DNA of 64,000 nucleotides, taken from contig NW_027361754.1 in NCBI RefSeq assembly GCF_039654945.1, forward strand, positions 8,928,001 through 8,992,000. The letters run 5' to 3'. The translations under genes and the position numbers were made by a program. The DNA comes from Dendrobates tinctorius (taxonomy: Eukaryota). Shown here piece by piece: positions 1 to 64,000 of the stretch (positions are counted from its first letter, which is position 1; each line of letters opens with the position of its first letter). The notes below the pieces were generated by a model, which was given only the letters and a program-made list of their open reading frames with translations, ran no database searches and had not been told where the DNA came from.

Positions 1-419
1 CATTTATTTTAAAGTGAATCCTAAAGCCCAGAATTAGATGGCTGCTCTGAAACTTTTTTTTTTTACGTTTCTGCAATACAAAAACGCACATAAAAACACG
101 AGAAGGAATTTGTGCAGAAACGCAGCAGATTGCAACGTAGAAACCGGCGATGTGAAAACCAATCCGGAGCTGCACATACTGGTGGGAGTTGCTGCAGATT
201 TTACCCAACGCCGGTGAAGGGTTAAATCAGCAATGAAGATCCTGAACACGGAGCATGACGGATGCAGGACGCGTCCTGGGCTACTGCAGACAATGACCTG
301 CCCCTCCCTCCTTACACTGCAGCCATGGTCCTAGCCGGGTGCAGGGTGAGGGCAGTGCCCCCGACCAGAACCGTCAGTCCACACCCTACAGGTGACACAG
401 ACACACCGCCGCCACATTA

Positions 420-590
420 CTGCTCCCTACCTGGCTCCAGCGCTGGCTTCACTAGGGTGCGCGCATCCTGATGACGTCACTGCACGTCAACCAATGGACG
501 AGCGGGGCTGAGGTTTCCTCCAATAAGAAAGCACTTTTCTTTTCTTGTGCATCGCTTAATATCTTCCCCCATGTGGACGGTGAGTACCGG
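420..590. promoter_or_regulatory. Probable bidirectional housekeeping promoter (NMNAT1 non-coding exon 1 on +; divergent gene, probably LZIC, on -)
   Basis: NRF1-like TGCGCGCA 458-465, perfect CRE TGACGTCA 472-479, CCAAT at 491 and 520. + strand donor G|GTGAGT at 580 and - strand donor CAG|GTAGGG at about 430. Head-to-head LZIC/NMNAT1 is the known mammalian arrangement, but no LZIC coding sequence is seen here. Confidence 0.6.
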
Positions 591-1224
591 GGGTGTATTG
601 TTGGGGGAGCGCAGGTGACAGATGTGTTATGTTTCTGTGGCACTTGTGGTCTCTGTGCAGGTGGAGCAGCCTGCAGTGCAGCTACACGACTAGACAGAGA
701 CTCAGAGAAGCACAAGGGCAGTACACGTCAGGTGCAGGAGGAGCGACCTCCAGGTGCCCACTCTGGCCCCGTGCAGTGGTGACAGTCACCGCCCTGTACT
801 CCTGGTCCTCACCTGCATTTCTCATTGGGACCTGTCCAGCGACGCCCCCTGTCCACGTCCCGTTCACTTTCACTAGTTCTGCAGGAGTAAGAAATAGGCA
901 CGGCCAAAGATCATGGCTGGCAATGGAGGTGGATGGAGCCCAGACTGCGCTTCACACACCCTGGCCTGGTCCAGCTGACCCGGGGATCTGCCACCGACCT
1001 CCGGGAGAGCGAGAGGGCTTCCTAAATCCGAGAGTGTCCCCTAGGCCTGGTGATGGAGTTATGCTCCTGTCATGGAGGATCCCACACTCCTCCCCACTGT
1101 CCCAGGTTCCTCCAGCATTAGACAGAGGTTGTTCTAAGACTGCAGGCCTTCTGACTGTCCTGGAAATATGTGGTCATTATCCTTGTAGAACAGCCTCCGT
1201 ATGATGTTCACTGTGTACTGCTTC

Positions 1225-1540
1225 TCTTGTCTGTGGCCTTATGGGGTCTCCTGCCCTCGTGGGGGCCCTTCTTTAGCCAAGTTTGCTGTCCCTCATCGAC
1301 CCTCGTGGGGCTCTGTTTCCTGCCCTCACTGCCTTTGTGAGGTCTCATCTCTTCCCATTTTTTGGCCCCGCTTGCTGTCCCCCTACCGGCCCTCGTGGGG
1401 CCCCATCTATCTACTTACCAGGCCTTGTGGGGCCCCATCTCCTGTCTGTCTACCTGCCCTTGTGGGGCCCCATCTCCTGTCTCTATCGGCCCTTGTGGGG
1501 CCTCAATCTCCTACTCTTGTGGGGTCTTGTGGGGTCATCC
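1225..1540. repeat. Degenerate ~34-bp minisatellite (GGCCCTTGTGGGGCCCCATCTCCTGTC...)
   Basis: Repeated CCCT(C/T)GTGGGGCCCC cores, about 9 copies. Confidence 0.75.
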
Positions 1541-2522
1541 ACTTTTCTTAAACCTTTTTTGGACCCTCTGTGTTGCATGTGTCTGTTTTGTTCTTCCTCT
1601 GAGTAGCCCAAACATTATGGCCACAAGTTTCATCCTTTCCATGTCACCTTCTTGTCTTTCATCTGTGATTGATGGCTTTATAAACCTGGTTCCTTCCAGG
1701 GCCTCTCAGAGATATTGGACATTTTCCCTGTAGGACATTTTTTTAAAGTGCATTACCAGTGACAAAACTGATTACTTATTTTCCCCCCAAAAAACAGGAC
1801 TCTACATTGTAATGTTTTAAAGATTGAAAATAAATAAACAGTTACTAGATGAGGGTCCTCTAATTAGCACCCTCATAGCATGGTCAGAGTGGAGCGGTTC
1901 TAGAAAGTGTCTCACCCTCTGGAGGATCTGTCCTGTCTTGCATTACACAGATAACATGATAAAATTAGTGGCGCAATGTAATATGTTTCCTCTAGGGGCA
2001 CTGCAGAGAAATTGAAAACAGATTAGAGCTGATCACTGGGGGTCCCGGCAGGGGGAAACTTTGTGATCACCTTGTCGAGGGTAACGATTTTCTAAATGAA
2101 AAACCCTGATTTAGCTGGATGCAATGTCCCTGAGGTTATTTAAGTAAGAGACCCAAATCTGCAGGTGGCTTTATACATATATTCACTATAACATAGATCC
2201 TGTCCAGTTCCCTCGGTGTGGTGGCGACTCACGTGGTGATTTTTGACTAATCAAATAGAAACGCTTTTAAAATAAACCAATGAGATCAGATATATTTATG
2301 GTCATTGTATTTAATGAGAAATTGAACTTTATGCGGTTCCCTGCAGCACAGAGTATTTCAGGAGAGGAGTGTACTGATTTAGTGGAAGGCAGTCACCTTG
2401 TCCAAATGTGATAAGATTAGTCAGTACAGAACATGTATGGAGGGTGGGGGTCACAGTCTTCTCATCTCTTGGTATACATCACTGTGTGCACCCCCCCCAG
2501 ATCAACATGAGGTCTTCTAGCC

Positions 2523-2684
2523 CAGGGTTCCCCAACTCCAGTCCTCAAGGCCCACCAACAGATCATGTTTTCAGGATTTTCTTAGTATTCCTCAGGTGAT
2601 AATTGCTTCACCTGTGCAATACAAAGGAAATCCTGAAAACATGATCTGTTGGTGGGCCTTGAGGACTGGAGTTGGGGAACACTG
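2523..2684. mobile_element. hAT-type hairpin MITE
   Basis: CAGGGTTCCCCAACTCCAGTCCTCAAGGCCCACCAACAGATCATG... is mirrored at the right end. Imperfect 8-bp TSD TTCTAGCC/GGCTAGCC. Confidence 0.8.
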
Positions 2685-3786
2685 GGCTAGCCAATCACAA
2701 GCGACTCAACTTTTCCAAACTTTCTGTAGTTTAGGATCATCTGAAGCATCTTTATGTAAACCACAATTACAGCAGCACCATCTAATGGTCAGTGGCTTTA
2801 TGGCACGACTTTGGATATAACTACAGTATAGCAATTTTTTCCTTTTGGCAGATGCAGTAGCTCAGGGGAAAGATGTACAGTATATAATTAACTACATTGT
2901 GGAGTTGTATATTATTTTACTTTATACATTTTATAGCTATTGTCTGCTTTAGTGCCTTCTAGCAGATATTGTGGGGGACATGATGGACCCCATTATATTA
3001 CCCCGAGTGGGAGTCATTGTCATGAATAGCTTAACATTGGTTAAACATTTAATACACAGTGACCCATTCTTAGGCATAGACTTAGTGGGTCCTGTAAAAC
3101 ACAAAGCCTGAAAAAGGTGCAGCCTCACACTGACCACTAGGTATGCCAACAACAAGTCCTGCAGCAATCAGTTGTAGGGTCACCCTAACTTGGATATCCC
3201 CTTTAAGAGCTGGGCATTTTTAGGACTTAAAGCACTATGTTTAGCCTGTATGTTATGAATGGAAATTGTATCATTTACTATAATATAACTTTAAAAGGCT
3301 CATGATATGCAGAGATGAGAGCACCCACATACATGAGCAGGTGTGTGACGGTGGGAGCCCTGCTTTACTGCAGGCTGTCAGCCTTGGCTTGTGGTTTTCT
3401 GCTGTGAAAAATGCCCCCCCCCCCCTTGTCTCTGCTCCTTTATTTCCCCTCTAATCTCTGAATGACACAATAATTTGTCCATTTGGGAACATAGCCAAAA
3501 ACTGTCAGCACAGAACCTGCCAATCACTGGGAGACTTCAGTAATCAGGAGCCCCCCACCACTGGCTGCTGCTGGAATCTCTCTCCTCAATTTCATAGTGG
3601 GAAGGGACCATTGTTTCTGATAGAAACTGACTGCTCTCCTGTTCTGCCGCCTCTGTGGACTGATTTGCAGGACCAATAGGTATGAAGCGCATTAGTCCTC
3701 ACTGTTCTCAGTCCGTTCCCCCCCTTCCATTGTCCACAAGTACAGTAGTTCTTTATGAAGCAGCGACTCCGGGGGGCTACAACTCC

Positions 3787-3917
3787 TCAGATGTGCCATG
3801 TACATGGGCAGCAGGTCACTACTTCATAGCAGATGCCGGTTCTAGTTTCTTTACTAAGGACCAGCCCAGGAAAAATGGAGTTGTAGAGCCAGAAAGGGCC
3901 AACGATCAGGAAAAACA
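3787..3917 (-). CDS. Nested ~4-TM membrane protein gene, coding exon 6 (last): (V)FFLIVGPFWLYNSIFPGLVLSKETRTGICYEVVTCCPCTWHI*
   Basis: Minus-strand branch point ACTAAT and acceptor TTTTTTTGCAG. Phase 1 matches exon 5. TGA at 3789-3787 and minus-strand AATAAA at 3444-3439. Confidence 0.85.
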
Positions 3918-5077
3918 CTGCAAAAAAAAGTCCATAGTTCCAAAATTAGTGTCTGATATATTTAAGTTCCCATTTATTCCAAAGCTCTTGGTGCAGATTA
4001 TACAGTGATGTCAGTTCTCAGTCAGGTCAGGAATTGCAGCCATAACATGGACCGTAAAATAGGACCACTACATGGTGGTGTGAATAAGGTCTTATTCTTC
4101 TTTCTGCTGGTTCCTCTTCTGACACTGCCCGTGTGATTCCTACCTAAGGGTTTGTAGCAATGGAGATGTGTAGAGCTGAGCAAAAAAGATTTGTAGGACT
4201 CAGGTTCAGCGGGGACATGAGTGGTCCATTACCATCGACCACACCCCTGCTGGCATCATCAGGACCTCTTCTGGTTTGTAGGGACTCATGCTGCCCCATG
4301 ACATCACGCTGGAATCACATAGCAGAAGAGGCGTCAGGGGTGTCAGCAGCTAGAAGGCGGTTCACAGGGCTTTGGTCCATCCGCCATGGATTACTGACAT
4401 GACTGCTGGAGTAGGGTCCTGCACAAATCATTTTTGCTCAACTCAGGAGACGCATGATAAAGTGGAGAGGGCATGGATTCTTTCTTCTAGCTTTAAGTGG
4501 ATGATATCCGAGAGCAATAGCTCACTTTTGCCTGGACAGCACATACACCGATAATCGATCTTAGGCGTATCGTCTCTACAAGGCACTCCGGGTGTTTCTC
4601 CAATCACAATGGGGGTTGCAGTTTTGCAGGTTGGGGAGCAGTGCTATAGGGGGTTTCCTAGCATATCAATAACAAATGTCATCATTGTCTGATTAATCGG
4701 GGTACAACTCTTTTTATCTCTTCCCATTGTGTTACAGAGCTGTGTAGACACAGGAACAGGACGTGTTGTCTTGGGGCAAAGGCAGAGATTTGGTTTAAGC
4801 CTTTGATAAAGAATTGCAATAAGCTTTTTGGGGTAATTCTTCTCAGTGCCAATAATAATAGCATAAAGAAAAGATAAGTGCCAGTAAGAGTGTCCCCAAA
4901 GTAGCCAGAAATGACCGATAAACCTCCAGAAATAACTCGCCTTCTGATACCACCCTGTTCACACAGATCATATATGCCGGTTGCTTTGTGAAGGTTGACT
5001 GTTGGTACGTCATAGGCTGTAGGATTATCACGTGTCCTCATGTCTTTGTGTGGTTGTATATAGAGATATGTACACAC

Positions 5078-5144
5078 CTGTAGATAAGACACTGATGTAG
5101 GACTGCACCACAGACAGGTAATACAGAGCTGGAGTGCTCATGGC
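5078..5144 (-). CDS. Nested membrane protein gene, coding exon 5: AMSTPALYYLSVVQSYISVLST
   Basis: Acceptor CATCTCTTGCAG, donor CAG|GTGTGT, 67 nt, phase 0->1. Confidence 0.85.
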
Positions 5145-5493
5145 CTGCAAGAGATGGAAGACTTCACGTTTATAGTGTTCTGTCAAATGCAAATTGAAGA
5201 TAAATAGTATGGCAGACTTGAAAGTTCCTACAGGGCCGCGATACAGGGGTGTGCTAAACATCCCAGGTTAACTAGAAAGAAAGCCATTTGCACATGTTGG
5301 TTGAGGTGGTTCCTGTTGTACATTTTGCATCAGCCCGACAGCTATTATATGGCATTAGGACAGCTTGGGGCTCCTATTGGTGGGGGATATATCCAAAATA
5401 TACTTCAGTTTCCTTATAGATTCAGTTCTGTAAATTTTTGCTCATTCTTTATGTAGTAATTCTTGGGTTGAGATCAACAACTCGAGCACTTAC

Positions 5494-5624
5494 ACATTCT
5501 GCAGCCAGAGATGTCATTAGGACAGTGCAGATCCCCTCGATGAAGGAGGCCACCCCAAATATGTGAAAAAGGGTCTTCAGCCAACATGGTATCGGCTCCA
5601 CGAGTGCGAGGATGAGAGCAAACG
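5494..5624 (-). CDS. Nested membrane protein gene, coding exon 4: (A)FALILALVEPIPCWLKTLFHIFGVASFIEGICTVLMTSLAAEC
   Basis: Acceptor CCTTCTATTGCAG, donor GTAAGT, 131 nt, phase 1->0, hydrophobic open frame. Confidence 0.88.
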
Positions 5625-5627
5625 CTG

Positions 5628-7236
5628 CAATAGAAGGTGCACTGTCAGCGCAGGACGGTAATAGAAGGTGGATGGTCAGTGCAAGTCAATAATAGAAGGT
5701 GGACTATTAGCGCAGGGCATTAATAGAAGGTGGACTGTCAGCGCAGGGCAATAATAGAAGGTGGACTGTCAGCGCAGGACGGTAATAGAAGGTGGATGGT
5801 CAGTGCAGGTCAATAATAGAAGGTGCACTGTCAGCGCAAGGCAGTAATAGAAGGTGGACTGTCAGCGCAGGGCAATAATAGAAGGTGGACTGTCAGCGCA
5901 GGTCAATAATAGAAGGTGCACTGTCAGCGCAGGACGGCAACAGAAGGTGGATGGTCAGTGCAGGTCAATAATAGAAGGTGGACTGTCAGCGCAGGTCAAT
6001 AATAGAAGGTGCACTGTCAGCGCAGGACGGTAACAGAAGGTGGATGGTCAGTGCAGGTCAATAATAGAAGGTGCACTGTCAGCGCAGGGCAGTAATAGAA
6101 GGTGGACTGTCAGCGCAGGGCTGTAATAGAAGGTGGACTGTCAGCGCAGGTCAATAATAGAAGGTGGACGGTCAGTGCAGGGCAGTAATAGAAGGTGCAC
6201 TGTCAGCGCAGGGCAGTAATAGGTGGACGGTCAGCGCAGGTCAATAATAGAAGGTGGACTGTCAGCGCAGGGCAGTAATAGAAGGTGGACTGTCAGCGCA
6301 GGGCAGTAATAGAAGGTGGACTGTCAGCGCAGGGCAGTAATAGAAGGTGGACTGTCAGCGCAGGGCAGTAATAGAAGGTGGACTGTCAGCGCAGGTCAAT
6401 AATAGAAGGTGGACGGTCAGTGCAGGGCAGTAATAGAAGGTGCACTGTCAGCGCAGGGCAGTAATAGGTGGACGGTCAGCGCAGGTCAATAATAGAAGGT
6501 GGACTGTCAGCGCAGGGCAATAATAGAAGGTGGACTGTCAGCGCAGGGCAGTAATAGAAGGTGGACTGTCAGTGCAGGTCAATAATAGAAGGTGCACTGT
6601 CAGCGCAGGACGGTAATGCAGGTCAATAATAGAAGGTGCACTGTCAGCGCAGGACGGTAAAAGAAGGTGGATGGTCAGTGCAGGTCAATAATAGAAGGTG
6701 GATGGTCAGTGCAGGTCAATAATAGAAGGTGGACTGTCAGCGCAGGGCAGTAATAGAAGGTGGACTGTCAGTGCAGGTCAATAATAGAAGGTGCACTGTC
6801 AGCGCAGGACGGTAATGCAGGTCAATAATAGAAGGTGCACTGTCAGCGCAGGACGGTAAAAGAAGGTGGATGGTCAGTGCAGGTCAATAATAGAAGGTGC
6901 ACTGTCAGCGCAGGGCAATAATAGAAGGTGGACGGTCAGTGCAGGGCAGTAATAGAAGGTGCACTGTCAGCGCAGGGCAATAATAGAAGGTGGACTGTCA
7001 GCGCAGGGCAGCAATAGAAGGTGGACTGTCAGTGCGGGGCAATAATAGAAGGTGGACTGTCAGTGCGGGGCAATAATAGAAGGTGGACTGTCAGTGCAGG
7101 ACAGTAATAGAAGGTGGACGGTCAGTGCAGGGCAATAATAGAAGGTGGACGGTCAGTGCAGGACAGTAATAGAAGGTGGACGGTCAGTGCAGGGCAATAA
7201 TAGAAGGTGGACTATCAGTGCAGGGCAATAATAGAA
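5628..7236. repeat. 31-bp minisatellite (AATAGAAGGTGGACTGTCAGCGCAGGGCAGT), about 52 copies
   Basis: Direct tandem periodicity of 31 nt. Shared deletion variants recur, showing higher-order duplications. Confidence 0.97.
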
Positions 7237-7469
7237 TTTGGTCTGGCAGTAATACAAGGTGATTGACAGTGGGATGCGGCTGTTTATGCATGTATGGCAG
7301 TGTAGCTTTTCAGTAGCTGGAGAGTCTCAGGTTGGAAACCAGTCTAAGGAATATTCAAAAAGTTTAGATTTTTCAAAAACACCCCTGTAGCCCCCACATA
7401 TGAGACCCTTTGTTTTCTTTTACTAGATCCCCCTTTAAATGCTACATGTAATGCAGTGCAGACTCTCAC

Positions 7470-7549
7470 CAGTTGTGAATAGGGTGAAGCCAATGTTGCA
7501 GATCAGGTTGTTGAGAAGAGGTTGGTTGCAAAATCGCGATGAGCTCGGC
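7470..7549 (-). CDS. Nested membrane protein gene, coding exon 3: PSSSRFCNQPLLNNLICNIGFTLFTT
   Basis: Acceptor TTTTTCCCCACAG, donor CTG|GTGAGA, 80 nt, phase 2->1. Confidence 0.88.
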
Positions 7550-8410
7550 CTGTGGGGAAAATATTGGGGTTAGTTCGATCTACAAACACCAGCTTGAGAT
7601 GCGGACCCCTGACCTGCATACAGTTTATCAACAATGAACCCTATTAAAAAAAAAAGGATTATCTAAACCAGACAACACTTTAAAGAGGTACTGGCCCCTG
7701 GCAGTGATCAGGAAGGGGCGCAGCTCTGTAACATACGTGCTAAATGATGCGACCTTCTTTCATCAGTCGGTGTCTTGGGCTGTGGAGAGGAATCACCTAT
7801 GTCGGGGTCCACACCTGCAGGACGCCAGCTGTTGTACAGGCTGTCAGGGCATGCTGGGAGCTGTAGTGTAACTATAGCAGGAGTGCTGCGAGTTGCTGAC
7901 CTATGTTATAGAATAGGAGCGTTTGCTCTGCCATTGCCCCTACAGGACTAGGATGGGGACATATTCAAAAACCCCTCTATCCCTCAACTGCACTGCTCTG
8001 TGTAGTATGTCATTGTGTTACCTTCCTATAATGGCATCATCTTTATGGAGGTTTTATACCTTGTAGTATTTAGTGCTCAGGTTTATCATGGAGGATGCGG
8101 TGAATGGGAAGTAGAGCTATGGGACAGGCCGCAGCGTCAATCATCCCGAAATTATGTAGGACCACAAGCCAAGCTGAGAGGACAGGTAAGATACCCCCAC
8201 ATGCCGGAAGCTTGGATGTAAAAACTGTAATATTCCAATGGCTGCTTTTGGAGGAAGGTAGCCGTGTTTTTCCTACCCCATACAACACCTTTATTGCAGC
8301 CAGCATAAACAATGGAGGTTCATATTCTGGAAGCCACAATTATAAAATGCATCGTGTCTGCAAAATCCATGAAAGTATCTCATCAGGTATTATATATGGT
8401 ATAGACTTAC

Positions 8411-8479
8411 ACAGACCTGAGCAGTATATACACCTGCGGGACGGTTAGGGTGATCCCTGAGGATGCCACAGTCACCAGC
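8411..8479 (-). CDS. Nested membrane protein gene, coding exon 2: (L)LVTVASSGITLTVPQVYILLR(SV)
   Basis: Acceptor TTTCTCTCTTTCCTCCAG. Two in-frame donors: GTAAGT after 8411 or GTCTGT after 8417. Phase 2->2. Confidence 0.82.
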
Positions 8480-8562
8480 CTGGAGGAAAGAGAGAAATTA
8501 GGAGAGATTAGGGATCATCATGGCGGGTTGCTGTTCATGTAGCAGATAGGGAGCGCACTTAC

Positions 8563-8636
8563 AGTCTGAATTTGTGGGTTCGGGGTAACCAGCGGCTGAG
8601 ATGGTGGGAGACGTGAGCTAGAAAGTAGAAGATCAT
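8563..8636 (-). CDS. Nested membrane protein gene, coding exon 1: MIFYFLAHVSHHLSRWLPRTHKFR
   Basis: ATG at 8636 with A at -3, donor GTAAGT at 8562, 83-nt intron to exon 2. A candidate 5' UTR exon donor CAG|GTGGGT lies at 9587. Confidence 0.75.
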
Positions 8637-11470
8637 GCTGTCTGTCACCTGATCCTCAGCTATGAATAATGTAACGTGGCTCCCGGCTCATTCTGTGCCC
8701 ATTGTAGTCCTGCTCTCCTCCTACGCGGCAGAGGGGACTTAAAAGGCCACATTCACATGGTCAGTATTTTACATCAGTATTTGTAGCCAAAACCAGCAGT
8801 GGCTGATAAATACAGAAGGCATGACGTGTTTCTATTATACTTTTCCTCTGATTGTTCCACTCCTGGTTTTGGCTTACAAATACTGGTGTCAAATACTGAC
8901 CAAATTACGCCTCTCCATTATTAATTCCTGGGCTTGATGTCAGCTGCCAATTCAAAGCTGACATCAGCCCCAATATTATTACCCCACATCGCACCAGGGC
9001 AAGCGAGGCTAAGCGTCAGAATTGGTTCGGCTGAGAGCTGATGTTTTTAGTCTGGTAGGGGGCCAATATCCATGGCCCCTTCCTTGGCTATTAATAACAG
9101 CCCACAGCTGTCTGCCTAGCATTTGCTGGTTATTAGTTATGTGGGACCCTAATCACTTTTTTTGTGGGGGTCCCCTATTTTAATAACCAGTAGAGGCTAA
9201 ACAAACATCTGTGAGCTGATATTAATAGCCTGGGAAGCTCCATGGATATTACCCCGTTCCCAGGCCATAAACATCTGCCCCCAGCTGTTAGCTTTCCCTC
9301 TGCTGGTTAAGAAAATTTCAGGGGATTCCACATCATTTTTTTCAGAAATGTATTTATCAATTACTAATATACATGTACAGTAAGCTACAGATTCACTGTA
9401 CTAATATATATGAGAATATTTACTTTGAAAACTATCTTTATATGACATAGAGAATTACTGTATGTAAAAATCGGACAGATTTTACAAATGTTATTGTGTC
9501 TCCGGCCTTAATAAGAAAGTTGCAGAGTTGCACCTTAAGTTTCCAGAGACATTTCCGGGAACATGCCCAATATCACCTCGTACCCACCTGCATTGGCCAG
9601 CACTACTTTCTTTCATTCTCTTTCCAGATTTGTTCGGTTTTCATAGTTTCTGCACCACTTTTGCAATTGTCACTTCGGCCTGATGATGCATTGTCTGTCC
9701 TTTTGGAAACAGGATGCAAAATTTGCTTCTGGTGTTGCATGGATTAATTCTTCACCATTGCACCAGTCTCCAGTCTCGGTTACCAGTGGAGCTTGCGGAT
9801 GACACCGTGCAGGAGCTCAGCACTCTTCACCACGAGCCAGTTAGTGACTATAACACAGACCATCACTGTGATAGCCAGAGACTGAGCCACCCAATGGAGC
9901 ATGGTGGATGCAGCTACAGGACTGTAGTGGCACTGGGGCAACGTGGCATCTTTGAAAGGGGGGAAGGGAGAGGCTGGGACGGATTAGCATCTCAATGGTT
10001 TATACAGTTGGTTGGATGCAGACAAAAGTATTCAGCAGAGCTATGTGATGTGTGGGCATCTGCTGGCTGCACACTGGGACCATTCTCCAATCTGTGAAAC
10101 TGTGCAAGCAGCGCCCTCTGCTGTACACACGCGTGGAATTTGTGGAGGTGGCTTGTCATAGGTGGAAACATTTTCATTATTTTCAGTAATTAGAGTGCAG
10201 AAAAAAATGATTGTTACATATGTTAGTTGATAAAGTTAGTTAAAAAAATTTCATCCTGCAATTATCATTCATTTTCAGACCTCCTGAATCCAGTTTACAG
10301 TCTTCTCACAGGTTCGGACTTTTCACTTGTGAACGTGCCCCTGTCAGTAATGTTTATTCGGACTCCCATGACAGCACCACGAGAGAGGGGATCCGCCCTT
10401 CGGGAACAGGAAACCTACAGATACAAAAAGGGTGGCACCTCTCCCACGCATCAGTTGGTTTCCTGTTCCTGAGGGGACGGGATCCTGCAGATGACCGGAT
10501 CCCAGGCCGGCCGGCTGGTACAGGTAGCGAGGGGGTCTCCTACCTCGGCCTGGTGCGGAGCTCCTGGAAGACGCCACGGTGGCCCAGGATGGGTGGCACG
10601 GCGGTGGCGTAGGCAGCAGGGAGCGGCGTCCGGAGGAGGTCCGTCTCCATAAGCAGACCGCGCCGGTGAGTATGCCCCCCGGGGACTCCTAACTCCAGCG
10701 GCGCGATCGCGGTGGTCGGGGGGGGGGGGCGGCGCGGCTGCAGAGCGTTGGGGTCGGGGAGCGCTCCATAGTGCAGTGCCCGGGCGTCCCGCGTGACTTC
10801 CGGTCACGTCGGAGTCGCAGTGACGTCAGAAGGCGCCACTGCGCAGGCACGGAGACCCAAGATGGCGGCGCCCATCGGGAGCGCCGGTTCCCCTGCCAAA
10901 AGCGGCGCCAGCTGGGGAGGGGGGCCCTATTAGGGGGGGGGCGCGGCAGGAGGATATCTGCTGTCCGGTGGAGGGGTATATAAGCAGGACCCTAGATGGG
11001 TGCCTTGCCTTGGCCACATTATTGCAAGCCAGTAATGGAGAGCGATCAGGAGCAGCAGCAGCAGCAAAAGCAGCAGCAACGGCGGCAAGAGCGACAATCT
11101 TCACTGCCGCCCCTGGATGACCTTAGGCAGGTCAAACAGAAGAAGAAAGAGGCCCGTGACAGTAAGGAACGTCCGGGACGAAGTGACCAGTCCAGTCATA
11201 AGAGCTCCGCTAGGCGGACAGGAGCATCGACTGACAAAAATCCCCCTCATTCTCCGGTACTTGATTGTGGCACTGGTAAGTGATCTTCGTGAATGTTCAC
11301 TCAGTGATGGGGCCTCCTGTGTTTTATTCTAGGGGAAGAAAGCTACGAGTAAAACCAGACACAGGGAATGCGCACTCTGTGCATGCCCGTTACCAGATTC
11401 ATGCCCCAAAAAGTTATGTCCCCCCCTGTATCCAGCGGACAGTGGCGGAGGAATCGCCCACAGTAGCGGC

Positions 11471-12583
11471 GTGTTTAAGGGATATAGTAAGGGCAGAGAT
11501 GAGGAAACCCTAAAATCCCTGTCCCAACCAGAGAGTGTAAGGGGTGAAGACCCGGTGGAGTCGGATTCCTCGACAGAGTGGAGGAGAAGTAAGGGCTCCC
11601 ATATTTCATCTCCCTCGTCCTCCTCAGAAGAAGAGGACTCTGGTCGGTTTTGCCTGCCACTCGACCGAGTAGACAAATTGGTAAAAGCGGTCAGAGGAAT
11701 AATGGAGGTGGAGGAGCCGAAGCCTCAATTATCCATGCAGGATGTGATGTTCGGGGGTCTGGAGCAGAGGAAGCGTAGGGTCTTCCCACTAAACGAAAAG
11801 ATCCAGGATCTCATCCGCAGAGAGTGGAAAAAGCCAGAGAAAAGAGGGTCGCTACCACCAGCCCTCAAGCGGAGATATCCCTTTGACGATACAGCAATGA
11901 ATACTTGGGACAAGGCCCCCAAATTAGATGCAGCTATTGCGAAAGCATCGAAAAAATCCTCGCTACCCTTTGAGGACATGGGGTCCCTTAAAGATCCTCT
12001 AGACAGGAAGGCAGATACCTTCCTTAAAAATACCTGGGAGATGGCAGCCGGTTCCTTAAGACCAGCAGTAGCATCGACTTGCACGGCCAGGTCCATGATG
12101 GTCTGGTTGGACCAGTTAGAGTCGCAGTTAAAACAGGGAACATCTAGACAGGCAATCCTGGGGGCCCTTCCAATAATCCAGGATGGCGCAGCCTTCCTAG
12201 CGGATGCCTCGGCTGATGCAGTCAGAATGGCCGCCAGGGCAGCAGGACTCTCTAATGCGGCTCGGGGAACCCTGTGGCTGAAGTGCTGGCCGAGAGATAT
12301 TCAGTCCAGGGCGAAACTCTGTACTATCCCGTGTGAGGGGGAATATTTATTCGGAGCAGTCCTGGACGAATTACTGGAGAAGGCCGGGGATGATAAAAAG
12401 AAATTCCCAAACCTTTGGTCCGCATCTTACCGTCGTCCGTTTAATAGGAGGAGATTTGGTCAAGGGAGAAGGCGTAACCCTTCACCTAATAGAGACCGTC
12501 CCAGATGGGAGGATAGAAGGAGAAGAGGTACGGGCTTCATGTTCAGACGCTCGTCGAGAGAGCGAAAAAGACAAAACCAATGA
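11471..12583 (+). CDS. DIRS gag-like ORF1 (main part)
   Basis: LKRRYPF...W.KAPKLDAAI...LKDPLDRKAD...LWLK.W...EGEYLFG motifs, homologous to ORF 50999-51880. The N-terminal CxxC segment is frameshifted. Confidence 0.85.
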   Translation: MFKGYSKGRDEETLKSLSQPESVRGEDPVESDSSTEWRRSKGSHISSPSSSSEEEDSGRFCLPLDRVDKLVKAVRGIMEVEEPKPQLSMQDVMFGGLEQRKRRVFPLNEKIQDLIRREWKKPEKRGSLPPALKRRYPFDDTAMNTWDKAPKLDAAIAKASKKSSLPFEDMGSLKDPLDRKADTFLKNTWEMAAGSLRPAVASTCTARSMMVWLDQLESQLKQGTSRQAILGALPIIQDGAAFLADASADAVRMAARAAGLSNAARGTLWLKCWPRDIQSRAKLCTIPCEGEYLFGAVLDELLEKAGDDKKKFPNLWSASYRRPFNRRRFGQGRRRNPSPNRDRPRWEDRRRRGTGFMFRRSSRERKRQNQ

Positions 12584-12595
12584 CTAGCGATTCCC

Positions 12596-14474
12596 ATGGA
12601 GGGTAGACTGTCATCCTTCCTCCCAGCATGGCTACAGGTCACCAATAGTGACTGGGTGCGGAATGTGATATCCACCGGACTCAGGTTGGAGTTCACTCAA
12701 GTCCCACGGGATACCTTTAAACCAACACCCTTAAGGTCTTCACCCTTCGAGCAAGCGGCTTTAGAAGCAGAGGTCTTGAACCTGTGTCTAAAAAACGTTC
12801 TGATAGAGGTTCCAGAATCTGAGAGAGGAAGAGGATTCTACTCTCCCTTATTCCTAATCCAAAAGCCGGATAAAACATTCAGAACGATTATTAATTTACG
12901 TTTTCTTAATGAATTTTTGGTTAAACGCACCTTTAAAATGGAATCCATTAGTTCTACAATAAAGATGCTGTTTGAAGGGTGTTTTATGGCAGTAGTGGAC
13001 TTAAAAGACGCATACTATCATGTGCCCATCCACGCAGATTTCCAGCAGTTCCTGAGAGTGGCGATATCAATAGACGGTATAATCCGTCATTATCAATATA
13101 GGGCCCTTCCCTTTGGTCTCTCAGCAGCGCCCCGGGTATTTACAAAAATAGTGGCCGAGGTTATGGCTCATTTACGGGAAGTTGACATCTTAGTTATCCC
13201 ATACTTGGATGATTTTGTGATTGTGGGAAATTCAGTGGACCATTGTCTATCTCAGATTAAAAAAGCTAAGTGCAGATTAGAGAACCTCGGATGGATTATA
13301 AATTACGAAAAGTCCCGATTTCAGCCCTTAAAGGTCCAGAAGTTTCTAGGCTTGCTGTTAAATTCAGAAACCCAGCAGTGTCTGTTACCCGTAGATAAAT
13401 TACAGCAGATACAGCAGCAGGTTCTTCGGGCAATCGATAGACCCTCCATGACCCTCAGGCAGGCCATGTCCCTGTTAGGCTCCCTAACCTCATGTATCCC
13501 AGCGGTCAAGTGGGCACAATTCCACACTAGGGCCCTTCAGAATGACGTCCTGGTTAATAGCAGAACCTTAGAGGGCTTCTTGCAGGGTCAGGTATTGCTA
13601 AGCTCCTCAACTATTACATCTCTTAGGTGGTGGCTCGATGTCGGAAATTTAGCCTCGGGGGTGCCCTGGGTGATACAGATATCCCGCGTAGTAATCACAG
13701 ACGCTAGTCCTTGGGGTTGGGGGGCCCATATGGGGGACATAGTGGTACAGGGACAGTGGGACTCCGATGCTGAGATCTCATCTAACCAGAGGGAGCTGCT
13801 GGCGATTGAATTGGCCATTAAAAAACTCATTATGTATCTACAGGGCCATCATGTGAGGATACTCTCGGACAACCAGGTAGCGGTAGCCTATGTCAACCAC
13901 CAAGGTGGAACCCGCTCCAACGCCCTGATGCGGATAACGGAACGTCTCCTTCAGATAGCAGAGAAAAATTTTCTATCTTTAACCGCGCTCCACATCAGCG
14001 GAAAAGACAACATGAAGGCAGACTTTCTAAGCCGCAGGGCCCTAAGGCAGGGAGAATGTGCCTTAAACTCAGACATCTACAATCAGATTGTCCGCAAATG
14101 GGGTCGACCGGAGGTGGACCTCTTTGCCACCAAGGAAAACAGGAAGGAAAAAACTTTGTTCCCTAAATCCCAGGGAAAATCCACTGGCAGTGGACGCCCT
14201 CCTAATAAAATGGGACTTCTCGCTGGCTTACGCCTTTCCGCCTTTGAACCTTCTACCTCTGGTAGTGAGGAAGATCAGGGAAGACTGGGCAAGAGTCATA
14301 TTGATTGCCCCCTTCTGGCCCAGAAGGACCTGGTTTGCATGGTTGAGGACCATGTCAGTAGGCGATCCTTGGGTACTGCCGAACCTTCCAGATCTCCTCT
14401 ACCAGGGGCCAGTCAACCACCCACAAGTAGCGGGACTCCGTTTGACGGCATGGTGTTTGAGAGGACACTATTGA
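12596..14474 (+). pseudogene. DIRS reverse transcriptase-RNase H-adenine methyltransferase-like ORF, frameshifted near 14150
   Basis: DLKDAYYH, LPFGLSAAP, YLDD, TDAS..GWGA, SDN. The MT-like motifs VDLFA and YAFPP...APFWP are split across two frames. Confidence 0.9.
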
Positions 14475-15480
14475 GGGATAGAGGGTTCTCAGAAAATGTA
14501 ATCGATACACTCCTAAAAAGTAGGAAACAAACCACCACAGGTATATATGCTAGAACCTGGAGGCGATTCCTGTCCACCTGTGAGTTTAATATCAGGGATG
14601 GAATACCTGTAAAACAGATCCTAGAATTCCTCCAGAGGGGTCTCGAGTTGGGCCTTTCCACTAGCACATTGAAAGAGCAAGTTTCAGCTTTAGGGGCCCT
14701 ATTTGCATGCGACATTGCCGGTAACCATTGGGTAGCGAGATTCATTAAGGCAGTTACCAGATCAAGACCCATACTCAAAGATAGGTGTATGCCTTGGGAC
14801 TTAAATTTAGTCCTGACAGCCATGACAGAGAAACCGTTTGAACCTCTGGATTCTGCTTCACTAAAGATGATATCACTTAAGACAGCCTTTTTGGTAGCAA
14901 TAACATCTGCACGTAGAATAGGCGACATACAGGCACTTTCCAGATTACCTCCATACACAGAATTCTTACAGGATAGAGTAATCCTAAGGCCAGACCCGGC
15001 ATACCTTCCCAAGGTAGCATCTCATTTTCATAGGACACAAGAGATAGTTCTGCCTTCCTCCCTAATCCAACCAATCCTAAAGAACAAAGACTTCAGGCTC
15101 TAGATGTTAAGAGATGCCTACTTAAATATTTAGCAGCCACAGATCCTTGGAGGAAGGAGAATTCATTATTTTTATCCTTCCAAGGTCCCAGGAAAGGGTA
15201 TAGAGTGTCAAAGCGCACGTTAGCAAGGTGGATTAGGGAGGCTATCTCTCTTGCCTACACAGCAGGTGGGGGTCCGGCTCCACAGAACCTGAGGGCGCAT
15301 TCCACCCGTGCCATGGCATCATCCTGGGCAGAGAGATCGGGAGTATCAATTGACCAAATATGTAAGGCGGCCACCTGGTCATCTCCTTCCACCTTTTTTA
15401 ACCACTATCGGTTAGACATGTGTGCCTCCTCAGACCTCACCTTCGGGCTAAGGGTGCTGCAGGCTGTAGTCCCTCCCTAA
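14450..15480 (+). pseudogene. DIRS tyrosine recombinase, frameshifted near 15060
   Basis: TSARRIGD (catalytic R), HSTR, ATWSS..TF..HY. Confidence 0.9.
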
Positions 15481-16419
15481 TTTAGTTTACATCTCTGTAA
15501 TTCTCTCGTGGTGCTGTCATGGGAGTCTGAATAAAGTATTAAGTTACGTACCGGTAACGGTATTTTTCGGAAGCCCATGACAGCACCCTTAGTTCCCTCC
15601 CTTGTTCACGTAGAAGGGTGCACCCCTTTAGAGGATTGTTTTTGCGAGTTCACCTTATGTGGGAGATGGTTTAAAGAATTGTAAATAGGATAGATAGGTT
15701 GTATATATTGTGTATATGCGGTGTACTAACCATGGTAGCCTCTCAAGCTCTGTAATCCAACTGATGCGTGGGAGAGGTGCCGCCCTTTTTGTATCTGTAG
15801 GTTTCCTGTTCCCTCTCTCGTGGTGCTGTCATGGGCTTCCGAAAAATACCGTTACCGGTACGTAACTTAATACTATCCTGGATATTGCTACCTTCATTAG
15901 CTCTTATATATCAGCACAGCTTCATTCCTGAAATGATTTTCCCTATATGTGCTTACCTCCACCCTACCTGAGACTATAGATGCTTTTTCACTCCACTATG
16001 CCATGTATAACCCCCTCACTGCTGCTGCTTCTAACACTGAGAGAAGTCAGGGGGGAGAGCAGAAAGAGCCCTCACAATCAGGAGCAGAGCTCTTACGGAA
16101 TCTGCAGAGCAGCCAGCTTAGTGAAGGACTGCAGCAGCAAAATGAAGAATATTTACAAGGTTGCGTCATTTTACATTCAGGAAGCAAATAATAAAAAAAT
16201 AATAAAAAAGTTTCGGGTCACTTTTTAAAATAAACTTGCATGTGTGTACATGATTCAATACATGACTTGTATCTTAACATTTTTTAGCATGTTTTCCCAT
16301 CAATAGCTTCTTCCTAAAATTTCAAGTTGTCTTTGAGCCTATGGGAGTAGACGAGCTGCTTTTTTTCCCATACACAACACACAGAAATGGGGGATTCCTG
16401 CTCCCCTGTCTCTATGTAG

Positions 16420-17160
16420 CATGTTCAGGAGCAGAAGCATGGAGCACATTATAATACAGTACTGAGCAGTGTAGCTGTAAATCCAGCCCTGGAGTGAGAT
16501 AAAACACTTACTAGACAGCAACAGCATGGAGGACATACTGCAGTACTTAGCTGTGTAGCTGTAAATCCAAGTCTTGAGAAAGATAAAACACATACTAGAC
16601 AGCAGTAGTAGCATGAAGGACATGCTGAAGCACTAAGCAGTGTAGCTGTAAATCCAGGTCTGGGGTGAGATAAAACACTTATGAGACAGCAGCAGCATGG
16701 AGGACATACTGCAGTACTAAGCAGTGTAGCAGTAAATACAGCTTTGGAATGAGATGAAACCCGTATTAGACGCAGCATTGAGGACATGCTGCAGTACAAG
16801 TAGTGCAGCTGTAAATCCAGGCCTAGGGTAAGATAAACCACTTACTAGACAGCAGCAACATGGAGGCCATACTTCAGTACTTAGCAGTGTAGATATATAT
16901 CCAGATCTGGGGTGAGGTAAAACACTTTCTAGACAGAAGCAACATGGAGGGCATACTGCAATACTAAGCAATGTAACTGTAAATTCAGGTCTAAGGTAAG
17001 ATAAAACACTTACTAGATAGCAGCAGCATGGAGGACATACTGCAGTACTAAGCAGTGTAGCTATAAATCGAGGTGTCGGGTGAGATAAAACACGCACTAG
17101 ATAGCAGCAGCATGGAGGACATTATACTACAATACTAAACAGTGAAGCTGTGAATCCAGC
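16420..17160. repeat. Degenerate ~85-bp tandem repeat (CAGCAGCATGGAGGACATACTGCAGTACTAAGCAGTGTAGCTGTAAATCC...)
   Basis: About 9 diverged copies. Confidence 0.85.
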
Positions 17161-18489
17161 ACTGGACACTACAAATCTGCCCCCATGGGTCTACCTGTGC
17201 CTCTCTTTATCTACTCTCTGTTTCCTCTCCAAAAACTTCAATGTCAGCTGTAATCTGATCTCTGTGAGCTGACAGTCTGTTTTTGCAGGATAGATTTTAG
17301 GGTAAATGATGAGTTGAGCTGGAGAAGTGGCTCATAAGTGGATAAAGAAGACGAAATCTCTGATAAGATTTATTGCAAAGTTTTTTATATTCCTTTGTTC
17401 TATTAATTTATGCAAATTTTGTTGTATTAAGGAGGGAATTTTCTTATCTATTATTCCACATTACAGATCTCCCATTGAATAAAAACATATAAACTAAAAC
17501 TCCCCACCTTTGTGTTGTGATCCAGACACTGCACCTTATTCTTTGTTTAATTCTTTTATGCTATTGTTTTGTTTGTTTTTGTATCATTTGCCGATTTCTC
17601 CCCTTTATTTTATCAGTGATGGGATATAGCACCGCGGATTTGGGGTGACCCATCCTCCCGGCTTCTTATGTTGGGTTTATCCAGAATAATTTTAGCCCTG
17701 TGCCCCAGACTGTCCAGGTGCAGACGTAGGGACCCCATTAATGTCTACACCTGGCGGTGTAATATCCAGAGGCGAGTGCCGATCAGAGGCCTGGTAATAC
17801 CTCCTCAAGGTGACGCCAGTACGAGGAGCTCACAGCGGGCACAGGGTGAGTGAACATCGCCAACTGTTTAAATTTTACATTATTTCTCCTCTTTTTATAC
17901 GTTGCCGCCTTCCACATTTGCTTTGTTGCCCTTTGCAGAATCGGAGTTTTCCTTTCCTATTTATTTTATATCTTATACTTCAGTTGCTTCCAAAGCTGCA
18001 TGGAAAAATGGACAATCCTTGTGCAAAGGTGGTTAGAATCTGATCGGGCAGTCGTGTGTATAGGTGGCCATAAACCTTACAGATATATTGCCCATCCAAT
18101 GGTTATGGGGGCCTCCCGAACCTCCTCCCAACTCGGAGAGGAAATACTCCGCTCTTCTAATTGAAAACGTGCATGCTCGGTCGACTCCAGTGTGCATGAG
18201 TAAAGGGGAGTCAGAGGAGGATGCTGACGGTCCATCTGCCCCTTTTCTACTGTCTGCAGATTAGCAAGAAGCCAAAGTCTTTGTAGTCGGTCCTCTTGGA
18301 GGCACAATGCTCTTTATAGGGGCTGTATATATAGGAGATTTTCACTCAAGACTATATACAAAGTATTTTTTTTTTACTTTCCATATGTATTAAAGAAAAT
18401 ACATTAGATTCAAAAGTGTAATGAATATTTGGACCATCTGCTAAGCAGCACAGGCTCGAATTATGTTACTCCCATTCAGTAGGAGTGTA

Positions 18490-19526
18490 CATAGCATATG
18501 TTGCATGCATTCACCTGTATATGCACATACTGTAGTATATGCTGTATGCATGCAACTATATATACACATAGTATATTCGTCAGTATATGCAGCATGCATG
18601 CACCTGTATATGCACCTGTATATGTTGCATGCATGCACCTGTATATGCACATATAGTAGTATATGCTCCTGTATATGCACAAACTGTAGTATATGCACCC
18701 GTATATGTTGCATGCATGCACCTGTATATGCACATACTGTAGTATATGCACCCGTATACACTACTGTTCAAAAGTTTAGGGTCACTTAGAAATGTCCTTA
18801 TTTTTTAAATACTGTAGTATATGCAGCTGAATATGCTGTATTCATGCAACTGTATATACACATAGTATATTCACCAGTATATGCAGCATGCATGCACCTG
18901 AATATGCACATACTGTAGTATATGTACCTAACTGTATATACACAGTACAGACCAAAAGTTTGGACACACCTTCTCATTCAAAGAGTTTTCTTTATTTTCA
19001 TGACTATGAAAATTGTAGATTCACTCTGAATGCAATATGCTAAAGGAACCATGAGTGAACCCTGACTGGGGTGAGATAACTGAGGCTAGAAAGCCTGTGT
19101 ATGTTTAACCTGTGTGACCACAGGGATTACAGAGCTGAACTCTGTCATGGACGCTATGCTGTTATAAGAACTTTATGTTGCTATGGGTTTATGCTGCTGA
19201 ATAAACCGCATGGACTGTTATGAATTTATGGAAAATTTGTGCCGGATCAGATTTTGTGGCTGCTGAGCGAGTATCCCCTACTTGAATGACAGCACTACCT
19301 CACAATACTGTATGCACATAGTATATTCACCAGTATATGCATCATGTGTGCACCTGTATATGCACATACTGTAGTATATGCACCCGTATATGTTTCATGC
19401 ATGCACCTGTATATGCACATACTGTAGTATATGCATCTGTATATGCACATTCTGTAGTATATGCACCTGTATATGCTGTATGCAGGCAACTGTATATGTA
19501 CATACTGTAGTATATGCTCCTGTATA
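18490..19526. repeat. 30-bp satellite (TATATGCACATACTGTAGTATATGCACCTG) interrupted by two Tc1 end fragments (18759-18810, 18948-19030) and an LTR-like 3' fragment (about 19030-19304)
   Basis: Repeat units are visible directly. CACTACTGTTCAAAAGTTT and CAGACCAAAAGTTTGGACAC are Tc1-type termini after TA. The fragment has AATAAA and ends in ...CCTCACA. Confidence 0.8.
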
Positions 19527-21844
19527 TGGTATACGGTATAATAGAAGAACACACGCGGGTTAACATTACCCGGTGTGTACAGAGGCGGACTCTGTTGCTT
19601 CACAGAGCCACACTACCGCTGAACATAAATTCAGGAGCCTATTAAACTTTACAGAGCTTAGCAAGGTAAGCGCTCAGTATACGGTCACAGAACTCAGTCC
19701 AAAAGGACACAGGGTCAGAGTCCCTCTAGACCTACAAAGCGTGTAGCGTCGCAACTGCGGACGCCACTAATTGACGCTGGCTACCGTGGAGTGCCAACCA
19801 AGCCACCACTTGGCGTTGATGCCAGTCTCTGACTCTGCCTCCTACTTGCACCTCAGCCTGGGCGCTAACAGGCTAGGCTACACAACACATGTGTACCAAG
19901 GGTAGGGGTTTCATAATGAGTCATTCACCTGAAACATTCATACATGCATACAACACTCACTCCACATGCTCTATAAACCTTTTCTATATTAGCGCATGGT
20001 TGCAGTGTCACGATCCATTTTTGGATCTGTGTCAGTTTGGGCTGCTCACATTTAAAATTTTTTCCTTTATGGCCATCGGGGGTTAAGGTCAGTTTTTCCC
20101 CCCGGTGGCCGCTGGTGTTACTACATGTTTAGTTAGTCTGCTGCTATAAGGTCACCTGAGGCATCAGCTGCTGTTGATGATACACTTACATTTGGATACC
20201 AACTGTGGTCAAGACAGGAGCTGGCTGAGAGCAGTGGTGCTTCTGCTGAATGCTGATCTGGTGCCTTACTCTGCTGCTCGGTGCATTGCAGCAGAGAAAT
20301 CTAAGTGTTGTTTGTCTTACCTTGTCTGTTATCTTTCCTTGGTGTTATATTAGTGCAGCGGTGGGACCAGTGTCCGCACTTACCAATTCCCTATTGAGGG
20401 ATAGGTGCAGGGTACGGCATCACGCTCTCTCCCGCACCTGAAATCCACTGCCTCGGAGTAACTCTCGACTCTGCCCTGTCCTTCAAACCACACGTCCAAT
20501 ATCTTGCCACCTCCTGTCGCATCCAACTCAAAAATATTTCCAGAATCCATCCCTTCCTCAGTCCTCAATCTACTAAAACTCTTGTACATGCCCTCATCAT
20601 CTCCCGCCTTGACTACTGCAACACTCTCCTCTGTGGCCTCCCTGCTAACTGTCTTGCACCACTCCAGTCAGTCCTCAATTCTGCTGCCCGACTAATCCAC
20701 CTGTCTCCCCCCTCTGCAAATCCCTCCATTGGCTCCCAATTCCCTAACGAATCCAGTTTAAACTACTAACACTGACCTACAAAGCCAAAAAGCCATCCAC
20801 AACTTTTCCCCTCCCTATATCTCTGAACTAATCTCCCAATATCTTGCCTCACGTAATCTTTGATCCTCCCAAGACCTCCTACTCTCCTCCACACATATTC
20901 GTTCCTCACACAACCGCCTCCAAGATTTCTCCCGTATATCCCCTATACTCTGGAATGCCATGCCTCAACACGTCCGATTATCCATCACCCTCAGATCCTT
21001 CAAACGGAACTTGAAAACCCATCTTTTCAGGAAAGCTTACAGCCTGCAATAACCATTCTGCCGCCTCATCACTACCAGAGCTGCTGCACCCCCGACCTTC
21101 TGTCTCTTCCCCACCATCCCGTAGAATGTAAGTCCGCAAGGACAGGGTCCTCTCCCCTCTGTACCAGTCTGTCATCGTAAATTTGTTTACTGGTAAAGAT
21201 ATCTATAACATTGTATGTAACCTCCCTTCTCATGTACAGCACCATGGAATTAATGGCGCTATATAAATAAATAATAATAAGTGAGGGAGGAGGTACCCTG
21301 CTCGGCGACAGGTTGAAAGAACCTGTATAGGGACGTCAGGTTAGTCCAGGACTCAGCCGCAGCAGAGTGCAGGAGGTGTCCCTTTCCCTGTTCCCTATAG
21401 CAGGGCCCACCGTTGTAATTGTGTCCCCAGTGTCCCCTTGTTTGTCTTGTTGTTTGGTGACCGACCGATCGTCGCGTCACGTCACGCAGGGCCAGTCACA
21501 TATTGTAACATGCAGCCTTCCAGGACCTTCCTGGTGGTCCAATCGGAGCAGCAACAGGACCTGAGCATGTGACCTCCGACCTCCAATGAGAGATCGTCCC
21601 ACGGGCATGCTCAGTAGGAGAAAAGCAGGACTTAGTCCCAGGAGCGTCTGCTCGCCGCTGACTCATGCATGGTACAATAGCTGAGCCTGGAGGAGCAACC
21701 AGATGCCTAGCATTAGCCTGGGCAAGACGCTGGGACCGATGTCTCTGCTGAGCAGGAACCTCTGCGGCCGCAGAAGAATGGGAGACCGCAGAGGACATGG
21801 CTTGAGATTCTCCCTGTGCAGTGGGGGAAACTTGACGCCTAACA
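19527..21844 (-). mobile_element. Probable solo LTR interrupted by further insertions, including an L2 fragment
   Basis: Non-satellite block bounded by TG...CA-like ends (minus strand starts TGTTAGGCG) inside the 30-bp satellite. No coding evidence. Confidence 0.4.
20416..21280 (+). mobile_element. L2/CR1-clade LINE 3' fragment
   Basis: LVHALIISRLDYCN- and HWLPI-like coding remnants. The tail ends in GGCGCTATATAAATAAATAATAATAA. Confidence 0.85.
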
Positions 21845-21902
21845 ATATGCACCCGTATATATGTTGTATGTATGCACATACTGTAGGATATGCACCTGTA
21901 TA

Positions 21903-23477
21903 CACTACTGATAAAAAGGGTAGGGTCACTTAGAAATTTCCTTATTTTTGAAAGACAAGCGCAGTTTTTTCCAATGAAGCTAACATTAAATGATTCAGAA
22001 ATACACTCTATACATTGTTAAAGTGATAAATGACTATTCTTACTGCAAACGTCTGGTTTGTAATGCAATATCTTCATAGGTGTATAGAGGCCCATTTCCA
22101 ACAACCCTCACTCCAGTGTTCAAATGGTACTTTGTGTTTGCTAACTGTGTAAGAAGGCTAATGGATGGTTAGAATACCCATGAAAACCCTTGTGCAAGTA
22201 TGTTAGCACAGCTGAAAACAGTTTGGCTGATTAGAGAAGCTATAAACCTGACCTTCCTTTGAGCTAGTTGAGAATCTGGAGCATTACATTTGTTGGTTCC
22301 ATTAAACTCTCAAAATGGCCAGAAAAATAGAACTTTCATGTGAAACTCAACAGTCTATTCTTGTTCTTAGAAATGAAGGCTACTCCAAGCGAGAAATTGC
22401 CAAGAAACTGAAAATTTCAGAAGAGAGCACAAACAGGCTCTTACCAGTGTAGAAAGAGAATTGGGAGGCCCCGCTGCACAACTTAGCAACAAGACAAGTA
22501 CATTAGAGTCTGTAGATTGAGGTCCTCAACTGGCAGCTTCATTAAATAATACACACAAAACACCAGTGTCAACGTTTACAGCGAAGAGGCGACTCCTGGA
22601 TACTGGCCTCCAGGGCAGAGTTGCAAAGAAAAAGCCATATCTGAGACTGGCGAATAAAAGAAAAAGATTAATATGGGCAAAAGAACACAAACATTAGACA
22701 GCGGAAGATTAGTAAAAAAAGTGTTATGGACAGACGAATCCAGGTTTGAGGTGTTTGGATCACACATAAGAATATTTGTGAGACGCAGAACAACTGAAAA
22801 GATGCTGGAAGAGTGCCTGACGTCATCTGTCAAGCATGGTGGAGGTAATGTGATGGTCTGGGGTTGCTTTGGTGCTGGTAAAGTGGGAGATTTGTACAAG
22901 GTAAAAGGGATTTTGAATAAGGAAGGCTATCACTCCATTTTGCAACGCCATGCCATACCCTGTGGGCAGCGCTTGATTGGAGCCAATTTCATCCTACAAC
23001 AGGACAATGACCCAAAGCACACCACCAAATTATGCAAGAACTATTTAGGGAAGAAGCAGGCAGCTGGTATTTCATCTGTAATGGAGTGGACAGCGCAGTC
23101 ACCAGATCTCAACCCCAATGAGCTGTTGTGGGAGCAGCTTGACCGTATGGTGCGCAAAAAGTGCCCATCAAGCCAAACCAACTTGTGCGAGGGGCTTCTG
23201 GAAGCATGGGGTGAAATTTCTCCAGATTATCTCAGCAAATTAACTGCTAGAATGCCAAAGATCTGCAATGCTGTAATTGCTGCATCGGGAGCATTCTTTG
23301 ACGAAAGCAAAGTTTGAAGGAGAAAATTATTATTTCAAATAAAAATCTTTTTTCGGACCTTGTCAATGTCTGGACTAGATTCTCAATTCATTTGGCAACT
23401 CATTTGATTAATAAAAGTATGAGTTTTCATGGAAATCACAAAATTGTCTGGTCACCCCAAACTTTTGAACGGTAGTG
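21903..23477 (+). mobile_element. Tc1-family DNA transposon, degenerate
   Basis: Short TIRs flanked by TA. Partial transposase ORF 22673-23317 with WTDESRF, QDNDPKH and SPDLNPNELLW (DD34E-like). Confidence 0.92.
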
Positions 23478-24026
23478 TATGTTGCATGCATGCACCTGTA
23501 TATGCACACACAGTAGTATACGCTCCTGTATATGCACACACTGTAGTATACGCTCCTGTATATGCACACACTGTAGTATATGCACATACTGTAGTATATG
23601 CTCCTTTATATGCACATACTGTAGTATACGCACACACTGTAGTATACGCTCCTGTATATGCACACACTGTAGTATACGCTCCTGTATATGCACACACTGT
23701 AGTATACGCTCCTGTATATGCACACACTGTAGTATACGCTCCTGTATGTGCACACACTGTAGTATACGCTCCTGTATATGCACATACTGTAGTATATGCT
23801 CCTGTATATGCACATACTGTAGTATATGCACATACTGTAGTATATGCTCCTGTATATGCACATGCTCCTGTATATGCACACACGGTAGTATATGCTCCTG
23901 CATATGCACATACTGTTGTATATGCTCATACTGTAGTATATGCACCTGTATATTCACATAGTATGTTTACCAGTATATGCAGCATGCATGCACCTGTATA
24001 TGCACATATTGTAGTATATGCACCTG
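23478..24026. repeat. 30-bp satellite (continuation of the 18490 array)
   Basis: Near-perfect CTGTAGTATACGCTCCTGTATATGCACACA units. Confidence 0.95.
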
Positions 24027-24706
24027 TAACGCTGTCTGTCCTTGGTGTCTGAGGACAGAACAAAGCAAAGAACAGCCTCTGGAGGATCCAGTCTGGCAAT
24101 GTATCCATAGAAGCTGTGCAATGCATCCTCCCCCCTGCGGAGACGCTGCAGAACACTTGAGCACTTCTGAGTTCCTCCACCGGTCACAGATGATCGCTGC
24201 AGGTCCTATTACCATGACATCTTATATTTTGCTTATCATCAGGGTAAAAAAAACAGCCCAAAGCGGACAGACGGGTGGCTGAGCCTGGCATGGGAGCTAA
24301 AACTGCACTGTCCATATACAGTCAGCGGTGTTAGCCAGACGCCCAGACATGGGTCACCCTTGGATTTTTGATCTTTGTACATCTGGGGCGACATGATCCC
24401 GTCCGGCTGTGATGAAATAATTGCGCGGTTTTGGCCGCCGTCTGGTTATCTTCTTACCTCTAACCCCATTTTTCCTTTCCCAAGTGCGATGTGTGCAGGG
24501 GTCAGTGTGAATACATGTACAGTGCCTGGCGTAATAACGCAGAACCGACCGGATTACAACACCCTGATTATGGCATGAGACAGGTTAACCCTTTTCCTGC
24601 CTGGTCCTTGCTTTCCTGGGTCTCTGAGTGGATGGATAAAAAAAAACAGGAAAAGCTATGACAGAATGAATGTATCACTGCAAGTCTGGATTTATTTAAT
24701 TCTTAA

Positions 24707-24951
24707 AGGGGTTCCTCATCCCCTGATTTCTGGGGTCTGCCATCTCTTCCTGATCAGCAGGGGAGGGGGGTCCCCACCATTTCTCAGCATCAAGAGACTG
24801 CAGCAATAGTTTATAGGTTATTCCCCAACTTTGCGACATGTCCGACCACTGGAACCCCATTGATCCCCAGAATGGGGGTCTGAAATGCCCCATGAGAATG
24901 AAGATGTGGCCACATCTGTCACTAATTCCTGGCCATGTGTGGAGGAACCCT
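24707..24951. mobile_element. TTAA-target MITE (T2/Kolobok-like)
   Basis: TTAA-AGGGGTTCCTC ... GAGGAACCCT-TTAA. Confidence 0.65.
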
Positions 24952-25103
24952 TTAATATCTGTGGTTCCTTTTCAGAATCCCCCTATGAGGCTTCTGGCAG
25001 AGAACAATAGCAGAGGACCATTCACTTCAGTGGTCTCTGCTGCGGTTCCCTGCGCAGCAGGCAGACAAAGGAAATGCTGCGCAAGAAGGCGCCTGTGTAA
25101 TAG

Positions 25104-25385
<282 letters not shown>

Positions 25386-25399
25386 TAATACAGAATGGT

Positions 25400-26102
25400 T
25401 CCACCAGCAGAATAGTGAGTGCACCTCTGGAGTATAATACAGGGGGTAACCCAGGATCAGTAATGTATGTATACAGTGACTGCACCAGCAGAATAGAGAG
25501 TGCAGCTCTGGAGTATAATACAGGGGGTAACTCAGGATCAGTAATGTAATGTATGTACACAGTGACTGCACCAGCAGAATAGTGAGTGCAGCTCTGGGGT
25601 ATAATGCAGGATGTAACTCAGGATCAGTAATGTATGTACACAGTGACTGCACCAGCAGAATAGAGAGTGCAGCTCTGGAGTATAATACAGGGGGTAACTC
25701 AGGATCAGTAATGTAATGTATGTACACAGTGACTGCACCAGCAGAATAGTGAGTGCAGCTCTGGGGTATAATGCAGGATGTAACTCAGGATCAGTAATGT
25801 ATGTACACAGTGACTGCACCAGCAGAATAGAGAGTGCAGCTCTGGAGTATAATACAGGATGTAACTCAGGATCAGTAATGTATGTACACAGTGACTGCAC
25901 CAGCAGAATAGTGAGTGCAGCTGTTGGGTATAATACAGGATGTAACTCAGGATCAGTAATGTAATGTATGTACACCGTGACTCCACCAGCAGAATAGTGA
26001 GTGCAGCTCTGGGGTATAATACAGGAGGTAATTCAGGATCAGTAATGTAATGTATGTACACAGTGACTGCACCAGCAGAATAGTGAGTGCAGCTCTGGAG
26101 TA
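25400..26102 (+). repeat. 81/86-bp tandem repeat (CCAGCAGAATAGTGAGTGCAGCTCTGGAGTATAATACAGG...)
   Basis: About 8.5 copies filling the NMNAT1 intron. Confidence 0.95.
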
Positions 26103-26151
26103 TGATAAGTCAGGATAAATACTTTCATGTTTTTTTTCTTTTTTTTTGCAG

Positions 26152-26335
26152 GAAAATACAAGGTTGTGAAAGGTATTATCTCTCCAGTGAGTGATGGGTA
26201 TAAGAAGAAGGGGCTTGTTGAGGGGTCTCATCGTCTGGCCATGGCTCAGCTGGCTACTGAGAATTGTGACTGGATAGAGGTGGACCCCTGGGAATGTTTG
26301 AAGAAGGAATGGACAGAGACCGCTCTGGCATTAAG
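26152..26335 (+). CDS. NMNAT1: NMNAT1 second coding exon
   Basis: [21 protein letters not shown]...WIEVDPWE...[13 protein letters not shown] boundaries, 184 nt. Confidence 0.97.
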
Positions 26336-26384
26336 GTAAGAGAAGGGGGCACGGAGCAGTCACTGGTCCGCAGTCATATACATA

Positions 26385-26803
26385 CAGTTGTGCTCAAAAG
26401 TTTACATACCCCAGCATAAGTTTTGCTTTCTTGGCCTTTTTTTTCAGAGAATATGAATGATAACACCAAAACTTTTTCTCCACTCATGGTTAGTGGTTGG
26501 GTGAAGCCATTTATTGTCAAACTAGTGTTTTCTCTTTTTAAATCATAATGACAACCCAAAACATCCAAATGACCCTGATCAAAAGTTTACTTTTGATCAG
26601 TGAACTTTTGATCAGGGTCATTTGGATGTTTTGGGTTGTCATTATGATTTAAAAAGAGAAAACACTAGTTTGACAATAAATGGCTTCACCCAACCACTAA
26701 CCATGAGTGGAGAAAAAGGTTTGGTGTTATCATTCATATTCTCTGAAAAAAGGCCAAGAAAGCAAAAATTATGCCGGAGTATGTAAACGTTTGAGCACAA
26801 CTG
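26385..26803. mobile_element. Tc1-derived fold-back element (two ~200-bp IR/DR arms, interior deleted)
   Basis: TA-CAGTTGTGCTCAAAAGTTTACATAC ... GTATGTAAACGTTTGAGCACAACTG-TA, palindromic over its whole length. Confidence 0.92.
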
Positions 26804-26808
26804 TATAT

Positions 26809-27698
26809 TGTGAGGCAGTGACCTCTGTTACAGCTAGGGAGCGCTGTATGTTTTCTCCAGAATACGCACTGAGGCATATTGAGGCTATTGGAATGCATTG
26901 CGGTCACAGGCGTAGCTGGGATTGCAATGATGAAGCAGTGACCGATGTCACAGGTAGAGGTCGCTGTGTAGTTTCCCCAGAATATGCACGGAGGTGTATG
27001 AAGGCCATAGGTGTGCAAGGCAGTCATGGGCGTAGCTGTGACTGCAATGCAGACTGATAATAAAAGTAAGTGTTTAGTCTTGGACATGTTATTGTCCAAG
27101 GCAGAGGTAGGGAAAACCTGCTCTGGATGTTGTGTTTGAAACAGATTGCAGTATGATAGTAGTTTGTGCAGTCTGTTCCATTCCGGATCCAGGTTTTCCA
27201 TGTGGCTGAAAGCCACAGGTTTCTGCGATAAAAGCCATGCAGGAAAGGGTTAGGAGGTCTGAGTAAGACTGAGTGAATGTTTAGTCAGTCTCAGTTGTGT
27301 TAGGGCCAGAGTGAGGCCTGGCAACCCGCAGTGTACACAGAGATGCAAGAGCGTCCACGGTGACTGGTCTCGGATGTGGACAGTCCTGTGCCCGGAGGTG
27401 GATGTCCTGTGCCTGAAAGAAGACTGGCGTGTGTAACGATTGCAAAATAGGCGGTTATGGTGCCTGGCTGCGATCCGGAGGATATCCTGGACTGTGTACG
27501 GCTGTGTGAGTAAAGAGACTGTGATTCAGCGGTGCAAGACACCCACGGGAACTAGTCAGAGGAGGACTAGCGTGTGTAGTGCCTGCAACATGTAATGCTG
27601 TGTGAATAGTCTTGGATGCGGCGCATAGACACCCATGGGAACTAGTCAGAGGAAGACTGGCGTGTTTAGTGTCTGTAAAATGAAGGATGCCATATAAA

Positions 27699-27744
<46 letters not shown>

Positions 27745-27936
27745 TGCAAATGGTGAAATGGATACTAGTTATATGCACTGAAGTTGTAGGCACTGAAATT
27801 GTAGGCACTGAAATCATAGGCACTTGTGTGGATTGGACTTTTAATGCTGTGAGGAAACATATTAAAGAGACTTTTGTGTTTGAATTTCGTGGGTCACTGC
27901 CTCTTCACTGCGTACCAGTGCTACCGTTGCCTTACA
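26809..27936 (+). mobile_element. Solo LTR (Gypsy-like)
   Basis: TGTGAGGCA...TGCCTTACA inverted ends, ATAT 4-bp TSD on both sides, ATTAAA at 27861. Confidence 0.75.
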
Positions 27937-27979
27937 ATATATACAAGGTAAGAAACGTGCTACTGTTTGTCCTCACCAG

Positions 27980-28116
27980 ACATTACCAGCAGCTGCAGAC
28001 GTGTACTGCTAACACTGGAGTGCTGGAGAAGAAACCGTGGCACAGAAAGGGTCAGAAGAGGAAGAGAAATCACGTCAACCAAGATGTCCCCGACTATTAC
28101 TGTCCGGAGAGTAGAG
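27980..28116 (+). CDS. NMNAT1: NMNAT1 third coding exon (isoform-specific targeting region with basic NLS)
   Basis: HYQQLQ...HRKGQKRKRNH..., phases 2->1 consistent with neighbouring exons. Confidence 0.93.
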
Positions 28117-28294
28117 GTACACGGACCGGAATCCCACATTACATGGATTCTGATATGACTGCCACAGTAGAGTTATACTGTATATACAGAACACTACAAC
28201 CCCCAACATGCTCCAACTCCAGCTATAATATAATTGTGTATTTCTGTACAAATAATAAACTAATAATAATCTTTATATAGCGCCAACATATTCC

Positions 28295-29141
28295 GCAGCG
28301 ATTTACGCGGTTTTAAACGCGCGATTTCGCCGCGAAAACGCGAAAAATAAGCATCCTATGGGATTCCGCAATGCTGTGCTAATGCTGCGTTTTTTTCCAC
28401 GGCGGAATCGCTTTGCAGTAAAAAACGCAGCATGCTCATTAATTTAGCGGAATCGCAGCGATCCCGTACCCATAGGATTGCATTGTTCTGCTTACTTTCT
28501 GCATGTAGCTGTGTCCACCATGCGAAAAGTAAGCAGAACATTTGCGGATGGTACCCACGGTCCGGAGGAGAGGAGACTGTCCTCTGGGCTCTGGGTACCA
28601 TATCCCTGTAAAAAATAGAATTACAATAAAAAATATTGTTATTCTCACCTTCCGGAGTCCCGCCCAGCCTTCCCGCCTCTCTCCACGCTCCTGGTCCCAG
28701 TAATCCTTTGCGAGAATGACTGCGATGACGTTGAGATCTCCCGGGAGCGCGATGTCTCGCAGTCATTCGCGCAAAGGATTACTGGGACCGGGAGCGTGGA
28801 GAGAGGCGGGAAGGCTGCGCGGGACGCCGGAAGGTGAGAATAATAATGTTTTTTATTATTTTTTACATTTTATCTTTTACTACTGATGCTGCATAGGCGG
28901 CATCAGTAGTAAAAAGTTGGTCACACAAGTAGTGTGACCAACCTGTCAATCAGTTCTCCAAGCGATGCTCCAGATCACTTGGAAAACGCTAGCATTCTGC
29001 AAGCTAATTACGCTTGCAAATCGCTAGTTTTTCCTCGGGAAAATCGTGGGAATTTAAAATGCAATTTTTTTTCCCGCGGAATGGAATTCCGGAATTCTCG
29101 CGGTAACTTCCGCGAGAGTTCCGCTACGTGTGCACATAGCC
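28295..29141. mobile_element. Harbinger-like non-autonomous element with an internal ~215-bp palindrome, left end lost, inside a minus-strand L2 tail
   Basis: Right TIR ...CGTGTGCACATAGCC-TAA. Inverted repeat at 28633-28850. L2 tail sequence on both sides. Confidence 0.7.
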
Positions 29142-29290
29142 TAACAGTTTCAAAACACAAGTCATAAGTAACAACGTTAACAATACAATAATTAAAGCAA
29201 AATTAGACAACCCTGCTCGAGAGAGCTTGCAATCTACAATGAGGTGGGGGAGATACGAAGTACTGGTGTGTATTTACAATGATGTATTTA

Positions 29291-29650
29291 GAGTATGTGC
29301 ACACAGTGCAGATTCTGGTGCAGTTCTGCAGCAGATTTGGCCCTGCAGAACTGCAGCAGAACTGCAAGTGATGTACAGTACCATTTAAGGCTATGTAAAA
29401 CAAAAACCGCTGTGCACATGCTGCAGATTTTTCCACGCAGATTTGGTGCAGATTTAAAACTGCAGCATGTCACTTCTTTTGTGCAGTTCTGCAGCAGTTT
29501 TTCATCTGCTCCATTATAGAAATCTGCAGGGGAAATCCGCACAAAAACTGCACTAAAACAGCAGGTAAAACGCAGGTCATTTTACCTGTAGATTTAGCAA
29601 AATCTGCGCGGAAAATTCCACAGCAGAATCCGCACCGTGTGCACATAGCC
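29291..29650. mobile_element. PIF/Harbinger-like MITE
   Basis: TTA-GAGTATGTGCACAC ... GTGTGCACATAGCC-TTA. Confidence 0.85.
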
Positions 29651-29739
29651 TTACAATGATGGTCCAGCCATCTTCAGGGAGTGAGGGATGGATGGAGATA
29701 TCCCAGATCTGATGCTGCCCAGTATTTTCTTTCTTTCAG

Positions 29740-30140
29740 CGCCACCTAGAGTTATGCTTCTTTGTGGAGCCGACATGCTTGAGTCTCTCGGGGTCCCGAA
29801 ACTTTGGAAACCGGAACACGTTGTAGAAATTGTGTCGTCGTTCGGTCTGGTCTGCATTACCAGGATGGGCAGCGATGCGAGCAAGTTCATCTACGAGTCT
29901 GATGTCCTGTGGAAGCACCGAGACAATATCCACCTGGTGGAGGAGTGGATTACCAACGATATCTCCTCCACCAAGGTGCGCCGAGCCCTGCGGAGGGGCA
30001 TGAGCGTGCGATACCTGGTGCCCGACCCAGTCCTGGACTACATCAAGAAACACGACCTGTACAGTGAGGAAAGCGAGGGGAAGAACTCCAATCTCATCCT
30101 AGAACCCTTTCTAAGAAACTCCACCAATCCACAGGAATGA
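29740..30140 (+). CDS. NMNAT1: NMNAT1 last coding exon
   Basis: [42 protein letters not shown]. Total CDS 840 nt = 279 aa. Candidate AATAAA at 31356. Confidence 0.98.
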
Positions 30141-30614
30141 TGGACCCGTCGCACCGTCACTGCCGCAATGTTTGGGAGTCTCCAAATATGTTGATCACAT
30201 AGTAGAAACAATCAATTTTTCTTATACCTATGATTTAGGGTTTGAGCTTCTTTTACCTCATTGCTGCCTGGGTCTTACTTCTGGTGTCCCCAGACAGATG
30301 ATAGAAAGAGCCCATCTGCTTCTAGAGGTCAAACCAACCCCCTACTTAGCTGGTTAAAAGGGTAGGTGTGGGCCACACGGAGCTACCAGGAGCTGATGGA
30401 CATTTCTGTATAAGCCACATAAAGGTCCTCATAAATGTAACAGCATAAGACCCGGGGGAGGCTCACGTGAGGGGGGAAGTTACACTATTTTTGGGTTGGA
30501 GAACGCTAAAATCTGTGCTATATTTTAAGTATATGACCACTATCTACTGTACAGGATACATATAACTATGATCTACAGCAAATATTGTCACTGCTTTATT
30601 TACCCTGTACTGAT

Positions 30615-31012
30615 GTATTATACCCCAGAGCTGCACTCACTATTCTGCTGGTGGAGTCACTGTGTACATACATTACATTACTGATCCTGAGTTACATCCT
30701 GTATTATACTCCAGAGCTGCACTCACTATTCTGCTGGTGGAGTCACTGTGTACATACATTACATTACTGATCCTGAGTTACATCCTGTATTATACCCCAG
30801 AGCTGCACTCACTATTCTGCTGGTGCAATCACAGTGTACATACATCACATTACTGATCCTGAGTCATATCCTGTATTATACTCCAGAGCTGCACTCACTA
30901 TTCTGCTGGTGCAGTAACTGTGTACATACATTACATTACTTATCCGGCACTGATCCTGGGTTGCAGCCTAAACACGCAGACTCCACCAGCAGAATAGTGA
31001 GTGCAGCTCTGG
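30615..31012 (-). repeat. 86-bp repeat array (same family as 25400-26102, opposite orientation) plus a short re-inverted copy, in the presumed NMNAT1 3' UTR
   Basis: CCAGAGCTGCACTCACTATTCTGCTGG x4, then CCAGCAGAATAGTGAGTGCAGCTCTGG at about 30980-31012. Confidence 0.92.
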
Positions 31013-31779
31013 AGAGATGTAATGCATGTACTCGGTGACTCCGATGTTTCTGTAGATTATATTGATATATTATCTGTACGGTGGATGCACTATTGATTGT
31101 AGGTGCTAATACTGTGGAGTGGTCGCCGTTTCCTTCCTCAGGCCATAAATGAAGTTACATGGGAGGTTGCTGTGGTCACTTAGTGCTTTAGTTGCTTCAG
31201 ATGCAGATGTGCCGGTGTTACAGGATTAGACGCCTCCGTGTTTCGGGTTCCCATCTGTAACTACGCATGATATTGTTACAGTATCACAATGCTGGACTCC
31301 TGCTGCTGTAGAGGAGGGGAGGATTTGGTACTTTGTTTCTTTTATGTGAACTTTAAATAAATGAGATGATTGATTCTTCATTTATTGTCCTGATCCTATC
31401 AATATTGTAATATTAAAAAAAAAAAAAATTGGGAATTCTTGGAATTCAAAGGGTTACACCTGAGAGATTAACCCCCCTAACTTCTGTACAGTATCCTGTC
31501 TGTTAGTTAATATGTGATTACTGATCTCACGGTCCTGGCAGACAGATCAGGACGGTCACTGTCTGGCCCGGGTGTTGCATGCGTCCATTCATGATTTCTA
31601 CTTTAACCCTAACATGACTGTGTTCCACACAGCATCCATTCCCATTGCCCCAGATGTATAACACCCGACCCCCCGTCATGCCATCTGCGTTTACTAACAT
31701 GACATAATGGGTGGTGCGGAGCTCACTGATACCAGCGGCGGTTCCGTAATGCTGTGGTAACAAGTCTGTCCATGACAAT

Positions 31780-32730
31780 TTTTCCTCCTAAATCTTCCCC
31801 CTTCACCTGTGAGTGATATTATGGAGAAATGGAAGGAACCACAGCAACTCAGCCACAAAGTGGAGACCCCATAAGGTTACAGAGCAGGAGGCCGAGTGCT
31901 GTGGAGCAGAGGGCAGAAAATTTACCAACGCTCTGCTGACCCCATAACTGCAGAGTCCAGACCTCCTCTCATATCAGCACAAACACTGCGCCCCCACCGG
32001 GAGCTTCATGGCTGAGCAGATGCATGCAGCCGTACATCACCAAGCACAATGTCGAGTGTCGGATTGAGTGGTGTAAGGCTGTGTGCGCACGTTGCGGATT
32101 CTGCTGCGGATTTTTCCTCGCAGATTTGACAAAATCCGCAGGTCCAATGACCTGCCGTTTATCTGCGGATTTACTGCGGATTAGCCAGTGGTTTTCCCCT
32201 GCGGTTTGACACCTGTCATGGAACAGGTGTCAAACTGCTGCGGAATCCGCACAAAGAATTGACATGCTGCGGATTTAAATCCGCAGCAAATCTGGGAAAT
32301 CCGCAACGTCTGCACTGCGTTTTCCATCTTAGATTGACTAAAATAGTACTGTACAACGCAGCAGAAACTGCTGCTGATCCGCACGGCCAAATCCGCTGCG
32401 GATCCGTAGCAGAATCCGCAACGTGTGCACACACCCTTAAGCTGCCAGCACTGGACTCTGAAGGAGATGAGTTCTGAGCAGTGACGGATCGCACTTCTCT
32501 TTCTGGAAGAGTCTGGGTTTGGTGATTCCAGGAGGGCGTTACCCCCTGACTGCATTGAGCCCGCTGAACAGATGGTGGAGGAGGATAATGCTATGGGCTG
32601 TTATCAGGGGGCAGCCTCGACCCCTTAGCTCCAGGGAAGGAAAATGTTAATGCTTCAGCACAAGACATTGTAGATGATTGTAGCTTCCAGCTTTGTGGGA
32701 TCAGTTTGGGGAAGACTTTCTGTTCCCTAT
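31780..32730 (+). mobile_element. Decayed Tc1 transposase relic with a Harbinger-like MITE inserted at 32077-32437
   Basis: Tc1-like coding remnants. MITE ends GGCTGTGTGCGCACGTTGCGG/CCGCAACGTGTGCACACACCC flanked by TAA. Confidence 0.7.
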
Positions 32731-33554
32731 GATGGTGCCCAGACAGCACTGAGTATAGGATTATATCCCTGTGCATTGACCCTCCATTTCTATCGTACAG
32801 AGGGTGGGCCGTACACGAAGGGACTTTGTTGCTTCTTAGCCTGTGCCCGTGACTGCAGCTTCATCCATGCGGTTTGTGGGGGATTTCCTGTGACAGCGGG
32901 GGATCAGCAGGCAGTACTCAGGATACAATGGTCGCTGACGTCACTGACACAAAAACAGCGGGATGCGACTTCAGATCACAAAATAATGCAAATATACAAA
33001 AATTGCAAGAACGGAAACAAGGAGAGCAACATTGAGGTCTAGACAAGTAACCATTTGTGGGGTCTCTAATAAGCCCCCACCCATCTTGCATCACTTCTAC
33101 TACTATTGTCTTCTCATGTGGCCCCTGCACCGGGCCCTTGTTATTAGTAATGCCAGTTCTCCATTGGGTGGATCACATCACTACTGAGGTGATATAAGGA
33201 AGGCCGGGTGCTGGATGGTGCGTCCAGCTCTATACACTAACAATTGCAATTCGTCCTTGGGTTACATCAGTCCTGTGTGACCCCTGGATGAAGTCTCTAC
33301 TGCCAGTGTGAACGCTCTGCTATTGGCTATTGTACGCTGCCCTCTCACACCATGCAGCCGCCGATGGTGCAAAGTGGAGCAGACGCCACAACTGTCTATG
33401 TTTACCAGGTCAAACAAATATTCACTGCTGTACGTGACCAAGAACTGGTGAATCACAGCTCCGCAGAAGTCAGTGGCACAATGTGAATATACAAGAGCTT
33501 TTATACTGTGTAATGTGTCTGCAAAGTGTATATGTGCAGGTCTGGGAGAATGAC

Positions 33555-34705
33555 ACTCGGGTACAGGATAATGACACCGACAATGGGGTACTGGATAATA
33601 ATACTTGGGGTAAAGGATAATGACACTGACACTGGGGGTAAAGGACAATGATAAGGGTAAAGGATAACAACACTGACACTCAGGGTGCAGGAGAATGATA
33701 CTTGTGGTAGAGGATAATGACACTGACACTAGTGGTACAGGGTAATGACACCGACAATGGGGTACTGGATAATACTCGGGGTACAGGATAATGTCACTGA
33801 CACTGGGGGTACAGGATAATGATACTTGGGGTAGAGGATAATGACACTGACACTGGGGGTACAGGGTAATGACACTGACAATGGGGTACTGGATAATAAT
33901 ACTTGGGGTAGAGGATAATGACACTGACACTGGGGTAAAGGACAATGATAAGGGTAAAGGATAACAACGCTAGCACTCGGGATACAGGATAATCTCACTG
34001 ACACTGGGGGTACAGAATAATGATACTTGGGGTAGAGGATAATGACACTGACAGGGGGTACAGGGTAATGACAGACAATAGGGTACTGGATAATAATACT
34101 TGGGGTAGAGGATAATGACACTGACACTGGGGGTAAAGGATAATGATAAGGGTAAAGGATAACAACGCTAGCACTCAGGGTACAGGATAATGTCACTGAC
34201 ACTGGGGGTACAGGATAATGATACTTGGGGTAGAGGATAATGACACTGACACTGGGGGTACAGGGTAATGACACCGACAATGGGGTACTGGATACTAATA
34301 CTTGGGGTACAGGATAATGTCACTGACACTGGGGGTACAGGATAATGATACTTGGGGTAGAGGATAATGACACTGACACGGGTACAGGGTAATGACGCCA
34401 ACAAAGGGGTACTGGATAATAATACTTGGTAGAGGATAATGACACTGACACTGGGGGTAAAGGACAGTGATAAGGGTAAAGGATAACAACGCTAGCACTC
34501 GGGATACAGGATAATGTCACTGACACTGGGGGTACAGGATAATGATACTTGTGGTAGAGGATAAAGACACTGACACTGGGGGTAAAGGGCAATGATAAGG
34601 GTAAAGGATAACAACTAGCACTCGGGGTACAGGATAATGATATTTGGGGTAGAGGATAATGATAATTGGGGTACTAGATAATGATGACAGGGTACAGGAT
34701 AAAAT
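33555..34705. repeat. Complex minisatellite (GGGGTACAGGATAATGACACTGACACT variants)
   Basis: 20-28-bp subunits in recurring higher-order order. Confidence 0.93.
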
Positions 34706-35314
34706 GTCCCTTTTAGATGACTCACTTTATACGCTGTGGAATTAATGGCGCCATATACGTGAGCAGAATACATACGAATACTATTTCTGGCCATTATATG
34801 ACTTGTTTCCAGCATTAGCAGTTTTCCCCACTCCAGGCTCTAAGCACTAGAAGTCTCAGCATTTTCTCTTTGTGTGCTTCATCGCCTCTTTCTCTTTCCA
34901 CCTCCTTCTCTCTCCCTTCTCCGTAGACTTCTATAGGCAGCAGGTGTAATTTGATCCCTCACTGCAGACAGATCTGAGTGGATCATAAGTGGAGAAAGAA
35001 GCAGATGTTTTTCTGATAAGATCTTTTACAAAATGTCTCATCTTCTCCTGACTTGTGTCATTACTCTTTGAGGCCACGTTGATGCTTTCCATAACGCCGC
35101 TTATTGATTTATCTCTTGAGCTCCAGCTTTAGTCCATTGAGTGCTGTTAATAGCTGAGGATGGAGTCATGCACCGATTTTTAGCAGAGCAAGTACGGACT
35201 GCAATGACAGACTGATGAATATGGTTGTGTCACGTTCAGGTCAGGAGACGCGTGGCTGTTGCGGGCGTCATCCATACTCCGGCCATGAAACATGGATGTG
35301 CAAATCCAACCTGA

Positions 35315-35931
35315 GGCTACATTCACACAATGAGGGCAGTTTCACATGTCCAGATAATTCCGGTACCGGAGCTATCCGTGTGCATACGTATGCCATCCGT
35401 GTGACATCCGTGTGCTATCCGTATGCCCGTGTGTACCATCCGTGTGTTGTCCGTGTGCTGTCTGTGTGTCCGTGTCCGTGTTTTTGAAAAATTATTTTCA
35501 ATGTTAACCCTTTGACTTTTAAAAACGCACACGGACAGCACATGGACAGCATCCGTGTGCGGTACATGTTTACACGGACCCATTGACTTGTATGGGTCCG
35601 TGTGATCCGTGCTGTTGCACAAAAACGGACATGTCAGCGTGTTTTGCACACGGACACACGGTCCGTGAAAACACGCTGACATCTGCATAGACACATTCAT
35701 TAGAATGTGTCTATGTGTGTCAGTGTCTCGGTTATGTGAGAAAACTGTCACTACACGTACCGGAGCCACTGACGTGTGAAACTGCCCTGAGCTTTTGGTG
35801 AGTTTTTGATGTTGCAGATTTAAAAAAAAAAAAAAACGCAAGTAACATATGTTGCTTAATAGGTGGCGAAATGGTGCAGAAAATCTGCAACATCAAAAAC
35901 TCACCAAAAAGCTCATCGGCCGAACGTGGCC
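35315..35931. mobile_element. Nested MITEs: a Harbinger-like element (35334-35787, TGA TSD) inside an older hairpin MITE
   Basis: GGGCAGTTTCACA...TGTGAAACTGCCC. Outer arms GAGCTTTTGGTGAGTTTTTGATGTTGCAGATT / AATCTGCAACATCAAAAACTCACCAAAAAGCTC. Confidence 0.82.
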
Positions 35932-36202
35932 TAAAAGTGTAGGTTACCTGCGCAATTCTGTGGTTGCTAATATTCGACTGGAAAGAGTGGATCTAGGATG
36001 CATGTGTGGTTTTGATGCTTTGCGTGACAAGGTTGCTGTGAATTCTGAGCTTTACATACAATTTGGATAGATCATGTTTTGCATGAGAAAAGTGACACTA
36101 ATGTTTTACCCCCATCCATGCACAAGCTGTAGAGAAAGGGTTAAAATCAGCTGATTAGTATGTGGACCTCCCTGCTGAGCTGTGACACTCCTCCACATTG
36201 AG

Positions 36203-36209
36203 TATATAA
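36203..36209 (+). promoter_or_regulatory. RBP7 TATA box
   Basis: TATATAA 39 nt upstream of the ATG. Confidence 0.65.
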
Positions 36210-36241
36210 CTGCCTGGCTGTGCTGGGGCTCTACAGCTCTC

Positions 36242-36317
36242 ATGGCTCCTCAAGACTTCAGTGGCACCTGGAACATGGTCAGCAATGAAAACTTTGACCG
36301 CTACCTGCAGAGCCTGG
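36242..36317 (+). CDS. RBP7: Retinoid-binding protein 7, exon 1
   Basis: MAPQDFSGTWNMVSNENFDRYLQSL with the FABP/CRBP GxW motif, donor GTAAGT. Confidence 0.96.
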
Positions 36318-37500
36318 GTAAGTGGGTGCTGACATTCAGGGCACATTGCCCTAGATTTGGCAGCTTTACTTCTCATGTAGTTGTCTCCACCAGGGGGTGC
36401 TGCTGCCATGGTGTTACCTGTGTGACCTAAGAGGTTTGTAGGTTACTCCAGGTCATTGGAGCATTCACCTGCCTAAATGCAACCTTCAGTGCTGTGCCCC
36501 CCTGCAATGTGCCAAAGGCCCTGCAGGGCATGATGCCCCCCACCACAGCAGACACAGGGGTCTTGATTGCATTAAGCCTTGTGACTGTTGCAATAAACTA
36601 TCTTGCAACATTAGTAACAAAAAAAAAAAAATCCCTTAGTGATTCTGTGAATTCCTTGTCCATGGTTCACAGTAATGGAAGTAAGTGAAGGTAAATGGGA
36701 CCAGAGAGAAAAGGGCAGGAGGAGGCCACAGCCTAGCTGACTGCTCCACACCCTAAAGAAGGGAGGAGAATCTGTCATTTATACCATTAAGAATCAATAC
36801 AGAATTTTAATGTCACCAAAAGGTACAATAGTGATAACACAACAATTACAACAGTTCTGATATGGATCCATGATCCTAATAAGCAAGAGTAAAAAAGGAG
36901 GACAAGGCAAGAACTGTTAGATGGAATGCGTTTAGTATTGATGGATAGATATAAACTTAATTTTGTGTGTGGTTTTATTTTTTTTCCTTCTCTCTGTAAC
37001 TGATCTAATCTGTGAAGTCTTGCTGAGTCAGTGGCACAGAGGAGCTGTCTGGCAGAGTCTTTATCTTGGTGCAATGACAGAAGCACAGATTGCCTTCATC
37101 TGACTCATAGCTGCTGGATGGAATCTGCCCCCTTCTAAGGCTCTGTTCACATGTTGCTTATCTGCAGGCAAAACCAGCTCTCCTGGCAGTAAAGCGTGTT
37201 TTTGTCAAAGTACATTTGACTCTTGTGTATGCTAATGAAGTTTAGTGCATTAAAAAAAATCAACTCTTGTCTTGGCACTAAGGAGGCAGCAGAACCTGAT
37301 ACCTGTGTTTTGTGCACTGCCCATTGCTTTCAATGGGTGAAAAATGCTGAAGGTGACATGCTGCACTTTGCAAAAAAAATGCTGGTACTATATAACACAG
37401 CTGATAATGTGCTTTAAAAAAAAAAAAACTGCAAAAGCGCAACGTGTGACCATGGCCTGATAGTATTTACCAGCACACTGCTTGTGGCACCCAGCGAAGG

Positions 37501-37531
<31 letters not shown>

Positions 37532-37921
37532 CTCTCATATTTTCAATAACCATTTCTTGGCTGCTTTCCTCCTGGTGTTTGTGGCTCTAATCCTCTGGGA
37601 GCAGCTGCACGTGCCTTTGTCCTGTCCTTGTAAAAGCTGAAGGGCCAATTGTTGCACTGGGGAACCTAAAGGCTCCTCTGCTACATGAGACACTAGTGTC
37701 CTGACTCTGCAATGGGACCAAGGATCTTCCATGTTACACCAGACACTGGATCCACAAATGTAACAAACCCTTAAAGGGACCTGTCACTTGCCGTAAAGGT
37801 CACTATGTGCAGGACCAGGACCGTGCAGCCTATGACTGTATGAGGTGCTGACAGCCAGCAGAGAGATTGACACCCAAGGTGACTGGAGAACACAGAATCT
37901 TAACTTCTCTACTGCTTACAG

Positions 37922-38100
37922 GTATTGACATTGTCACCAGGAACTTGGCAAAACTAATCAAGCCTCAAAAAATCATCGTCCAAAATGGAGACTCATTCGA
38001 GATCCAGACCCAGAGCAGCCTGCGCAGTTATCTGGTTCAGTTCACATTGGGACAAGAGTTTGATGAGGACACAAAGGGCCTGGATAACCGGAAATGCAAG
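37922..38100 (+). CDS. RBP7: RBP7 exon 2
   Basis: GIDIVTRNLAKLIKPQK...EFDEDTKGLDNRKCK, 179 nt. Confidence 0.97.
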
Positions 38101-38848
38101 GTAAAGTCAGAATGCCTCCTCACTTATATTGTGGGTGACGGAAACAGTGTTGTACAGGAACAGCAAAACCTGACATGCCTAATACCTCATTCACATGGTG
38201 CATTTTTATTTTTTCTGCCATTAAAAAAACAAATGTGCGGTATTTCATCTTCTACTTTCCAGCCATGTCCTGTGACTCTCATGGAGAGGAGAAAAAATAA
38301 ACTAAAGAGTCAAGTCCCTTTTTAAGGCCCTCTTCACATGTATGTGTGTTGCATACTATTATTTTTACATTGCAAAGTATAGCAGATACTTTATAACATT
38401 ATTATTTATTTTTTTTTTTTTTCTTTATGCATGCCAGATAAACCCTGACTCCAGTTTCATACAGACATGTGAAGGGGCTGAAGATGTACTACTTGTCCTG
38501 ATTGTATACTGGATGTATTAAATCCACTGTGATCCATGGTCAGTTTCACTACTGGCCAGCAGGGGGCATCCCATCTCTAGTCTGGTGCCATCACTTCTTA
38601 CCTGAATTTGGAGAAACTTTCCAATCCTATCTCTTCTCTGTGACAGGGTTTCATTCAAAATTCTGTTCTGGCTTGCATATGTCATAAGGTGGTGTAAGGG
38701 GGCTACGGGATCAGGTGAAAGTCTAGCACTGCAGGTAGAACACCAAAGCTTTAGGGAATTGGGTAGAGCACTTATTTCCAGCCATATCTCAAAAGTAGAT
38801 TAGTAGGAAGGGGCAGCTGCTTAATGTAACTTGTATTTCTTTCCCCAG

Positions 38849-38950
38849 AGTCTGGTTACCTTGGACAATGGGCGTCTCACTTGTGTTCAGAAGGGAGAAA
38901 AGAAGAATCGAGGGTGGACACACTGGATCAATGGTGATGACCTACATTTG
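38849..38950 (+). CDS. RBP7: RBP7 exon 3
   Basis: SLVTLDNGRLTCVQKGEKKNRGWTHWINGDDLHL, 102 nt. Confidence 0.97.
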
Positions 38951-39580
38951 GTATGTATTGCCTACTGGTGCATCCAGATAAATGATGGTGATGACACTGC
39001 CAGGATAAAATGGGACCATTCGCCAAAAAAAATCCTACTCTTCTATAATAAAATATATCACTTTATGGAGCTGCCCATACTGATCTCCCTGGTTCATGGC
39101 TATAACAGAAGTCCAAAAATTGCTGTGACTTTACAAAGCAGGGGTATTATGGCTGTTTTTCTTTCTTCTATAACTACATTTTGGGTAACTCTTACTACCT
39201 GACTATTGCATTGTGATCAGCCTTGGGGTTCATATTGTCTGAGCTCCCTCTGCTGCATAGCTGCGCACCGATGTGAAATGCCAAGACACCATGCTGGTGG
39301 ACGGGGAGGGACGGTGGCAGCTGATGCACGTGCTGCTGGGTAGATTTGCCCCTCATAAGCTTGATGGTGGCTTCATGGTGCAGCAGGCACCCCGAAATGT
39401 ATTAGTGCCTTCCACCTGCAGAATCACATGTACATGTCATTATTGGTGGAGGAGAGAAATTGCTATAAAAAGGACGTATTTGGAGATGCAAAAGCGACTC
39501 CTCAGTAATAGTATATGGGTCTATTATGTACACTTTGGGTTAAATTGCAATTCAAGGGGTTCATCTTATTACATCTTTTA

Positions 39581-40552
39581 GGGTATGTTTCCACTTTCTG
39601 GATTACATCCGGATTAGCTGCGGGTTGAAGGCTGCATCTTGCCGCAGGGTTCAGATGTTACAGCATAGTGGACAGGATTTTATGAAATTCCGTCTCCACT
39701 ATGCATCCTAATACGCAGGTGACGCGCCCCCCTGAAACCGGACACGCGTTGTCTTTAGACAGCAGCATGTCTTGTCTGTTTACCTTGTGGAGACGTTCAA
39801 TGGGCACATCTGGAACCACCGCGTGTACAACAGGTGGCGGCGCTGTGTTTCCGCTCCATCCAAAGGGCAGGCAATGCGCTTAGTGGAAACTCGCCCTTAA
39901 GCTATGTGCACACGTAGTTTTAGGTGTGGCGGATTTTTCTGCGCGGATTTAGAAAATTCCGCAGGTAAATTCTCAGGTCAAAAGACCTGCGGTTTCACAC
40001 CTCTACAATGGAGAAGGTGTGAAACCGCTGCGGATTCCGCACAAAGAATTGACATGCTGCGGATTTGAACCCTCAGCAAATCCGCGTGGAAAAATCCGCA
40101 GCATGTGCACAGCGTTCTCAGTTTACCACTGAAAACAATGGTACTGTACAACACATCTAAATCTGATGCGGACCCGCAGAGCCTGAAACGCAGCAGAATC
40201 AGCAACGTGTGCACATGGCCTTAAGGTACTGTCACACTTAGCGATGTACCAGTGATCCCGACCAGCGATATGACGCTGTCAGGATCGCTAAGTGGTCGTA
40301 GTGAGCTGCAACATCGCTGGGGACAGGGGTCGCTACTTACCTGTCACACTAGGCTATCCTGACGTCCGCCCGGCTCCACGCTTGTCTCTCCACAGGAAGC
40401 TGACGATGAGAAGCTGTCCTGAATGTTCTCGCGCGATCAGCAATAACCAGCGGGGGAGCGGGTTGTTGGTAAGTATCAGACACAGCGATATCGCTATAAC
40501 GTCACAAGTTATAGTGATATTGCTAGCGATATCGCTTAGTGTGACAGTACCT
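39581..40552. mobile_element. Three abutting MITEs (39581-39896, 39900-40220, 40224-40552)
   Basis: Three separate TIR pairs joined through shared TTA(A). Confidence 0.85.
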
Positions 40553-40940
40553 TTAGACTACTAAAAGAATGTGGTCCTGAAAGTTGTCGGCAGGAGGTCT
40601 TATGGGGGGCGGAGGGGGCACTCTCTATTACAGTATCAGAGCTAAGGATTAGATTTTACACCCTCTCCCCCTCCAGAGAAACCCCCATAGCTGAAGCTGA
40701 CCAGTGCTGCCAATTTTTCTTTCACCCATTGAAACACAAACTAACTTTGGCATTGTGATAACTTCTGCAGCGGATAATACCACATGCCCATAACCCTTAC
40801 ATGCCAGCCATGTAATACCTGGCAATGCCATCTCCTCTCAAAGGCAAAGTATAGCCGGCAAAACCTACAGGACCAATCGACTTCTATGATAAAACAAAAA
40901 AATACAATGTCTTGGGCTTTAATTTGTTTCCATCCTGCAG

Positions 40941-41003
40941 GAACTAAGCTGTGAAGATCAGGTGTGTAAGCAAGTGTACAGAAGAGCGGAGGAGGCTGGC
41001 TGA
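40941..41003 (+). CDS. RBP7: RBP7 exon 4
   Basis: ELSCEDQVCKQVYRRAEEAG*, acceptor CCTGCAG, AATAAA at 41048. Total 139 aa. Confidence 0.95.
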   Translation, partial: ELSCEDQVCKQVYRRAEEAG

Positions 41004-42494
41004 AGACCCCCCACGCCATCGATTCTGGATAGTAGACGTATCTATGCAATAAATGTTCTGTATATTTATATTTCTTGCTCATTTCCTGACTCTGTATGAC
41101 ACTTGTAGTGATTATAAATATTCACAAAAGGATTTTTTTTTTTTTTTTTTTAAAGTTGCCTATTAAAGCATTTGGGAATCTGAAATAACTGAGTAATTTT
41201 GTTAATGCAGAGTCTTCTGTCAGAGTATGGAGGGGGCTGTGGTTTAATTCCATGTTTTACCCCTGTTTGTGGATAGTTAGGTGGTATGCATATGCACTCT
41301 GGTGGGGTGTGTCCCGTCAAGGCGCCGTCTCCCCTATTCTGGGCCCCTTCCAAGTATAACATACTCAACCAGAACAGATCAACTTTTGTCGCTTCTCTGC
41401 ACAAATGCCTCTTCTGTGATGTGACGTATAAATAAGAAATTTCTCTATATAATATATATATATATATATATATAGTTTGGTGGTTTTTTTTTTGTTTTTC
41501 TTTTGCTGCTGGATATAGGGCCCACTCTAAGAACTGCAAGTACAATGACTGATGCCTCTTCAGGTCACTATTGGAAACTTTATTGACCTGTGGTATTTGT
41601 TTCTGTTTGACCATCTCACTATTTGCATTGTACATAGCGGCGGTGAGTCAGCGGCACCAAGCTGATCATCTCCAGCCAGGAAGGTTTTACCTTGAAAGTA
41701 TCTTGCAGGTGCGATTAGATTCAGAATTTACAAGTGATGCAACTTTCGTGCCACCTTCTCAAAAAAAAAATCCCTGTAATATCCCAAAACTGCAACTTTT
41801 GTAAAATTCGTATCTTTTTCATATGCGACCAGCCAGGTAGACTAATGTGCATTTATTAGTCTCTGTGACAGTCACATAAGGTTTACTAAAACTGAATGGG
41901 CCCTTAGGTTGGTTTTGGGCATCAGTGGTCCAGTCTGTGTGTGGACGGTGATGGTATTGATCGTTTTCAGATAAGTCCTGATCAATAGCACCAACACCCC
42001 GGCAATAAAGACAAAATGGCCATTGCAACCTAGTATTTTAATATTCTTCCAGTTGGAGCAGAAAACTCCCTTTTTAGCACTTTCAGTCTTGTAGAATGTA
42101 GGCCTACAACAGGAATGTGCCAGTGCTCAACAAGCACAAATGATAACGCTCAGATGGTAAATCACGGCGGACTTTGCTCCTTCAGGCACATGGTGGGGGA
42201 GGTGGTGGCAGAAGTCCCTGGGGTGCAGGCCGTATGTCGCCTGTTAGTAATCTTCACTGCCTTCTATTAGTGTATATACATCTGTAGTCATCTGGTATAT
42301 ACTGTGGAATGTAGATGCTGGATTTATACTCTGCACAAAGTTGCTCATCTTCTAAGGAAGGCGATGACCTTGAATATTTTTTTTTTTTCCGAACTATTGC
42401 AGAAAGGCAGGTGGGTTTTTTTTTTTTTTTTTGTGAATTTTGCCAGGGATATCGTTGTCGGGATCGCTGGTAAGTCGCTATGTGTGACTCCGGC

Positions 42495-43420
42495 TTAAAA
42501 CTTAATATGGACAAAACAGAATTAATCATCTTTCCCCCATCTCACCTTACACCCCCCCACCCCAACGGATCTATCCATTAAAGTAAATGGCTGCGCAGTC
42601 TTTCCAGTCCCACAAGCTCGCTGCCTCGGGGTTATCCTTGACACTGATCTCTCTGTCAAACCACATATCCAAGCCCTTTCCACTTCCTGCCGACTTCAAC
42701 GCAAAAATATTTCACGGATCCGTACATTCCTCAACCAAGAATCTGCAAAACCCCTAGTCCATGCCCTCATCATCTCCAGCCTTGACTACTGCAACCTCCT
42801 GCTCTGTGACCTCCCCTCTAACACTCTCGCACCCCTCCAATCTATTCTAAACTCTGCTGCCAGACTAATCCCCCTGCCTCACCCCTCAGTCAATCCCTGC
42901 ACTGGCTCGCCATTACCCAAATACTCCAGTTCAAAACCCTAACCATGACATACAAAGCCATCCACAACCTGCGTCCTCCATACATCTGTGACCTTGTTTC
43001 CCGGTACTTACCTGCACGAAACCTCCGATCCTCACAAGATCTCCTTCTACACTCCCCTCTTATCTCCTCTTCCCACAATCGCATACAAGACTTCTCCCGC
43101 GCATCTCCCTTACTCTGGAACTCTCTACAACAACATATCAGACTCTCGCCTACCATGGAAACCTTCAAAAAGAACCTGAAAACCTACCTCTTCCGACAAG
43201 CCTACAACCTGCAGTAACCACTGATCCACCAACACGATGCACGACCAGCTCTACCCTCGCCTACTGTATCCTCACCCATCCCTTGTAGATTGTGAGCCCT
43301 CGTGGGCAGGGTCCTCTCTCCTGTACCAGTCGTGCCTTGTATTGTTTAAGATTACTGTACTTGTATGTATACCGCTCCTCACATTTAAAGCGCCATGGAA
43401 TAAAAGGCGCTATAATAATA
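42495..43420 (+). mobile_element. L2/CR1-clade LINE 3' fragment
   Basis: LKLNMDKTELII, LVHALIISSLDYCN, TYKAIHNL.PPYI coding remnants and the characteristic tail. Confidence 0.9.
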
Positions 43421-45769
43421 TATGCTTAACGTGTCCACAGTCTTCCTGACAATGGTGAGGCAAAGTGTGCACATGTGGTTTCAGAGGCATTAGATGCAGA
43501 TGACGGGCAAGGAGAGCAGAGCGTGGGTAAAGGGTGTGGACATGGTCGCCACACACTGCTGGGTAATGGGGTGGGGGGGTGTGACGTAACTGACAACTCT
43601 GACCCCCCCAATAAATGCTTCATGTATTTGTTTACTTTACCTGTGCTAATAATGTTCCCCTAAGTACACGTGATCACTGCTGCCAATCACTAGCCTCATC
43701 ACGTGTGACCATTGATTGGCTGCACGGTTAATGCGGATGTACATGACATCATGGCTCCAGGACAAGGACTGGAGGGAGGAGCACTGGAGCAGGACAAGAC
43801 AGATGAGCAATGGTTGGTATGTTTACTGCAGCTGCTTTATTTCCATGATCTCCCCTTTAAGGCTCATGTATGTGGCTGTGCACAGGAGTCATACTGCACT
43901 TCAACATGGAACAGTGTGGCCTCTTTTAAGTGGCTCACAGTAGCCGTCCTGGGCCCCTAAACATGTCCCGGTGTGGAGTGTACATAATGTATATTTATAT
44001 ATATCGCTGATGCGTATCGTATGCTGCTTCTCAATGTGTAAATATGTTTCTAAATATGTCTAATACAGGGAGAGAGTAATAATAGTATTGGACCAATAGA
44101 TGGAAATAGAGGGTATAACATAGGATTTAGGCTTAGCAATAGTGTAAATTGTTAACTGTAGGAGGGGTCACTGTGGTTAGAGGAATGGAGCTTCATGAAC
44201 AGAGGCAGAAGGGCGAGGGAACCCATAGAGCTTGGGTGGGCTATTAGCCTGGGCAACTGTAAGACCCCGTAATGTTGATACCAAGGAAGTGTCCAGGCAT
44301 CCATTGTATGGGGAACAGCACAGCTGCAGGGGTTACAGAGGTTGGAGCTACATGTGTGAAGCTGCAGAAATGGACAAGGCAGAACAGACGGGCGGGTCAC
44401 TCACCATGTGGCAGGTCTTAGCTTTGGCTGATGCCATCAGATCTGGGGTGAAACAGCTGAGGAACACCCGGTGGCAGTAAGTCTGGACAGGGAGGATGCC
44501 AAGAAAACGTACAGTGCGGTACAACCCAATCTCGAGTCGTGTGTCAGGGACAGAAGTGAAGGGAAAGCTGAAGTGACGTAATCTAAAACCTGCTGAAGAT
44601 GTTGTATTGAACCTAGATGTGCTGCGAAGTTATGAGAGTAAAGTTTTGCATTTTGAGTTACAACTGGACTGTGTGTCTGTTATTCCACAAACGGCCAATG
44701 GTGACCTTAGTGAGCAAAGGAAGAACCCTGACAGCGAAGAGAATGAAGAGGCAAGCAACCCGAAAGTGAAACGTGATTCTTATGTAAAGGGAGGCCAGGG
44801 CCTGGAAAGCCAGATAAGCTTTAGCCACGACTACTGTCCCGGCTGACCTCTACACGTGGCGTAGTGGGCAGGATGCCGCTACCTTGCACTGTGGAGGAAC
44901 CGCAAAGAAAGATGATGATTTGAATGTAACAGATGTGACCATAGAGAAAAAAAAATGAAGATTTTGTGAATGTTACTGAAATGCCTAATAAAAGTCGGCA
45001 TTGAGCGGATGACATTCATCCACTCAATGCCAACTTTTATTCCCCATTGACTTACATTGGGGTCGGGTTTCGGACGAAACGCCGACTTTTTTTGCCCTAG
45101 TCAGACCAGTTTCATCCGACTCAAATTTTGTTTCAGTCGGGTTTCACGAAACCCGATCCGACCAAAGTCGCTCAACTCTACTTAGGACTATTCTGCGTCC
45201 TCACAGGCAAGGGAGCCCTGTTGTGCTCCAGAGACTGGAGCAATTGCGGCCTAAAGAGAACGGTGAATTGTTATGTTTTTTTCGTTGCGCCCCTTCTGCT
45301 GAATAGCAAGATTGGACCTTGAAGGAATAATGGGTCCATGGACTGATGGACCGGGTGCGGAGGCCACAACGGAGGGTGCTCTAGGGCCAGGCAGCTCGCC
45401 CATGGGAGGGGGACGCCACACTTAGGGACAGAGTACCCACAGGTACAAGCTTGAGGTGATGGACTGACGGTGCCAACGGAAGAACTTTTTCTGGGCTCCT
45501 GCTTGTATATAGCGTCAACCCAACAAGAAGGATCACCCGTGTGCACGTGGGTGATTCTTGGACTACTGCCCTGGCTGACCTCTACACTCTCTGCTCTGCA
45601 TACTACAGCAATGACTATATCTACACTGAGTTCTTGGCAGAAAATGGCTGTTACCCCCCAACACTGTATTTAGGCCCCGAACAGGAAGGACTAGGCCTGG
45701 TTGCCATGGACACCCGACTCTTCCCCTGTTGCCAGGCGGCCCCCCTTTCTCTGCCCTATCTGCGGTCTC

Positions 45770-46170
45770 ACATTGGCCACACCCCTATAAGCACATTCCC
45801 CGCCTCTCTAGCTCGCTGATTGGCCACCTCTTACATTCGGTGGGTGGGGTCTACTGATGTCACATGAGCTTCCTCGCAAGATGGCCGCCCGGTTGTTTTG
45901 ATGAATAATCGTGTGTGAAGCGGCGCCGCTCCCGGTGTACAGGCCCCGCCCCCGTGTCCCCGGTCTGCTCGCGTTACCTCACGGCGTTTGAGCGGAAGGA
46001 GCGTAGTGTGCGGCGGCGCAGAGAGCGGCTCCTCTCCTCATCCACCATCATTCTCTCCAGACTCTGCCGGAGACAATGCAGCCCTGAAGCCGGAGGCCCC
46101 CGGCCCTGCCACCCCCTCCTCCTGCCCCTCACACGGAGCCCACAACTCTGCCACCATTAAAAGGAAAATC
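45770..46170 (+). promoter_or_regulatory. UBE4B CpG-rich promoter and 5' UTR
   Basis: Inverted CCAAT (ATTGG) boxes, YY1-like CAAGATGGCCG at 45877, GC box GGCCCCGCCCCC at 45942. Confidence 0.8.
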
Positions 46171-46194
46171 ATGGAGGAGCTGAGCGCTGACGAG
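46171..46194 (+). CDS. UBE4B: Ubiquitin conjugation factor E4 B, exon 1 (MEELSADE); rest of the gene lies beyond the window
   Basis: Matches the known UBE4B N-terminus. Strong Kozak context, donor GAG|GTGAGA, syntenic after RBP7. Confidence 0.92.
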
Positions 46195-46320
46195 GTGAGA
46201 AGACCACCAGGTTGTGTGTGTCAGTCATGCACAGTCCTGGGCTGAGGTGTAATATATACATATATGTCCTGGGCCTGAGCGTAATATGTGTGTGTATATA
46301 ATGTCATGTACAGACCTGGG

Positions 46321-46598
46321 CAGTGTCGGACTGGGTGCCAAGGGCCCACCAGTAACAATGGCTTTGGGGGCCCATTTTCACCTGTATACAAATATTACAT
46401 TGCCCTCATTCACAAATGTACCTATATCTCTATATAATAATAAACTGGGTAGTTTGGTTAGTGAATGATGAGATGCTTTTTTTTCTGAATCAAGTGAATT
46501 ATGACAAGTACTATCCATATAGTGGGGTTGGGGGCCCAGATCTGCCCACGGCTCCACCAGGGGATTCTCCTGTTACCCTGTGGGCCAATCCGAGCCTG
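46321..46598. mobile_element. hAT-type non-autonomous element
   Basis: CAGTGTCGGACTGG / CCAATCCGAGCCTG ends with a perfect 8-bp TSD GACCTGGG. Confidence 0.88.
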
Positions 46599-47327
46599 GA
46601 CCTGGGCTGAGGTGTAATATATATACATATAATGTCCTGGGCCGGAGTGTAATATGTGTTATACAGTCCTGGGCTGAGGTGTAATAGATACGTATAATGT
46701 CTTGGGCCGGAGCTTAATGTGTGTGTACAAAAGGTAGTTTACAAAAGGAGTGAGGACCATGCTTGCAAGCTATGTCCTATGATATATTAGTGTGCTAGAC
46801 TGTTACTGTATTGTAATATAGGATGATATAGGACTAGACTAATAGCACAGTATATTATAGTCTATAAGCTACTAGACTATAAGTGTATATAAAATTATAG
46901 TTGTAGACTAACATGAAATGCTGTAATATATGTAATATGGTGCATAGGGTGTCATATATGATATAATGCTGTACTGTAATCTGATGCTGGTCTGTAATAT
47001 GCTATAATAGATCTAAGCCCCTGTGCGCTTATAAATGGTGTCCTGATACAGATTTAGTGGCAGGACATAGCATCTCTGCCTCAGTTGGGTTTACCCCCCC
47101 CCCCCCCCCACACACACACACCATTTTATACATTTTTTCTAACATTTGTAGGCTAGGAAAAGCTTTAAAAATACCTATTATACTGTATATAAAACACTTT
47201 TATCCTTTTTGCTTTTGGAAAAGGTGGATGACCAACAACATGGCTGCTGCCAGTGAAGGGTTATCACCCAGCTTTCCTGAAGGGTGCTTATTGCCTTGTT
47301 TCTATGGTATACTGCTCCTTTCCTTTA

Positions 47328-47777
47328 GGCCAGTTTCACACGTCAGTGTCTCCGGTACGTGTAGTGACAGTTTTCTCACGTACCGGAGACACTGACTCAC
47401 GTAGCCACATTCTCATGAATGTGTCTATGCAGATGTCAGCATGTTTTCACGGACCATGTGTCCGTGTGCAAAACACGCTGACATGTCTGTTTTTGTGCAA
47501 CAGCACGGATCACACGGACCCATACAAGTCAATGGGTCCGTGTAAACACGTACCGCACACGGACGCTGTCCGTGTGCGTTTTTAAAAGTCAAAGGGTTAA
47601 CATTAAAAATAATTTTTCAAAAACACGGACAGCATACGGACAGCACACAGATGGTACACACGGACATATGGATAGCACACGGATGTCACACGGATGACCT
47701 CCGTATGCACATGGACACGGATACCTCCGGTACTGGTTTTTCCGGTACCGGAATTATCTGGACGTGTGAAACTGCCC
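47328..47777. mobile_element. Harbinger-like MITE, same family as 35334-35787, inverted
   Basis: TTA TSD on both sides and high similarity to the reverse complement of 35334-35787. Confidence 0.9.
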
Positions 47778-47784
47778 TTATATA

Positions 47785-48590
47785 CAGTACCTTGATAGTT
47801 TTCATACCCTGTGGACCTTTCCACATTTTATTTCATGTTATACCCACAAACTTTACATTTATTTTATTGGGTTTTTATATGATAAGTAACTATTTGTGAA
47901 GTGTAAAGGAAAGGATACATGGTTTTCTAAATAATATATATATATTGTGGTGTACATTTATATTCAGTCGCCTGTAGTCTGTTAATCCTAAATAAAATCT
48001 TGAGTGACCAATTGGCTCCAGGAGTAAAATAGTTAGGAAATTGAGTCCACCTCGGTGTAATTTCTTCTCAGTATAACTGCAGGCCTCAGATGCTTGAGAA
48101 CATAAACTATCAAACAAAACACAATCATGAAAACCAAGGAACACACCAGACAGGTCACGGATAAAGTTTTGGAGAAGAGTAAAGCAGGGTGAGGTTATAT
48201 GAACAAAAAAAATAGCCCAAGCTCTGAATATCTCACAGTTCAGTGTTCAGTCCATCATCCAAAAATGGATTGAGTATGGCACAACTGCAAACCTACCAAG
48301 ACATGGCCGTCCACCTAACTTGACATACAAAGCAGGGAAAGCACTAACTAGAGAAGCAGCCAGGAGGCCCATGGTCACTGAAGGAGCTGCAGAGATCCAC
48401 AGCTCAGCGGGGTGAATCTGTCCACAGAGTAGCTATTAGTCGTATACTTCACAGATCTGCCTTTAGGGAAGAGGGGCAAGCAGAAAGACTTTTTTAAAGC
48501 AAACCACGAGGAGCTCCTTTTGCAAAAAGCCATGAATGGAACACAGAGCATGTGGAAGAAGGGGCTCTGGTCAGATGAGACCAAAGGGGA
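47785..48590 (+). mobile_element. Truncated, decayed Tc1 element
   Basis: TA-CAGTA terminus; MKTKEHTRQV and LWSDETK remnants. Confidence 0.8.
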
Positions 48591-48639
48591 TGACGTGTAT
48601 AGTTGTGTGTCATCAGCATAAAGATAGTACTAAAAGCCA

Positions 48640-49620
48640 AATCTGCTGATAGTCTGTCCAGTTGGGGCCATGTAAAGAGAGAAGAGAAGGGGGCCAAGGA
48701 CTGAGCCCTGAGGTTACCCCAACAGCGAGAGGAAGAGGAGATGACGTGGAGCCAGTGAGCAAAACACTGAAGGAGCGGTCAGAAAGCTAGGAAGAGAGCC
48801 AGGAGAGAGCAGTGTCCTTAATGCCTAGTGACTGGAGCCTAGATAGTAGGAGACGGTGGTCAACAGTGTCGAAAGCTGCAGAAAGGTCGAGAAGAATGAG
48901 CAGAGAGTGGTCACCGTTAAGTTTTGCTGTCAGAAGGTCATTGGTAAGGCTGGTTTTACATTTGCATATGGAGGAGCTGCATCGGGATGTGGACTTCCTC
49001 CATGAAGCTCCGCCCATGGCCACACCTCCAGTCAGCTCTTGCTCCGTCGGCATGCGGCCTGTGTACCCTATCTTTAGGGAAGGGAAACTTTTTTTTCCAA
49101 ATGTTAAGTACAAGCTTCTGGTTTATATGCACTTTCCATGACCAGTAGATGACCTGGTCACCAGAGGCATCCGCATGCATCAGCACGGCCTGCGTACCCA
49201 ATGCTAAAGATAGGGTACGCAGGCCGCATGCTTACAGAGGCGGAGCTGACGGAGGAGGTGCGGCAGTGGGCGGAGCTTCACAGAGGAAGTCCGCTTCCCT
49301 CTGCAGCTCCTCCTTACACAAATGTGAAACAAGTCTAACTTTGAGTGTAGTTTCAGTCGAATGTAGGGGTGGAAGCCGGACTGTGAAGTTTATAGGAGGG
49401 AGTGAGTGGAGAGATGAAGGGGAGACTGGTCTGTAGTTGTTTGTGCAGGATGGGTCGAAAGCGGGTTTCTTTAGTAATGGAGTAACGATAGTGTTTGAAG
49501 GAGGATGGTAAAAAGCCCGAGGAGAGGGAGAGATTAAAGATTATAGTTAGGTGAGTTGTGACGACTGGAGGAGATGTGAGGGAATGGGGTCGGTAGTGCA
49601 TGTAGTCGGACGAGAAGAAG
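48640..49620 (-). mobile_element. L2 LINE RT-domain fragment interrupted by a Harbinger-like MITE (48948-49335, TAA TSD)
   Basis: SGFHPLHSTET..KV|TNDLL...[12 protein letters not shown] is split exactly at the TAA duplication. Confidence 0.88.
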
Positions 49621-50998
49621 AGATTCAATTACAATTGAATGAATCGCATCATTATTTGGTTAGCAGATGACCCGGGAGGACCTGTGGTGTTATTAGTGAC
49701 CATGTGATTTCAGTCACGTGCCCACCTTTAGCAGAACAGGTCCTGGCTCTTGGCGCTGACTCCAGAGCTGGATCTCCTCCACATTATGCCTATCTGGTGA
49801 CCAGGTCATCTACTGATCATGGAAAGTGCATATAATACCAGAAGCTTGTACTTAACATTTGGAAAAAAAAGTTTCCCTTCCCAGTTGGAAAACTAAAACT
49901 CACAGCATGTCCTGAGAGCCACAGATTGCTGTCTCAATTTTCCCTTCCCCATGACAGCACCGCAGACATGAGAGATGGTATCCGCCCCCAGGAAACCTGT
50001 AGCAGAGACATAAGAAGGGGGCGGCACCTCTCTCCTCAGTTTGGTTTCCTGTTTCCCGCAGGCGGATGCCAGGGGGGCAGAGTCCGTACCTCCGGAGGGA
50101 TCTCCCTCTGATATCAGCCAGTCAGGAGGCCGAGGTCCGCGAGGAGAGGATGGCAGCGGGGCACGGTGGCGTGCGCCTATCGGCCCAGCTCGGTGGGCGC
50201 TGTGAATGATGTCCTCCTCGTGAGACTCCCCGGCGGCCGCTCCAGTGGGAGGCTGGGTCGGGGGAGGCGTGGCCACCATGACGCAGGCTGTGACGTCACA
50301 CGCCGGGGGAGCGGTGTACTGGGCACTTCCGGGAGGGAGCAGTCCCAGAAGCGCACACCGCTCCTCCATAAAAAGGGAAGCAAGGCAGGTGCCACCGGTT
50401 CCTGAGAAGCTGCATACAGGCTCCAGAATAGCAGAGCCAGATCAGCAGCAGAGCGCAGATGGATGCTGAAGGCGAGATGCGCGCGCAGGAGGAAGAGCCA
50501 CAGGCCACCGGGGTACCCAGAGGGCCGGGTGAGTGCCTTGGTAAGACAACACATTATATTAACAACTGCCCTTTGTATGTCTTCCTTAGGGAAAGGCCAC
50601 ATCAAAACAAAAGAACAAGGTGTGTGCATTATGCAAAAAGGCCCTAGCTAAAACTTATGAGAAGCGACTTTCGCTCATGCATTAAAAGTGGCCGAAGAGT
50701 CACCATCCCTATTCCAGAGCATTAAAACTATGATCCGGGATCAAGTAAAGTCGACAATCAAAGATGAATTGAAGGAGCAGACTACACTTAGCTCCGATGT
50801 AACACTCGCTTCACCCCCGGCCCCACCTCCTCCTCTTCCTCCCACAGAAATACAGTAACTACCGACATAGAGTCTGAGGAAGAGCAAGGAGAGATAGGGC
50901 CCTCACACTCGGACCTGGATTCCTCGGACGAGGAAAAGGGTCGTCCATATTTCCTACCTGAGGACATTGGGAAATTACTAAAACTTGTAAGGTCCACA

Positions 50999-51880
50999 AT
51001 GGGACTGGAAACGCCAAAAGAGCCAAAATCAATTCAAGATGCTATGTTTAGTAATCTTGAGGGGAAAAAACGAAGGGTTTTTTCCTTTCATGATAACCTG
51101 TTAAATTTAATCAAGAGGGAATGGATAAAAACCAACAAAAAAATGTCCATACCGCAGGCGCTCAAACGTAAATACCCGTTTGATGAGGAGGCATGCGATA
51201 AATGGGAAAAAGCACCCAGACTAGATTCTGCCATTGCTAGTACATCCAGAGGAATAGCATTGCAATTTGAGGACATGGGCGCCTTAAAAGATCCCCTTGA
51301 CAAGAAAGCAGACGCTTTTCTAAAATCTGCTTGGGAGGCATCGGCTTGGTCGTTTAAGCCGGGGGTGGCCGCCACTTGTACAGCACGTGCCATGGTCGAG
51401 TGGTTAGACGAATTAAGTGACCAAATTAGTAATAAATGCCCAAGGGAGATACTGCTGGAGGCAATACCTTCCTTGCAGAAGGCAGCAGGATTCCTGGCTG
51501 ACGCCGCAGTAGATTCCGTCCCAGGTGCCGCCCGTGCATGCGCCCTTTCAAATTCAGGCCGCAGAGCACTATGGTTAAAAAACTGGTCGGCAGACTTCCA
51601 GTCAAAGGTTAAACTCTGCGCCGTCCCTTGTGAGGGTCAATACCTGTTTGGGAAAGCATTGAACGAAATTTTGGAAAAAGCGTCAGATAAGAAAAAACTG
51701 TTTACACCCCCCTTCCCTAGGCGTCGGTGGACTGAAGCTCGCTCGTCCTTTCGTGGAGCAGGAAATAGAGGGACCCGAGGGCGGCCAGACGATAGAGCCA
51801 CGCGGGGCAGACCCTGGAGGGGAAAAGAGAAAGGATTCCTCTTTAGTAAAACCACCCCGAGACCCGATACTAAGCAATGA
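50999..51880 (+). CDS. DIRS gag-like ORF1 (main part)
   Basis: Colinear similarity to 11471-12583. Confidence 0.85.
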   Translation: MGLETPKEPKSIQDAMFSNLEGKKRRVFSFHDNLLNLIKREWIKTNKKMSIPQALKRKYPFDEEACDKWEKAPRLDSAIASTSRGIALQFEDMGALKDPLDKKADAFLKSAWEASAWSFKPGVAATCTARAMVEWLDELSDQISNKCPREILLEAIPSLQKAAGFLADAAVDSVPGAARACALSNSGRRALWLKNWSADFQSKVKLCAVPCEGQYLFGKALNEILEKASDKKKLFTPPFPRRRWTEARSSFRGAGNRGTRGRPDDRATRGRPWRGKEKGFLFSKTTPRPDTKQ

Positions 51881-53743
51881 CGCCAGGGTGGTTGGGGGAA
51901 GGCTTCGGTTCTTTGTCCATCAATGGGTAGCATTGCCCGCCTCAAAGTGGGTAACCGACCTATTAGCTGGGGGCCTACGACTACGTTTTCTAAGCCTTCC
52001 ACCTCAAAGAGTAAAAGTGACCCGGGTAGCCAAAAAGATTCAGGCCACGCTAGAAAAGGAGATTCAACTCCTCATACAAAAAGAGGTACTAATAAAAGTA
52101 CCGTATCATCAAGAAGGGAAAGGGTTTTACAGCACTCTGTTCCTCACGCCAAAACCAGATGGGTCACTAAGAACCATATTCAATCTCAAAGCCCTGAACC
52201 AATACATCAGGACAGAGAAATTCAAAATGGAGACCTTGGGATCAGCAGTAAAGTTACTCGACCCGGGTTGCCTATTACCATGTGCCAATATGGGGAGAAC
52301 ACCAACAATATCTAAGATTGGTAGTAGAGATTGCTCAAGTCCCCACTCATCTCCAGTACCAGTGCCTACCCTTCGGGGTATCAGTAGCCCCTCGTATATT
52401 TACAAAAATTCATCAGGGAAGTAGCGTTTTTTATAAGGAGGGAAAATATCCTATTGGTACCCTATCTAGACGATTTCCTCGTTATAGCAAACGACAAGCA
52501 AAATTGCGAAAGTGCAGTTACAAAGGTCCTGGAAATATTGACCAGGTTAGGCTGGATGATCAATCTAAAAAAATCCAGACTCCAGTTCAGTCACAAAAAT
52601 TCCTTGGAATTCTATTGGACTCATTAAAACAGCAATACATTCTTCCAGAAAGGAAAATAGGGGCTATCCAACAAAAAATACAACGGATACAATCCGGTCA
52701 AGCCATATCAGTAAGAGAGGCAATGTCACTCCTGGGCACGTTAACAAGCAACAATCCCAGCGGTCCGGTGGGCACAATCCCATACGAGAGAACTACAGTG
52801 GCAGATCCTATCCGAGCAGGAGAGGGGTCCCTCCAATTTCAACCGGGAGATCATTCTCTCACCTCATGAGCAGGAGTCATTAAAATGGTGGCTGAGCACC
52901 GAAAACTTAAACAGATCAGTGCCTTGGACTACTCAAAACTCGGTGGTACTGACCACTGACGCAAGTCCGAGTGGCTGGGGGGCACACATAGAGAAATGAA
53001 CCCTACAGGGCCAGTGGGAACCCAGAATAAGGGATGCATCCTCAAATCTAAAAGAACTGGCGGCTGTAAGGCGAGCCCTTCCCCTAGTAAAGCGAGAATT
53101 GCAAGGGAGACATGTCACCATATTATCCGACAACAACACGGTCATAGCATACATAAACAGACAAGGGGGCATAAGGTCGGCAACCCTTATGACAGAAGCC
53201 AGGGAATTATTTGCATGGGCAGAAAACAATCTTCTATCCTTATCGGGTACACATTTAAAAGGGGCAGACAATTATCTGACCGATTATTTAAACCGGCATG
53301 TACTACACCAGGGAGAATGGTCCCTAAATCAAAAAATATTTGGGGAAATCTGCTCTGCCTGGGACACACCAGAGGTAGACCTATTTGCTACCAGGGAAAA
53401 TCGAAAAGTGGACAGGTTCTACTCAATAAACCCAAGAGAATGGCCAGAGGGGGTGGATTCGCTACTACACCAGTGGAGATTTCGTCTGGCCTATGCGTCT
53501 CCCCCCCCGTTTCCATTGATTCCAGTAGTCTTGAAAAAGATCCGACATGACAAAGCTCGAATAATCCTGGTTGTGCCCTTCTGGCCGAAGAGGGCATGGT
53601 TCACGTGGCTCAGACGCATGTCTATCTCGGACCCATGGATCTTCCCAGATACCCCAAGTCTGCTATGCCAGGGCCCAGTAGAACATCCCCGGGTTTATGG
53701 GCTGCACCTCACTGCGTGGAACTTGAGAGGGGACTCCTTCTAG
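51880..53743 (+). pseudogene. DIRS RT-RNase H-methyltransferase-like region with multiple frameshifts
   Basis: GFYSTLF, LPFGVSVAPRIFTK, YLDD, TDAS.SGWGA, SDN, VDLFAT, VPFWPKR spread over several frames. Confidence 0.88.
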
Positions 53744-53974
53744 CAAAAGTGTTCTCAGTCCCGTTAGTAACCACCCTGCTCGCTAGCAGAAAGGAGGTAA
53801 CTTCACGTAAATACCAAAAAATTTGGGAAAAATTCTTACAGTTCACGGGCCGACAATGGACTGGGACAGCCCAAAAAATACCAATAAAATAGGTCCTAGA
53901 GTTCCTCCAGAAAGGACTGGAAAAAGGACTGTCCACAAGCACCTTAAAGGTGCAGGTATCGGCCCTGGGGGGCG

Positions 53975-54760
53975 TTGTTTGATCAAAAACTGGCTGATCA
54001 CCCATGGATCTATAGATTCATTCGGGCCTCCTTTACATCCAGGCCCACAAAATTACCATATAAGGTAGCTCCCTGGGATCTAAATTTAGTATTAAGGGCA
54101 CTGACAGCGTCTCAATTTGAACCTATTGCTTCCATCTCAATAAAGGCGCTAACGCTAAAAACAGTACTCCTGGTGGCCCTAACCTCAGCTCGGCGTATCT
54201 GCGAGCTGCAGGCAATATCTGTAAATCCACAATATACCACCTTTTTGGATGATAGAGTGATCATAAAAACGGATCTGGCCTTCCTACCGAAGGTAAATTC
54301 CAAATTCCACAGGGAGCAGGAGATAATTTTGCCCTCGTTTTGTCAAAACCCCAAATCCCAGGGAGAAAAAACCTTTCATTGTCTAGATGTCAGACGTTGC
54401 CTGCTTCAATATATAGAAGCCTCAAAATCATGGCGACAGTCTTCAGCCCTTTTTGTCTCCTTTCAGGGGCCAAACAGGGGTAAGAAAGCTTCAAAGTCAA
54501 CGATTGCACGATGGTTACGTATGGGTATTGCACTGGCTTATTCTTCTTTAGATCAGACTCCCCCACTGGGTGTAACAGCTCACTCTACGAGAGCGATAGC
54601 CACATCCTGGGCTGAAAGGGCAAATGCTTCGGTTGAGCAGATTTGTAAGGCAGCAGTATGGTCCTCACCATCCACTTTCTTCCGGCACTATAGACTAGAC
54701 CTAGGACCCTCAAATCTGGCCTTTGGGAGAAAAGTGTTGTCTGCTGTTGTCCCACCCTAG
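53975..54760 (+). CDS. DIRS tyrosine recombinase catalytic domain (N-terminal part disrupted)
   Basis: TSARRICE, AHSTR, AVWSS.STFFRHY. Confidence 0.88.
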   Translation: MFDQKLADHPWIYRFIRASFTSRPTKLPYKVAPWDLNLVLRALTASQFEPIASISIKALTLKTVLLVALTSARRICELQAISVNPQYTTFLDDRVIIKTDLAFLPKVNSKFHREQEIILPSFCQNPKSQGEKTFHCLDVRRCLLQYIEASKSWRQSSALFVSFQGPNRGKKASKSTIARWLRMGIALAYSSLDQTPPLGVTAHSTRAIATSWAERANASVEQICKAAVWSSPSTFFRHYRLDLGPSNLAFGRKVLSAVVPP

Positions 54761-54915
54761 GAGTCTAATCTATCTTTCCTCTCATATCTGCGGTGCTGTC
54801 ATGGGGAAGGGAAAAAATAATTACCGGTTATTTGATTTTCCAGAGCCATGACGGCACCGCATTGTTCCCACCCTATCTTGGTGATGGTTGTGTGGTGCAC
54901 TAGAAAATTTAAGGT

Positions 54916-54950
<35 letters not shown>

Positions 54951-55429
54951 GGAAAAGAAGGTGAATATTAGTGACACTGTTATATAACATGTATATAAAC
55001 TAATAAGGCGGTTACAGTTACCTTTGCATACTCTGAAACAAACTGAGGAGAGAGGTGCTGCCGCCTTCTTATGTCTCTGCTACAGGTTTTCTGGGGCGGA
55101 TACCATCTCTCATGTCTGCGGTGCTGTCATGGCTCTGGAAAATCAAATTACCGGTAAGTAATTATCATTTTTCTAGCATCTGAAGTCACATTTCTGCAAT
55201 TGTTTGCATATTGACTCCCCATTCCTCCCATTAATTGGCCACAGAGCATAGTCTTTTGCTTCAAACTTATCTCCAGGAGCTGCATTCACAGTTCTACAGG
55301 CTACAGAGCTGAAATTTCCCACTGTTCATTGTTAGGTGTGTGATTTGCACTCAGGGCCTGTTGTCTTTACATTAGGATGTTGTAGGAAAAGCTAGTCAGT
55401 TTATGGGTCAGAAACTCAGAATAGCTGCC

Positions 55430-55740
55430 AATGGCCCCAGCTATCAGGCCTATGAAAGGACTGGTCATTCCCTGGTTATTGGTCAGAAATAGTACTGGGG
55501 GCCACGGCTATGTGGTCCATGGAGGGGACTGGTCATCGGCAGGTTACAAGTTAGAATAACTACCAGGGGCCGCATCTATTGGGTTTATGATAGTGACTAG
55601 TCATCGGCCGGTTACAGTGCAAAAATACTGTTGGGGGCCCCAGCTTTTGGTTGTATGGAGGGACTGGTCATCAGATTACACGTAAGAATGGATACCAGGG
55701 CCACATCTATCGGGACTGTGGAGGGACTGGTCCGTTGGCT
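55430..55740. repeat. Degenerate ~67-bp tandem repeat
   Basis: Recurrent GGGGCC...GGAGGGACTGGTC, about 5 copies. Confidence 0.6.
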
Positions 55741-56281
55741 TATTATAAAACACAATAGATTACTGAAGCTGGCTTTACAAGTGTAGTTGTCCTGATATGC
55801 TTGAGAGCCTGTGTGCCGTCACTGGTATTTGATCTTTTAGGGGAAAAGTGTTTTATAGGAACTATGCTGTCATTACTTAGACCATTCTTTCCTACATGTG
55901 GCCTGGGGAGTCCGGTGAGCTGATATGCTGAATTAAATTTGATTTTTATTAGTATTTGTAGTATGGGAAGTACAATGGTAAAGTTTACTTCTACGGTCAG
56001 AAAACTTCAGACATGTTAAAACACTTAAGTTTTGTTTCTGGGGTCGGGTGTTTCGACAGATTGGCAGAAGTGTCTAACTGAGCGCTGTTTTCACATCTGC
56101 TCCGGTAGAGGAGTGTAAGCAGTGTGTGGCCTCATAAAAAGTAAAGATGTCCCTATACTGTCAAACTGATGTCTCTGAGGAGCAGCCAAGGAGGCCCTGT
56201 ACCCCCCTGATAACGCACCACTCACATAGAGGCACTTCTGCCCTTTTTGTTTTCATTAGGTTTTCAGCACCCAGAATCTCA

Positions 56282-57054
56282 GGGTGTGTGTGCACATGCT
56301 GCGGATTCTGCTGCGGTTCCGTAGCGGATTTGGCCGGTGCAGATCCGCAGCAGTTTTTGCTGCGGTGTACAGTACCATAATATCCCATGGATATTAAAAA
56401 CCGCAGTGCAGACGGTGCGGATTTTTCCACTCGGTTTTGCTGCGGTTTCTAAACCGCAGAAAGAATTGACATGTCAATTCTTTCTGCGGATTCCACTGCG
56501 GTTTGCCATCTCCTCCATTGTGGAGATGAAAAACCGAAGGACAAAACCGCAGGCTAATTCGCAGGTAAAACCGCAGGTCTTTTGACCAGATTTACCTGCG
56601 GATTTTACAAAATCCGCGTGGCCAAATCTGCACCCCAATCCACAGCGTGTGCACATACCCTTAAGGGGGTTTTACACATAGCGATATCGCTAGCAATATC
56701 GCTAAAACGTCACTGGTTTTGTAACGTTATAGCGATATCGCTATGTGTGATACTTACCTCCGACCGGCTCCCCCGCTGTCCATCGCTGATCGCGCAAGAT
56801 TGGGCGGCTCCATTTCTCGTCGTCTGCTTCCTGTTGGGCTTCCTGCTGTGTGAGACGAGCGATGCTAGACGCGGGTGGGAAGACGCCAGGATCGCTGTGT
56901 GTGAAAGGTGAGTATCGTCCGCTGCGTCGCTGCTGCATCGCTGTGAGATCTTTGTGTGAAAGCTCACTAGCGACCATTTAGCGATGCACCAACGATCCTG
57001 ACCGGGTCGTATCGCTGGTCGGATCGCTGGTGCATCGCTAAATGTAAAAGGGCC
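56282..57054. mobile_element. Two abutting MITEs (56282-56660 and about 56664-57054)
   Basis: Same two families as 39900-40552, joined at TTAA. Confidence 0.85.
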
Positions 57055-57166
57055 TTTAGACTACAACTTCTGAAATGTCGAAAGATTTCTGAATCTAGAA
57101 GAACACTTTAAACTTTTGTATAAACTTAGGCATAAGTGTGAGTGGGGCAATAGTTAATGGTGTTAA

Positions 57167-57505
57167 AGGGGTATTCCCATCTCGATGATCCTATCCCAAT
57201 ATTTAGTAGGTGTAATAATATTAGCAAATGCCTCCAATTAAAAATGTAGTATAGTTTTTCTGATTTGCTATGTCTCTTTACTCATGTGCAGGACCTTGGG
57301 TATCCATTGTTACGACCACTGATATAGTGACAACTAGTTGCTAGTGGCTGTAACCATGGATACCCAAGGTCCTGCAATGCCTACACATGAGGAAAGAGAC
57401 ATAGCGAATCAGAAAAACTATACATTTCTAATTAGAAATATTTGCCAGTATTAATTATTACACCTACTACATATTGGGTAGGATCTTGTAGATGGGAATA
57501 CCCCT
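57167..57505. mobile_element. TTAA-target full-length hairpin MITE (T2/Kolobok-like)
   Basis: TTAA-AGGGGTATTCCCATCT ... AGATGGGAATACCCCTTAA, arms pair to the centre. Confidence 0.88.
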
Positions 57506-58155
57506 TAAGTGTTTGTTTTTTTAACGGTAATGGCATGTTGCTAGAACATGTGATTATCTGTTCGATGGTTACACCCCACAATCCTAAGTATGAAGTTATA
57601 GGGAGACTTCACAAGGCAGATCATTATGTTCGTGTGCATCCAGTCTGCATCACATGAGGATTGACAGCCGTAAGACGCTACTCACGGCATTGATTTGTTG
57701 AAGAGGAAATAAATAACAGGGATTTTGGCTGCTGTTCTCCCAGTGACACCAGTGCAGTGTGTTTTTCCATACTGGTGCATGTCAGACATGAGGACTATTG
57801 TATTGGCTGCTGGAGCTCTGGATATAAACTGTGAGTCATGCCGGTGCAGTGACTGATGCCGGTAATTACAGCGCCGCTCCAGGTAAAGCACTGCTGTCCC
57901 TGTTATGTGACCTACTTTGCTTTCTCGCTTGTCACTTACACGTGATTATGGAAGTGTTTATTGTGAGTTCCAGTGTAGGTACACTTTAGAAACAACTGCC
58001 CATAAACCACGACTTATTCTTAGGTTTACCAACTTTGTCAGTTACTTTGTTTAGTTTCGGGAGGGGGGGTCGCAAGAGAAATTCAGCCTCCTAAAGGCTA
58101 TTTTCACACCACGTATTAAAAGGGTTACAATTGAAATTTTGCCCAGTGGTTGGTA

Positions 58156-58220
<65 letters not shown>

Positions 58221-58284
58221 TTCCTGTTTCTGCACAGACCACAAAGCGATCTGAGATGGATCAAGGCAGGTAACTGTCGGAGGC

Positions 58285-58336
<52 letters not shown>

Positions 58337-58769
58337 CACTAGCTGAAGAGCCCGGCGCTGCCCGGGCACAGTAACTAACTGTGGTTAGTTATAGCAAATT
58401 ATAATTATCCTCCATCCCATATACCCATCATACATATCCACCATCCCATAGTCGAGTGCCCATATACCCATCACACATCCTCCATCCCATAGTCCCATGC
58501 CCATATACCCATCACACATCCTCCATCCCATAGTCCCATGCCCATATACCCATCATACATATTCGCCATCCCATAGTCGAGTGCCCATATACCCATCACA
58601 CATCCTTCATCTCATAGTCCCATGCCCATATACCCATCACACATCCTCCATCCCATAGTCCCGTACCCATATACCCATCAGACATATCCGCCATCCCATA
58701 GTCCCGTGCCCATATACCCATCATACATATCCTCCATCCCATAGTCCAGTGCCCATATACCCATCATAC

Positions 58770-59319
58770 TTCTGGCTCCCAATTTCCCAGAGACTCCATT
58801 ACAAAACCCTAACCATGACATACAAAGCCATCCACAACTTGTCTCCTCCATACATCTGTGACCTCGTCTCCCGGTACTTTCCTGCACGCAACCTCCGATC
58901 CTCACAAGATCTCCTTCTCTACTCCCCTCTTATCTCCTCTTCCCACAATCGCATACAAGATTTCTCTCGCGCATCACCCCTACTCTGGAACTCTCTACCA
59001 CAACATATCAGACTCTCACCTACCATCGAAACCTTCAAAAAGAGCCTGAAGACCCACCTCTTCCGACAAGCCTATAACCTGCAGTAACCACCGATCGACC
59101 AAACCGCTGCACGACCAGCTCTACCCTCGCCTACTGTATTATCACCCATCCCTTGAAGATTGTGAGCCCTCGCGGGCAGGGTCCTCTCTCCTCCTGTACC
59201 AGTTATGACTTGTATTGTTTAAGATTATTGTACTTGTTTTTATGTATACCCCTCCTCACATGTAAAGCGCCATGGAATAAATGGCGCTATAACAATAAAT
59301 AATAATAATAATAATAATA
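58770..59319 (+). mobile_element. L2 LINE 3' fragment
   Basis: Closely similar to 42900-43420, with an (AAT)n tail. Confidence 0.9.
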
Positions 59320-59362
59320 CATATCCACGATCCCATAGGCCCGTGCCCATATACCCATCATA

Positions 59363-60912
<1,550 letters not shown>

Positions 60913-62044
60913 TACATATCCTCAATCCCATAGTCCCATGCCAATATATCCATCATACATCCTCCATCCCATAGTCCCGTGCCCATATACCCGTCATACC
61001 TATCCTTCATCCCATAGTCCCATGCCAATATACCCATCACACATCCTCCATCCCATAGTCCCGTGCCCATATACCCATCATACATATCCGCCATCCCATA
61101 GTTCCGTGCCCATATACCCGTCATACATATCCTCCATCCTATAGTCCAGTGCCCATATACCCATCACACATCCTCCATCCCATAGTCCCGTGCCCATATA
61201 CCCATCATACATATCCACGATCCCATAGGCCCGTGCCCATATACCCATCATACATGTTCGCCATCCCATAGTTAAGTGCCCATATACCCATCACACATCC
61301 TTCATCTCATAGTCCCATGCCCATATACCCATCATACATATCCTCCATCCCATAGTCGAGTGCCCATATACCCATCACACATCCTCCATCCCATAGTCCC
61401 ATGCCCATATATCCATCATACATATTCTCCATCCCATAGTCCCATGCCCATATACCCATCATACATATTCGCCATCCCATAGTCGAGTGCCCATATACCA
61501 ATCACACATCCTTCATCTCATAGTCCCATGCCCATATACCCATCTTACATATTCTCCATCCAATAGTCCCGTGCCCATATACCCATCATACATATCCGCC
61601 ATCTCATAGTTCCGTGCCCATATACCCGTCGTACATATCCTCCATCCCATAGTCCAGTGCCCATATACCCATCACACATCCTCCAATCCATAGTCAACCA
61701 TTATGACATCATAATGAGCGGCGGCGGGGCTTGCAACCTTTGATGACATCAGCGTCGCCATGGCAACCATTGTGACATCATGAGGGGCGGGGCTTGACAC
61801 GCACACACTGCTTCCCCAGTATGCAAATAGGGGCATTGTGACGACATGAGGGGCGGGGCTTGACGCGCACACACTTTTCCCCCCAGTATGTAGATAGGGG
61901 CAAAATTGTTTGGTGAATTGGAACGTGCAGGGTTAAAATTTCGCCTCACAACATAGCTTAGGACGCTCTCGGGGTCCAGAAGTGTGACTGTGCCTAATTT
62001 TGTGGCTGTAGCTGCGACGGTGCGGATGCCTTTCCCAGACATAC

Positions 62045-62094
<50 letters not shown>

Positions 62095-62120
62095 TGAGCT
62101 TTATATATTATATATATATA

Positions 62121-63513
62121 TCTAATATATAAAGCTCAAAGTGTGTATGTATGTGTGTGTGTGTATGTCCGGGATAGGCATCCGCACCGTCGCAGCTACA
62201 GCCACAAAATTTGGCACAGTCACACGTCTGGACCCCGAGAGCGTCCTAAGCTATGTTGTGAGGCGAAATTTTAACCCCGCACGTTCCAATTCACCAAACA
62301 ATTTTGCCCCTATCTACATACTGGGGGGAAAAGTGTGTGCGCGTCAAGCCCCGCCCCTCATTATGATGTCACAATGCCCCTATTTGCATACTGGGGAAGC
62401 AGTGTGTGCGTGTCAAGCCCCGCCCCTCATTATGATGTCACAATGGTTGCCGTGGCGACGCTGATGTCATAAAAGGTTGCAAGCCCCGCCGCCGCTCATT
62501 ATGATGTCATAATGGTTGACTATGGATTGGAGGATGTGTGTGAGTATATGGGCACCGGACTATGGGATGGAGGATATGTATGATGGGTATATGGGAACGG
62601 GACTATGGGATGGAGGATGTGTGATGGGTATATTTTTGCAGTGGACTATGGGATGGAGGATATGTATGACAGGTATAAGGGCACGGGACTATGGGATGGC
62701 GGATATGTATATGGGCACGGGACTATGGGATGGAGGATGTGTGATGGGTATATGGTCACTGGACTATAGGATGGAGGATATGTATGACGGGTATATGGGC
62801 ACGGGACTATGGGATGGCGGATATGTATATGGGCATTGGACTATGGGATGGAGGATATGTTTGATGGGTATATGGGCACGGGACTATGGGATGGCGGATA
62901 TGTATATGGTCATGGGACTATGGGATGGAGGAAGTGTGATGGGTATATGGTCACTGGACTATAGGATGGAGGATATGTATGACGGGTATTTGGGCACGGG
63001 ACTATGGGATGGCGGATATGTATGATGGGTATATGGGCACAGGACTATGGGATGGAGTATATGTATGATGGGTATATAGGCACGGGACTATGGGATGGAG
63101 GATATGTATGATGGGTATATGGGCATGGGACTATGAGATGAAGAATATGTATGATGGGTATATGGGCATGGGACTATGGGATGGAGGATATGTATGATGG
63201 GTATATGGGCATGGGACTATGGGATGAAGAATATGTATGATGGGTATATGGGCATGGGACTATGGGATGGTGGATATGTATGATGGGTATATGGGCATGG
63301 GACTATGGGATGGAGGATATGTATGATGGGTATATGGGCATGGGACTATGGGATGAAGAATATGTATGATGGGTATATGGGCATGGGACTATGGGATGGT
63401 GGATATGTATGATGGGTATATGGGCATGGGACTATGGGATGGAGGATAATTATAATTTGTTATAACTAACCACAGTTAGTTACTATGCCCGGGCAGCGCC
63501 GGGCTCTTCAGCT

Positions 63514-63515
<2 letters not shown>
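62121..63515 (+). mobile_element. Non-autonomous Helitron-like element with an internal 41/43-bp satellite, right copy
   Basis: A|TCTAATATATAAAGCT 5' end, 3' hairpin then CTAA, no TIR or TSD, sits in (TA)n. Confidence 0.75.
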
Positions 63516-63585
<70 letters not shown>

Positions 63586-64000
63586 GCCTCCGACAGTTAC
63601 CTGCCTTGATCCATCTCAGATCGCTTTGTGGTCTGTGCAGAAACAGGAAGCTGTGATGTCACTTTTCCATCAGTCGCCGGAACGCTGCAGCTAGTGATTA
63701 GCTGCATCATTGTTACATATGCATTGTTGCGTTGCAAGGATTTCCTCAAAAAGAATTGACCTGATGCCAATTTGAAAGTCCACATGGCCTAGTAAAAATC
63801 TGCAGCAAACGCCCTACATGTATGAACAGTCCGCTAACGAACAATAGACCCATATTTATCCCTGATGAAATAGAGGAGCAGAAAAGAGGTGCACAAATCC
63901 CGTGTATAAAGGTGACCTGAAGAAACCTTTGTCGCTTGCTTTTTCGCTGTGACTTGCATTCCCTCTCCCAGAATGCAGCGTTCACTGTGACACATGGCGT

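Follow-up and report, generated by a model that had tools for sequence, protein, structure and literature searches.

A spliced, selectively constrained frog gene for a small four-pass membrane protein of the TMEM274 family

Results

Identity and conservation of the locus

The locus analysed here is a genuine gene, spliced and under selective constraint, on the minus strand of the window (the whole 64,000-nt stretch of Dendrobates tinctorius DNA that was analysed). Its product is a small four-pass membrane protein. The gene is very probably the anuran orthologue of TMEM274, an ancient metazoan gene, and we regard this reading as the best explanation. The TMEM274 family was described in 2019 (Mudge et al., Genome Res, PMC6886504), and the human copy, TMEM274P, is a unitary pseudogene (PMC6886504).

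Against a family profile from which the window protein had been left out, that protein scored 255 to 262 bits (262 for the 181-aa form derived below) and a shuffled copy -3.9, which excludes a chance origin. Among the 59 profile hits were proteins named Tmem274, models fused to LZIC, and members of 181 aa ranging from sharks to molluscs; in Phodopus and Peromyscus, the proteins annotated Tmem274 or 'Transmembrame protein 274' are members of this same family. The window protein aligned end to end with 181-aa proteins of lizards, gar, sharks, amphioxus, a crinoid and molluscs. In gap-free alignments over 181/181 positions, identity was 54% with lizards, 51-52% with Amia and gar and 38-41% with invertebrates. 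The preliminary description had guessed at TMEM274, and the profile score, the named rodent members, the full-length alignment and the synteny show that the guess was right. Only four columns were invariant across 35 family members (C53, L57, G103 and C116), two of them being the loop-1 and loop-3 cysteines to which attention had already been drawn.

Among frogs, LOC142106691 (Mixophyes fleayi), LOC142496718 (Ascaphus truei) and a model of Aquarana catesbeiana are orthologues with 69-73% identity that share exon lengths and synteny with the window gene; in length, the six coding exons match those of Mixophyes exactly (74/63/80/131/67/131). The dN/dS ratio across three frogs was 0.18-0.26, well below 1, and by this sequence measure the gene is under purifying selection. 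The window's protein itself was absent from the protein collection searched. Unlike the window protein, the NCBI frog models have non-canonical N-termini: the Mixophyes model skips exon 1 and fuses the first 25 codons of the upstream ORF described below to the gene, Ascaphus isoform X1 carries a 43-residue extension, and in the Aquarana model the exon 1 region is read through in a different frame.

Coding exons and RNA support

All six minus-strand exons proposed earlier, with GT donors, AG acceptors and pyrimidine tracts at each, were reproduced from the window (Table 1; exon 2 was then taken as 8479-8411). Their combined length is 552 nt, and their translation is identical to the 183-aa protein that had been quoted. 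The exons and splice sites of that model stood, except for the exon 2 donor, which made the protein two residues too long. The donor used is at 8417 (CAG/GTCTGT), in frame and 6 nt upstream of 8411.

RNA support came from spliced contigs of two runs (X1 and X2) of a relative about 96% identical (organism A) rather than from the window's own species. There was one spliced contig per run, at depths of 22 and 64. Four of the five junctions were borne out: 3917>5078, 5144>5494 and 5624>7470 exactly as first described, and 7549>8417, seen in single spliced contigs of both runs. The gene is thus transcribed and spliced in a close relative. Every homologue has the motif LLRPxSS without the 'SV' of the 183-aa version, exon 2 of Mixophyes is likewise 63 nt, and the 181-aa form outscored the 183-aa form by 6.6 bits against the family profile. 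Because the RNA contigs and all homologues place the exon 2 donor at 8417, the protein is 181 and not 183 aa long.

The remaining joint, 8479>8563, was absent from the organism A contigs, in which ≈ 67 nt were covered in the bin holding exon 2. Exon 1 was also absent from a frog transcript contig, L001. Since the RNA contigs do not contain it, exon 1 and with it the 181-aa product are placed by conservation rather than by RNA.

Exon 4 alone, used as a phmmer query, retrieved the TMEM274 family including its frog homologues, and the family alignment showed the Cys-rich tail to be kept from molluscs to frogs. Downstream, the X2 contig (2097 nt) runs unbroken from 3917 past 3000 and has a further 486 nt beyond; polyadenylation-signal motifs are present in the window.

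Table 1. Features of the TMEM274 locus and its surroundings (window coordinates)
Feature	Position	Strand	Remarks
3' UTR	2514..3786	-	lower end estimated from the contig's length
Coding exon 6	3787..3917	-	131 nt including TGA stop; end of TM4, Cys-rich tail GICYEVVTCCPCTWHI; RNA joint 3917>5078
Coding exon 5	5078..5144	-	67 nt; loop 3, start of TM4; RNA joints; length as in Mixophyes
Coding exon 4	5494..5624	-	131 nt; TM2 to TM3, invariant Gly103 and Cys116; RNA joints
31-nt minisatellite	5629..7236	.	~51 copies; most of intron 3, abuts exon 4 acceptor; Tandem Repeats Finder
Coding exon 3	7470..7549	-	80 nt; extracytosolic loop 1 with invariant Cys53, start of TM2; RNA joints on both sides; length as in Mixophyes
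Coding exon 2, corrected	8417..8479	-	63 nt; RNA joint 7549>8417, homologues, Mixophyes exon length
Coding exon 1	8563..8636	-	74 nt; ATG 8636-8634 opens N-terminal helix MIFYFLAHVSHHLSRWLP...
High-copy MITE-like element (small inverted-repeat transposon)	8758..8902	.	inverted repeat I4, 35-nt arms
Upstream first exon of frog TMEM274 transcripts	9588..10073	-	5' end approximate; donor CAG/GTGGGT after 9588
Upstream ORF	9780..9902	-	40 codons plus stop; one hydrophobic helix (core AQSLAITVMVCVIVTNWLVV); strong Kozak context (CCACCATGC)
First recognisable NMNAT1 coding exon (MEKSDER...)	25248..25367, approximate	+	motif scan of six-frame translation

An upstream exon and the question of exon 1

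An upstream exon with a conserved 40-codon transmembrane micro-ORF, missed in the preliminary description, is new in this analysis. In L001 it is joined directly to exon 2: nt 27-345 of this contig are collinear with window positions 9892-9584, after which the contig runs into exon 2. The corresponding Mixophyes sequence (L002:9846-10123) aligned with window positions 10073-9780 at 78-84%, and the organism A contigs carry 361-378 nt ahead of exon 2, which would fit the length of this exon. Frog TMEM274 transcripts start in this exon, ≈ 1.4 kb upstream of the ATG first proposed.

The available contigs appear to skip exon 1. One alternative is that in this species the main product comes from an mRNA in which donor 9588 is spliced to exon 2, yielding either a 166-aa protein beginning with MKESSAGQCR, without the conserved N-terminal helix, or little TMEM274 at all, ribosomes being captured by the 40-codon ORF. 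This is precisely the architecture of L001; the Mixophyes RefSeq model omits exon 1 as well, the coverage of the organism A contigs described above agrees with it, and the canonical N-terminus is missing from ranid transcripts L003 and L004 and from an Engystomops model. The exon-skipped mRNA of the window does contain an in-frame ATG, but the 10-residue N-terminus that it would add is not conserved. The alternative N-termini of the window, L001 and Mixophyes are unrelated and therefore not under protein constraint, whereas the peptide of exon 1 is conserved with Ascaphus, lizards, mammals, fish and invertebrates. Its ATG, 74-nt length, GTAAGT donor and conserved motif are retained in the window, in Mixophyes (L002:11506-11579) and in Ascaphus, one model of which includes it. 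Inclusion of exon 1 gained 29 bits over the exon-skipped form against the family profile, and minor isoforms are dropped in assembled contigs. We consider skipping in the main product a realistic but not the favoured explanation. A possible acceptor at 8660/8659 would make exon 1 of the 181-aa reading a cassette exon.

The upstream ORF is 40 codons long in the window, Mixophyes, Ascaphus, Logan frog contigs and gar. Its dN/dS was 0.10-0.24, and its variable sites were distributed over the three codon positions as 12/4/27. It was undetected up to 10 kb from the gene in lizard, mouse and amphioxus, and homologue searches found no named homologue of its product. Because the micro-ORF would be translated before TMEM274, it would either limit TMEM274 translation or encode a peptide of its own. 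A second alternative takes up the latter: the locus could be a bicistronic unit whose functionally important 5' product is a 40-aa single-pass micropeptide, which may regulate, or work together with, the four-pass protein that this mRNA encodes further downstream. The exact length in four frogs and gar, the low dN/dS, the preference of substitutions for the third codon position, the strong Kozak context and the transcript shared with TMEM274 in L001 speak for such a peptide. Against it, the peptide is a prediction from sequence, it has neither a counterpart near the gene in the three other lineages nor a homologue of known function, and peptide-dependent regulatory upstream ORFs can show the same conservation. 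We hold this second alternative to be possible, if somewhat doubtful.

Predicted structure

An AlphaFold2 model was made for the Ascaphus orthologue (69% identical) rather than for the window protein. It showed a four-helix bundle with an N-terminal helix (pLDDT 81, pTM 0.75; tail pLDDT ≈ 45). The protein is predicted to begin with an amphipathic helix (residues 2-16) and then to have transmembrane helices at 19-45, 56-80, 86-112 and 121-153. Alignment and predicted structure thus agree with the four hydrophobic segments and loop cysteines described previously. By the positive-inside rule both termini would be cytosolic. The invariant Cys53 (loop 1) and Cys116 (loop 3) would then pair as an extracytosolic disulfide, and the cytosolic tail, C-Y-E-x-V-x-C-C-x-C-x-W-H, would be S-acylated or metal-binding.

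Searches with TMEM274 gave no Pfam family and no PDB sequence match, and beyond the family itself Foldseek returned nothing significant. The nearest shapes were four-helix membrane scaffolds of a generic kind: VIA-align placed synaptophysin (Z 8.2) first, ahead of sarcospan (Z 8.1) and PRPH2/ROM1 (Z 7.4); a Z of ≈ 8 is, by the tool's own note, within noise for helical bundles.

MARVEL-domain proteins (synaptophysin, CKLF/CMTM) have a four-helix membrane bundle and cytosolic termini, as proposed for TMEM274. The best VIA-align match, synaptophysin (PDB 9bra chain s), covered 116 residues with an rmsd of 3.3, at an identity of ≈ 10% and a Z within the noise of helical models. CKLF and CASP-like proteins were among the weak Foldseek neighbours, and one scallop family member is auto-named 'MARVEL domain-containing protein'. 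There was no Pfam MARVEL match at threshold (one of 35 family members gave E = 0.023), and MARVEL proteins lack both the conserved loop disulfide pair proposed for TMEM274 and its CYEPVxCCxCLWH tail. Sarcospan, tetraspanins and MS4A proteins are comparable in size and four-helix bundle. The matches to sarcospan (Z 8.1 and 7.3) and PRPH2/ROM1 were not significant, and MS4A proteins were among the weak Foldseek matches; these proteins have no sequence relationship to TMEM274, which has no large extracellular loop.

Genomic neighbourhood

The gene has the coding exons of NMNAT1 (opposite strand) on one side and LZIC on the other, an arrangement shared with other vertebrates; this order is common to two frogs, a lizard, gar and mouse. 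TMEM274 is antisense to the first NMNAT1 coding exon and 16.6 kb upstream of it. It had been described as nested in NMNAT1 intron 1, but the window gives only the upstream antisense position: no non-coding NMNAT1 exon 1 was located in it, and LZIC lies outside it. Nesting is seen in the Ascaphus model, but the coding ranges of Mixophyes, Podarcis, gar and Mus caroli do not show it.

The MITE-like element is found ≈ 120 nt upstream of the exon 1 ATG. Contig depth across 8745-8950 was 10^4-10^5 in all runs.

Discussion

Two further readings of the locus can be set aside. The preliminary description had likened the protein to TMEM272, a small multi-pass protein with four transmembrane segments and cysteines near the C-terminus, and these general features are all that speaks for a link. 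No protein so named occurred among the 59 profile hits or in the first 30 fold neighbours from Swiss-Prot or the AlphaFold clusters. By these sequence and fold searches, membership of, or close relationship to, the TMEM272 family is very improbable. A chance ORF or decaying pseudogene, which the weak expression reported in all species examined (PMC6886504) and the loss of the human copy might suggest, is effectively refuted by the profile score, the intact ORF and splice sites, the depth of the spliced contigs, the dN/dS and the collinearity with invertebrate proteins over the full 181 aa.

As the anuran TMEM274, the protein may act as a membrane scaffold or accessory subunit, small, four-pass and non-enzymatic, similar to proteins of the MARVEL, sarcospan or tetraspanin type. 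We propose this mode of action, with expression that would be low or confined to few cell types, with low confidence.

The locus had been presented as hidden and novel. The family has been in print since 2019, and NCBI models exist in Mixophyes, Ascaphus and Aquarana. Because the gene is the frog copy of a family already described, the result is solid annotation rather than discovery. Mouse Tmem274 is a member of the same family, and its locus too has NMNAT1 on the other strand and, downstream in the orientation of Tmem274, LZIC; the mouse protein has the N-terminal helix, four transmembrane helices and invariant cysteines in common with the frog protein. The upstream 40-codon ORF is present in the frog and gar loci and undetected in mouse. 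Rodent and other placental Tmem274 proteins are 162-163 aa long and end just past TM4 (...CPRPDAKPTV), without the Cys-rich tail, no remnant of which was found in the Mus caroli locus. Unlike the placental proteins, the frog protein retains the ancestral 181-aa form.

Gene model and splicing

All six minus-strand segments named in the preliminary description carry an AG acceptor preceded by a pyrimidine tract and a GT donor. Together they comprise 552 nt, and extraction and translation reproduced the uninterrupted 183-residue protein exactly as quoted there; the window contains no N. Because segments, splice sites and translation were all recovered, the description was accurate as a reading of the sequence. 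To follow splicing, we used X1 and X2, two probable RNA runs of a related organism (another species, ≈ 96% identical to the window). These runs hold 7 to 8% of the sampled words, approximately the exonic fraction. RNA contigs were aligned over window positions 3000 to 8950, and each run yielded one minus-strand contig (1396 and 2097 nt, at depths of 22.5 and 64 in X1 and X2, respectively). The 3' UTR was covered without a break from below 3000 up to 3917. The contigs then jumped 3917>5078, 5144>5494, 5624>7470 and 7549>8417, in all cases with CT..AC ends, corresponding to GT..AG on the minus strand.

The first three junctions are exactly those that had been proposed. The fourth confirmed that exon 2 is present but displaced its donor from 8411 to 8417, 6 nt upstream, which drops the dipeptide 'SV' in frame. 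The donor at 8417 reads CAG/GTCTGT, versus TGT/GTAAGT at 8411, and every homologue contains the sequence LLRPxSS without the two-residue insertion. We are confident that 8417 is the exon 2 donor. The two donors are arranged in tandem, 6 nt apart (CAG/GTCTGT/GTAAGT): the upstream one is used in the RNA of the relative and fits all homologues, while the downstream one is the better intronic consensus and could give rise to a minor isoform two residues longer. In the corrected model, the coding exons measure 74, 63, 80, 131, 67 and 131 nt, and both lengths and phases are the same in Mixophyes. That the locus is a real gene is, in our judgement, beyond reasonable doubt.

Most of intron 3 is filled by a 31-nt minisatellite of ≈ 51 copies with a 93-nt higher-order unit. 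It stops 5 nt short of the exon 4 acceptor, and the junction between exons 3 and 4 is still used normally in the RNA contigs. An Rfam scan of window positions 1 to 16000 found no RNA family.

Coordinates of TMEM274 and associated features (window positions unless a locus handle is given)
Feature	Position	Strand
Coding exon 1	8636-8563	-
Coding exon 2, corrected	8479-8417	-
Coding exon 3	7549-7470	-
Coding exon 4	5624-5494	-
Coding exon 5	5144-5078	-
Coding exon 6	3917-3787	-
Tandem donors of exon 2	8411-8422	-
Plausible acceptor ahead of exon 1	8660/8659	-
Upstream exon	~10073-9588	-
TMEM274, whole extent	10.07-2.5 kb	-
40-codon ORF, window	9780-9902	-
40-codon ORF, Mixophyes locus	L002:10001-10123	
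40-codon ORF, second locus	L005:8880-9002	
40-codon ORF, third locus	L009:9143-9265	
NMNAT1 coding exons	~25.2 kb; ~29.9 kb	+
Minisatellite in intron 3	5629-7236	
MITE-like element, proximal to exon 1	8758-8902	
MITE-like element, distal to exon 1	9030-9316	
DIRS-like retroelement	10353-15846	
Inverted repeats of DIRS-like element	10353-10461; 15754-15846	
CpG-rich block	10500-10999	
Second DIRS-like copy	near 50.8-54.8 kb	

Membership of the TMEM274 family

Pfam searches with the six exon pieces, the closest full-length orthologue and 35 family members gave nothing above threshold. A phmmer search with exon 4 alone against 1.84 billion representatives returned 17 proteins, with frogs scoring best, followed by lizard, mammal, newt and teleost. 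In the later database and structure searches, orthologues retrieved in this way stood in for the spliced window protein. Nine of these were used to build a family profile, which retrieved 59 proteins. They include 'Tmem274 [Phodopus roborovskii]', 'Transmembrame protein 274' from Peromyscus and a Mus caroli LOC protein, together with LZIC-fused gene models (Fukomys, Polypterus) and a rat entry that carries the LZIC name. Members from lizards, Amia, gar, eel, sharks, amphioxus, Saccoglossus, a crinoid and a gastropod are exactly 181 residues long. With the 8417 donor, the window protein also has 181 residues, and it aligned over 181/181 residues with the lizard, gar, shark and invertebrate members, at identities of 54% (lizards), 51 to 52% (Amia and gar), 43 to 44% (sharks) and 38 to 41% (invertebrates).

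A hidden Markov model of A2, the family alignment made without the window protein, scored the 181-residue form at 262.1 bits, the originally proposed 183-residue form at 255.5 bits, the form lacking exon 1 at 233.0 bits and a shuffled copy at -3.9 bits. Only four columns are invariant among 35 sequences from molluscs to mammals (C53, L57, G103 and C116). The window protein keeps all four, as well as P18, Q40, S49, Q55, P83, G96 and W148 at the same positions. It deviates at 2 of 17 near-invariant columns, with Ala for Gly at 73, like other frogs, and Val for Pro at 171, as in the species of L001, a transcript contig from another frog.

The coding exons of NMNAT1 found in the window (identified by a 15-residue motif and by ISSTKVRR, respectively) are on the opposite strand; TMEM274 therefore lies upstream, in antisense orientation to NMNAT1. 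The order NMNAT1 (opposite strand), TMEM274, LZIC (same strand, downstream) is found in Mixophyes, Ascaphus, Podarcis, gar and Mus caroli and is absent from the amphioxus locus. The first coding exon of LZIC is not in the window, LZIC being located beyond its start. The Ascaphus model of NMNAT1 extends across the entire TMEM274 locus, which is thus nested there; the NMNAT1 coding ranges of Mixophyes, Podarcis, gar and mouse do not span it. In gar, the NMNAT1 model also includes a fused lipocalin (RBP7-like) domain. In mammals, NMNAT1 and LZIC are transcribed from a shared bidirectional promoter, so that TMEM274 would be nested in that group. The window yielded no non-coding exon 1 of NMNAT1, and for this reason the placement of TMEM274 within NMNAT1 intron 1 is something we infer for this genome.

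Selection was estimated by the method of Nei and Gojobori on exons 2 to 6 (155 codons) of the window, L001 and Mixophyes. The dN/dS ratios among the three frogs were 0.22, 0.26 and 0.18, all well below 1, at dS values of 0.48 to 0.89. For exon 1 (25 codons, window versus Mixophyes), dN/dS was 0.43. The ORF is intact and under purifying selection; this is a gene, not a pseudogene as in humans.

The earlier suggestion that the locus corresponds to TMEM274 was thus borne out by the named Tmem274 proteins among the profile matches, the score of 262 bits, the invariant residues, the exon structure, the synteny and the constraint, and we regard orthology as very highly probable. Mouse Tmem274 and the human unitary pseudogene TMEM274P were introduced by Mudge et al. 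2019 (PMC6886504), who reported weak expression everywhere, conservation at least to coelacanth and zebrafish, and possible relatives in scallop and Trichoplax. Beyond that paper, a literature search on the name returned only table listings. The gene cannot be called hidden or novel, since the family is published and NCBI models exist in other frogs. The window's own protein is absent from a collection of 15 billion proteins, which makes it an unannotated orthologue in a known, uncharacterised family. Atlas feature searches with exon 4, the Ascaphus orthologue and the upstream micro-ORF (see below) returned just the family's own cluster or unnamed clusters. Several public names on family members are misleading, including 'Chitin synthase 2' (Varanus), 'Fluoride ion transporter CrcB' (the UniRef name of a Vicugna protein) and the LZIC names or fusions in rat, Fukomys and Polypterus (entries with naming problems: P0012, P0035, P0051, P0060, P0062 and L009).

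The 5' end of the transcript

In L001 (81% protein identity), exons 2 to 6 follow ≈ 320 nt collinear with window positions 9892-9584, and exon 1 is absent. The upstream exon defined in this way ends at a conserved CAG/GT donor after 9588. The Mixophyes RefSeq model also begins in the upstream exon and skips exon 1. The 8479>8563 joint was not among the printed joints of the X1 and X2 contigs over window positions 3000 to 8950. In the bin 8373-8571, these contigs account for only ≈ 67 nt, equal to exon 2 plus 4 ambiguous bases, which leaves the final 9 nt of exon 1 uncovered. The 361 to 378 nt that precede exon 2 in them fit the upstream exon. In the Mixophyes alignment, the only other matching block upstream of exon 2 was window 10073-9780. 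We also considered nucleotides 191 to 341 of L001 as a separate, non-homologous exon; gapped alignment showed them to be a continuation of the upstream exon.

Were exon 1 skipped in the window, an in-frame ATG would remain and would give a 166-residue protein, whose 10-residue N-terminus is unrelated to the equivalents in L001 and Mixophyes. In the window, Mixophyes and Ascaphus alike, exon 1 itself retains the ATG, an unchanged length, the GTAAGT donor and the deeply conserved motif M-I-x-Y-x-L-A-H-x-x-x-H-L-S-R-W-L-P, and in the window a plausible acceptor precedes it. We infer that exon 1 is included alternatively and supplies the canonical start, and we lean towards use of this exon in at least some transcripts of D. 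tinctorius. Two ranid transcripts and an Engystomops model have no intact canonical N-terminus, and the 5' coding end is therefore unstable in frogs. An Aquarana model likewise has no intact canonical N-terminus. These sequences (L003, L004, P0023 and P0001) show either an unrelated leader or a stop codon upstream of a '...STHFRL' remnant. In some neobatrachian frogs, the first TMEM274 coding exon seems to be undergoing decay or replacement; it is intact in the window, Mixophyes and Ascaphus.

A CpG-rich block further upstream (GC 0.71, CpG o/e 0.86) could be mistaken for a promoter island. A shared NMNAT1/TMEM274 promoter was rejected because the block belongs to the 5' part of a DIRS-like retroelement, which is flanked by inverted repeats. 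The element has ORFs resembling gag, reverse transcriptase and tyrosine recombinase, and its insertion site is ≈ 280 bp upstream of the conserved 5' block of TMEM274; a second copy is present in the window. The interval that separates exon 1 from the upstream exon contains two MITE-like elements. The proximal one has 35-nt inverted arms, is ≈ 120 nt from the exon 1 ATG, and is a very high-copy repeat, since contig depth over it reached 10^4 to 10^5 in every run.

A conserved micro-ORF in the upstream exon

The upstream exon holds an ORF of exactly 40 codons, with a strong Kozak context and one hydrophobic helix. It is intact in Mixophyes, Ascaphus (82% identity), Logan frog DNA contigs and gar, and the length is the same in four frogs and gar. 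In gar, it is located 0.74 kb upstream of the TMEM274 ATG, and the peptide is 53 to 60% identical to those of frogs. Among frogs, dN/dS was 0.10 to 0.24, with 12, 4 and 27 variable sites at codon positions 1, 2 and 3, respectively, a third-position bias of the kind seen in coding sequence. In Podarcis, Mus caroli and amphioxus, no counterpart of the ORF was detected up to 10 kb from TMEM274. Database searches gave no named homologue and no annotation, and a literature search with fragments of the peptide gave no matching paper. The Logan contigs L007 and L008, which contain the ORF, were set aside as splicing evidence because they are unspliced and collinear with the genome. We regard the micro-ORF as a candidate ancient micropeptide or regulatory upstream ORF; it may be either a conserved micropeptide or an upstream ORF whose regulatory effect depends on the peptide. 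That it is both translated and functional is a tentative proposal, which we consider rather doubtful.

Predicted structure of the protein

We modelled the Ascaphus orthologue (P0019:44-224), which is 69% identical to the window protein, with AlphaFold2 on A2 (pLDDT 81, pTM 0.75). The model has an N-terminal helix (residues 2-16) and four long helices (19-45, 56-80, 86-112 and 121-153), in agreement with the four membrane segments proposed earlier; the tail was poorly modelled. At the threshold used, a hydropathy scan flagged three stretches, corresponding to predicted TM helices 2, 3 and 4, and did not flag the first. Clusters of positive charge ahead of TM1 and behind TM4 suggest a cytosolic location for both termini. 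The cysteines noted earlier in loops 1 and 3, Cys53 and Cys116, are two of the four invariant residues; both are predicted to face the same side of the membrane, as would be expected if a disulfide joined them. Conservation of the tail motif G-x-C-Y-E-P-V-x-C-C-x-C-L-W-H extends from invertebrates to frogs.

In fold searches with Foldseek against Swiss-Prot models, the PDB, AlphaFold clusters and the ESM Atlas, only family members were significant, and a sequence profile search of the PDB gave no match at E ≤ 10. In an exhaustive VIA-align search, synaptophysin (a MARVEL protein), sarcospan and PRPH2/ROM1 ranked top with Z of 7.4 to 8.2, within the noise stated by the tool for helical bundles. 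In sequence, the gathering score of the MARVEL domain (Pfam PF01284) was not reached, and only 1 of 35 TMEM274 members touched MARVEL, at E = 0.023. As to the M-shaped four-helix bundle of MARVEL proteins, the top match, to synaptophysin (Z 8.2), was within the stated noise, and Foldseek against the PDB gave none at E ≤ 0.001. The resemblance to TMEM272-like proteins found no support, as no protein of that name was present among the 59 profile matches or the top 30 fold neighbours in two AlphaFold libraries. Because no fold outside the family matched significantly and the top VIA-align ranks were within noise, we propose only with low confidence that this four-pass membrane protein might be non-enzymatic and serve as a scaffold or an accessory subunit, its outer face stapled by a disulfide and its cytosolic tail acylated or binding a metal.

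Evolution of the tail and implications

Placental TMEM274 proteins (162 to 163 residues) end shortly after TM4 and are without the Cys-rich tail kept from molluscs to frogs and lizards. A remnant of the tail exon was not found in the Mus caroli locus (A2 alignment; L011:15727-15813, a stretch of that locus). The mouse protein is therefore a shortened form of the ancestral one. Our result correctly annotates a member of a known family and does not reveal a gene of a new kind. What is new is the corrected frog gene model, the ancestral tail kept in frogs and lost in mouse, and the conserved upstream micro-ORF, an unannotated candidate micropeptide or translational regulator that is directly testable.

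A speculative reading, which we consider improbable, is that TMEM274 of non-amniote bony vertebrates is a two-ORF unit. An ancient 40-residue single-pass micropeptide would be encoded in the first exon, on the same mRNA as the four-pass TMEM274; it would be translated, and would act with TMEM274 or control it. The peptide would then have been lost in amniotes, the Cys-rich tail in placental mammals and the gene in humans. If true, this would amount to the stepwise dismantling of a membrane module that is still intact in frogs.

TMEM274 is one of few ancient, broadly conserved metazoan genes lost in humans. The comparison shows that frogs, like lizards, fish and invertebrates, retain the full 181-residue form with the Cys-rich tail, unlike mouse Tmem274, and a frog or a fish may therefore be a better model than mouse for the ancestral function.
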